In this document: piece by piece, positions 1 through 64,000 of the stretch
How positions within the stretch are numbered: position 1 is the first letter of the stretch
How the letters are laid out: every line of letters begins with the position of its first letter
Made by a program: the position numbers and the translations under genes
The notes under the pieces: generated by a model
Told to the model about the DNA's origin: nothing
The model's database searches: none
Seen by the model: only the letters and a program-made list of their open reading frames with translations
Source of the DNA: Centroscyllium fabricii
Lineage: Eukaryota
Reading direction: 5' to 3'
Assembly (NCBI GenBank): GCA_051313645.2
Contig: JBNRSN020000029.1
Span: 21,328,001-21,392,000 of the forward strand
Length of the DNA: 64,000 nt

Positions 1-383
1 AGCTCCCCGAGGCCCCGACTCTCCGAGGGCCCGACGGCCACAGCTCCCCGACTCTCCGAGGGCCCGACAGCCACAGCTCCCCGAGGCCCCGACTCTCCGA
101 GGGCCCGACGGCCACAGCTCCCCGACTCTCCGAGGGCCCGACAGCCACAGCTCCCCGAGGCCCTGACTCTCCGAGGGCCCGACAGCCACAGTTCCCCGAG
201 GCCCCGACTCTCCGAGGGCCCGACGGCCACAGCTCCCCGAGGCCCCGACTCTCCGAGGGCCCGACGGCCACAGCTCCCCGACTCTCCGAGGGCCCGACAG
301 CCACAGCTCCCCGAGGCCCCGACTCTCCGAGGGCCCGACGGCCACAGCTCCCCGACTCTCCGAGGCCCGACGGCCACAGCTCC
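1..383. repeat. GC-rich minisatellite of mixed 41-bp and 33-bp units, running off the left edge
   Basis: Units AGCTCCCCGAGGCCCCGACTCTCCGAGGGCCCGACRGCCAC (41) and AGCTCCCCGACTCTCCGAGGGCCCGACRGCCAC (33), about 10 near-identical copies. Confidence 0.95.
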
Positions 384-533
384 CGGCGGCTTGTTCAGCA
401 CCGGTGCCCCGATTGAGGAGCACCGGTGCTCCACTCCACCGACCCCGCCGTCCTCTCCAGGAACAGTACGGGACCAGGGACACTAAACTCGGGAGACGCA
501 AAGCAGCTGCTTCTAGCGCGCCGCCATCTTGGT
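1..533 (-). mobile_element. Putative 5' end/5'UTR of a LINE-like element abutting the Gypsy fragment
   Basis: The minus strand begins ACCAAGATGGCGGCGCGC (YY1 motif at 520-530), followed by CpG-rich sequence and tandem repeats. It cuts the Gypsy pol abruptly at ~534. No ORF evidence lies within the window. Confidence 0.4.
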
Positions 534-534
534 C

Positions 535-1519
535 CGGCGTGGTAAGCTCAATGAGCCCCCAGACGACCTCTCCCGGGGAACATGTGCCAGCGGGCAGGTG
601 GATCGACTGCGGTCCCTCCACAATGACCTCTGCCAACCGGGCGTCACCCGGTTCTTCCATTTTGTCAAGGCCCGCAACCTGCCTTACTCCATTGAGGAGG
701 TCAGGACATTGACTAGTGACTGCCAGGTCTGCGCTGAGTGCAAACCGCACTTTTACAGGCCAGACAGGGCACAACTGATCAAGGCCACCAGTCCCTTGAG
801 CGCCTCAGCATTGATTTCAAGGGAGCCCTCCCCTCCCCCGACCGCAATGTGTACTTTCTCACCATTATTGATGAGTACTCACAGTTCTCCTTCGCCGTTT
901 CCTGCCCTGACATGACCTCGGCCACGGTCATCAAGGCCCTGCACAATCGCTTCGCCCTGTTCGGGTTCCCCAGCTACATCCATAGCGACTGGGGTTCCTC
1001 ATTTATGAGCGACGAGCTGCGACAGTACCTGCTCGCTAGAGGAGTCGCCATGAGCAGGACTACCAGCTACAACCCCCGGGGGAACGGACAGGTGGAGAGG
1101 GAGAACGCTACAGTCTGGAAGACCACTCTGCTAGGCCTAAAGTCCAGGGGGCTTCTGGTCTCTCGCTGGCAAGACGCTCTCCCGGATGCCATAAACGCCA
1201 CCCCTCATGAAAAAATGTTTGTCTTCCGCTGGAAGTCCACATCGGGGACATCACTCCCATCTTGGCTGACATCCCCGGGGTCATCTTGCTCCGGAAACAC
1301 GTCAGGGGCCATAAGACGGACCCCCTCGTCAAAAGAGTCCAACTCCTCCACGGAAACCCCGAATACGCCTACATTGTGTATCCGGACGGGCGGGAGGACA
1401 CCATTTCTATTAGGGACCTCGCCCCCTCGGGTGCCCCCGATGCTGCCGAACCCCGCCACCCCCCCTTTTGCAACCCACCACCCCCCGGGAGGCACCTGCA
1501 TCTGATCTTTCTCCCCTAG
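535..1519 (+). pseudogene. pol: Frameshifted Gypsy integrase fragment
   Basis: Integrase is split across ORFs 529-915, 738-1505 and 1262-1519. It lacks the LHSIRSLLCTA segment present in the paralog at ~34630. Confidence 0.9.
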
Positions 1520-1716
1520 CACCTGTACACTGCGCGCCGGATCCAAGGACCCAGCCGCCGACCACCGACTGCTCCCGTGCGGACGAAGACATGGAACCAG
1601 CACCACAGCTGTAGCCATGACAATCACAGAGGCATAATAGACCTCCTGTAAGACTCATGTACACTTCACTTTGTCTCACTCCACCCCACTGGACTCATTT
1701 TTAAAGAAGGGGTGAA

Positions 1717-1936
1717 TCTGGGGAACCCCTGTTGTATATATATGCCTGTGTGTATACATGCCCGGGCATGCTTTAAGCTGACTCTGCCCCTAGCCTACCT
1801 GATAAAGGCCCGAGCTCTGGGAGCCTGGCCCAGTTCAAGGAGTTGCCGGTGAGTCTAAGGATGTCCAGGGTTCTTAGTGAATAAAAGCCTCAGTTGTATT
1901 CTCAACCTCACCGCGAGTATAATTGATCGTGCATCA
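1717..1936 (+). repeat. 3' LTR of the Gypsy fragment
   Basis: Starts directly after the PPT (TCTGGGG, a decayed TG start), AATAAA at 1880-1885, ends ...TTGATCGTGCATCA, resembling the ...TTGACGATACGTCA ends of related LTRs. Confidence 0.8.
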
Positions 1937-2287
1937 CACAGAAGATAGGAGCAGCAGTAGGCCATTCGGCCCTTCGAGCCTGCTCTGCCATTTTGAAGAG
2001 ATCATGGCTGATCATCCAAACCCAGCACCCCACTCCTACCCTCTCACCATATCCGCTGACACCCCCATAAGAACTATATCTCACACACATACTCATAGGC
2101 AATTTTTCGTATCTCCAACTCACCTAACCTGCATGTCTTTGGATGGTGGTAAGAAACTGGAGTACCCGGAGGGAACCCACATGAACATGAAAACTCCACA
2201 CAGAGAGGTCCCGGACCCAGCAGTATTCGAAGCCAGGAGCTCCTTATTGTGAGGCAGCAGTGCTAACCACTGCGCCAACGTGTCACC
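1937..2287 (-). mobile_element. HE1-like V-SINE (tRNA head, V-domain, CR1-derived 3' tail)
   Basis: Minus strand: A box TGGCGCAGTGG (2267-2277), degenerate B box (2224-2234), V-domain-like CCTCCGGGTACTCCAGTTTC...CCAAAGACATGCAGGTTAGG, tail ATCAGCCATGATC...AATGGCCTACTGCTGCTCCTAT. Confidence 0.85.
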
Positions 2288-5200
2288 GTGCTAAGGTCCA
2301 TTGTACTGGTTGCTAAGGGCTGAGGGACCGGTTGCTAAGGACCATGGCATAGGAAGCTAAGAGCCTTGGACCGGTTGCTAACGATCCTGGGATCTGGGGC
2401 TAAGGGCGGTGGGACCAGTGCAAATGCCCATGGGACCGCGTGCTTAGGGCCATGGGACTGGGTGCTAAGGGCCATGGGGCTGGTTGCTAAGGGCCAAGTG
2501 ACAAGGAGCTATGGGCCATGAGACTGGTTGCTATGGGCCATGGGACAAGGTGCTAAGGGCCTTGGACCGGTTGCAAAAAGTGCTGGGACCGGGTGCTAAG
2601 GGCCGTGGGACCGGTGCAAATGCCCATGGGACCGGGCGCTTAGGGCCATGAGACTGGGTGCTAGGGACGATGAGACTGGGTGCTAAAGGCCAAGTGACCA
2701 GGAGCTATGGGCCATGGGACTGGTTGCTATGGGCCATGGGACAGGGTGCTGAGTGCCTTGGACTGGTTGCTAAAGATCCTGGGTCCGAGTGCTAAGTGCC
2801 GTGGGACCGGTGCAAATGCCCATGGGACTAGGTGCTCCGGGTCATGGGACTGGGTGCTAAAGGCCAAGTGACCAGGAGCTATGGGCCATGGGACTGGTTG
2901 CTATGGGCCATGGGACAGGGTGTTAAGGGCCTTGGACTGGTTGCTAACGATCCTGGGACCGGGTGCTAAGGGCCGTGGGACCGGTGCAAAGGCCCATGGG
3001 ATTGATTAATAAGGACCCTGGGACCGATTGCTATGGATATTGTGACCGGTTGCTAAGTGCCGTCGGACCGGTTGCTAAGGGCCATAAGACCAGTTGCTAA
3101 GGGCCGTGGGACAGGGTGCTAAAAGCATTGGGACCGGGTGCTGAGACCCGTGGGGACGGTTGCTAAGGGTGATGGAAACAGTTACTCAGAGCTAGGTGAC
3201 CGGTTGTTAAGAGCCGATTACTAAGTCCCATGTGACCTGGTGCTAAGGGCCACAGGACCGGTTGCTAAGGGCCGAGGGACTGGTTCCTAAGGGCCTTGGG
3301 ACCTTGTGCTATGGTCTAAGGGACTGGTTGCTAAGGGCCGTGGGACAGGGTGCTAAGGGCCTTGGGGCAGTGCAAAGGGCCATGGGACCGGTTGCAAAGG
3401 ACCCTGGAACTGGGTGTTAATGGCTGTGGGACTGGGTGCTAAGGGCCCTGGGACAGGGTGCTGAGGGGCGTGGGACCATTGTTAAGGGCCTTTGGATCGG
3501 ATGCTAAGGGCAGTGGGACCAGGTGCTAAGGGGCGAGGGACTGGTTGCAAACAGCTAAGGGCTTTGTTGTGACTGGTTGATAAGCTCCAAGGGATTAGTT
3601 GGGACTGGTTGCTATGAGCGAAGGGGCTCTTTGGGACTTGTTAATAAGGACAAGGGGATTTGTTGGGACCAGTGCTAAGGGCCTTGGGACCTGTGCTAAG
3701 GGCCATAGGACAGGTTGCTTAATACCCTGAGACCGGGTGCTAAGGGCCCTGGAACAGGGTGCTAAGGGCCGTGGGACTGGGTGCTAAGGGCCGAGGGACC
3801 GGTTGCTTAGGGCCGAAGGACTGGTTGCTACAGGCCAAGAGATCGGTTGCCTAGGGCCGTCGGACAGGATGCTAATGCCCTTGGACTGGTTGCTGAGGGT
3901 TCTGTGACCGGGTGCTATGGGCCTTGGAACCAGTCATGGGACTGGAACCTAAGGTCCAAGGGACCGGATGCTAAGGGCCATGAGACCAGTTGCTAAGGGC
4001 CCAGGGACTGTGAGCTAAGGGCCAAGGGACCGGTTGCTAAGCGCCATGTGACAGGGTGCTAAATGTCTTTGGGACCGGGTGCTGAGGGCCATGGGACTGG
4101 GTGCTAAGGGCCTTAGCACTGGTTGCTAAGGGCCGAGGGATCGGTTGCTAAGGGCCGATGGACCGGTTGCTCCTGGCCATGGGACAGGGTGCTAAGGGCC
4201 TGTGACCGGTTGCTAAAGATCCTGGGACTCGGTGCTAAGGGCCGTGGGACCGGTGCAAAGGCCCATGGAACGGTTGCTAAGGAGCCTGGGAACTGTTGCT
4301 ATGGGCTATGGGACCGGTTGCTAAGGGCCATGAGACCAGTTGCTAACGGCCGTTGGACAGGGTGCTAAATACATTGGGACCGGGTGCTGAGAACCGTGTG
4401 GCCGGTTGCTAAGGGTGATGGAAACAGTTGTTAAGGGCCAGGTGACCAGTTGCTAATTGCCGGTTACTAAGTCCCATGCGACCGGTTGCTAAGGGCCGTT
4501 GGGCCGGTTGCTAAGGGACATGGCGCTGGTTACTAAGTGACAGGGACTGGTTGCTGAGGGCCAAGTTACCGGTTGCGATGGGCAAGAAGACCGGTTGCTA
4601 ATGGCCATGAAAATGGTTGCGAAGAGCCATGGAAACGTTTGCTAAGGGCAAAGGGACCGGCAGCTAATGGCCACGGCCCATTGCTAAGAGCGAAGGGACT
4701 GTTTGCTGAGTGTCATGATGTCAGTTGCTAAGATCCATGGGAACGGGTGCAAAGGGCCTTGGAGCCGGTTGCTAGGAGCGATGGGACACGGTCCTAAGGG
4801 CCAAGTGACCAGGAGCTAAGGGCCATGGAACCAGTGCTAAGGGCCATAGGACCTGGTGCTGAGGGCCATGGGACCAGTTGCTAAGGGCATAGGGACTGGT
4901 TGCTAAGGGGCAAGGCACCAGTTGCCAAGGGCAAGGAGACCGGTTGCTAAGGGAAAGAAGACTGTTGCTAAGGGCCATGGAATTGGTTGCAAAGGACCTT
5001 CGGACTGAGTGCTCGGGGCCATGTGACCAGGTGCAAAGGGCCCTGCGACCGGGTGCTAAGGGCCATGGGGCCGGGTACAAAGGGCCTTGGGACCAGGTGC
5101 AAAGGGCCTTGGGACCCGGTGAACTGGGCCATGAGACCGGGTGCTAAGGGCCCTTGGACCAGGTGCTTTGGGCCATGGGACATGGTGCTAAAGGTATTGG

Positions 5201-8200
5201 GACCTAGTGCTGAGAGCGATGGGTCCGGTTGCTGAGGGCGGTGAAAACAGTTGCTAAGTGCCAGGTGACCGGTTGCTAAGGACCAGTTACTGAGTCCCAT
5301 GTGACCGGTTGCTAAGGGCTTTGGGGCCAGTTGCTAATGCCTGAGAACTGGTTGCTAAGGGCCAAGGGACCGGTTGCCATGGGCAAGGAGACCGGTTGCT
5401 AAGGGCCAAGAAAATGGTTGCTAAGTGCCCTGTAAATGGTTGCTAAGGGCCAAGGGACCGGCGGCTAAGGGCCATGGCCCATTGCTTAGAGCGAAGTGAC
5501 TGGTTGCTAAGAGTCATAGGGGCAGTTGCTTAGGTTCATGGGAGCGGGTGCAAAGGGACCTTGGGAACGGGTGCTAGGGGCAATGGGACCGGATGCTAGG
5601 GGCAATGGGACCGGGTGCTAAAGGTCAAGTGACCAGGTGCTATGGGCCATGGGACAGGGTGCTCAGGGCCTTGGACCGGTAGCTAAAGATCCTGGGACTG
5701 GGTGCTAAGGGCCGTGGGACTGGTGCAAATGCCCATGGGATTGGTTGCTAAGGAACCTGGGACCGGTTGCTAAGGACACTGGGACCTGTTGCTTACTGCC
5801 GTGGGACCGGATGCTATGGGCCATGAGACCAGTTGCTAAGGGCCATGGGACAGGGTGCTAAATGCATTGGGACTGGGTGCTGAGAGCCGTGGGGCTGATT
5901 GCTAAGGACGATGAAATCAGTTGCTAAGGGCCAGGTGACTGGTTGCTAAGTGTCGGTTACGAAGTGCCATGCGATCGGTTGCTGAGGGCCGCGTGGCCGG
6001 GTGCTTAGGGCCATGGGCCTGGTTGCTAAGGGCCGAGGACTGGTTGCTAATGGCCAAGGGACCGGTTGCCATGGGCAAGGAGACGGGTTGCTAAGGGCCA
6101 AGAAAATGGTTGCTAAGGGCCATGGAAACCGTTGTTAAGGGCAAAGAGTCTGATGGCTAAGGGCCACGGCCCATTGCTTAGAGCAAAGCGTGTGGTTGCT
6201 AAGGCCCATGGGACAGGTTGCAAAGGGCCTTGGGACCATGTGCTAGGGGCGATGTAACATGGAGCTAAGAGCCAAGTGACCAGGTGCTAACGGCCATGGA
6301 ACCGGAGGTAAGGGCCATAGGACCTGGCGCTAAGTGCCATGGGAAATGTTGCTGACGGACGAGGGAATGGATGCTAAGCGGCAAGGCACCAGTTGCCAAG
6401 GGTAAAGAGACCGGTTGCTAAGAGCCAAGAAAACTGTTGCTAAGGGCCATGGAATTGGTTGCAAAGGGCCTTGGGACTGAGTGCTAGGGGCCATGGGAAT
6501 GGGTGTGAGGGGCCAAGCTACCGGGTGCTAAGGGTCCTGGGACCGGGTGCTATGGGCAATGGTACCGGTTGCTATGGGACATGGTGCTTAGGGCCATGGG
6601 ACCGGGTGCGACGTGCCATGGTAGCAGGTGCTAAGGTCCATGGGACCGTGTGCTCAGTGCCATTGGACTTGGTGCTAAGGGCCATGGGACTGGTTGCTAA
6701 GGGCCAAAGCACCTTTTGCTCAGGGCGACCGGACCGGGTCCTAAGGGCTATGGGACCGGTTGCTAAGGTCCCTGGGACAGGTTGCTAAGGACCCTGGGAC
6801 TGGTTGCTAGGTGCCGTGGGACTGGTTGTTAAAGGCCATTAGACCAGTTGCTAAGGGTCATGGGACGGGTGCTAAAGGCATTGAGATCGGGTGCTGAGAG
6901 CAGTGGGGCCGGTTGCTAAGGGCGATGGAAACAGCAGCTAAGGGCCAGGTGAGCAGTTGGTAAGGGCCGTGGGGCCGGTTTCTACGGTCCGTGGGGCCGG
7001 TTGCTAAGGGCCGTGGGGCTGGTTGCTAAGTGCCATGGAAACGGTTCTTGGGACAGGCTGCTAAAGGCATTGGGACCGGGTGTGGAGAGCCTTGGGACCG
7101 GTTGCTAAGGGAGATGGATACAGTTGCTGAGTACTAGGTGACCGGTTACTAAGGGCCGGTTACTGAGTACCATGCGACCGGTTGCTAAGGGCTGGTTACT
7201 AAGTACCATGCGACCGTTTGCTAAGGGCCGTGGGGCCGGATGCTGAGAGCCGTGGCACTGGTTGCTAACGGCCAGGGACTGGTTGCTAAGGGCCAAGGGA
7301 CCGGTTGACATGGGCAAGGGGACCAGTGCTAATGGCCAAGAAAACAGTTGCTAAGTGACATGGAAATGTTTGCTAAGGACCAAGGGACCGGCAGCTCAGG
7401 GGCACAGCCCATTGCTAAGAGCGATGGGACTGGTTCCTTAGCGTCATGGGGCATTTCCAAAGGTGCATGGGGCCTGGCACAAAGGGCTTTGGGACCATGT
7501 GCTAAGGGCGTTGTGACCGGGTGCTAAGGGCCAAGTGACCAGGTGCCTAAGGGCCATGGGGCCGGTGTTAAGGCCATGGGACCTGACGCTAGGGCCATGG
7601 GACCAGTTGCTAAAGGTCGAGGGACCGGTTGCTAAGCACCGTGGGACAGGGTGCTAAGGGCCTTGGAGCGGTGCAAAGGGCCATGGGACTGGTTGCTGAT
7701 GACCCTGAGACCAGGTGCTAACGGCCCTGGGACTGGGTGCTATGGACCCTGGGACAGGGTGCTGAGGCACATGGGACCGGTGCTAAGGGCCTTGGGATCG
7801 GTTGCTAAGGGCAGTGGGATCGGGTGCAAAGGGGCGACGGACCGGGTGCTAAGGGCCGAAGGACAGTTTGCTGAGGGCCGAGGGACTGGTTGCTAAGGAC
7901 CAAATGACCGTTTGCTAATTGCTGAGGGACCGGTTGCTAAGGGCCATGGGGCAGGCTGCTAAGGGCTTGGCCAGGTTGCAGAGGATCCTGGGACTGGGTG
8001 CTAATGGCCGTGGGACTGGTGCAAAGGGCCATGGGAGCAGATGCTAAGGGCCAAGGGACAGTTTGCTAAGGGCTGAGGGACCGGTTGCTAAGTGCCGTGG
8101 GACTGGGTGCTAAAGGCCTTGGGACCGGGTGCTAAGGGCAATGGGACTGGGTGCTAAGGGCCATGGGACTGGTTGCTAAAAGCTGAAGCACCGGTTGCCA

Positions 8201-9654
8201 AGTACCATGGGACAGGGTGCAAAGTGCCTTGGACCGGTTGCTTAAGATCCAGGGACAGGGTGCGAAGGGCCTTGGACCGGTTGCTAAGGGCCGTGGGGCT
8301 GGTTGCTAAGGGCCATAGGGCTGGTTGCTAAGGCCCATGGGAGCGGATGCTAAGGCTGCTGGACTGGTTGCTGAAGATCCTAGGACCAGCTGCTAAAGGC
8401 CGTGGGACCGGTGGAAAAGTGCCATGGGACCGGATGCTAAGGGCCACTGGACCAGGTGCTAAGGGCCATGGGACCAGTTGCTAAGGGCCGAGGGGCTGGG
8501 TGCTAAGGGCCATGGATCGAGTTGCTAAGGGTCAGGTGACTGGTTGCTAAAGGCTGGTTGCTAAATCCCATGCGACAGTTTGCTGAGGCCCATGTGGCCA
8601 ATTTCAAAGGACCCAGGGACCTTGTGCTGTGAGCCGATGGATGGGTTGCTAAGGGACGTGAGACAGGGTGCTAAGGGCCTGGGATCGGTGCAAAGGGCCA
8701 TGGGACCAGTTGCGAAGGGCTTTGTGACCATGTACTATGGGCCGAGGGTCCGGTTGCAAAGGTCCATGGGGCTGGTTGCTAATGGCCCAGAACTGGTTGC
8801 TAAGGGCCAAGGGACCAGTTGCCATGGGCAAGGAGACCGGTTGCTAAGGGCCAAGAAAATGGTTGTTAAGGGCCGTGTAAATTGTTGCTAAGGGCCAAGG
8901 GACCGGCGGCTAAGGGCCATGGCCCATTGCATAGAGCGAAGGGACTGGTTGCTAAGAGTCATGGGGGCAGTTGCTGAGACCCATGGGATGGGGTGCAAAG
9001 GGCCTTGGGTTGGGTGCTGGGGCGATGGGACATGGAGCTAAGGGTCAGGTGACCAGGTGCTAATGGCCATTGAACTGGAACTCAGGGCCATAGGACCTGG
9101 TGCTGAGGGCCATGGGGTTGCTAAGTGATGAGGGAATGGATACCAAGAGGAGAGCCACCATTTGCCGAGGGCAAAGAGAGCACTTGCTGAGAGCCAAGAA
9201 AACTGTTGCTAAGGGCCATGGTATTGGTTGCGAAGGACCTTGGGACTTAGTGCTAGGGGCCATAGGACCGGGTGCTAAGCGGAAAGGACCTGGTGCTAAG
9301 GGCCCTGGGACCAGGTGCTAAGGGCCATGGGACCGGGTGCAAAGGGCCTTGGGACCGGGAGCCAAGGGCCTTGGGGCTGATTGCTAGGGGCCATGGGAAC
9401 GGGTGTGAAGGGACAAGGGACCAGCTGCTAAGGGCCCTGGGACCAGGTGCTATGGGCAATCGTACTGGGTGCTATGTGACATGGGACCGGGTGCTAAGTG
9501 CCATGGGACCAGGTGCAAAGGTCCATGGGACCAGTTGCTAAGGACCTTGGGACCATGTACTATGGGCTGAGGGTCCGGTTGCTAAGGACCATGGGGCTGG
9601 TTGCTAACGGCCCAAAACTGGTTGCTAAGGGCCAAGGGACCAGTTGTCATGGGC

Positions 9655-9866
9655 AGTAGAGGACACTAAGAATATCCCAACACTGGACAAACAGAGGTCT
9701 ATAGGGGTGAGGAGCTAATCACGATCAAAATCACTAAGGAAGTGGTACTCGGCAAATTAATGGGGCTCAAGGTGGATAAATCACCTGGACCGGATGGCTT
9801 ACATCCTAGGGTCTTGAGGGAAGTGGCAGTAGGCATTGTGGATGCATTGGTAAATATTTTCCAAAA
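9655..9866 (+). mobile_element. Internal CR1 LINE ORF2 fragment (just N-terminal of the RT core)
   Basis: Translates to VLGKLMGLKVDKSPGPDGLHPRVLREVA..VDALVNIFQ, the CR1-type KSPGPDG.HPRVL motif. Confidence 0.88.
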
Positions 9867-10236
9867 CATGGGGGCAGTTGCTAAGGTCCATGGGACCGGG
9901 TGGAAAGGGCCTTGTGGCCGGGTGCTAGGGCCGATGTGACACGGTGCTAAGGGGCCAAGTAACCAGGTGCTAACGGCCATGGGACTGGTGATAAGGGCCA
10001 TGGGACCAGATGCTGAGGGCTGAGGTACTGGTTGCTAAGGGCCTTGGGACCTTGTGCTATGGTCTGAGGGACTAGTTGCTAAGGGCCGTAGGACAGGGTG
10101 CTAAGGGCCTTGGAGCAGTGCAAAGGGCCATGGGTCCAGTTGCAAAGGGCCCTGGGATCGGTTTCTAATGGCAGTGGGACCGGGTGCTAAGGCCCGAGGA
10201 AACGGTTGCAAAGTGCCAAGGGATTTGTTGAGACTG

Positions 10237-11287
10237 TTGAACCAATCACACTTTATGGCAGTTAGGTGTGGGGTCTGCGAACACACCACAAATTTGCAAA
10301 ATGGGACAAACACCCAATTGAGACCCTACATGTTGAATTCTGTAAAAGTATCCTCCGGACTCAGAGGAAAACCACAAACAATGCATGCAGGGCAGTTAGG
10401 CCAATATCCACTCTTAATTAATATCCAAAAAATAGCCATCAAATTTTGGAAATATCGAAAATTGAGCAACTCCCTCACTACAAAGCCCTGAAATGCCAAG
10501 AAGCGAACATAAAGAGAAGTCCACTCAGCCAACTGGTCCTGGGACTTAGCGAAGTAACTACTAACACTATAGGTAACAACCAGCCCCAGGACAGTGACAT
10601 CCTAGCACTCAGAATTCGACCCAACACAATTATTACTAAACAAAGAGAAAAATATTTGACATACTGGACAGAAATGACAAAAACCCAAAACAAACTACAT
10701 TGTTATTTGGCCCTAAACAGACAGTACACCATGGCTGATTACCTGACTATGGTAAAATATAGCAAACGGAGAAAAACCCTGACAATGCGCAGACTTAGTG
10801 AGCACAGCCTAGCCATCGAAAAAGGCAGACACAGAAGGACTTGGCTGCCCAGGGAGGAAAGGCTGTGCTCCCACTGCAGTCAAGGAGTGGTGGAGACAGA
10901 GCTGCATTTCCTCACAACTTGCGAAAACTATCAGGGCATAAGGGGAAATTTCTACCCAAAATTCGTAAAAACATGCCCTGAATTTCTAAATTTGAACAAC
11001 CACCAAAAACTCCCATATATATTGGGGGAACAGAGGACTTGTATAAAATTAGCGGAAAACTACGTCACAGCTTGCTATAAGCAGAGGGACAACCAGTGAC
11101 CACTGAAGCTAAGAAGAGCATATGAGATTTATATGCGGGTATATATGTATGAGTTTGCACTGTTATCCATTCACTGTTTCTAGTTATGCATTTGTATGTT
11201 CAATTGTATATGTCCTTTTTCTGCGCTTTGGCAACATAGGATGCATCTTGTCATGCCAATAAAGCAATTTGAATTGAATTGAATTGA
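10237..11287 (+). mobile_element. 5'-truncated RTEX-like non-LTR retrotransposon (ORF2 C-terminus and 3'UTR)
   Basis: RLSEHSLAIEKGRH..WLPREERLCSHC..ETELHFLTTC (C-terminal CCHC), stop at 11099, TTGGCA/TGCCAA stem, AATAAA at 11258-11263, (TTGAA)n tail. Clade assignment is from recalled motifs. Confidence 0.8.
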
Positions 11288-13992
11288 CTGGTTGATTATG
11301 TCCAAGGGATTAGTTGGGACTGGTTGCTAAGAGCGAAAGGGTTTGTTGGGACTGATTGATAAGGCCAAAGGGACTTTTTGGGACTGGTTGCTAAGGTCAA
11401 AGGGACTTGTTGGGACCAGTGATAAGGGCCTTGGGACCAGTGCTAATGGCCATGGGACTGGTTGCTAAGGACCCTGGAAACAGGCGCTAAGGGCCGTGGG
11501 ACAGGGTGCTAAGGGCCCTGGGACCGGGTGCTATGGGACATGGGATCAGGTGCTATGGGACATGGGACCAAGTGATAAGCACCATGGGACTGGATGCTGA
11601 GGGCCATGGGACTGGGTGCTAAGTGCCATGGGACCAGGTGCTAAGGGTCATGGGTCTGGGTGCTAAGGGCCATGGGACAGGTTGCTGAGGGCCGTGGGAC
11701 CGGTTGTTAAGGGCCATGGGACCGGTTGCTAAGGACTCTGGGAGCCGTTGCTGTGGGCCCTGGGACTGGTTGCTAAGAGCCTTTGGACCAGATGCTAATG
11801 GCCATGAGACCAGTTGGTAAGGACCATGGGACTGGGTGCTAAGGGCCATGGGACTGCTTGCGAAAAGACAATGAGCCAGTAGCTAAGGACCATGTGATAG
11901 GGTGCGAAGGGCCTTGGACTGGTCGCTTAAGATCCTGGGACAGGGTGCGAAGGCCCTTGGACCGGTTGCTAAAAGCTGTGGGGCTGGTTGCTAAGGGTCA
12001 GGGACTGGTTGCTAAGGGCCAAGAGACCGGTTTCTAAGGGCCAAGAAAACAGTCGCTAAGTGCCATGGAAACGGTTGCTAATGACCAAGGGACCGGCGGC
12101 TCAGGGCCACAGGTGCTGGGGCTGATGTGATCGGGTGCTAAGGGCAAAGTGACCAGGTGCTAAGGGCCAAGGGACCGGTGCTAAGGTCATTAGGACCTGA
12201 CACTAGGGCCATGGGACCAGTTGGTAAAGGCCGAGGAATTGGTTGCTGAGGGCCGTGGGACCATGTGCTATGTTCGGAGGGACCGGTTGCTAAGCGCCGT
12301 GGGACAGGGTGCTAAGGGCCTTTGAGCTGTGCAAAGGGCCATGGGACCGGTTGCTAATGACCCTGGGACCAGATGCTAACGCCGTGGGACTGGGTGCTAA
12401 GGGCCCTGGGACAGGGTGCTGAGGCACATGGGACCAGTGCTAAGGGTCTTGGGGTTGGTTGCTAAGGTCAGTGGGACCGGGTGCTAAGGGGCGAGGGACC
12501 GGGTGCTAAGGGCCGAGGGACAGGTTGCTAAGGGCGGAGGGACCGGTTGCTAATTGCCGAGAGACCGGTTGCTAATTGCTGAGGGACCGGTTGCTAAGGA
12601 CTTGGTCTGGTTGCTGAGGATCCTGGGACCGGGTGCTCAGGGATGTGTGACTGGTGCAAAGGGGCAGGGGGGCAGATGCTAAGGGCCATGGGACTGGGTG
12701 GTAAGGGCCATGGGACCAGTTCCTAAGGGCCGAGGTACTGGTTTCTAAGGGCCAAGGGACTGGTTGCTAAGTGCCGTGGGACTGGGTGCTAAGGGCCTTG
12801 GGACCGGGTGCTAAGGGCCATGGGACTGGGTGCTAAGGGCCATGGGACTGGTTGCTAAAAGCCAAAGGACTGGTTGGTAAGGGCCATGGGACAGGGTGCG
12901 AAGGGCCTTGGACCGGTTGCTTAAGATCCTGGGACAGGGTGCGAAGTGCCTTGGATCGGTTGTTAAGGGCCGTGGAGCTGGTTGCTAAGGGCAATAGGGT
13001 TGGTTGCTAAGGACCATGGGACCAGATGCTAAGGCTCTTGGGCTGGTTGCTGAACATCCTAGGAGCGGCTGCTAAAGGCCGTGGGACCGGTGGAAAAGTG
13101 CCATGGGACCGGACGCTAAGGGCCACTGGACCAGGTGCTAAGGGCCATGTGACCAGTTGCTACAGGCCGAGGGACTGGGTGCTAAATGCCATTGAACTAG
13201 TTGCTATGGGTCAGGTGACTTGATGCTAAATGACAGTTGCTAAATCCCATGCAACAGTTTGCTAAGGTCCATGGGGTCGGTTTCTAAGGACCCTGGGACC
13301 GTGTGCTATGGGCCGATGGACGGGTTGGCAAGCGACGTGAGACAGGGTGCTTAGGGCCTTGGAACGGTGCAAAGTGCCACAGGACCAGATGCTAAGGGCC
13401 TCGGGACCATGTGCTATGGGCCGAGGGTCCGGTTGTTAATGTCCATGGGCCATGGTACTGTGTGCTATGGGTCGAGGGACCTGTTGCTAACGGCTGTGGG
13501 ACTGGGTGTTTACGGACCTTGGACAGGGTGCTGATGGGCATGTGACTGGTGCTAAAGGCCGTTTGATCGGTTGCTAAGGGCCAAGGGATTTGTTCGAACC
13601 GTTTGCTAAGGGCCTTGGGACCGTGTGCTATGGGTCGAGGGACCGGTTGCTAACGGCCGTGGGACTGGGTTCTTAGGGACCTTGGACAGGGTGCTGATGG
13701 GCATGGGACTGGTGCTAAAGGCCGTTTGATCGGTTGCTAAGGGCCAAGGTATTTGTTGGGAGTTGTTGATAAGTTCCAATGGATAAGTTGGGACTGGTTG
13801 CAAAGAGCGAAGTGGCTTGTTGGGACTGGGTGCTAAGGTCCATGGGACCGGTTGCTAAGCACCCTGGGGCAGGTCCTAAGGGCCCTGGATCAGGGTGCTA
13901 AGGGCCAAGGGACTTGTTGGGACTGGTTGATAAGGTCCAAGGGACTTGTTGTTAAGTTCCAAGGGATTATTTGGGACCGGTTGCTAAGGGCT

Positions 13993-16900
13993 TTGGGGCC
14001 AGTTGCTTATGGCTGAGAACTGGTTGCTAAGGGCCAAGGGACCGGTTGCCATGGGCAAGGAGACCGGTTGCTAAGGGCCAAGAAAATGGTTGCTAAGGGC
14101 CCTGTAAATGGTTGCTAAGGGCCAAGGGTCTGGCGGCTAAGGGCCATGGCCCATTGCTAAGAGCGAAGTCACTGGTTGCTAAGAGTCATAGGGGCAGTTG
14201 CTTAGGTTTATGGGAGCGGGTGCAAAGGGCCTTGGGAACGGGTGCTAGGGTCAATGGGACCGGATGCTAGGGGGAATGGGACCGGGTGCTAAAAGTCAAG
14301 TGACCAGGTGCTATGGGCCATGGGACAGGGTGCTCAGGGCCTTGGACCGGTAGCTAAAGATCCTGGGACTGGGTGCTAAGGGTCGTGGGACTGGAGCAAA
14401 TGCCCATGGGATTGGTTGCTAAGGACCCTGGGACCGGTTGCGAAGGACACTGGGACCTGTTGCTTAGTGCCGTGGGACCGGATGCTAAGGGCCATGAGAC
14501 CAGTTGCTAAGGGCCATGGGACATAGAAAAAAACATAGAAACATAGAAGATAGGAGCAGGAGTAGGCCATTCAGCCCTTCGAGCCTGCTCCGCCATTCAA
14601 TGAGATCATGGCTGATCATCCAAACCCAGTACACCGGCCCTGCCTTCTCCCCATATCCCTCTCGAGCCTGCACTGACACACATCCCACCCTATCCCCGTA
14701 ACCCCACATATTCAATCCCCCTAACACTAAGCAACAATTTATCATGGCCAATCAACCTAACCCGCACATCTTTGGACAGGGGGCTAAATGCTTTGGGACT
14801 GGGTGCTGAGAGCCATGGGGCCGATTGCATAGGACGATGAAAACAGTTGCTAAGGGCCAGGTGACTGGTTGCTAAGTGTCGGTTACGAAGTGCCATGCGA
14901 TCGGTTGCTGAGGGCCGCGTGGCCGGGTGCTTAGGGCCGTGGGCCTGGTTGCTAAGGGCCGAGGACTGGTTGCTAATTGCCAAGGGACCGGTTGCCATGG
15001 GCAAGGAGACGGGTTGCTAAGGGCCAAGAAAATGGTTGCTAAGGGCCATGGAAACCGTTGTTAAGGGTAAAGAGTCCGATGGCTAAGGGCCACGGCCCAT
15101 TGTTTTGAGCGAAGCGTGTGGTTGCTAAGGCCCATGGGACAGGTTGCAAAGGGCCTTGAGACCGTGTGCTAGGGGCGATGGAACATGGAGCTAAGAGCCA
15201 AGTGACCAGGTGCTAACGGCCATGGAACCGGAGGTAAGGGCCATAGGACCTGGCGCTAAGTGCCATGGGAAATGTTGCTGAGGGACGAGGAAATGAATGC
15301 TAAGCGGCAAGGCACCAGTTGCCAAGGGTAAAGAGACCGGTTGCTAAGAGCCAAGAAAACTGTTGCTAAGGGCCATGGAATTGGTTGCAAAGGGCCTTGG
15401 GACTGAGTGCTAGGGGCCATGGGAATGGGTGCGAGGGGCCAAGCTACCGGGTGCTAAGGGTCCTGGGACTGGGTGCTATGGGCAATGGGACCGGGTGCGA
15501 CGTGCCATGGTACCAGGTGCTAAGGTCCATGGGACCGTGTGCTCAGTGCCATTGGACTTGGTGCTAAGGGCCATGGGACTGGTTGCTAAGGGCCAAAGCA
15601 CCTTTTGCTAAGGGCCACTGGACCGGGTCCTAAGGGCTATGGGACCGGTTGCTAAGGTCCCTGGGACAGGTTGCTAAGGACCCTGGGACTGTTTGCTAGG
15701 TGCCGTGGGACTGGTTGTTAAAGACCATTAGACCAGTTGCTAAGGGTCATGGGACGGGTGCTAAAGGCATTGAGATCGGGTGCTGAGAGCAGTGGGGCCA
15801 GTTGCTAAGGGCGATGGAAACAGCAGCTAAGGGCCAGGTGAGCAGTTGGTAAGGGCCGTGGGGCCGGTTTCCACGGTCCGTGGGGCCGGTTGCTAAGGGC
15901 CGTGGGGCTGGTTGCTAAGTGCCATGGAAACGGTTGCTAAAGGCCAAGGGACCGGCAGCTGAGGGCCACAGCCCATTGCTAATTTCGAAGGGACTGGTTG
16001 CAAAGTGTCATAGGGGCAGTTGCTAAGGTCCATGGGACCGGGTGTAAAGGGCCTTGGGGCCGGGTGCTAGGGGCGATGTGACACGGTGCTAAGGGCCAAG
16101 TAACCAGGTGCTAATGGCCATGGGACCGGTGATAAGGGCCATGGGACCAGTTGCTGAGGGTAGTGGGACCGGGTGCTAAGGCCCAAGTGACCGGTTGCAA
16201 AGGGCCAAGGGATTTGTTGAGACTGGTTGATAAGGTCCAAGGGATTAGGTGGGACTGGTTGCTATGAGCGAAGGGGCTTGTTGGGACTGGTTGCTAAGGT
16301 CAAAGGGTCTTGTTGGGACCAGTGCTAAGGGCCTTGGGACCAGTGCTACGGGCCATGGGACTGGGTGCTAAGGGCCCTGGAGCAGAGTGCTAAGGGGTGT
16401 GTGACCGGTGTGACCGGTGCTAAGGGGCTTCGAATTGGTTGCAGAGGGAAGTGGGACCAGGTGCTAAGGCTTGAGGGACCGGTTGCAGAGAGCCAAGGGA
16501 TTTATTGGGACTGGTTGATAATGCCCAAGGGATTAGTTGGGACTGGTTGCTCAGAGCGAAGGGGCTTGTTGGCACTGGGTGACAAGGTCAAATGGACTTT
16601 TTGGGACTGGTTGCTAAGGTGAAAGAGACTTGTTGGGACCGATGCTAAGGGCCTTGGGACCAGTGCTAAGGGCCATGGGACAGATTGCTAAGGATTCTGG
16701 GACTGGTTGCTAAGGGCCCTGGAACAGGGTGCTAAGGGCCGTGGGAGTGGGTGCTAAGGTCCGTGGGACATGGAACCAAGGGTCATGTGACCAGGGCCGA
16801 GGGACCGGGTGCTAAGGGCCATGTTACCGGGTGCTATGGGACATGGGACCGGGGGATTTGAGACATGTGACTATGTGCTATGGGTCATGGGACCGGATGC

Positions 16901-19900
16901 TAAGTGCCATGGGACTGGATGCTAAGCGCCATGGGACCAGGTGGTAAGGGCCATGGGACTGGGTGCTAAGGGCCATGGGACTGGTTGCTAAGGGCCGGGG
17001 GACTGGTTGCTAAATATCTTGGGACAGGGTGCTAAGTGCCGTGGGACCGGTTGCTAAGGACACTGGGACCGGTGCTAAGAACCCTGGGACCATTTGCTAA
17101 GTGCCGTGGGACCGGATGCTAAGGGCGATGAGACCAGTTGCTAAGTTTCTTGGGACAGGGTGCTAAAGGCATTGTGACCGGGTGTGGAGAGCCTTGGGAC
17201 CGGTTGCTAAGGGAGATGGAAACAATTGCTGAGTACTAGGTGACCGGTTACTAAGGGCCGGTTACTAAGTACCATGCGACCGGTTGCTAAGGGCCGGTTA
17301 CTAAGTACCATGCGACCGGTTGCTAAGGGCCGTGGGGCCGGTTGCTGAGAGCCGTGGCGCTGGTTGCTAACAGCCAGGGACTGGTTGCTAAGGGCCAAGA
17401 GACCGGTTGACATGGGCAAGGGGACCAGTGCTAACGGCCAAGAAAACAGTTGCTAAGTGACATGGAAATGTTTGCTAAGGACCAAGGGACCGGCAGCTCA
17501 GGGGCACGGCCCATTGCTAAGAGCGAAGGGACTGGTTCCTAAGCGTCATGGGGCATTTGCAAAGGTGCTTGTGACCTGGCACAAAGGGCCTTGGGACCAG
17601 GTGCTAGGGTGTTGTGACCGGGTGCAAAGGGCCAAGTGACCAGGTGCCTAAGGGCCATGGGGCCGGTGTTAAGGCCATGGGACCTGACGCTAGGGCCATG
17701 GGACCAGTTGCTAAAGGTCGAGGGACCGGTTGCTAAGCGCCGTGGGACAGGGTGCTAAGGGCCTTGGAGCGGTGTAGAGGGCCATGGGACTGGTTGCTGA
17801 TGACCCTGAGACCAAGTGCTAACGGCCCTGGGACTGGCTGCTACGGACCCTGGGACAGGGTGCTGAGGCACATGGGACCGGTGCTAAGGGCCTTGGGATC
17901 GGTTGCTAAGGGCAGTGGGACCGGGTGCTAAGGGGCGACGGACCGGGTGCTAAGGGCCGAGGGACAGTTTGCTGAGGGCCGAGGGACTGGTTGCTAAGGA
18001 CCGAATGACTGGTTGCTAATTGCTGAGGGACCGGTTGCTGAGGGCCATGGGGCAGGCTGCTAAGGCCTTGGCCAGGTTGCAGAGGATCCTGGGACTGGGT
18101 GCTAATGGCCGTGGGACTGGTGCAAAGGGCCATGGGAGCAGATGCTAAGGGCCAAGGGACAGTTTGCTAAGGGCTGAGGGACCGGTTGCTAAGTGCCGTG
18201 GGACTGGGTGCTAAAGGCCTAGGGACCGGGTGCTAAGGGCAATGGGACTGGGTGCTAAGGGCCATGGGACAGGTTGCTGAGGGCCGTGGGTCCGGTTGTT
18301 AAGGGCCATGGGACCGGTTGCTAAGGACTCTGGGAGCCGTTGCTATGGGCCCTGGGACTGCTGGCTAAGGGCCTTGGGACCAGGTGCTAGGGGCTGATGT
18401 GATCGGGTGCTACGGGCAAAGTGACCAGGTGCTAAGGGCCAAGGGACCGGTGCTAAGGTCATTAGGACCTGACACTAGGGCAATGGGACCAGTTGCTAAA
18501 GGCCGAGGAATTGGTTGCTGAGGGCCGTGGGACCATGTGCTATGTTCGGAGGGACCGGTTGCTAAGCGCCGTGGGACAGGGTGCTAAGGGCCTTTGAGCT
18601 GTGCAAAGGGCCATGGGACCGGTTGCTAATGACCCTGGGACCAGATGCTAACGCCGTGGGACTGGGTGCTAAGGGCCCTGGGACAGGGTGCTGAGGCACA
18701 TGGGACCAGTGCTAAGGGTCTTGGGGTTGGTTGCTAAGGTCAGTGGGACCGGGTGCTAAGGGGCGAGGGACCGGGTGCTAAGGGCCGAGGGACAGGTTGC
18801 TAAGGGCGGAGGGACCGGTTGCTAATTGCCGAGAGACCGGTTGCTAATTGCTGAGGGACCAGTTGCTAAGGACTTGGTCTGGTTGCTGAGGATCCTGGGA
18901 CCGGGTGCTCAGGGATGTGTGACTGGTGCAAAGGGGCAGGGGGGCAGATGCTAAGGGCCATGGGACCGGGTGGTAAGGGCCATGGGACCAGTTCCTAAGG
19001 GCCGAGGTACTGGTTTCTAAGGGCCAAGGGACTGGTTGCTAAGTGCCGTGGGACTGGGTGCTAAGGGCCTTGGGACCGGGTGCTAAGGGCCATGGGACTG
19101 GGTGCTAAGGGCCATGGGACTGGTTGCTAAAAGCCAAAGGACTGGTTGGTAAGGGCCATGGGACAGGGTGCGAAGGGCCTTGGACCGGTTGCTTAAGATC
19201 CTGGGACAGGGTGCGAAGTGCCTTGGATCGGTTGTTAAGGGCCGTGGAGCTGGTTGCTAAGGGCAATAGGGTTGGTTGCTAAGGACCATGGGACCAGATG
19301 CTAAGGCTCTTGGGCTGGTTGCTGAACATCCTAGGAGCGGCTGCTAAAGGCCGTGGGACCGGTGGAAAAGTGCCATGGGACCGGACGCTAAGGGCCACTG
19401 GACCAGGTGCTAAGGGCCATGTGACCAGTTGCTACAGGCCGAGGGACTGGGTGCTAAATGCCATTGAACTAGTTGCTATGGGTCAGGTGACTTGATGCTA
19501 AATGACAGTTGCTAAATCCCATGCAACAGTTTGCTAAGGTCCATGGGGTCGGTTTCTAAGGACCCTGGGACCGTGTGCTATGGGCCGATGGACGGGTTGG
19601 CAAGCGACGTGAGACAGGGTGCTTAGGGCCTTGGAACGGTGCAAAGTGCCACAGGACCAGATGCTAAGGGCCTCGGGACCATGTGCTATGGGCCGAGGGT
19701 CCGGTTGTTAATGTCCATGGGACCGGTTGCTAAGGGCCATGTGACTGTGTGCTATGGGTCGAGGGACCGGTTGCTAACGGCTGTGGGACTGGGTGTTTAC
19801 GGACCTTGGACAGGGTGCTGATGGGCATGGGACTGGTGCTAAAGGCCGTTTGATCGGTTGCTAAGGGCCAAGGGATTTGTTGGAACCGTTTGCTAAGGGC

Positions 19901-20280
19901 CTTGGGACCGTGTGCTATGGGTCGAGGGACCGGTTGATAACGGCCGTGGGACTGGGTTCTTAGGGACCTTGGACAGGGTGCTGATGGGCATGGGACTGGT
20001 GCTAAAGGCCGTTTGATCGGTTGCTAAGGGCCAAGGTATTTGTTGGGAGTTGTTGATAAGTTCCAATGGATAAGTTGGGACTGGTTGCAAAGAGCGAAGT
20101 GGCTTGTTGGGACTGGGTGCTAAGGTCCATGGGACCGGTTGCTAAGCACCCTGGGGCCAGGTCCTAAGGGCCCTGGATCAGGGTGCTAAGGGCCAAGGGA
20201 CTTGTTGGGACTGGTTGATAAGGTCCAAGGGACTTGTTGTTAAGTTCCAAGGGATTATTTGGGACCGGTTGCTAAGTGAT
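13993..20280 (+). repeat. HOR copy 2, ~6.3 kb
   Basis: Identical artefact ORFs at a ~6.27-kb offset (13026/19298, 14504/20771). Confidence 0.85.
14524..14773 (-). mobile_element. 5'-truncated HE1-like V-SINE, 250 bp
   Basis: CR1-like tail with (CTATGTTT)n on the minus strand; flanked by GGACA direct repeats at 14519-14523 and 14774-14778; empty sites at ~5848 and ~39388. Confidence 0.88.
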
Positions 20281-20790
20281 TTGGGGCCAGTTGCTAATGG
20301 CTGAGAACTGGTTGCTAAGGGCCAAGGGACCGGTTGCCATGGGCAAGGAGACCGGTTGCTAAGGGCCAAGAAAATGGTTGCTAAGGGCCCTGTAAATGGT
20401 TGCTAAGGGCCAAGGGACTGGCGGCTAAGGGCCATGGCCCATTGCTAAGAGCGAAGTGACTGGTTGCTAAGAGTCATAGGGGCAGTTGCTTAGGTTTATG
20501 GGAGCGGGTGCAAAGGGCCTTGGGAACGGGTGCTAGGGGCAATGGGACCGGATGCTAGGGGCAATGGGACCGGGTGCTAAAAGTCAAGTGACCAGGTGCT
20601 ATGGGCCATGGGACAGGGTGCTCAGGGCCTTGGACCGGTAGCTAAAGATCCTGGGACTGGGTGCTAAGGGCCGTGGGATTGGTTGCTAAGGACCCTGGGA
20701 CCAGTTGCGAAGGACACTGGGACCTGTTGCTTACTGCCGTGGGACCGGATGCTAAGGGCCATGAGACCAGTTGCTAAGGGCCATGGGACA

Positions 20791-21040
20791 TAGAAAAAAA
20801 CATAGAAACATAGAAGATAGGAGCAGGAGTAGGCCATTCAGCCCTTCGAGCCTGCTCCGCCATTCAATGAGATCATGGCTGATCATCCAAACCCAGTACC
20901 CCGGCCCTGCCTTCTCCCCATATCCCTCTCGAGCCTGCACTGACACACATCCCACCCTATCCCCGTAACCCCACATATTCAATCCCCCTAACACTAAGCA
21001 ACAATTTATCATGGCCAATCAACCTAACCCGCACATCTTT
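20791..21040 (-). mobile_element. Duplicate of the truncated V-SINE at 14524-14773
   Basis: Same length, same junctions, same GGACA flanks, near-identical sequence. Confidence 0.9.
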
Positions 21041-21502
21041 GGACAGGGTGCTAAATGCTTTGGGACTGGGTGCTGAGAGCCGTGGGGCCGATTGCATAGG
21101 ACGATGAAAACAGTTGCTAAGGGCCAGGTGACTGGTTGCTAAGTGTCGGTTACGAAGTGCCATGCGATCGGTTGCTGAGGGCCGCGTGGCCGGGTGCTTA
21201 GGGCCGTGGGCCTGGCTGCTAAGGGCCGAGGACTGGTTGCTAATTGCCAAGGGCAAGGAGACGGGTTGCTAAGGGCCAAGAAAATGGTTGCTAAGGGCCA
21301 TGGAAACCATTGTTAATGGTAAAGAGTCCGATGGCTAAGGGCCACGGCCCATTGCTTTGAGCGAAGCGTGTGGTTGCTAAGGCCCATGGGACAGGTTGCA
21401 AAGGGCCTTGAGACCGTGTGCTAGGGGCGATGGAACATGGAGCTAAGAGCCAAGTGACCAGGTGCTAACGGCCATGGAACCGGAGGTAAGGGCCATAGGA
21501 CC

Positions 21503-22163
21503 TGTAGAAGTGTAGTTTTATAATAAGTGTAGTTTTATAATCACATTTAGCCATGTAGGACATATACATATATTTTAAGCTAACAGTTAATTCTAAAATG
21601 GGGTAAGACCAGTTGCTGCTTCTAAAATGGAGTCTGGAAACAGGCTTTGATAAACACAAAACAGCCTTGGCTGTTTTGTTTACTATATTCTCGTTTGAGC
21701 GAGGCAAGGACATTCCTGAGATAAGATAGGACATGACCACTCATTGTTCAGAACAACTTCTCTTTGAGAACGAGATCCTCCCAGAGACATCTTGGCACCA
21801 GTAGTGATTACCAATAGGTCAAGACTGATTAACTATGTGAGTAAGAAACCTTTTCAGAGGACACATTGATCTACAAACAAATGCTCGACATTACTAACAT
21901 TCCATTTTGTTTTGCTTTCATGTATTACCCTATTATTGATTACGTGGCAAACCCAGTCACATTTTAATGCCTCACAGGACTCAGCTTTGATCTTTCTGTA
22001 TAAAAGTAACCCCGCTGACCCTATGTTTTCAGAGGAAATCAGCGCACTGTTAGTGCTGAGTGTCTCTCCCGCTTGCTAGCAACTGGTTAATAAATTGTTA
22101 CTTTGTCCGACAACTTTGTGTGTTCATTGAGTCTTAAAGCTTAACAGGTCTGAAACTTCGACA
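21503..22163 (+). mobile_element. Solo LTR, 661 bp, ERV-like
   Basis: TGTAGAAGT...ACTTCGACA inverted termini; 4-bp TSD GACC at 21499-21502 and 22164-22167; CCAAT 21811, TATAAAA 21999-22005, AATAAA 22089-22094; empty sites at ~6320, ~15248 and ~39861. Confidence 0.88.
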
Positions 22164-25100
22164 GACCTGGCGCTAAGTGCCATGGGAAATGTTGCTGAGG
22201 GACGAGGAAATGAATGCTAAGCGGCAAGGCACCAGTTGCCAAGGGTAAAGAGACCGGTTGCTAAGAGCCAAGAAAACTGTTGCTAAGGGCCATGGAATTG
22301 GTTGCAAAGGGCCTTGGGACTGAGTGCTAGGGGCCATGGGAATGGGTGCGAGGGGCCAAGCTACCGGGTGCTAAGGGTCCTGGGACTGGGTGCTATGGGC
22401 AATGGGACCGGGTGCGACGTGCCATGGTACCAGGTGCTAAGGTCCATGGGACCGTGTGCTCAGTGCCATTGGACTTGGTGCTAAGGGCCATGGGACTGGT
22501 TGCTAAGGGCCAAAGCACCTTTTGCTAAGGGCCACCGGACCGGGTCCTAAGGGCTATGGGACCGGTTGCTAAGGTCCCTGGGACAGGTTGCTAAGGACCC
22601 TGGGACTGGTTGCTAGGTGCCGTGGGACTGGTTGTTAAAGGCCATTAGACCAGTTGCTAAGGGTCATGGGACGGGTGCTAAAGGCATTGAGATCGGGTGC
22701 TGAGAGCAGTGGGGCCAGTTGCTAAGGGCGATGGAAACAGCAGCTAAGGGCCAGGTGAGCAGTTGGTAAGGGCCGTGGGGCCGGTTTCTACGGTGCGTGG
22801 GGCCGGTTGCTAAGGGCCGTGGGGCTGGTTGCTAAGTGCCATGGAAACGGTTGCTAAGGGCCAAGGGACCGGCGGGTGAGGGCCACAGCCCATTGCTAAT
22901 TTCGAAGGGACTGGTTGCAAAGTGTCATAGGGGCAGTTGCTAAGGTCCATGGGACCGGGTGTAAAGGGCCTTGGGGCCGGGTGCTAGGGGCGATGTGACA
23001 CGGTGCTAAGGGCCAAGTAACCAGGTGCTAATGGCCATGGGACCGGTGATAAGGGCCATGGGACCGGTTGCTGAGGGTAGTGGGACCGGGTGCTAAGGCC
23101 CAAGTGACCGGTTGCAAAGGGCCAAGGGATTTGTTGAGACTGGTTGATAAGGTCCAAGGGATTAGGTGGGACTGGTTGCTATGAGCGAAGGGGCCTGTTG
23201 GGACTGGTTGCTAAGGTCAAAGGGTCTTGTTGGGACCAGTGCTAAGGGCCTTGGGACCAGTGCTACGGGCCATGGGACTGGGTGCTAAGGGCCCTGGAGC
23301 AGAGTGCTAAGGGGTGTGTGACCGGTGTGACCGGTGCTAAGGGGCTTCGAATTGTTTGCGGAGGGCAGTGGAACCGGGTGCTAAGGCTTGAGGGACCGGT
23401 TGCAGAGAGCCAAGGGATTTATTGGGACTGGTTGATAATGCCCAAGGGATTAGTTGGGACTGGTTGCTCAGAGCGAAGGGGCTTGTTGGCACTGGGTGAC
23501 AAGGTCAAATGGACTTTTTGGGACTGGCTGCTAAAGTCAAACAGACTTGTTGGGACCGATGCTAAGGGCCTTGGGACCAGTGCTAAGGGCCATGGGACAG
23601 ATTGCTAAGGATTCTGGGACTGGTTGCTAAGGGCCCTGGAACAGGGTGCTAAGGGCCATGGGAGTGGGTGCTAAGGTCCGTGGGACATGGAGCTAAGGGT
23701 CATGTGACCAGGGCCGAGGGACCGGGTGCTAAGGGCCATGTTACCGGGTGCTATGGGACATGGGACCGGGGGATTTGAGACATGTGACTATGTGCTACGG
23801 GTCATGGGACCAGATGCTAAGTGCCATGGGACTGGATGCTAAGCGCCATGGGACCAGGTGGTAAGGGCCATGGGACTGGGTGCTAAGGGCCATGGGACTG
23901 GTTGCTAAGGGCCGGGGGACTGGTTGCTAAATATCTTGGGACAGGGTGCTAAGTGCCGTGGGACCGGTTGCTAAGGACACTGGGACCGGTGCTAAGAACC
24001 CTGGGACCATTTGCTAAGTGCCGTGGGACCGGATGCTAAGGGCGATGAGACCAGTTGCTAAGTTTCTTGGGACAGGGTGCTAAAGGCATTGTGACCGGGT
24101 GTGGAGAGCCTTGGGACCGGTTGCTAAGGGAGATGGAAACAATTGCTGAGTACTAGGTGACCGGTTACTAAGGGCCGGTTACTAAGTACCATGCGACCGG
24201 TTGCTAAGGGCCGGTTACTAAGTACCATGCGACCGGTTGCTAAGGGCCGTGGGGCCGGTTGCTGAGAGCTGTGGCGCTGGTTGCTAACGGCCAGGGACTG
24301 GTTGCTAAGGGCCAAGAGACCGGTTGACATGGGCAAGGGGACCAGTGCTAACGGCCAAGAAAACAGTTGCTAAGTGACATGGAAATGTTTGCTAAGGACC
24401 AAGGGACCGGCAGCTCAGGGGCACGGCCCATTGCTAAGAGCGAAGGGACTGGTTCCTAAGCGTCATGGGGCATTTGCAAAGGTGCATGTGACCTGGCACA
24501 AAGGGCCTTGGGACCAGGTGCTAGGGGCGCTGTGACCGGGTGCAAAGGGCCAAGTGACCAGGTGCCTAAGGGCCATGGGGCCGGTGTTAAGGCCATGGGA
24601 CCTGACGCTAGGGCCATGGGACCAGTTGCTAAAGGTCGAGGGACCGGTTGCTAAATGCCGTGGGACAGGGTGCTATGGGCCTTGGAGCGGTGCAGAGGGC
24701 CATGGGACTGGTTGCTGATGACCCTGAGACCAAGTGCTAACGGCCCTGGGACTGGCTGCTACGGACCCTGGGACAGGGTGCTGAGGCACATGGGACCGGT
24801 GCTAAGGGCCTTGGGATCGGTTGCTAAGGGCAGTGGGACCGGGTGCTAAGGGGCGACGGACCGGGTGCTAAGGGCCGAGGGACAGTTTGCTGAGGGCCGA
24901 GGGACTGGTTGCTAAGGACCGAATGACTGGTTGCTAATTGCTGAGGGACCGGTTGCTAAGGGCCATGGGGCAGGCTGCTAAGGCCTTGGCCAGGTTGCAG
25001 AGGATCCTGGGACAGGGTACTAATGGCCGTGGGACTGGTGCAAAGGGCCATGGGAGCAGATGCTAAGGGCCAAGGGACAGTTTGCTAAGGGCTGAGGGAC

Positions 25101-25849
25101 CGGTTGCTAAGTGCCGTGGGACTGGGTGCTAAAGGCCTTGGGATCGGGTGCTAAGGTCAATGGGACTGGGTGCTAAGGGCCATGGGACTGGCTGCTAAAA
25201 GCTGAAGCACCGGTTGCCAAGTACCATGGGACAGGGTGCAAAGTGCCTTGGACCGGTTGCTTAAGATCCAGGGACAGGGTGCGAAGGGCCTTGGACCGGT
25301 TGCTAAGGGCCGTGGGGCTGGTTGCTAAGGGCCATAGGGCTGGTTGCTAAGGCCCATGAGAGCGGATGCTAAGGCTGCTGGACTGGTTGCTGAGGATCCT
25401 AGGATCAGCTGCTAAAGGCCGTGGGACCGGTGGAAAAGTGCCATGGGACCGGTTGCTAAGGGCCACTGGACCAGGTGCTAAGGGCCATGTAACCAGTTGC
25501 TAAGGGCCGAGGGGCTGGGTGCTAAGGGCCATGGATCGAGTTGCTAAGGGTCAGGTGACTGGTTGCTAAAGGCTGGTTGCTAAATTCCATGTGACAGTTT
25601 GCTGAGGCCCATGTGGCCACTTTCAAAGGACCCTGGGACCTTGTGCTGTGGGCCGATGGATGGGTTGCTAAGGGACGTGGGACAGGGTGCTTTGGGCCTT
25701 GGATCGGTGCAAAGGGCCATGGGACCAGTTGTGAAGGGCTTTGGGACCATGTACTATGGGCCGAGGGTCCGGTTGCTAAGGTCCATGGGGCTGGTTGCTA
25801 ATGGCCCAGAACTGGTTGCTAAGGGCCAAGGGACAAGTTGCCATGGGCA

Positions 25850-26037
25850 GTAGAGGACACTAAGAATATCCCAACACTGGACAAACAGAGGTCGATAGAG
25901 GTGAGGAGCTAATCTCGATCAAAATCACTAAGGAAGTGGTACTCGGCAAATTAATGGGGCTCAAGGTGGATAAATCACCTGGACCGGATGGCTTACATCC
26001 TAGAGTCTTGAGTGAAGTGGCGGTAGGCATTGTGGAT
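25850..26037 (+). mobile_element. CR1 ORF2 fragment, shorter copy, fused to a SINE
   Basis: Same 5' junction (CATGGGCA|GTAGAGGACAC) as the copies at 9655 and 27122; ends at ATTGTGGAT. Confidence 0.85.
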
Positions 26038-26422
26038 GGGAGCAGGAGTAGGCCATTCGGCCCTTCGAGCCTGCCCCGCCATTCAATTTGATCATGGCTG
26101 ATCATCCAAACCCAACATCCTGTCCCTGCCTTGTCCCCATATCCCTCGATCCCTATCGAGTCTGCACCGACACACATCCCACCCTATCCCCGTATCCCCA
26201 CATATTCAATCCCCCTAACACTAAGGGTCAATTTATCCTGTCCAATCAACCTAACCCGCACATTTTTTGGACTGTGGGAGGAAACCGGAGCACCCGGAGG
26301 AAACCCACGCAGACACGGGGAGAATGTGCAAACACCACACAGATAGTACCCGAGGCCGGATTTGAACCCGGGTCTCCAGTGCTGTGAGGCAACAGTGCAA
26401 ACCACTATGCCACCGTGCCGCC
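26038..26422 (-). mobile_element. Near full-length HE1-like V-SINE
   Basis: Head GGCGGCACGGTGGCATAGTGG (A box 26402-26412), B box GGTTCAAATCC (26358-26368), V-domain GTCTGCGTGGGTTTCCTCCGGGTGCTCCGGTTTCCTCCCACAGTCC, CR1-like tail. Confidence 0.92.
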
Positions 26423-27121
26423 ATGGGGGCAGTTGCTGTGGCCCATGGGACAGGGTGCAAAGGGCCTTGGTGTTGGGTGCTGGGGGCAATGGGACATGGA
26501 GCTAAGGGTCATGTGACCAGGTGCTAACGGCCATTGAACTGGAACTAAGGGCCATAGGACCTGGTGCTAAGGGCCATGGGAAATGTTGCTAAGGGATGAG
26601 GGAATGGATACCAAGAGGCAAGGCACCATTTGCCAAGGGCAAAGAGAGCACTTGCTGAGAGCCAAGAAAACTGTTGCTAAGGGCTATGGTATTGGTTGCG
26701 AAGGACCTTGGGACTGAGTGCTAGGGGCATAGGACCGGGTGCTAAGCGGAAAGGACCTGGTGCTAAGGGCCCTGGGACCAGGTGTTAAGGGCCATGGGAC
26801 CGGGTGCAAAGGGCCTTGGGACCGGGAGCCAAGGGCCTTGGGGCTGATTGCTAGGGGCCATGGGAATGGGTGTGAAGGGCCAAGGGACCAGCTGCTAAGG
26901 GCCCTGGGACCAGGTGCTATGGGCAATCGTACTGGGTGCTATGTGACATGGGACCGGGTGCTAAGCGCCATGGGACCAGGTGCAAAGGTCCATGGGACCA
27001 GTTGTGAAGGACCTTGGGACCATGTACTATGGGCTGAGGGTCCGGTTGCTAAGGACCATGGGGCTGGTTGCTAATGGCCCAGAACTGGTTGCGAAGGGCC
27101 AAGGGACCAGTTGCCATGGGC

Positions 27122-27333
27122 AGTAGAGGACACTAAGAATATCCCAACACTGGACACACAGAGGTCTATAGGGGTGAGGAGCTAATCACGATCAAAATCA
27201 CTAAGGAAGTGGTACTCGGCAAATTAATGGGGCTCAAGGTGGATAAATCACCTGGACCGGATGGCTTACATCCTAGGGTCTTGAGGGAAGTGGCGGTAGG
27301 CATTGTGGATGCATTGGTAATAATTTTCCAAAA
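27122..27333 (+). mobile_element. Duplicate of the CR1 ORF2 fragment at 9655-9866
   Basis: Near-identical sequence and junctions at offset 17467. Confidence 0.88.
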
Positions 27334-27703
27334 CATGGGGGCAGTTGCTAAGGTCCATGGGACCGGGTGGAAAGGGCCTTTTGGCCGGGTGCTAGGGCCG
27401 ATGTGACACGGTGCTAAGGGGCCAAGTAACCAGGTGCTAACGGCCATGGGACTGGTGATAAGGGCCATGGGACCAGATGCTGAGTGCTGAGGTACTGGTT
27501 GCTAAGGGCCTTGGGACCTTGTGCTATGGTCTGAGGGACTAGTTGCTAAGGGCCATAGGACAGGGTGCTAAGGGCCTTGGAGCAGTGCAAAGGTCCATGG
27601 GTCCAGTTGCAAAGGGCCCTGGGATCGGTTTCTAATGGCAGTGGGACCGGGTGCTAAGGCCCGAGGAAACGGTTGCAAAGTGCCAAGGGATTTGTTGAGA
27701 CTG

Positions 27704-28756
27704 TTGAACCAATCACACTTTATGGCAGTTAGGTGTGGGGTCTGCGAACACACCACAAATTTGCAAAATGGGACAAACACCCAATTGAGACCCTACATGC
27801 TGAATTCTGTAAAAGTATCCTCCGGACTCAGAGGAAAACCACAAACAATGCATGCAGGGCAGAGTTAGGCCAATATCCACTCTTAATTAATATCCAAAAA
27901 AGAGCCATCAAATTTTGGAAATATCGAAAATTGAGCAACCCCCTCACTACAAAGCCCTGAAATGCCAAGAAGCGAACATAAAGAGAAGTCCACTCAGCTA
28001 ACTGGTCCTGGGACTTAGCGAAGTAACTACTAACACCATTGGTAACAACCAGCCCCAGGACAGTGACATCCTAGCACTCAGAATTCGACCCAACACAATT
28101 ATTACTAAACAAAGAGAAAAATATTTGACATACTGGACAGAAATGACAAAAACCCAAAACAAACTACATTGTTATTTGGCCCTAAACAGACAGTACACCA
28201 TGGCTGATTACCTGACCATGGTGAAATATAGCAAACTGAGAAAAGCCCTGACAATGTAAAGACTTAGTGTGCACAGCCTAGCCATCGAAAAAGGCAGACA
28301 CAGAAGGACTTGGCTGCCCAGAAAGGAAAGGCTGTGCTCCCACTGCAGTCAAGGAGTGGTGGAGACAGAGCTGCATTTCCTCACAACTTGCGAAAACTAT
28401 CAGGGCATAAGGGGGAATTTCTACCCAAAATTCGTAAAAACATGCCCTGAATTTCTAAATTTGAACAACCACCAAAAACTCCCATATATATTGGGGGAAC
28501 AGAGGACTTGTATAAAATTAGCGGAAAACTACGTCACAGCTTGCCATAAGCAGAGGGACAACCAGTGACCACTGAAGCTAAGAAGAGCATATGAGATTTA
28601 TATGCGGGTATATATGTATGTGTTTGCACAGTTATCCATTCACTGTTTCTAGTTATGCATTTGTATGTTCAATTGTATATGTCCTTTTTCTGCGCTTTGG
28701 CAACATAGGATGCATCTTGTCATGCCAATAAAGCAATTTGAATTGAATTGAATTGA
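27704..28756 (+). mobile_element. Duplicate of the RTEX-like fragment at 10237-11287
   Basis: KWDKHPIETLHAEFCKSILRTQRKTTNNACRAELGQYPL...; same junctions and (TTGAA)n tail. Confidence 0.82.
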
Positions 28757-30652
28757 CTGGTTGATTATGTCCAAGGGATTAGTTGGGACTGGTTGCTAAG
28801 AGCGAAGGGGTTTGTTGGGACTGATTGATAAGGCCAAAGGGACTTTTTGGGACTGGTTGCTAAGGTCAAAGGGACTTGTTGGGACCAGTGATAAGGGCCT
28901 TGGCACCAGTGCTAATGGCCATGGGACCGGTTGCTAAGGACCCTGGAACCAGGCGCTAAGGGCCGTGGGACAGGGTGGTAATGGCCCTGGGACCGGGTGC
29001 TATGGGACATGGGATCAGGTGCTATGGGACATGGGACCAAGTGATAAGCACCATGGGACTGGATGCTGAGGGCCATGGGACTGGGTGCTAAGTGCCATGG
29101 GACCAGGTGCTAAGGGTCATGGGTCTGGGTGCTAAGGGCCATGGGACAGGTTGCTGAGGGCCGTGGGACCGGTTGTTAAGGGCCATGGGACCGGTTGCTA
29201 AGGACTCAGGGAGCCGTTGCTATGGGCCCTGGGACTGGTTGCTAAGGGCCGTTGGACCAGATGCTAATGACTATGAGACCAGTTGCTAAGGGCCACGGGA
29301 CTGGGTGCTAAGGGCCATGGGACTGCTTGCGAAAAGCCGATGAGTCAGTAGCTGAGGACCATGTGATAGGGTGCGAATGGCCTTGGGCTGGTTGCTTAAG
29401 ATCCTGGGACAGGGTGCGAAGGCCCTTGGACCGGTTGCTAAGGGCCGTGGGGCTGGTTGCTATGGGTCAGGGACTGGTTGCTAAGGGCCAAGAGACCGGT
29501 TGCTAAGGGCCAAGGAAACAGTCGCTAAGTGCCATGGAAACGGTTGCTAATGACCAAGGGACCAGCGGCTCAGGGCCACGGGTGCTAGGGGTGATGTGAT
29601 CGGGTGCTAAGGGCAAAGTGACCAGGTGCTAAGGGCCAAGGGACCAGTGCTAAGGTCATTAGGACCTGACGCTAGGGCCATGGGACCAGTTGCTAAAGGC
29701 CGAGGAACTGGTTGCTGAGGGCCGTGGACCATGTGCTATGTTCGGAGGGACCGGTTGCTAAGCGCCGTGGGACAGGGTGCTAAGGGCCTTGGAGCTGTGC
29801 AAAGGGCCATGGGACCGGTTGCTAATGACCCTGGGACCAGATGCTAATGGCCGTGGGACTGGGTGCTAAGGGCCCTGGGACAGGGTGCTGAGGCACATGG
29901 GACCAGTGCTAAGGGTCTTGGGGTTGGTTGCTAAGGTCAGTGGGACCGGGTGCTAAGGGGCGAGGGACCGGGTGCTAAGGGCCGAGGGACAGGTTGCTAA
30001 GGGCGGAGGGACCGGTTGCTAATTGCCGAGAGACCGGTTGCTAAGGGCCGTGGGACGGGATGCTAAGGACTTGGTCTGGTTGCTGAGGATCCTGGGACCG
30101 GGTGCTCAGGGATGTGTGACTGGTGCAAAGGGGCAGGGGGGCAGATGGTAAGGGCCATGGGACCAGTTCCTAAGGGCCGAGGTACTGGTTTCTAAGGGCC
30201 AAGGGACTGGTTGCTAATTGCCGTGGGACTGGGTGCTAAGGGCCTTGGGACCGGGTGCTAAGGGCCATGGGACTGGTTGCTAAAAGCCGAAGGACTGGTT
30301 GGTAAGGGCCATGGGACAGGGTGCGAAGGGCCTTGGACCGGTTGCTTAAGATCCTCGGACAGGGTGCGAAGTGCCTTCGATCGGTTGTTAAGGTCCGTGG
30401 AGCTGGTTGCTAAGGGCAATAGGGTTGGTTGCAAAGGGCCATGGGACCAGATGCTAAAGCTCTTGGACTGGTTGCTGAACATCCTAGGAGCGGCTGCTAA
30501 AGGCCATGGGACCGGTGGAAAAGTGCCATGGGACTGGACGCTAAGGGCCACTGGACCAGGTGCTAAGGGCCATGTGACCAGTTGCTACAGGCCGAGGGAC
30601 TGGGTGCTAAGTGCCATTGAACTAGTTGCTATGGGTCAGGTGACTTGATGCT

Positions 30653-30928
30653 TTTGGTAACCCATATTGTATATACGATTACCTCTGTAATATTGTCGCC
30701 AACATTGGCTTTGTATTATACACCGCTTTTCAACACTGTCGTGGAGCCAGGTCAGCCACACCTCTAACTCCTCCCCCAGGTGAGGCCCTTTATAGGTGAG
30801 GACTGACCAGGCTCCCTCATTCTGTTCTGATATTCGTTCGGAGGGTAGCTCCAAAGTAAGTTATTTAAAGCCCATAGTTAAGGTCACTACTCGTTTAGTC
30901 TTTTATTAAGACAATTGACGATACGTCA
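30653..30928 (+). repeat. 5' LTR, type A, 276 bp
   Basis: Direct repeat of 36296-36571 with about 11 substitutions by eye; ends GATACGTCA. Confidence 0.93.
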
Positions 30929-30955
30929 ATTTTATTAACTTAAAAATTTGTTGAA

Positions 30956-31849
30956 ATGGAGAGCGGTGCGGTAAAGCCAGAGAAGCTGGACACCAACCCA
31001 CAGGACCCATTCGCCGCCACCACGTTCGAACACTGGTTCGGTCTCCTGGAGGCCTATATGGACGCAGCCAAGGCTACAACAGACGGGAACAAATTGCAGG
31101 TTCTCCGGTCTAGGATCTCCTGCCGAGTATTCTCCCTCATCCGAGACGCCAAAACCTATCCAGGGGCAGTGGAAAAGCTGAGGAAATGCTATGAGCGCCC
31201 GGTCCATTCGGTCTACGCCAGACATGTGCTCGCGACCAGACCACAACTACCGGGTGAGACTAACGAGCAATTTGAGCAAGCGCTCCAGGCCCTGGTACGG
31301 GTCTGTGGCTGCCAAGCCCGGACAGCAGAAGAGGAGGCGAATCTCCTCATCTGAGATGCGTATGTAACAGGCCTGAGGTGTGTGGAAGCCCGCCAACGGC
31401 TGCTCGAAAAAGACTCTTTGACTCTTGAGGAGGCGATCTCCATAGCTAACTCCGTAGAAGGTGCACGCAATAAGCTGCAGGCGTACAGCGGCACAAACCC
31501 GCCGGCCTACGACATGTGGGCCGCGCCACAATGGGCCCAGGCCTGGGCAGCACCACAACGGGTCGAGACCCCCACGATGGCTGCGACAGCCGCAAAGGAC
31601 AAATGGTGCTATTTCTGCGGCCAGGGACTGCACCCACGAGCGAGATGCCCAGCGAGGACCGCGATCTGTGAGAGGTGCTCCAAAAAGGGACACTATGCGA
31701 AGGCCTGCAGATCAGCACCAGCAGCGCCCAACTCTGCGTACAACAGCGCAGCGTGTGAAAGCTCATTCAGACCTCAGGTAAGCTGCAATAGCAGCGCGAT
31801 CCAGCGACGGTCCGGGGTAGAAGGAAAGCGCCCCCATCTCCCACCCTGA
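30956..31849 (+). pseudogene. gag: Gypsy gag with an in-frame stop at 31352-31354
   Basis: ORFs 30956-31354 and 31382-31849 are in frame; two CX2CX4HX4C knuckles (CYFCGQGLHPRARC, CERCSKKGHYAKAC). Confidence 0.88.
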
Positions 31850-34800
31850 TGCGGCAAAGGCCGGCTGCACCCACGGCATCCCAAGCTCAGCCACGGCCGG
31901 CCAAGTGCGACCCCCCAACGCCAGCGGCAGACCCAGCGCGGCCCGCTGCGTGCGAATCACGGGCACCACCAACCCAACCACCGCGGCTCGCTGCGTGCGA
32001 ACCATGGGCATCGCCAACCCAGTCACCGCGGCCCGCTGCGTGCGAACCACAGGCGCCGCCAGCGTGCTCACAGCGGTCAGCCGCGTGCGAACCACGGGCG
32101 CCGCCATCTTGTCTCCAGCGGCCCACCATGTGTGACCCCCCGGCACCGCCATCTTGTCTCCAGCGGCCCGCCATGTGCGACCCCTCGGTGCCGCCATTTT
32201 GTCCCCAGTGCCCCACCATATGTGAGCAAGGGGCACCGCCATTTTGTGTACAGCCCCAACCAGCAGGGGGCCCCCACACACAAAGGCACACTTCGGCCTC
32301 AGCCATACCCAAAGTGGACCAGGCTAGGCCACACAACCTTTCTAACTCAATCATGCCGATTAAAATTAACGGCTATATTACCAATTGTCTGTTCGACACT
32401 GGAAGCACGGAGAGTTTTATACACTCCGATACAGCGCAGCGCTATGGACTGCAGATCCTGCCCACGAACTACCAAGTCTCCCTTGCTTCACAGTCCCACA
32501 CCGCGGACGTCACCGGCTACTGCTCCGTCACGCTCACAGTCAAGGGTTGTGTGTACCGTAATTTTAAATTGTACACCCTCAAGCAGTTGTGTGCCTCAGC
32601 CTTACTAGGTCTGGATTTCCAGTGCCACCTCAAGAGCGTGACAATGGAGTTCGGCCTGACCTTGCCCCCCCTCACCGTCAGTAGCCGGGACAGTCCCTTC
32701 CCAAAGCTGAGCCCGGCCTGCGGCCTCTCCACCCTGAAAATCGACCCCGCCTCACTGTTCGCCAACCTCGACCCTAAGTGCAAACCTATTGCTACAAAGA
32801 GTCGGCGGTACAGCGTGGGGGATCGCACGTTTATCAGGTCGGAGGTCGGGCGTATGCTGAAGGAGGGGATAATTGAAGCCAGCACCAGCCCCTGGCGGGC
32901 CCAGGTAGTAGTGGTGAAGTCTGGCGAGAAACAGCGGCTGGTTATCGATTACAGCCAGACTATCAACCGCTACACCGGGCTCGACGCCTACCCCCTCCCC
33001 CGCATCTCAGACATGGTCAATCAGATCGCCCAATATAAGGTGTTCTCCACGATCGACCTTAAGTCGGCGTATCACCAACTCCCGATCCGGAAAGCCGACC
33101 GCCCGTACACCGCCTTCGAGGCGAACGGTCGGCTCTACCACTTCCTCCAGGTCCCCTTCGGCGTGACCAACGGAGTGTCAGTGTTCCAATGGGAGATGGA
33201 CTGCATGGTTGACCAGAACGATTTGCGGGCCACTTTCCCTTACCTGGACAACGTGACCATCTGCGGCCACGACCAGCAGGACCACGATGCCAACCTGGCC
33301 AAATTCCTTGATACGGCGGATAAGCAGGACCTTACGTATAACAAGGACAAATGTGTCTTTAATACAGACCGGCTCGCTATCCTCGGATACGTGGTGGAGA
33401 ACGGGGTCCTCGGCCCCGACCCACAGCGTATGTGCCCCCTACAAGAACTGCCCCTACCTCACAACCCCAAAGCCTTGAGGAGATGCCTAGGATTTTTCTC
33501 CTACTACGCACAATGGGTCCCACAGTTCGCAGACAAGGCTATCCCACTCCTCAAGGCTGCCGTCTTCCCCCTCTCAGTAGAAGCCCAAACGGCATTCGCC
33601 CGGATAAAGGAAGACATCATCAAAGCGACCATGCTCGCTGTTGATGAATCCATTCCCTTCCAGGTGGAGAGCGACGCTTCGGACTTTGCCCTTGCTGCCA
33701 CCCTGAATCAGGCAGGCAGGCCCGTAGCGTTTTTCTCCCGCACCCTACAGGGACCCGAAACTCGCCACTCTGCAGTGGAAAAGGAGGACCAGGCCATCGT
33801 GGAGGCCGTGCGCTACTGGCGTCATTAACTGGCCGGTATGCGTTTACCCTTCACACCGACCAACGGTCGGTGGCGTTTATGTTTAATAATAAACAGAAGG
33901 GTAAGATCAAGAATGATAAGATCCTGCGGTGGCGGATCGAACTCTTGACTTACGAGTACGACATTCTTTACCGCCCAGGTAAACTCAATGAACCCCCGGA
34001 CGCACTGTCCAGGAGAACGTGCGCCAGTGCCCAGCTAGACCGGCTGAAGGACCTCCACGACCGCCTTTGCCACCCGGGTGTCACCAGACTCGCCCACTTC
34101 GTCAAGTCCCGTAGCCTCCCCTACTCCATCATGGAGATCAAGGCTATGACCCGAGAGTGCCCTGTCTGCGCCGAGTGCAAACCCCACTTTTTCCGGCCAG
34201 ACACGGCGCACCTCATTAAGGCCACCCGCCCCTTTGAACATCTCAGCGTGGACTTCAAAGGCCCCCTCCCGTCCACCGACCGCAACTCATACTTCCTCAC
34301 GGTAGTGGATGAGTTCTCCCGCTTCCCCTTCGCCTTCCCCTGCCCAGACATGACGAGCGCAACGGTGATCAAACACTTCACCACGCTGTTCGCCATCTTC
34401 GGTCTCTCCAGCTACATCCATAGCGACCGGGGTCATCATTCATGAGCGATGAACTGCGCCAGTTTCTGCTCCAGAGAGGGGTTGCCACGAGCAGAACGAC
34501 CAGTTATAACCCCCGGGGGAACGGCCAGGTAGAAAGGGAGAATGGGATCATTTGGAAGGCGGTCACCCTGGCTCTCAAGTCCAGAGGCCTTCCAGTGTCC
34601 CATTGGCAGGCAGTCCTCCCAGACGCGCTGCACTCTATACGCTCTCTATTATGTACTGCTACTAACGCCACCCCGCACGATCTGATTTTCTCTTTCAACA
34701 GGAAATTGACTTCGGGGACAGCTCTTCCACCATGGCTGACGACTCCGGGGCCGGTTTTGCTTAGAAGGCATGTCCGGAGCCACAAGACAGATCCACTGGT

Positions 34801-35176
34801 GGACAAGGTACAGCTCCTACACGCGTACCCCCACTATGCATTCGTGCAGTTCCCGGACGGGCGTGAGGACACCGTGACCATCAGGGACCTGGCTCCCGCA
34901 GGCAGCACCACCGCAGAGCCCCCGGCCGGCCAGCAGGCCGATCAACCACCAGACACACGATGGCCCCTGCAGTGGCCTGCACTGAACCACGACCCGGACG
35001 GCGGGGACCAGCCGAGTCCATCGCTACCTGAAGCCACAGCACCGGCAGATGCGGGCGATTCGAACCAGGAGGCACCACCACCAACACCGGAGCACCGGCA
35101 GTCCTCCAGGCAGACACGACCGCCGGACAGACTTATCATGAACTGTTCGACCCATTCACCCCCCCCCCGGACTTAA
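31849..35176 (+). pseudogene. pol: Gypsy pol (PR, RT, RNase H, IN), disrupted by a stop at 33826-33828 and frameshifts near 33840 and 34432
   Basis: LFDTGS (DTG at 32395-32403), IDLKSAYHQ, VPFGVTN, YLDN at 33241-33252, SDASDFA, HDRLCHPG..CPVC, VDFKG, IHSDRG, GQVERE. Confidence 0.93.
31870..32255 (+). repeat. 45-bp (15-codon) coding minisatellite between gag and protease, ~8 units
   Basis: CAGCGGCCC recurs at 32116 and 32161; peptide repeats such as QRPAMCDPSVPPFCP and PRPAACEPQAPP. Confidence 0.85.
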
Positions 35177-35196
35177 AATTTTCAAGAAGGGGTGAA

Positions 35197-35485
35197 TGTG
35201 GTAACCCTTTTGTGTTAGCATTACCACTGTATTATTATGGCTAATAATGGGCTGTGCAGATGTTAGGCACAGCCCTGTATACTGTGACACTGTTGGGAGC
35301 CAGGTCAGCCACACCTCCAACTCCTCCCCCAGGTGAGGCCCCGTTATAGGTGAGATCTGACCGAGGCTCCTCATTCCTGTACAGAAGTTCGTTCCGGAGG
35401 GTAGCTCCGTTCTTAGCAATTAAAAGCCTTTAGTTTTGGTAACTACTCGTCGACTCTTTTAATCGAAGGTATTGACGATACGTCA
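35197..35485 (+). repeat. Internal LTR, type B, 289 bp, from a related subfamily
   Basis: Follows a PPT and has TGTGGTAACCC...GATACGTCA termini like type A, but a clearly diverged U3/R. Confidence 0.9.
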
Positions 35486-36290
35486 CATTCATAGCGACCG
35501 GGGATCATCATTCATGAGCGATGAACTGCGTCAGTTTCTGCTCCAGAAAGGGGTTGCCACGAGCAGAACGACCAGTTATAACCCCCGGGGGAACGGCCAG
35601 GTAGAAAGGGAGAATGGGATCATCTGGAAGGCGGTCACCCTGGCTCTGAAGTCCAGAGGCCTTCCAGTGGCCCATTGGCAGGCAGTCCTCCCAGACGCGC
35701 TGCATTCAATACGCTCTCTCCTGTGCACAGCCAGTAACGCCACCCCTCATGACTTGATTTTTTCCGTCCCCAGGAAGTCGACTTCGGGGACAGCTCTTCC
35801 TCCATGGTTCACGACACCGGGGCCGGTCTTCCTTAGGAGGCACATCCGTGGCCACAAGACCGACCTGCTGGTGGACAAGGTGCAGCTCCTGCACGCGAAT
35901 CCGCAATATGCCTTCGTGCAGTTCCCGGACGGGCGCGAGGACACCGTCTCCATCAGGGACCTGGCGCCCGCCGGGAGCACCACAGCAGAGCCACTGGTCG
36001 GACTGCAGCCCGCCCAGCCACAGTATCTAGAACACCCCCTGCATCTACAGTGGCCTCCGAGGTGTCCAGAGCCCCAGCCGTGGCCAGCCCAAGACCACCA
36101 TTCCGATGGCTCAGACCAATTGCGGCCACCAGCATCCGAAATCACGGCACCAGAGCCGCTGTCACCACCACCGGACTCGAGCAGTACGCAACACGGCGAA
36201 CCTTTACCGGAGCCCCGGCGGTCCTCCAGGCTGACACGACCGCCGGACAAGCTCATAATGAACTGCTCTGTCCATTCACCCCAAGAAGGG
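35486..36290 (+). pseudogene. pol: Second copy of the integrase C-terminal half
   Basis: Resumes at IHSDRGSSFMSDELRQ immediately after LTR B. It is a diverged paralog of 34416-35176 with a different Pro-rich tail. Confidence 0.9.
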
Positions 36291-36295
36291 GTGAA

Positions 36296-36571
36296 TGTGG
36301 TAACCCATATTGTATATACGATTACCACTGTAATATTGTCGCCAACATTGGCTTTGTATGATACACTGCTTTGCAACACTGTCGTGGAGCCAGGTCAGCC
36401 ACACCTCTAACTCCTCCCCCAGATGAGGCCCTTTATAGGTGAGGACTGACCAGGCTCCCTCATTCTGTTCTGATGTTCGTTCAGAGGGTAGCTCCAAAGT
36501 AAGTTAATAAAAGCCTATAGTTAAGGTCACTACTCGTTTAGTCTTTTATTAAGACAATTGACGATACGTCA
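36296..36571 (+). repeat. 3' LTR, type A, 276 bp
   Basis: TG...CA termini, upstream PPT, AATAAA at 36506-36511, followed by TSD ATGCT. Confidence 0.95.
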
Positions 36572-38057
36572 ATGCTAAATGCCAGTTGCTAAATCCCATG
36601 CAACAGTTTGCTAAGGTCCATGGGGTCGGTTTCTAAGGACCCTGGGACCGTGTGCTATGGGCCGATGGACGGGTTGGCAAGCGACGTGAGACAGGGTGCT
36701 TAGGGCCTTGGAACGGTGCAAAGGGCCATAGGACCAGATGCTAAGGGCCTTGGGACCATGTGCTATGGGCCGAGGGTCCGGTTGTTAATGTCCATGGGAC
36801 CGGTTGCTAAGGGCCTTGGGACTGTGTGCTTTGGGTTGAGGGACCGGTTGCTAACGGCCGTGGGACTGGGTGTTTACGGACCTTGGACAGGGTGCTGATG
36901 GGCATGGGACTGGTGCTAAAGGCCGTTTGATCGGTTGCTAAGGGCCAAGGGATTTGTTGGAACCGTTTGCTAAGGGCCTTGGGACTGTGTGCTATGGGTC
37001 GAGGGACCGGTTGCTAACGGCCGTGGGACTGGGTGCTTAGGGACCTTGGACAGGGTGCTGATGGGCATGGGACTGGTGTTAAAGGCCGTTTGATCGGTTG
37101 CTAAGGGCCAAGGGATTTGTTGGGAGCTGTTGATAAGTTCCAAGGGATAAGTTGGGACTGGTTGCAAAGAGCGAAGTGGCTTGTTGGGACTGGGTGCTAA
37201 GTCCATGGGACCGGTTGCTAAGCAACCTGGGGCCAGGTGCTAAGGGCCCTGGATCAGGGTGCTAAGGGCCAAGGGACTTGTTGGGACTGGTTGATAAGGT
37301 CCAAGGGACTTGTAGTTAAGTTCCAAGGGATTATTTGGGACTGGTTGCTATGGGTGTAGGGGATTGTTGGGACTGGTTGCTTAGTTGCAAGGGACTTGTT
37401 GGGACTTTGTGCTAAGGGCCTTGGGACCAGTGCTAAGGGCCTTGGGACCGCTGCTAAGGGCCATGCGACCAGTTGCTAAGGACCCTGGGACCGGGTGCTA
37501 AAGGCCCTTGGACACGGTACTAAGGGCAAAGAGACCGGGTGCTAACTGACGTGGGACAGTGTGTTATGGGGCGTGGGACACGTTGCTAAGGGCTGTGGGA
37601 CCGGTTGATAAGGGCCGTTGGACTGGGTGCTAAGGGTCTTGGGACAGGGTGCTAACTGCCATGAGACCGGTGCTAAGGCCATTGGGACCTGACGCTAGGG
37701 CCATGGGACCAGTTGCTAAAGGCCGAGGAACTGGTTGCTGAGGGCCGTGGGACCATGTGCTATGGTCGGAGGGACCAGTTGCTAAGCGCCATGGGACTGT
37801 GTGCTAAGGGCCTTGGAGCTTTGCAAAGGGCCATGGGACCGGTTGCTAATGACCCTGGGACCAGGTGCTAACGGCCATGGGACTGTGTGCTAAGGGCCCT
37901 GGGACAGGGTGCTGAGGCACATGGGACCGGTGCTAAGGGTCTTGGGGTTGGTTGCTAAGGTCAGTGGGACCGGGTGCTAAGGGGTGAGGGACCGGTTGCT
38001 AAGGGCCGAGGGACAGGTTGCTAAGGGCGGAGGGAGCGGTTGCTAATTACCGAGAGA

Positions 38058-38080
38058 CTTAGCACCGGTCCCATGTGCCT
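38058..38080 (-). repeat. 23-bp inverted copy of 37915-37937
   Basis: CTTAGCACCGGTCCCATGTGCCT is the exact reverse complement of AGGCACATGGGACCGGTGCTAAG. Confidence 0.9.
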
Positions 38081-38862
38081 GGGTGCTAAGGGCCATGGGA
38101 CTGGTTGCTAAAAGCCGAAGGTCCGGTTGCTAAGAGCCATGGGAGAGAGTGCGAAGTGCTTAAGATGCTGGGTACAGGGTGCCAATTGCCTAAGGGCCGT
38201 TGAGCTGGATGCTATGAGCCAGAGGGCTGGTTGCTAAGGGCCATGGGACCCGATGCTAAGGCTCTTGGACTGGTTGCTGAAGATCCTAGGACCGGGTGCT
38301 AAAGGCCGTGGGCCGGTGGAAAAGTGCCATGGGACCAGATGCTATGGGCCACTGGACCGGGTGCTAAGGGCCATGGGACCAGTGGCTAAGGGCAGAGGGA
38401 CTGGGTGCTAAGGGCAATGGAATGAGTTGCTATGTGTCAGGTGACTGGTTGCTAAAGGCCGGTTGCTAAATCCCATGCGACAGTTTGAGTAGGCCCATGG
38501 GGCCGGTTTCTAAGGACCCTGGGACCGTGTGCTATGTGTTGATGGATGGGTTGCTCGGGGCAATGGGACCAGGTGCAATGGGCCCTGTGACCGGGTGCTA
38601 AGGGCCATGGGGCCTGGTACAAAGGGCCTTGGGACCTGGTGCAAAGGGCCTTGGGACCCGGTGAACTGGGCCATGGGACCGGGTGCTAAGGGGCCTTGGA
38701 CCAGGTGCTTTGGGCCATGGGACAGGGTGCTAAAGGTATTGGGACCTAGTGCTGAGAGCGATGGGTCCGGTTGCTGAGGGCGATGAAAACACTTGCTAAG
38801 TGCCAGGTGACCGGTTGCTAAGGACCAGTTACTGAGTCCCATGTGACCGGTTGCTAAGGGCT

Positions 38863-41800
38863 TTGGGGCCAGTTGCTAATGGCTGAGAACTGGTTGCTAA
38901 GGGCCAAGGGACCAGTTGCCATGGGGAAGGAGACCGGTTGCTAAGGGCCAAGAAAATAGTTGCTAAGGGCCCTGTAAATGGTTGCTAAGGGCCAAGGGAC
39001 CGACGGCTAAGGGCCATGGCCCATTGCTAAGAGCGAAGTGACTGGTTGCTAAGAGTCATAGGGGCAGTTGCTTAGGTTCATGGGAGCGGGAGCAAAGGGC
39101 CTTGGGAACGGGTGCTGGGGCAATGGGACCGGATGCTAGGGGCAATGGGACCGGGTGCTAAAGGTCAAGTGACCAGGTGCTACGGGCCATGGGACAGGGT
39201 GCTCAGGGCCTTGGACCGGTAGCTAAAGATCCTGGGACTGGGTGCTAAGGGCCGTGGGACTGGTGCAAATGTCCATGAGAATGGTTGCTAAGGACCCTGG
39301 GACTGGTTGCTAAGTACACTGGGACCTGTTGCTTAGTGCCGTGGGACCGGATGCTAAGGGCCATGAGACCAGTTGCTAAGGGCCATGGGACAGGGTGCTA
39401 AATGCATTGGGACTGGGTGCTGAGAGCCGTGGGGCCGATTGCTAAGGACGATGAAAACAGTTGCTCAGGGCCAGGTGACTGGTTGCTAAGTGTCGGTTAC
39501 GAAGTGCCATGCGATCGGTTGCTGAGGGCCGCGTGGCCGGGTGCTTAGGGCCGTGGGCCTGGTTGCTAAGGGCCGAGGACTGGTTGCTAATGGCCAAGGG
39601 ACCGGTTGCCATGGGCAAGGAGACGGGTTGCTAAGGGCCAAGAAAATGGTTGCTAAGGGCCATGGAAACCGTTGTTAAGGGCAAAGTGTCCGATGGCTAA
39701 GGGCCACGGCCCATTGCTTAGAGTGAAGCGTGTGGTTGCTAAGGCCCATGGGACAGGTTGCAAAGGGCCTTGGGACCATGTGCTAGGGGCGATGTAACAT
39801 GGAGCTAAGAGCCAAGTGACCAGGTGCTAACGGCCATGGAACCGGAGGTAAGGGCCATAGGACCTGGCTCTAAGTGCCATGGGAAATGTTGCTGAGGGAC
39901 GAGGGAATGGATGCTAAGCGGCAAGGCACCAGTTGCCAAGGGTAAAGAGACCGGTTGCTAACAGCCAAGAAAACTGTTGCTAAGGGCCATGGAATTGGTT
40001 GCAAAGGGCCTTGGGACTGAGTGCTAGGGGCCATGGGAATGGGTGCGAGGGGCCAAGGTACCGGGTGCTAAGGGTCCTGGGACTGGGTGCTATGGGCAAT
40101 GGTACCGGGTGATATGGGACATGGGACCGGGTGCTTAGGGCCATGGGACCGGGTGCGACGTGCCATGGTACCAGGTGCTAAGGTCCATGGGACCGTGAGC
40201 TCAGTGCCATTGGACTTGGTGCTAAGGGCCATGGGACTGGTTGCTAAGGGCCAAAGCACCTTTTGCTAAGGGCCACCGGACCGGGTCCTAAGGGCTATGG
40301 GACCGGTTGCTAAGGTCCCTGGGACAGGTTGCTAAGGACCCTGGGACTGGTTGCTAGGTGCCGTGGGACTGGTTGTTAAAGGCCATTAGACCAGTTGCTA
40401 AAGGTCATGGGACGGGTGCTAAAGGCATTGAGATCGGGTGCTGAGAGCAGTGGGGCCGGTTGCTAAGGGCGATGGAAACAGCAACTAAGGGCCAGGTGAG
40501 CAGTTGGTAAGGGCCGTGGGGCCGGATTCTACAGTCCGTGGGGCCGGTTGCTAAGGGCCGTGGGGCTGGTTGCTAAGTGCCATGGAAACGGTTGCTAAGG
40601 GCCAAGGGACCGGCGGCTGAGGGCCACAGCCCATTGCTAATTTCGAAGGGACTGGTTGCAAAGTGTCATAGGGGCAGTTGCTAAGGTCCATGGGACCGGG
40701 TGTAAAGGGCCTTGGGGCCGGGTGCTAGGAGCGATGTGACACGGTGCTAAGGGCTAAGTAACCAGGTGCTAATGGCCATGGGACCGGTGATAAGGGCCAT
40801 GGAACCAGTTGCTGAGGGTAGTGGGACCGGGTGCTAAGGCCCAAGGGACCGGTTGCAAAGGGCCAAGGGATTTGTTGAGACTGGTTGATAAGGTCCAAGG
40901 GATTAGGTGGGACTGGTTGCTATGAGCGAAGGGGCTTGTTGGGACTGGTTGCTAAGGTCAAAGGGTCTTGTTGGGACCAGTGCTAAGGGCCTTGGGACCA
41001 GTGCTACGGGCCATGGGACTGGGTGCTAAGGGCCCTGGAGCAGAGTGCTGAGGGGTGTGTGACCGGTGTGACCGGTGCTAAGGGGCTTTGAATTGGTTGC
41101 AGAGGGCAGTGAGACCAGGTGCTAAGGCTTGAGGGACCGGTTGCAGAGAGCCAAGGGATTTATTGGGACTGGTTGATAATGCCCAAGGGATTAGTTGGGA
41201 CTGGTTGCTCAGAGCGAAGGGGCTTGTTGGCACTGGGTGACAAGGTCAAATGGACTTTTTGGGACTGGTTGCTAAGGTCAAAGAGACTTGTTGGGACCGA
41301 TGCTAAGGGCCTTGGGACCAGTGCTAAGGGCCATGGGACAGATTGCTAAGGATTCTGGGACTGGTTGCTAAGGGCCCAGGAACAGGGTGCTATGGGCCGT
41401 GGGAGTGGGTGCTAAGGTCCGTGGGACATGGAGCTAAGGGTCATGTGACCAGGGCCGAGGGACCGGGTGCTAAGAGCCATGTTACCGGGTGCTATGGGAC
41501 ATGGGACCGGGGGATTTGAGACATGGGACTATGTGCTACGGGTCATGGGACCGGATGCTAAGTGCCATGGGACTGGATGCTACTCCTGCTCCTATCTTCT
41601 ATGATTCTATGATTCTATGCTAAGCGCCATGGCACCAGGTGGTAAGGGCCATGGGACTGGGTGCTAAGGGCCATGGGACTGGTTGCTAAGGGCCGGGGGA
41701 CTGGTTGCTAAATATCTTGGGACAGGGTGCTAAGTGCCGTGGGACCGGTTGCTAAGGACCCTGGGACCGGTTGCTAAGCACCCTGGGACCATTTGCTAAG

Positions 41801-44150
41801 TGCCGTGGGACCGGATGCTAAGGGCGATGAGACCAGTTGCTAAGGTTCTTGGGACAGGGTGCTAAAGGCATTGTGACCGGGTGTGGAGAGCCTTGGGACC
41901 GGTTGCTAAGGGAGATTGGAAACAATTGCTGAGTACTAGGTGACCGGTTACTAAGTGCCGGTTACTAAGTACCATGCGACTGGTTGCTAAGGGCCGGTTA
42001 CTAAGTACCATGCGACCGGTTGCTAAGGGCCATGGGGCCGGTTGCTGAGAGCCGTGGCGCTGGTTGCTAATGGCCAGGGACTGGTTGCTAAGGGCCAAGA
42101 GACCGGTTGACATGGGCAAGGGGACCAGTACTAACGGCCAAGAAAACAGTTGCTAAGTGACATGGAAATGTTTGCTAAGGACCAAGGGACCGGCAGCTCA
42201 GGGGCACGGCCCATTGCTAAGAGCGAAGGGACTGGTTCCTAAGCGTCATGGGGCATTTGCAAAGGTGCATGTGACCTGGCACAAAGGACCTTGGGACCAG
42301 GAGCTAGGGGCGTTGTGACCGGGTGCAAAGGGCCAAGTGACCAGGTGCCTAAGGGCCATGGGGCCGGTGTTAACGCCATGGGACCTGACGCTAGGGCCAT
42401 GGGACCAGTTGCTAAAGGTCGAGGGACCGGTTGCTAAGCGCTGTGGGACAGGGTGCTAAGGGTCTTGGAGCGGTGCAAAGGGCCATGGGACTGGTTGCTG
42501 ATGACCCTGAGACCAAGTGCTAACGGCCCTGGGACTGGGTGCTAATGACCCTGGGACAGGGTGCTGAGGCACATGGGACCGGTGCTAAGGGCCTTGGGAT
42601 CGGTTGCTAAGGGCAATGGGGCCGGGTGCTAAGGGGCGACGGACCGGGTGCTATGGGCCGAGGGACAGTTTGCTGTGGGCCGAGGGACTGGTTGCTAAGG
42701 ACCGAATGACCAGTCGCTAATTGCTGAGGGACCGGTTGCTAAGGGCCATGGGGCAGGCTGCTAAGGCCTTGGCCAAGTTGCAGAGGATCCTGGGACTGGG
42801 TGCTAATGGCCGTGGGACTGGTGCAAAGGGCCATGGGAGCAGATGCTAAGGGCCAAGGGACAGTTTGCTAAGGGCTGAGGGACCGGTTGCTAAGTGCCGT
42901 GGGACTGGATGCTAAAGGCCTTGGGACCGGGTGCTAAGGGCAATGGGACTGGGTGCTAAGGGCCATGGGACAGGTTGCTGAGGGCCGTGGGTCCGGTTGT
43001 TAAGGGCCATGGGACCGGTTGCTAAGGACTCTGGGAGCCGTTGCTATGGGCCCTGGGACTGGTTGCTAAGGGCCGTTGGACCAGATGCTAATCGCCATGA
43101 GACCAGTTGCTAAGGGCCACGGGACTGGGTGCTAAGGGCCATGGGACTGCTTGCGAAAAGACAATGAGCCAGTAGCTAAGGACCATGTGATAGGGTGCGA
43201 ATGGCCTTGGGCTGGTTGCTTAAGATCCTGGGACAGGGTGCGAAGGCCCTTGGACCGGTTGCTAAGTGCCGTGGAGCTGGTTGCTAAGGGTCAGGGACTG
43301 GTTGCTGAGGGCCAAGAGACCGGTTGCTAAGGGCCAAGAAAACAGTCGCTAAGTGCCATGGAAACGGTTGCTAATGACCAAGGGACCGGCGGCTCAGGGC
43401 CACGGGTGCTAGGGGTGATGTGATCGGTTGCTAAGGGCAAAGTGACCAGGTGCTAAGGGCCAAGGGACCGGTGCTAAGGTAATTAGGACCTGACGCTAGG
43501 GCCATGGGACCAGTTGCTAAAGGCCGAGGAACTGGTTGCTGAGGGCCGTGGGACCATGTGCTATGTTCGGAGGGACCGATTGCTAAGTGCCATGGGACAG
43601 GGTGCTAAGGGCCTTGGAGCTGTGCAAATGGCCATGGGACCGGTTGCTAATGACCCTGGGACCAGATGCTAACGGCTGTGGGACTGGGTGCTAAGGGCCC
43701 TGGGACAGGGTGCTGAGGCTCATGGACCAGTGCTAAGGGTCTTGGGGTTGGTTGCTAAGGTCAGTGGGACCGGGTGCTAAGGGCTTTGGGACCGTGTGCT
43801 ATGGGCTGAGGGACCGGTTGCTAACGGCCGTTGGACTGGGTGCTTACGGACCTTGGACAGGGTGCTGATGGGCATGGGACTGGTGCTAAAGGCCGTTTGA
43901 TTGGTTGCTATGGGGCAAGGGATTTGTTGGGACTGGTTGATAAGTTCCAAGGGGTAAGTTGGGACTGCTTGCTAAGAGCGAAGTGGCTTGTTGGGACGGG
44001 GTGCTAAGGGCCTTGGGACCGGTTGCTAATGACCCTGGGGCCAGGTGCTAAGGGCCCTGGAACAGACTGCTAAGCGTCAAGGGACTTGTTGGGACTGGTT
44101 GATAAGGTCCAAGGGACTTGTAGTTACGGTCCAAGGGGTTATTTGGGACT
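38863..44150 (+). repeat. HOR copy 4, ~5.3 kb
   Basis: Paralogous artefact ORFs at 41119 and 41862 match those in copies 1-3; the upstream block 38510-38842 matches 4968-5300. Confidence 0.78.
41583..41616 (+). mobile_element. Extremely 5'-truncated CR1 (or CR1-tailed SINE) 3' end, 34 bp
   Basis: CTCCTGCTCCTATCTTCTATG plus ATTCTATG repeats, between ATGCTA direct repeats at 41577-41582 and 41617-41622; empty sites at ~16919 and ~23836. Confidence 0.85.
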
Positions 44151-47100
44151 GGTTGCTATGAGCGAAGGGGCTTGTTGGGACTGGTTGCTGAGTTCCAAGG
44201 GACTTGTTGGGACTGGGTGCTAAGGGCCTTGGGTGCAGTGCTAAGGCCCTTGGGACCACTGCTAAGGGCCATGGGACCAGTTGCTAAGCACCCTGGGACC
44301 GGGTGCTGAAGGCCCTCGGAGAGGGTGCTAAGGTCAAAGAGACCGGGTGCTAAGTGCTGTGGGACAGTGTACTTTGGGGCGTGGGACACGTTGCTAAGGG
44401 CTGTGGGACCGGTTGATAAGTGCCGTGGGACCGAGTGGTAAGAAAAGTGGGACCGTGTTGTAAGAAAATTGGGTCCAGATGCTAAGTGCCATGGAACATG
44501 GTGCTACGGGTCACGGGACCGGTTACTAAGGAACCTTGGACTGGGTGCTAACGGCCGTGGGACTAGGTGCTAAGGGCCCTGGTACCAGTTGCTAAGGGCC
44601 GTTGGACCGGGTGATATGGGCCCTGGGACTGGGAGCAAAGAGCCGTGGGACCTGATGCTAAGGGCCATGGGATCGGTTGCTAAGGGTTATGGAATCGGGC
44701 GCTAAGGGCCAGATAACCGGGTGCTAAGGGCTGAGAGATTGGTTGCTAAGGGCCATGGAACCAGTTGCTAAGTGCCAGGTGACCGGTTGCTAAATGCCGG
44801 TTGCTAAGAACCAAGCACCAGGTTGCTAAAGGCCCTGTTTCAGTTTCTAAGGACCCTGGGACCGTGTGCTATGTGCCAATAGACTTGTTGCTAAGGACAC
44901 TGCCACCGGGTGCTAACGGCCGTGGGACTGGGTGCTACGTGCCTTGGGACAGGGTGCTGAAGGGCGTGGGACTGGTGCTAAGGGCCTTGGGATCAGTTGC
45001 TAAGGGCAGTGGGACCGGGTGCTAATGGCCCAGTGTCCAAGGGATTAGTTTGGACTGGTTGTGAAGAGTGAAGGGGCTTGTTGGGACTGGTTGTTAAGTT
45101 CAAAGAGAAATTTTGGGACTTGTTGCTAAGTCAAAGGGCCTCGTTGCGGCCGGTGCTAAGGGCTTTGGGACAGTGCTAAGGGCCATGGGACCAGTTGCTA
45201 AGGACCTTGGGACCGGGTGCTAAGGGCCCTAGAACAGGGTGCTAATGGCCGTGGGACCAGGTGCTAAGGGCTGAGACACCGGTATCTAAGGAGCGAGGGA
45301 CTAGTTGCTAAGTGCCGATGGACCGGTTGCTATGCACCATAGGACAGGATGCTAAGGCTCTTGGACTGGTGGCTGAGGATTCTGGGTCTGGGTGCTAAGG
45401 GACCGTGGGTCCAGTGGAGAAGTGCCATGGGACCGGAGGCTAAGGTCCATCGGACTTGTTGCTAAGGGCCATTGGACCAGTTGCTAAGGGCCAGGTGACC
45501 GGTTGCTAAAGGCCGGTTGCTAAGTCCCATGCGACAGGTTGCTTAGGGCCATGGGGCCGGTTTCTAAGGACCCTGAGACCGTATGCTATGGGCCGATGCA
45601 CCGGTTGATAAGGGCCGTGGGACAGGGTATTAAGCTCCTTGGAATGGTGCAAAGGGCCATGGGACCAGTTGCTAAGGGCCTTTGGACCGTGTGCTGTGGG
45701 CCGAGTGTCTGGTTGCTCAGGTCCATGGGACTGGTTACTAAGGGCCTTGGGACCGTGTGCTATGTGCCGAGGGACCAGTTGCTAACGGCTGTGGGACTGG
45801 GTGCTAAGGACCCTGGGACAGGGTGATGAGGTGTGTGGGACTGGTGCTAAGGGCCATCGGATTGTTTGCTATGGGCAGCGGGACTGGGTGCTAAGGGCCG
45901 AAGAACTGGTTGCAAAGGGCCAAGGGATTTGTTGGGACTCGTTGATAAGTTCCAAGGGATTAGTTGGGACTTGTTGCTGAGTGCGAAGGGGCTTGTTGGG
46001 TCTGGCTGCTAAGGGCCATGGGAGCGAGAGCTAAGGGCCCTGAAACAGGGTGCTAAGGGCCAAGGGACTGGTAGGTAAGGTCCAAGTAATTATTTGGGAC
46101 TGGTTGCTATGAGCGAATGGACTTGGGACTGGTTGCTGAGGTCCAAGGGACTTGTTGGTACTGGGTGCTAAGTGCCTTGGGACCGGTTACGAAGGACCTT
46201 GGGATCGGTTCTGAGGGCCATGGGGCCGGTTGTTAAGGACCATGGGATCGGGTGCTAAAGGCCCTCGGACTGGGTGCTAAGGGCAAAGAGACCGGGTGCT
46301 GAGGGCCGTAGGACAGTGTGCTAAGGGGCGTGGGACACGTTGCTAAGAGTTGTGTAACCGGTTGCTAAGGGCCGTGGAACCGGTTGGTAACAAAAGTGGG
46401 TCCGGGTGGTAAGAAAAATGGGTCCAGATGCTACGTGCCGTGGGACACAGTGCTAAGCGTCGCGGGACCGTTTACTAAGGACCCTTGGATTGGGTGCTAA
46501 CAGCTGTGGGACTGGGTGCTAAGGGCCCTGGGACAGGTGGCTAAGTGCTGTGGGACCAGGTGATATGGGCCATGGGACCAGGTGGAAAGAGCCATGGGAC
46601 CGGTTGCTAAGGGCAATGGGATCGGTTGCTAAGTGTCATGGTGGTCGGGTGCTAAGGGCCAGAGCACCGGGTGTTAAGGGCTGCGGAACTGGCTGCTGAG
46701 GGCCATGGAACCAGTTCCTAAGGACCAGGTGACCAGTTGATAAAGGCCGTTTGCTAAGACCCATATGATAGGTTGCTAATGGCCATGGAGCCGGTTTCTA
46801 TTGACACTGGGACCGTGTGCTATGGGCCGATGGACCAGTTGCTAAGGGCCGTGCGACCAGGTGCTATGGGCCTTGGAACGGTGCAAAGTGACATGGGACC
46901 AGTTGCTAAGGGCCTTCGGACTGTGTGCTATGGGCCGAGGGTCCGGTTGCTAAGGTCCGTGGGGCTGGTTGCTAAGGGACCTGGGACGCATTGCTGAGGG
47001 GTGTGGGACTGGTGCTTAGGGCTGTGCTCTGGGTGCTAAGGGTTGAGGGACCAGTTGCTAAGGGTCAAGGGACTTGCTGGGACTGCTTGATAAGGTCCAA

Positions 47101-50100
47101 GGGACTTGAAGATAAATTCCAAGGGAACGGTTGGGACTGGTTGCTACTAGCAAAGGGGCTTGTTGGGACTGGTTGCGAGTTCCAACGGACTTGATGGGAC
47201 TGTGCGCTAAGGGCCTTGGGTACGGTACTAATGGCCATGGGACCGGTTGCTAAGGACCCTGGGAAAAGGTGCCAAAGTCTCTCCGACAGGGTGCTGAGGG
47301 CCAAGTGACCGGGTGCTAAGGGCTGTGGGACAGTGTGCTAAGGGGCATGGGACACGTTGCTAAAGGTTGTGGGACCGGTTGGTAAGGGCCGCGGGACCGG
47401 GTGGTGTGAAATATGGCTCCAGATGCTAAGGGCCATGGGACACAGTGCTAAGTGACCTGGTACCAGGTGCTAAGCGCCCTGGGACTGGGTGCTAAGGGCT
47501 CTGATACCAGGTGCTAAGCACCCTGGGACTGGGTGCTAAGGGCCCTGGGACTGGGTGCTAAGGGCCCTGCTAGTGGGTGCTAAGCACCCTGCAAATGGGT
47601 GCTAAGGGCCAAGGGACTTGCTGTGACTGGTTGATAAGATCCAATAAACTTGTAGATAAGGTCCAAGGGATTAATTGGGACTGGTTGCTACGAGCGAAGG
47701 AGCTTGTTGGGACTGGTTGCTGAGATCCAATAGACTTGTTGGGAGTGGATGCTAAGGGCTTTGGAACCACTGCTAAGGGCCATGGGACCCGTTGCTAAGG
47801 ACCCTTGGACCTGGTGCTAAGGGAGAGGGATCAGTTGCTAAGGGCCTTAGGACAGGGTGCTATGGGCCGAGGGACTGGGTGCGAAGTGCCCTGGGACCGG
47901 GTGCTAAGGGCCCTCAGACAGGGTGCTAAGGGCCAAGAGACCGGGTGCTAAAGGCCGTGGTACAGTGTGCTAAGGGGCATGGGACCCGTTGCTAAGGGCT
48001 GTGGGACCGGTTGATATGTGCCATTTGACTGGTTGCTAAAGCCGTGGTACCGGGTTCTAAGGGCCGTGGGATGGATGCTGAGGGCCACGGGACCAGGTGC
48101 TATGGGCCATGGGACTGGGAGCAAAGAGCCGAGGGACTGGTTGCCAAGTGCCGTGGGACCTGATGCTAAGGGCCGATGGACCAGTTACTAAGCGCCATGG
48201 GACAAGGTGATAAGGGTTGAGAGACCGATTACTAAGGGCCATGGGACAGGGTGCTGAGGGCCATGGGACCGGGTGCTAAGGGCTGAGAGACCGGGAGCTA
48301 AGGGCCACGGGACCGGTTGCTAAAGTCCCTTGCACCGGGTGCTAACGGCCGTGGGACCAGGAGCAAAGGGCCGAGTGATCGGTTGCTAAGGGCCATGAAA
48401 CCAGTTGCTAAGGGCCATGGGACTGGGTGCTAAAGGCCGTGGGACCGTGTGCTGAGGGCCGTGGGAGCGGTTGCCAAGGTCCATGGGATGGTATGCTAAT
48501 GGCCATGGGATCGGGCGCTAAGAGACCTGGCACCATGTGCTAAAGTCCGAGGGACAGGTTGCTAAGTGCCATGGAAGCAGTTGATAACGGCCAGGTGACG
48601 GGTTGCTAAAGGCGGGTTGCTAACCCCCTTGCGACAGGTTGCTAAGAGTCATGGGGCTGGTTGCTAAGGGCCATGGAAATGGTTGCTAAGGGCCATGGAA
48701 ATGGTTGCTAAGGACCAAGGGAACAGGTGCTAAGGGCTGAGGGGTCGAGTGCTAAGGACCAGGGGAGCAGTTTCTAAGGCCCAAGGAAATGGTTGCTTAG
48801 GGCCAAGGGAGCAGTAGCTCAGGGCCACAGCCAATAGCTAAGAGTGAAGGGACTGGTTGGTAACAGCCAAGGGGCCATTTGCTAAAGGCATTGGGGCTGG
48901 GTGTTAAGGACCATGGGACCGGGTGCTAAGGGCATGAGACCAACAGCAAAGGGCAGAGGGACTGGTTGCTAAGGGCTGATGGACAGGTTGCTAAGGGCCG
49001 AGGGACTGAGTGAGAAGGGCCGAAGGACCGGGCCATTGGACAGGGTGATATGGGCCGAGGGAATGGGTGCAAGGGGCCATGAGAGTGGGTGATAAGGGCC
49101 ATGCAACCGGATGCTATGAGCCAAGTGACTTGTTGTTCAGGGCCGAGTGACTAGTTGTTAAAGGCCGAGCGACCGTTTGCTAAAGGCTTTGGGAATGGGT
49201 GCCAAGGGCTGAGGGATTGGTTACTTAGGACCGAGGGAACGGCTGCTAAGGACCGAGGAACTGGTTGCTAAGGGCCAAGAGTTTGGTTGCTATTGGCTGA
49301 GGGACCGAGTGCTAAGTGCCGTGGGGCCGGTGATTAAGGACGAGGGGACCGGTTGCTGAGGGCCGGTTGCTGCGGGCTGTGGGACTGGTTGCTAAGGCCT
49401 GTGGAACCGGTTTCAAAGGCCATGGGGGGATTGTTTGCAAATTTCCGAGAGACCAGGTGCTAAGGGTCTAGGGACCGGGTGCTAAGGCCCTAGGGACCGG
49501 GTGCTAAGGGCGAGGGGACTAGTTGCTAAGGGCTATGAAACCAGTTTCGAAGGGTACGTGGTGCCCATTGCTGATGGCCAGGGGACCGGTTGCTAAGTGC
49601 CGGTTGCTCAGGGTCATGGGACCGGTTGCTAAGGGCTGAGGGACTGAGTGTGAAGGGCCGAAGGACCGGGTTCTAAGGGCCATTGGACAGGGTGCTAAGG
49701 GCTGAGGAACTGGTTGCTAAGGGACGAGTACTGGTTGCTAAGGGCCGAGGAACCAGTTCCTAAGGGTCATGCGATTGGGTCCTAAGGACTGAGGGACTGG
49801 TAGCTAAGGACCAAGAGACATGGTGCAAAGGCCCAAGGGAATGAATGCTGAGTGCCGAGGGGCCGAGTGCTAAGGACCAGGGGAGCAGTTTCTAAGGGCC
49901 AAGGAAATGGTTGCTAAGTGTCGTTGGACCGGTTGCTGAGGGTCAAGGGTCCAGTAGCTCAGTGTCGGAGACCTGTTGCTAAGAGGCAGGGGACTGGTTG
50001 CTAAGGGTCAGGGGACCGGTTGCTAAGGGTCAGGGGACTGGGTGCCAAGGCCGAGAGACCGGTAGCTAAGGGCCGAGGGTCTGGTTGTTTAGTGTTGTGG

Positions 50101-50314
50101 GACCTGTTGCTAAGTGCCATGGGACAGGGTGCTAAGGTTTGAGGGATCAGTTGCTGAGGGCCATGAGACAAGTTGCTAAGTGTTGTGGGACCAGGTGCTG
50201 AGAGCCTTGGGACCGGGTGCAAATGGCTTTGGGACTGGTTGCTGAGGGCCATGGGATCGGTTGCTACGGGCCGTGGGACTGGTTACTGTGGTTCAAGCAA
50301 CTGGTGGCTGAGAG

Positions 50315-50673
50315 ACAACATATTAAAGACACCAGATAGGGTAGATAGAGAGAAAATATTTCCACTGGTTGTGGACTGTAGGACTAGGGGGGCAGAGTCT
50401 GAAAATTAGAGCCAGACCTCTCAGGAGTGAAATTAGGAAACACTTCTACACACAAAACGTGGTTGAAATTTGAAACCATCTTCCGCAAATGGCAAGTGGT
50501 GATAGATCAATTGTTCATTTTAATTCTGAGATTGATACCTTTCTGTTAGCCAAATATATTAAGAGAGCTAGAGCAACGTCGGGTATCTGCAGTTAGCTCG
50601 TAGATCAGCCACAATCATTTGAATGGCAAAACAGGCTCAAGTGGTTCAATGGCCTACTCCTGTTCCCATGTTC
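50315..50673 (+). mobile_element. CR1 LINE 3' end (ORF2 C-terminus and 3'UTR), copy 1 of 3
   Basis: DRVDREKIFPL..RTRG..LKIRARP.RSEIRKHFYTQ; 3'UTR AGATCAGCC...AATGGCCTACTCCTGTTCC. Confidence 0.88.
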
Positions 50674-51146
50674 AGAAGAGACCAGCGGCTGAGGTCCGAG
50701 GTACTGATTGCTAAGGGCCATGTGACCAGTTGCTAGGGTCCGAGGGACCAGTGGCTAAGGGCCAGGGAACCGGTTGCTAAGGGCCGGTTGCTAAGGGCCG
50801 TGTTACCAGATGGTCAGGGCCATGGGGCTGGTTGCTAAGGGCAATGGACCCAATTGCTAAAGCCCAAGGAAATGGTTGCTAATGGCCAAGGAATTCGTAG
50901 CTAAGTGCCACAGCCAATTACTAAGAGCTAAGGGACTGGTTGCTAAGTGCCAAGGGACCACTTACTAAGGGCCGAGACTCGTTGCTAAGAGCTGAAGGAC
51001 CGGTTGCTCAGGGCCATGGGATCGGGTGCTAAAGGCCGAGGGTCCGGGTGCTAAAGGCCGAGGGACCTGTTGCAACGGCCCAGGGGACTGATTTCTAAGC
51101 GCCAAGGAAACGGGTGCTAAGTGCCAAGGGACTTGTAATTAATGGC

Positions 51147-53257
51147 TGTTATGTATGATGTGTATGTATATGTTATCCTCCCACCTGTGGTGGTGCTGCT
51201 ACAGCACTGCACAGCCATGAGGTACTTTTACTTTCACTTTCTCTTTATATTGTTAATTAAACTAAACAGCTTTTTACAACTCTGTAGTTTGAATTCTCTT
51301 TGTGTTTAAGTTGAAATACTTAGATACAATAAGTGGCGACAAAGTGAAATTATTCTGCGTGTGGAACATAGTACCGGAATTCCATCTCTCACTGCAAGCA
51401 GGATGCGAAGCTGGGCTTTGCTGTTTTCGGGACACACATACGACATCAAATATCGTAAATCAGAATTGCACAGCAAAGCAGATGGTCTCTCGAGGCTGCC
51501 CTTGCCTGTTACTCACCCAGAGCCTCGTCAGAGAGACATCTTCTACATCAGTAAGTTGAGGGAGCGCCTGTCACTGCAGCCCAGGTGCGAAGGCACACTT
51601 GCAACAATGCAGTTCTGTCTGAGGGAATGGATGATATCATTCGAGGGAGAGGTATAGGAGATTCTCCTTGGGTGAAACCTTACGTTTCAAAAAGGAATGA
51701 GCTCTCCATCCAGGCAGGTTGTCTTCTCTGGGGACACTGTGTCATCATTCTGCCACCTCTGAGGGAAACTGTACTGCAATAACTTCATGCAGGCCCCAGT
51801 TGAATGGTTTGGATGAAGGAAATGGCCAGAAGCTACTTCTGGTGGCCAGGTCACGATGGAAACACTGAGGAGAAAGCCAAAACATGTTCCCCATGTCAAA
51901 CGGTCTGGAATGTTCCACAGCTGGCACCCCTACACCCCTGGGATTGGCCTGAAGGTGTGTGGCAGCGTGTTCATGTGGACTTCGCCAGTCCTTTTGATGA
52001 GAAGATGTTTATGGTGGTTGTGGATGCTCATAACAAGTGGCCAGAGGTCGCTGTCATGAGGTCTACAATGGCAGAGAAAACAATTGAGAAACTCAGTGAG
52101 ATGTTCAGCCATTATGTCTCACCAGAGCAACTCGTAAGTGACAATGGTCCACAATTTGTGTCACAGGAGTTTGCAACTTCATTGCAAGTGAATGGTGTCC
52201 AACACATCAGGTCTGCGCCCTACCATCCCTCTACTAACGGCCTGGCAGTCATTTTCATGCAAACCTTGAAGCGCACCTTGAAGGCATTGCAAGGTCAGGG
52301 CTCAATCCACCAACGTCTGAACAGATTCCCGTTGTCCTACAGGAACGAGCCGCATGCCACAATCAAAACTTCCCCCACTTCGCTCATGATGAAGAGGCAG
52401 TTGCAGACAAATTATGACTTACTCAAACCTCCAAGGGCAGAGCAGGTTGTCCAATGTCAACAACAAGCTCAAGTTGAAAGAAGGGAGATAAGAGCGAAGG
52501 AGAGGCAGTTTCATCCTGGAGAGCAAGTCCTAGCTCAAAACTACAACACTGGCCGGAAATGGGGCCCTGCTATGGTGATCGCGCAGATGGGCCCTTGTCA
52601 TACATGGTTGAGCCCGCTGAGGACATCATGTGGAGAAGACACACTGATCAACTGTTGCTAGGAGCAGAGACAGCCACTGAGGCTCTAAAGGCTGACAGGC
52701 CTGAACTGTTTCCATATGAAACCGCAAACCAGCATCCTTCTGCACAGTGCTCTTCTCCAACACATGAAGTCAAAGAGACTGTTCCACCTGTACACACTCC
52801 TGACTTTCGACAAACACAGGCACCTTCTCCATCAAGTCCTGTGTCAATCTCTACTGCTGTTGAAGCGAGCGATGCCCGCCGGTATCCTGTCAGATAGCGG
52901 CGGCCTCCAAGATGCTTGGAGCTGTAGGTTTAGAATCTTACCCACAAGAATGGGGCAGAATAAACCTCAGGGTAAAGTCAGGGTTTGAGGCAGTCTACCT
53001 CTACCCATCGTTAGTTGATTACATTGGAAGTAATTTACTTCTTGAGAAATAATGGGGACATTTTATTTAAGGGGGGAGGAATGATGTGTATGTATGTGTT
53101 ATCCTCCCGCCTGTGGTGGCGTAGCTACAGCACTGCACAGCCATTAGGTTCTTTTACTTTCACTTTTTCTATTTACAGTTGATTAAACTAAGCAGCTTTT
53201 TACAGCTGTGTAGTTTGAATTCTATTTGTGTTTTAGTAGAAAGACTTAGATACAATA
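51147..53257 (+). mobile_element. Internally deleted Gypsy element (Mag/K02A2.6-like) with both LTRs
   Basis: TSD ATGGC at 51142-51146 and 53258-53262; LTRs at 51147-51331 and 53082-53257; PBS-like TGGCGAC at 51334; PPT AAGGGGGGAGGA ending at ~53081. Confidence 0.9.
51373..52897 (+). pseudogene. pol: RNase H tail plus integrase remnant
   Basis: GIPSLTASRMRSWAL, ARSYFWWPG, CSPCQ, LHPWDWP..WQRVHVDFA, LVSDNGPQF, SAPYHPSTNGLA; frameshifts and stops. Confidence 0.9.
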
Positions 53258-54296
53258 ATGGCCACAGCTAACTGCTGAGAGCGAAGGGACTGATTGCTAA
53301 GAGCCAAGGGGCCATTTGCTAAAGGCCATTGGACCGGATGCTAAGGGTCATGGGACCAGGTGCTAAGGGCCATGGGACTGGGTGCCAGAGGCAGAGGGAC
53401 CATTTGCTAAAGGCAGAGGGACCGGGTGCTAAGGGCCGAAGGACCAGGTTCTAAGGGCCGAAGGACCAGGAGTTAAGGACCAGGGGACTGGTTGCTAAGG
53501 GCCATGAATCCAGTTGCTAAGGGCCGGGGGACTGATTGCTATGAGCCGGGGAATTGGTTGCTAAGTCCTGGGGGATCGGTTGCAAAGGACCAGGCACCGA
53601 TTGCTAACGGTCGGCGGATCGGTAGCTAAGGGCCAGGGGACCGGTTTCAAACGGCCGCAGGATTGATTTTTAAGGGCCTCGGGACTGGGTGCTAAGGGCC
53701 TCGGGACTGGATGCTATGGGCCGAGTAATCAGTTGCTAATTGCCAGGAAACAGGTTGCTAATTGGCATGGAGCCGTTTGCAAACGGCCAGGGGAGAAGTT
53801 GCTATGCACCGGTTGCTAAGGGACTTGGGAGCAGTTGCTAAGGGCCAGTGGAGCAGTTGCTATGGGCCAGGGGAACAGTTGCTAAAGGTCAGTGGGCCAG
53901 TTACTAAGAGCAAGGGGACCTGTTGCTCAGTGCCAGGGTATCAATAGGTAATGACCGGCAGACCGATTGCTAAGGAGTGGGGGTTCAGTTGCTATGGGCC
54001 GATTGACCGGTTGCTAAGGGCCATGGAACTGGTTGCTAAGGGCCGTGCAGCCGGTAGCTAATGGCCAGGGGACCAGTTGCCAAGCAAAGGGTGGTAAGGC
54101 CACTGGGTCAGGGTGGTACGGCCATGGGACTGGTTGCTAAGAGTCACAGGACGAGTTGCTAAGGACCGTGGGACATGTTACTAAGGGCCGTGGGACCAGT
54201 TGCTAAGGTACGTGGGACCAGGTGCTGAGAGCCGTCAGGCTGGGTGTTATGGGCCGTGGGACCGGTTACTGAGGGTCAAGCGACTGGTGGTTGAGA

Positions 54297-54653
54297 GACA
54301 ACATATGAAAGGCACCAGATAGGGTAGATAGAAAAACTATTCCCACTGGTTATAGACACCAGGACTAGGGTGCAGAGTCTAAAAATTAGAGCCAGACCTA
54401 TCAGGAGTGAAATTAGGAAAAAAGTCCACTCACAAAACGTGGTGGAAAATTGGAACCATCTTCCGCAAATGGCAATTGGTGAAAGATCAATTGTTCATTT
54501 TAATTCTGAGACTGATACCTTTCTGTTAGCTAAAGACATTAAGAGATATGGAGCAACAGCGGGTATATGGAGATAGGTCACAGATCGGCCAAGATTTTTT
54601 GAATGGCAAAACAGGCTCAAATGGTTCAATGGCCTACTCCTGTTCCGATGTTC
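54297..54653 (+). mobile_element. CR1 LINE 3' end, copy 2 of 3
   Basis: QSLKIRARPIRSEIRK...VVENWNHLPQ...DTFLLAKDIKRYG; same flanks as the copy at 50315. Confidence 0.88.
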
Positions 54654-56003
54654 TGAAGAGACCAGTGGCTGAGGGCCGAGGGACCAGTGGTTAAGGGCCG
54701 TAGGACCAGTTGCTAATGGTCATGAGATCGGGTGTTACGGGCCAGATGACCGGTTGCTAATGGCTGATTGCTAAGGGCCGTGGGACCGGTTGCCAAGTGC
54801 CAAGGGACTGGTTGCTAAGGGCAAGGGGACCAGTTGCTACAGGCCAAGGGGACCAGTTGCTGAAGGCCAAGGAAAAAGTTGTTAAGGTCCAAGGAGCTGG
54901 TAGCAAAGGGCCATGGCCAATTGCAAAGAGCTAAGGGACTGATTGCTAAGAGCCAAGTGGCCAGTTGCTAGGAACCATGGGACTGGGTGCTAAGGGCCGT
55001 GGGACCGGGTGCTACGAGCTGAGGGACCGGTTGCTAAAGGCCGAGGAACTCAGTGCTAAGGGCCGAGGAACCGGTTGCTAAGGGATGAGGGACTGGTTGC
55101 TAAGGGCCAAGGGACTAGTTGCGAAGTGTCATGGGGTTGGGTGCTAATGACCTAGACACTGGTAGCTAATGGCCGAGGGACCTGGTGCAAGGGATCGAGG
55201 GAATGGATGCCAAGGGCCGAGCGGCCGAGTACTTAGGACCAGGGAAGCAGTTTCTAAGGGCCAAGGAAATGGTTGCTAAGGGCAATTGGACCAGTTGCTA
55301 AGGGCCAAGGATCCTGTTGCTAAGGGTCAGGGACCTGTTGCTAAGCGACAGGGGAGCAGTTGCTAAGGGCCGAGCGAACGGGTGCTAAGGGACGAGAGAC
55401 TGGGTGCGAAGGAACGAGGGACCGGTAGCTAAGGGACGAGTGTCCAGTTGCTAAGGCTCTGGGGACCACTTGCTAAGGGCCATGGGACAGGGTGCTAATT
55501 GCCGTTTGGCCGGTTGCTAAGAGATAAGGTTCCTATTGCTAAGGGTTGGGAACAAGTTGCTAAGGGCCGAGGGGCCCATTGTTTAGGACCAGGGGAGCAG
55601 TTTCTAAGGGCCAAGGAAATGGTTGCTAAGGGCTGTTGGACCGGTTGCTAAGGATCAAATGTCCTGTTGCTAAGAGTCGCGGACCTATTGCTAAGGGCCA
55701 GGGGACCGGTTGCTAAGGGCCAGGCGACTGGGTGCTAAGGCCCAGGGGACTGGGTGCTAAGGGCCGAGAGTCCGGGTGCCAAGAAATGAGGGATGGGCAG
55801 CTAAGGGCCGAGGGTCCGGTTGCTAAGGGTCAGGGGACCAGTTGCTGAGGGACATGAGACAGGGTGCTAAGGACCATGGGACCAGGTGCTCAGGGCCATG
55901 GGACCGGGTGCTAAGGGCCGTGGGACCGGTTGCTGAGTGTCATGGGACCGGTTGCTAAGGGCCGTGGGACCAGTTACTGAGGTTCAGCAACTGATGGCTG
56001 AAA

Positions 56004-56356
56004 GACAACATATTAAAGACACCAGATACGGTAGATAGAGAGAAAATATTCCCACAAGTTGTGAACTAGGGGGGCAGAGTTTAAAAATTATAACCAGACC
56101 TTTCAGGAGTGTAATTAGGAAACAATTCCACACAAAACGTGGTTGAAATTTGAAACCATCTTCCGCAAATGGCAATTGGTGATAGATCAATTGTTCATTT
56201 TATTTCTGAGACTGATACCTTTCTGTTAGCCAAAGATATTAAGAGATATGGAGCAACGTTGGGAAAATGGAGTTAGCTCGCAGATCAGCCATGATCTTTT
56301 GAATGGCAATTAGGCTCAAGGGGTTCAATGGCTGGCCTACTCCTGTTCTCATGTTC
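56004..56356 (+). mobile_element. CR1 LINE 3' end, copy 3 of 3
   Basis: Same 5' truncation point and flanking satellite variants as the other two copies. Confidence 0.88.
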
Positions 56357-57754
56357 AGAAGTGACCAGCAGCTGATGGCTGAGGTACCGGTTGCTAAGGG
56401 CCACGTGACCAGTTGTTAAGGGCCGAGGGACCAGTGGCTAAGGGCCAGGGGAACAGTTGCTAAGGGCCGTTTGCTACGGGCCGTGGGACCGGATGCTAAG
56501 TGCCATCAGGCCGGTTGCTAAGGGCATGGAGACCGGTTGCTAAAGGCCAAGGAAATGGTTGCGAAGGGCGAAGGAGCCAATAGCTAAGGGCCACGGCCAA
56601 TTGCTAATAGCAAAGGGACTGGTTGCTAAGAGCCATGGGACCGCGTGCCAAGGGCCATGGGACTAGGTGCTAAGGGCCATGGGATCGGGTGCTAAGGGCC
56701 ATGTGACTGGGTGCTAAGGGCTGAGGGACCAGTTGCTTTGTGCCGAGGGACTGGTTGCTAAGGGCCAAGCTACCAGGTGCTAAGTGCCTAGGGACCGGGT
56801 TATAAGAAACGAGAGACCGGGTGCTAAGAGCCAATACCAGGCTCTATCGCCGAGTGACCGGGTGATAAGGATCGGGGACCAGTTGCTAAGTGCCATGAAA
56901 CTGGTTGCTAAGGGCCGGTTGCTAAGCGCCGTGGGTCCAGTAGTACGAGCCGTTGGGCCAGTTGCTAAGGACCATGGGTCCTGTTGCTAAGGGTCAGGGA
57001 ACGGTTGCTAAGGGCCAGCGGACCGGTTGCCAAGGGCCGGGGGATCGGTTGCTTAGGGCCGGTGGGCCATTTCGCTGAGGGCCAGGGGATCAGCAGCTAA
57101 GGGCTGTTGGACTGGGCGCTAAGGACCAGGTGACCGGTTGCTAAGTGCCAGTTGCTAAGCGCAATGTGTCCTGTTGCTATTGTTTGGGGAGCGGTTGCTA
57201 AGGGCCGGGGAATCGTTTGCTAAGAGCCAGGGGATCGGTTGCTTAGGGCCGGGGCACCGGTTGCTCTTTGCTATGAAACCGGTTGCTACGTGCCATGGGG
57301 CTGGTTTCTCACGGACAGTGGACCAGTTGCTAAGGGCCAAGGGATCAGTTGTTAAGGGCCGCATGACCGCTTGCTAAGGAATGGGGGACCGGCTGCTTTG
57401 GGCTATGGAGCCTGTTGCTAAGGGATGTGGGGTCAGTTGCTGACGTCCAGGATACCGGTTGCCAAGGACCGCATGCTAAGAGCCAAAGGAGGGGTTGCTA
57501 AGGGCCAAAGAACCAGTTGTTAAGGGCCAGGATACTGGTTGTTGAGGCCGAGGTAACGGTTGCTAAGGGCTGAGGATAGGTTTCTTAGGGCCGGGGGACT
57601 GGGTGCTAATGGCCAGGTGATTGGTTCCTAAGGGCCAGTTGCTAAGCCCCCTGGGTCCTGTTGCTAATGGTCAGGGACTGGTTGCTATGGACCAGGAGAC
57701 CACTTGCCAATGGCCAGGGGACCGGTTGCTAAGGGCCGAGGGATCGGTTTCTAG

Positions 57755-57977
57755 TGTCGGGGGTGTCTTGTTTTGCACACTTTGTACAAAAATAATATAT
57801 TGCAGGACAACGGAGTATTATAAATTAACATTTAGTACAGCATGAGGTCTGATCTTACTTCTAGCAGCTCCACTGGGAAAGTGTGGTGTTGGGACACTGT
57901 GTTCAGGAACTTACCAAACAGTAGCTGTCCTTTCAGAATGCCTGCAACCAATGACAATTCAGTACGCAAATATTACA
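57755..57977 (-). repeat. 3' LTR of the minus-strand Gypsy, ~223 bp
   Basis: Minus strand TGTAATA...CCCCGACA directly after the PPT; it abuts the end of the satellite. The partner LTR is outside the window. Confidence 0.72.
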
Positions 57978-58116
57978 TCCCCTTTCTTTTAAAAGAAAAA
58001 TGTAATGTGTTACGTTTAAACCTTTCTTCTACATAATGCTCTTGGTTGCATCAACCTATAAGTAAACTCAGTATTTAACTAACACTGAAAACATCTCAAT
58101 ATTTCTATGCACAGTT

Positions 58117-61100
58117 TTAGGGCAGTGATTTGCCTACACCCTTTGGCAGTTCACAAGTCAAGGATAACTCTGGGCTTAACCTCTCAACTCGACATTGTGC
58201 CGTCTGCTCCTCAGTCAACAGTTCAGGTTCAGGTTTAGGTTCAGGTAAGTATGATGTGGTTTGTCCATTGCTCTGTTCATCACACTCTGTTGAACTGATC
58301 CCCTCATCAGAATGATAGTGTTGTTCCTTGGTGTTCAGGAGGTGCCTGCGGTTGCAACGGTACACCTCTCCTTCTGGGCTGCGGACGTGATATGATCGCT
58401 CTGTGTCACCTGGCTAGAAGACGATTGCCAGCATCCAGTAATCATGCTCCTGGATTCTGAAGGATACTCCATTGTGCAGCGGCGGCAGTGTCTAGCTGAC
58501 CTGTCAAAATATCTCTTTCGGTGTTGCTGTCTCTGTACATGTATTACATGCACTTGCTTGCAGCTGACGAACTCTGGCTGGTTTGTGCTTGGAAGTATTG
58601 AGTGAAGTATGTGGCTTATCAACAGCTGCACTGTTGACTTGAAGATTTCAACCGTCACGTTGCGGTAATCAAGGTGAGTGACATATGCATCTCATTTGTC
58701 TGCGTTGGCTTTGTCCATGAGTGTTTTTGAAATCTGGACAGCTTTTCCAGCAAGGCCATTACTTTGAGGGTAATTTGGGCTTAATGGGACATGTGTGAAA
58801 TCCCATGCCTTGGCAAATGACTCAAACTCTTTTGTCGTGTATTGGGGGCCATTGTCTGAGACTAAAGGCTCTACAATGCCATGCCTGGCAAAGGCTGCCT
58901 TTAGATTGTGGATCACAGCTGCAGATGTGGTGCTGTGAAGCTTATCCAGTTCACAGAATCTGCTTTAGTAGTGAACAGTCATTATGTAGTCCTCTTTGTT
59001 CCATGTGAACAGATACATTGCCGCAGCCTGCCAGGGCCTGTCTGGGATACGGTGAGGTATCATGGGCTTTTTGACATTTGACAGGCAGCGTTCTAGACAA
59101 ATGGAACATTTTCCAACAATGTCCTCAATGCGTTTGCACATTCCTGGCCAACACATACTGTCACATGCTCTTTGTTTGCACTTTCCCATGCCCATATATC
59201 CAGCATGAATTTTTGTCAACATCTCTTCTCTTAGACTGGTAGGGATGATGTTTTTCTCCCCTTTGAAGATGATTCTGTTGTTTTATGATAGTTCATCTCT
59301 GTGGTTACAGAATTCAGATATGCTCTGAGGGCATTTCCTCCTTTCGTCAGGCCATCCTTCATGTATGATTTTGCTCAGTAGTGTGAGTTTTGCATTTTTC
59401 TCTGTTGCTGCTCGGTTCTCCTTCAGTTTTGAGTCACTCACAGATAAGCTGTTGTATACCATGTGCACCTGCACAGCCATGCCTTCACTGACAATGCTGT
59501 CCTCGTAGCTAAGAGACTTTCTGGAGAGTGTGTCTGCAACAGGAATATCTTTGCCTGGACAGTGGATGATTGTGAAGTCGTACTTCTGTAGCTGAAGAAT
59601 CATTCCCTGTAGCTTTGGTGGGGCTGAAGCTTGCGGTTTCCTCATAATTGACTCGAGGGGCTTGCGGTCGGATTCCACAATGACTTGTTGGCCATAGACG
59701 TACTGGTGGACACGTTTACATCTGAAGATAATTGCAAATAGCTCTTTCTCGATTTGAGCATAGTTGATTTCACTATCTGAGAGAGATCTGGAAGCTTAGC
59801 TGATAGACTTTACTTCTTGCAGTAATACTGCACCTAGTCCGTACTTTGACGCATCCACTTTTAGTCTGAGCTCTTTGTTGGGGTCAAAGTTGGCAAGAAC
59901 TGGTCCTGGTACTCTGGTGATTGGTTCTTTCATTTTCTGAAATGTTATGTCATGTGGTTTATCCCACGGCAACTCATTGGATTGTTTGAGCAACCGACGC
60001 ATGGGTGCTTTGATTTTAGAGAGGCTTGGGGTAAACGTGGCTAAGTAGTTAACCTACCCTAGTACTGTCTCTAGATCTGCATGGTTCTACTGCAGCTCCA
60101 TCTTCTTGATGGGGGAGACTTTCTCTGGATCCAGTTTAATTTCATCAGTTGAGAGGCGACGCCCGAAATAACTGACCTCGGTTGATCCGATTATGCTTTT
60201 CTCGGTGTTACGCTGGATACCTTTCTCTGGTGATCTTTGTAGCATCGTGTGGAGGTCCTTGTCATGTTCTGCTCTATTCCTGCCATAAATGAGGATGTCA
60301 TCTATGATTGTGGTTGCTTCGTCGAGGCCTTCATAGGTTTCGCCGATCTTCTATTGGAATTCTTCCTGAGCTGAGATTAGACCAAATAGTAAACACAGAA
60401 ATTGGTAGCTTTCAAAAGGTGTGTTGACTGTTGTTTGCTTAGATGACTCTTCCGTGAGCTTGATAGTCCAATATCCTAATCATGCCTCCATTACACTGAA
60501 GTAACATGCTCCCACCAGCTTGGGTGTGATGTCGTCTAGCGTTGGTAGAGTGTAGTGAGGACGTTTAATAGTCTTGTTCAAATCTCTGGGGTTGAGACAG
60601 ACTCTGATCTTGGCTTTACATGGTTTCTCCATGATCTGTAGCTCCACCTTCAGGCGGTTATGTAGAGCAAGGGGTATCCTTCTCGGTGTGCAAATCACAG
60701 GGGATGCTGGTGGTTCAAGGTAAATAGTGCATACACCTGGGAATAGTCCGATTCCCTTGAAAACGTGAGCAAACTCCACCATGACTGTCTGCTTCACAAC
60801 TGGTGTTGCCAATGATAGCACTAGCTTGACGAGGTCCATGTCTAAATATGCCTTTAGACCTAGCATGAGGTGATGGAGTTTCAAAAATGTAAAAGTCCAA
60901 CATCATGTAGCTTTCTTTGTAATTGCACTTCATCGCGCATGTCGCTTTTACAATGAGCTGCTCACCTCCATAGCTGGTCAGTCTGCGTGAGGTGCACTGT
61001 AGCTCACACGCACCCTTCAAGCTGTGATACTCACTCAGAGGAATTATGTTAACTTGAACTCGTGCCTAGCTTAAATCTAAACTCTGTGCCATGTTTTCCT

Positions 61101-61626
61101 ACCTCGATGTCTGCAAAAGCTTGTTCAGACTCTGAAATCTATTTATTCTGTGACACAGAATCGATAAACAGTTCCTCTGTAATTGTCTCTCTATCTGGCA
61201 TTTGGCTGTCACTCACTGTGTGTACTGCTTTCCCAAAAATCGTTTTGCACACTTTAGCAAAGTGGTTCCGTTTACCACATTTAGCACATTGCCTTCCTCT
61301 GGCAGGGCAATTCTCATTTTCCCGAATAGCCTTGGTTCCACGAAGCCCACAGTTTCTGATTCGTTTCATGTCTGTGTCGCCCATTTTTAGAACTTTCTCT
61401 GTTCTTTCTGTTCTGAAACACGCTCTCTGGGCGGTGTTCTTTGGTGTGTCTTTATTCACTGCATGAACTGTCTGTTCATGCGAGCTGCTCATAGCTATGG
61501 TTTTCAACCGTGCTTGGGCTATCTCGTGCGGTCTAACTATGTCAATAGCTTTGTCCAGCATTAGCCCAGACCCAACATTCAAAAGTTTCTCTCTCACTTT
61601 AGCTGAATGTATTCCAAACACGATGT
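58117..61626 (-). pseudogene. pol: Heavily frameshifted gag-pol
   Basis: Fragmented ORFs 61139-61693, 60480-60884, 59796-60002, 59283-59678, 58965-59222 and 58692-58916 give gag, RT, RH and IN in order. Confidence 0.88.
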
Positions 61627-61874
61627 TGTGGCGGCACGCCCACTGGTGCACCGAATCCGCCACGGAAACTCCGCGGAGCAGAGCCCTGCTCATCCGGGTG
61701 ACGCGATGACATCACCACGTCTGCCGACGCGCTGACGTCACCAACGGCAGGCAGTTTCAATATGCTTGTTGCGAGTGTTTCACTCTCTTTTCCTGTTTAA
61801 CTCTTGTACATTAAACAAGTGTTTTCTCTAGCTCTCTGGCTCACGTGTGGTTCCTAGGCCTTGCCGGCGCTACA
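61627..61874 (+). repeat. 5' LTR, 248 bp
   Basis: TGTGGCG...CGCTACA inverted termini, CRE-like TGACGTCA at 61733-61740, ATTAAA at 61810-61815, followed by a PBS. Confidence 0.85.
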
Positions 61875-61875
61875 G

Positions 61876-61887
61876 TGGTGACCCCGA
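61876..61887 (+). promoter_or_regulatory. Primer-binding site complementary to tRNA-Trp
   Basis: TGGTGACCCCGA, 1 nt after the LTR end, matches the known tRNA-Trp PBS (TGGTGACCCCGACGT...). Confidence 0.85.
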
Positions 61888-61966
61888 ATTGGAACGACAT
61901 CCAAAGGAAAAAAAGCTGCCGCAGGATCAAGGATCACCAGCCAAAGAACATTTTAAAACAGAAAAC

Positions 61967-64000
61967 ATGTCAAGAGCAAGGAATCAAGCTCCACAAACAC
62001 AGGGACTTGGCCAGAACTTCGGACACAGACTAACTCTACCGGAGTTCTGGGAGCAACGGCCAGTGGCCTGGTTTATGTGCATCAAGACCAGCTGCCACAC
62101 ACATGGCATCCAGGGGGACGACCGCTATGACCTGGTCTTCTCAGCCCTACCGCAATCGACGATCGATCGGATGTGGTCAAAAATACAGCGTGTGCCCACT
62201 ACAGGCAGGTACGAATCCCTTAAGGCCGCGCTCACAATTTTTTTTACCCACTCTCAATTTGAGCGTGACTGCCAGCTCCTGGACCTCCCCGAACTCGGGG
62301 ACGCAGACCCATCGGACCTCTTAGGTCAGATGCAAGCGCTTACGGCCAATCCCGCCTCCCTGTTCCGCACCGTCTTCCTCCTTAAACTGCCCCACTCCAT
62401 CAGACTGGCCTTGGCGGCCCTTGGCCAACTGAGTGACGACGAGCTCGCGGAGGAAGCCGACAGGCTCATGGAGGCGCAGCGCACCTGCTCAACCACGTGC
62501 GACCCTAACTCTGCATCGGTAGAGCGCAACCAATCACCCCCCCAGGCCTAACTTTACGCCTGAACCTAGGGCCCTGCGCCCACCCAAGCAACCGCGTCCC
62601 TCTAGCACCGGCTGGTGCTACTACCACACGCGGTTCGATAGCAAAGCGCACCGCTGCATCCAGCCATGCGCATTCAAGCCACGGCCCACTCCAGCCCCCA
62701 CTATGTCTGTAGGACTCACAGGAGCACTGCTCTTTATTACAGACAGAGGCACAGGCCTCAGGTTCCTCTGCGACACAGGCGCGCAGCACAGCATCGTGCC
62801 AGCCTCCCCTGCAGAAACCAAACAAGGCACCCGGGGCCCGCCACTCGCAGCGGCCAACGGCTCCAGTATTAAAACGTATGGCACCCGCAAGCTCATAATT
62901 ACACTTGCAGGCCACACGTACACCTGGGATTTCGTCACAGCCCAGGTCACTTCACCCCTCCTCGGGGCAGATTTCCTCTGCACCTACGGCCTGCTGGTCG
63001 ATGTGACCCGGCGCCGCTTGGTCAACATGCATAACATGTCGACCATCCCATGCTCCACAGGGCCCGCACTCCTGGTCCACGCGGCAACCCAATGCTGCTC
63101 TCGGAACTCCAATGCCTACAGCACACTCCTTGCAGAGTTCCCCGCCCTAACCAACCCCATGTTCACCGCCCGCCAGGCCAAACACGGGGTGGAACACTTT
63201 ATCACTACCACAGGCCCACCCATCCATGCCCACGCCCGCAGCCTCGACCTGGCCAAACAGGAGATTGCGCGCACCGAGTTCCGCACCATGGAGCAAATCG
63301 GTATTATCCGCCGCTCCAACAGCCCATGGGCCTCTCCTCTCCACATAGCCCCCAAGCCAGACGGGGGTTGGCGCCCCTGCGGCGACTACCGCCGCCTAAA
63401 CAATGCCACCACACCGGATAGGTACCCCGTACTACACATCCAGGATCTTTCCGCCAGATTAGCGGGCTGTACGATCTTCTCCAAGATCGACCAGGTGCGT
63501 GGCTACCACCAGGTTCCGGTGCACCCGGCGGACATTCCTAATACGGCCGTCATCACCCCCTTCAGGCTCTTCAAGTTCCACAGGATGCCCTTCGGCCTTA
63601 AAAACGTGGCCCAGGCCTTCCAGCCCCTCATGGACTCGGTCCTACGAGACTTGAAGTTCATTTTCGTCTATTTAGACGACATCCTCGTGGCCAGCACCTC
63701 CCCCCAGGAACACCTCCTGCACCTCAGGACCCTGTTCCAGCGCCTGGCTGAACACGGCCTTATATTAAGCCCTACCAAGTGCAAATTTGGCCTCTCAACC
63801 ATTGACTTCCTCAGCCACCGCATTTCCCAAACAGGGGCCATACTCCTGCCCTCCAAGGTGCAGGCGGTGCAGGAATTTCCCTGCCCGCACTCCATTAAAG
63901 GGCTGCAGGAATTTCTGGGGATGGTCAATTTTTATAACCGTTTTATCCCGGGAGCAGCCGTTCTCATGGCCCCCTTATACCAGGCCACACGCGGGCAGTC
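61967..64000 (+). pseudogene. pol: gag-pol of the CsRn1-like element (disrupted; truncated by the window edge)
   Basis: CYYHTRFDSKAHRCIQPC at 62616-62669, FLCDTGA (DTG at 62772-62780), WRPCGDYRRLN, YLDD at 63669-63680; stop at 62549-62551. Confidence 0.88.

Follow-up and report, generated by a model that had tools for sequence, protein, structure and literature searches.

Results

A decayed Ty3/gypsy element in satellite DNA

The window, by which we mean the whole 64,000-nt stretch of DNA analysed here, holds a decayed Ty3/gypsy copy that sits in a satellite with a 22-bp unit, along with LTRs of two relatives: a diverged family (family B) and a related subfamily (subfamily C) whose LTR lies inside the element. 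The parts of these elements are as follows:

1717..1936, + strand: 3' LTR of the diverged family B, with its segment at 1872-1886 and a terminal hairpin at 1921-1936
30648..30652, + strand: 5' target-site duplication, ATGCT (the same 5 bases at 36572-36576)
30653..30928, + strand: 5' LTR, 276 nt, TT..CA, with 11 differences from the 3' LTR (TG..CA)
30956..35176, + strand: gag-PR-RT-RNase H-integrase frame, interrupted by a stop at 31352-31354 and, further on, by frameshifts and more stops; the RT motif is YLDN
35197..35485, + strand: LTR of the nested related subfamily C, with its own polypurine tract (PPT) ahead and a different segment at 35413-35425
35486..36282, + strand: remaining integrase region of the outer element, where identity to the sibling L320 resumes at ~96%
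36283..36295, + strand: PPT and spacer ahead of the 3' LTR
36296..36571, + strand: 3' LTR, 276 nt, whose segment at 36500-36512 matches the primer site at 13/13

The gag-PR-RT-RNase H-integrase order, TG..CA LTRs, PPT and short target-site duplication (5 bp) are those of Ty3/gypsy elements, and the best match of the RT among solved structures is Ty3 (E 1.7e-38). An uninterrupted sibling, L320, encodes a single 1437-aa ORF and contains an RNase H domain. The first-pass annotation had seen no evident chromodomain in this lineage, and the uninterrupted copy bears this out: none was detected in L320, P0015 or P0030, whereas the control element L311 scores for PF00385 at E 1e-12. Furthermore, the domain check of the uninterrupted sibling found no Tf2-type SH3, and the precomputed domain annotation of 120 homologs, a good many of which are incomplete, likewise includes no chromodomain.

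Several additional observations concern the body of the element and its surroundings. The region 34400-35490 is chimeric, with the 3' part and LTR of subfamily C standing within the integrase gene, followed by CATTC and then by the outer integrase region; this is a nested subfamily C element that lacks its 5' part, probably through recombination. The RT motif YLDN lies at 33241-33252, and the same position among 120 homologs reads YxDN in 88 and xxDD in 30. A proline-rich tandem repeat at 31850-32330 extends the gag-protease linker, and L320 reaches 1437 aa as against ~1200 aa in many homologs. Outside the element, the window is mostly GC-skewed satellite at 2250-30650 and 36570-50000, with the 22-bp unit arranged in higher-order repeats. 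Short interspersed repeats at 1940-1990, 14545, 20812, 26036, 50619 and 54599 are presumably of a kind found in cartilaginous fishes.

The primer-site position pairs with the LTR of the element itself

Three features at the 5' LTR's end and just beyond it bear on how the element might be primed:

30857..30869, + strand: predicted self-primer segment, 5' LTR copy, carrying the poly(A) hexamer and two copy-private substitutions
30870..30872, + strand: GCC immediately past the predicted primer 3' end
30930..30942, + strand: predicted primer-binding site (PBS), LTR +2 to +14, without TGG, complementary to the LTR segment

The first-pass annotation had proposed that this gypsy family has no tRNA PBS and that its primer-site position is instead complementary to its own LTR, and every position it gave checks out; the third LTR, that of subfamily C, went unmentioned in it. 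No TGG follows the 5' LTR, the gag ATG stands only 27 nt downstream (30956), and 36500-36512 has its exact reverse complement at 30930-30942; the 5' LTR copy pairs at 11/13, with both mismatches private to this copy. The same junction characterizes the family at large. All of the 30 closest copies share it without TGG, with 28 pairing at 13/13, and among 30 copies chosen by gag protein alone 23 match at 13/13 and five at 11-12 (two were unparsed). Genome-wide, where this LTR end is followed by this gag start, the next bases are TTT in 65,822 places and TGG in 3, so that the intact copies do not carry the TGG-type PBS expected had this copy simply suffered a deletion. A looser junction pattern has 151,973 matches in the 7.2-Gb genome, as against 0 when the pattern is reversed.

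Comparison of the site with host tRNAs gave best matches of 4-6 nt among the 23 distinct Cys and Lys sequences available (63 genes came from an Rfam search; running aragorn on 50 loci gave these 23 sequences, which represent two isotypes). As predicted from sequence, the only pairing partner next to the LTR end, where minus-strand synthesis would start, is the element's own segment.

Covariation between the LTR segment and the primer site

The suggestion that the 12-13 nt after the 5' LTR should covary with the R segment was examined in 90 host-genome copies, and covariation is found. They were drawn from the first 100 matches that the pattern search listed for contig C1 (30 taken as loci and 60 picked from the other 70), and the selection pattern fixes four of the 13 pairs together with one side of a fifth; the GCC that follows the segment is likewise pattern-fixed in the host genome. 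Positions +2 to +14 pair with an LTR segment ending AATAAAA or ATTAAAA, perfectly in 65 copies and with at least 12 pairs in 86, and the perfect matches comprise 20 distinct 13-mers. At the free positions, pairing in the 90 copies far exceeds that with shuffled partners (in brackets): 89 (48.7) at +7, 84 (24.5) at +9, 87 (45.5) at +10, 83 (43.7) at +13 and 87 (71.2) at +14. All four pair types occur at +9, and the edge of the pairing is sharp, dropping from 87/90 at +14 to 31/90 at +15.

Parsimony on a gag-only tree counts 44 changes from one Watson-Crick pair to another over the five positions, 29 of them of transversion type, and a U3 tree counts 41 paired-to-paired changes, although recombination between subfamilies may inflate the number of independent double changes. 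The gag tree also has 21 changes to unpaired states, only 3 of which fall on inner branches, and no lasting G-U states. Copying of the primer into the PBS fits this pattern better than stepwise structural compensation does. Correlations of distances among U3, R, U5 and gag neither located the strand-transfer point nor separated the models.

The complementarity is retained where the R sequence differs, including in both relatives present in the window. For family B, the PBS was predicted from the LTR and then found: among 30 LTR-selected loci, 14 have gag next, and 13 of these match at 12-13 of 13. The PBS predicted from the subfamily C LTR was found at L121, L130, L139, L145 and L210, 5' junctions that came from a junction-pattern search rather than from LTR queries; as a DNA query the subfamily C LTR returned nothing, or only 3' and solo LTRs, a bias from the query tail. 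A 13-mer with 20 forms that track the LTR cannot be one tRNA fragment, which answers the possibility that the site matches such a fragment beyond the two isotypes directly compared. In 13 of 20 imperfect copies both LTRs lay in the fetched DNA, the 3' LTR being perfect in 4 and the PBS alone differing in 9; such mismatches would fit decay after insertion and do not give a direction (LTR to PBS). In one distant relative, L243, the segment ends GAAGA, which suggests that the primer end is templated rather than a poly(A) tail.

Relatives across animals form a separate clade

The nearest named RT homologs come from sharks and rays, followed by cnidarians, a sea cucumber, a mussel, Trichinella, a psyllid and a tunicate; database records with homologs span tunicates, molluscs, cnidarians, echinoderms, nematodes and arthropods, and no relatives were found among viral contigs. 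A metagenome scan yielded 80 loci with RTs 41-61% identical, the gag start being locatable in 41. Forty were scored, and 32 show a perfect leader/LTR match of at least 9 nt (at most 2/100 shuffles), with 29 reaching 11-17 nt (0/100 dinucleotide shuffles). With one representative per family and starts corrected, 24 of 28 families show the pairing, the four without a match being L219, L230, L273 and L275. In 22 of these 24 the pairing starts at CA+2 without having been selected for it, as it also does in the host copies chosen by gag, whereas in the 90-copy set this start is set by the pattern; RCC follows the segment in 19, and the segment ends AATAAA or ATTAAA in 13.

All of these relatives fall into one 50-row clade (SH-aLRT 100) of a 76-row RT-RNase H tree, apart from three chromovirus rows, an element with a Trp-type PBS (L329) and another gypsy group; this is a quick tree with long branches and a midpoint root. 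Some clade members (L265:1680-1710, L275:370-400, L278 and L230:1-30) have a TGG-like sequence right after CA, for which no tRNA was identified, and L275 keeps a partial complement to its own LTR further on. It is possible that these members returned to tRNA priming, or that their ATG directly follows the LTR. A separate observation is a pyrimidine tract with AG, resembling a splice acceptor, about 10-50 nt upstream of the segment in the metagenome relatives L233, L244, L251, L262, L264 and L283; these motifs were seen by eye, and a crude pattern applied with no control flagged some of them.

Predicted position of the segment within the transcript

Upstream of the segment, the 5' LTR contains two promoter-like motifs:

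30789..30796, + strand: TATA-like box
30817..30822, + strand: Inr-like motif, with the inferred start at 30819

In a set of 92 copies (the 90 above plus one each of families A and B), a TATA-like motif lies 60-75 nt upstream of the segment in 81 and an Inr-like A 36-46 nt upstream in 87, and the distance between TATA and Inr is 28-30 nt in 73 of the 78 copies that have both. The Inr is ~39 nt upstream of the segment, and both motifs are conserved across very different LTRs; in the interval 22-36 nt upstream of the segment, 0/92 copies show a TATA-like motif. Sushi-type elements of the same genome served as a control (8 examined, from two or three close families). Their 10-11-nt self-primer stands at TATA+29/30 in 7/7 parsed, with the poly(A) signal ~350 nt from the primer. 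In young sushi-type chromoviruses (L311-L319), primer and PBS also vary in step between families.

Judging from the promoter motifs, the segment likely lies ~39-51 bases into the transcript. The first-pass annotation had likewise placed it ~40 nt inside, in a geometry different from that of Tf1. For the host's families, the promoter-motif spacing and the sushi-type control make this the better reading, with a start that is itself predicted; the reading is confined to these families, and in the distant, invertebrate-type metagenome elements a fixed TATA/Inr spacing is not evident.

Leader hairpins and overlap with the poly(A) signal

Three further features surround the segment and the primer site:

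30840..30852, + strand: small 4-bp hairpin just upstream of the segment
30901..30909, + strand: second, shorter complement of the segment in U5, in long-spacer subfamilies only
30914..30930, + strand: U5-terminal hairpin with a 7-bp conserved core, adjoining the primer site

The first-pass annotation had described the U5-terminal hairpin as a perfect 8-bp structure at 30913-30931, and had seen a covarying stem in the diverged relative LTR. The hairpin exists and is conserved, with its inner 7 pairs kept in 80-91/92 copies, although the outer pair is kept in only 24/92, and double changes in the stem are few (1 on the gag tree, 5 on the U3 tree). In 13/24 distant families folding predicts no structure there, and the hairpin is not evident in the invertebrate-type relatives. 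The hairpin is weaker evidence than had been suggested. Position +2 is contested between one pair of this hairpin and the opening pair of the primer duplex; in the predicted fold the hairpin takes +1 and the duplex begins at +2, so that the two helices would abut. The leader fold exceeds its shuffles only modestly, with z -1.6 in family A, whose duplex is AU-rich, -0.85 in this decayed copy and -3.0 in family B.

The small hairpin upstream of the segment would lend weak extra support at most: the window -24..-1 folds at -5.1 vs -2.8 shuffled, the window -96..-73 also beats shuffles, and other families have different stems. A helix joining the gag AUG region to bases that precede the segment was considered and rejected, at -8.0 no better than shuffled partners (-7.9). 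The second complement averages 7.4 nt as against 5.8 nt shuffled (57 copies). In subfamilies with a longer U5 this complement (8-9 nt) sits in the loop of a small hairpin, and it tracks the AATAAA/ATTAAA switch in 50/51 scorable copies, which probably reflect few independent events.

A canonical hexamer at the segment end is present in 91/92 host-genome copies (AATAAA in 61, ATTAAA in 30). The proposed overlap of the segment with the poly(A) signal thus holds for the host genome and fails to generalize, being seen in only 13/24 distant families; in L213 and L221, AATAAA lies 26-28 nt beyond the segment.

Discussion

A putative internal self-primer

Self-priming in one form or another, taking all variants together, is very probable on the evidence of the sequences. 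The particular form that we favour, with moderate confidence, is an internal primer of ~50 nt whose final 13 bases form the duplex and which is released by a cut ahead of GCC. From the patterns above we infer a start site, a cut, an enzyme, poly(A) masking and priming in the following order. Transcription would begin at the Inr, and the segment would then pair with the PBS across a 47-61-nt loop. This duplex would hide the 5' poly(A) signal and leave the 3' copy free, since no PBS stands behind the 3' LTR. A cut before GCC, probably made by the element's own RNase H as in Tf1, would produce the ~50-nt primer, from which RT would copy U5 and the remaining R before jumping to the 3' R. Plus-strand synthesis would finally copy the primer back into the PBS. 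By this last step, changes in the LTR segment would be written into the PBS, which would explain its free, transversion-rich, lock-step drift. [quoted passage not shown] Because the segment holds the hexamer in nearly all host copies, the duplex would mask the 5' poly(A) signal as well; such masking cannot be the whole story, as 11/24 distant families are without the overlap.

Alternatives to the internal primer

Another route to self-priming, which we consider possible and clearly less probable, would use an RNA 3' end that has been shortened as far as the duplex; this end could belong to the genomic RNA or to a short transcript that terminates at the 5' poly(A) signal. It predicts an identical register and covariation, and the canonical hexamer at the segment end in 91/92 copies would direct 3'-end processing to just downstream. 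Short LTR-only transcripts have also been reported for another LTR element (PMC4558846). However, the hexamer is confined to 13/24 distant families, with AATAAA displaced beyond the segment in L213 and L221, and RCC is conserved after the segment (19/24), as a cut site might be. A bolder version, about equally tentative, pictures an animal-wide clade in which self-priming evolved apart from Tf1/sushi and is tied to mRNA 3'-end formation. In the 3' LTR the 13-base word would act as the poly(A) signal, in the 5' LTR the PBS would cover it, and it would become the primer once a 3'-processed transcript has been trimmed, so that host polyadenylation and decay enzymes would build the primer, rather than a tRNA or the element's RNase H.

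Rather less probable still is the ordinary Tf1 geometry, in which the packaged transcript would begin at the segment and its first 13 bases would be the primer. The sharp upstream edge of the pairing would suit this geometry, as would the precedent of Tf1, which itself uses its first 11 bases (PMC7175516). Yet the stretch 22-36 nt ahead of the segment contains no TATA-like motif in any of the 92 copies, the conserved TATA and Inr belong to a start 39 nt further up, the sushi-type control in the same genome does look Tf1-like, and the paired length varies from 9 to 17 in relatives.

We regard it as quite unlikely that the duplex is regulatory only, acting in 5' poly(A) masking or in packaging, with priming by something else. 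The overlap with AATAAA/ATTAAA in the host genome and the second complement of the signal in the U5 of long-spacer subfamilies could both be read in this way. However, no other primer site follows the LTR, in 22/24 families, spanning phyla, no more than one base separates the end of the helix from that of the LTR, 11/24 have no canonical signal to mask, and the changes are rich in transversions with no lasting G-U states. Chance pairing of an AT-rich site, a deletion in this copy and a tRNA-fragment primer are excluded for practical purposes, even with the direct tRNA comparison resting on Cys and Lys genes only, by the shuffled-partner controls, the 29/40 loci of at least 11 nt at 0/100 dinucleotide shuffles, the 20 distinct perfect 13-mers and the 65,822 vs 3 junctions.

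Implications of probable self-priming in this clade

'Self-primed Gypsy' entries from fish and frog in Repbase Reports may overlap this clade. Self-priming as such is already known from Tf1/sushi and predicted for plant TAR elements; the novelty here is likely a variant in a separate clade with a predicted internal primer. We found no report of self-priming in this clade in open-access text. The parts of the literature available to us treat self-priming within Ty3/gypsy as a mark of the Tf1/sushi chromoviruses; the present finding suggests that it arose a second time, separately, in a clade with members across the animals. To this, the window adds depth of covariation within one genome, as well as promoter geometry set against an internal control.

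If the primer is indeed internal, the primers that an LTR element can produce include ones with a long 5' tail left unpaired, and a single helix may take care of priming as well as of silencing the 5' poly(A) signal. Control through 3' tRNA fragments would not reach such elements, and annotation software that demands a tRNA PBS would overlook or mis-score them. With thousands of natural primer/PBS variants, and with sushi-type elements of this genome as a control, the mechanism can be put to a direct test.

Comparison with known systems

The closest parallels are Tf1, Tf2, Tj1 and the Tf1/sushi chromoviruses, which share with this element the lack of a tRNA site, a PBS complementary to their own LTR, a helix that begins at +2 after CA (the register also seen in this genome's sushi-type elements), a U5 hairpin beside the PBS and the Ty3/gypsy domain order. 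The element differs from them in having no chromodomain, an RT only ~31% identical on a separate branch with a motif that is mostly YxDN, a primer of 13 rather than 11 nt that is predicted to be internal (TATA+~68 rather than +29), and a loop of 47-61 rather than ~410 nt; its segment overlaps the poly(A) signal, whereas the two are ~350 nt apart in the sushi control. Of the three duplexes in the Tf1 'pretzel' (PMC10085805), the central duplex and the U5 hairpin are present here as predictions, and the AUG-region candidate for the third is no better than shuffles. By this analysis the element would work in a Tf1-like manner and yet is not a Tf1/sushi member, given its lack of a chromodomain and its separate RT branch.

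Self-priming has also been predicted for the plant TAR lineage (Houba and Osr-1, of Ty1/copia) and for Tcn1 (PMC6317226, PMC10085805), on the basis of an LTR match of at least 10 nt found 0-5 nt after the 5' LTR (PMC6317226); covariation, the position of the primer and overlap with the poly(A) signal do not appear in that source's passages on TAR and Tcn1. For Skipper, a different unconventional primer is possible (PMC5006619). TAR and Tcn1 have predicted self-priming in common with the present element, and TAR shows that the trait arose outside the chromoviruses, but they belong to another superfamily or clade and to another kingdom.

Within Ty3/gypsy, the clade may presumably be that of Cigr-1 from Ciona, an assignment by description only, in which short LTRs, one ORF of ~1200 aa and a Mag/SURL-like gag are the features that fit. 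The Cigr-1 clade has been described from Ciona, molluscs and annelids, and the accessible text of the papers whose trees contain Cigr has 0 matches for PBS or primer binding (PMC6238403, PMC8556966). By comparison, the CsRN1 and Saci2/lennie clades have TGG-type PBSs for tRNA-Trp or tRNA-Leu and a 4-bp target-site duplication (PMC2582038, PMC12471100, PMC4558846), whereas the present element has no TGG and a 5-bp duplication, and L329 with its Trp-type PBS falls outside the clade. An affinity with Saci-2/PwRn1 was considered and dropped in view of the tRNA sites and 4-bp duplications there.

Retroviruses mask their 5' poly(A) signal, as in the polyA hairpin of HIV-1. The situation here would be similar in that the signal lies in R and is to be ignored in its 5' copy; it would differ in the masking partner, which would be the PBS, a sequence present only behind the 5' LTR.
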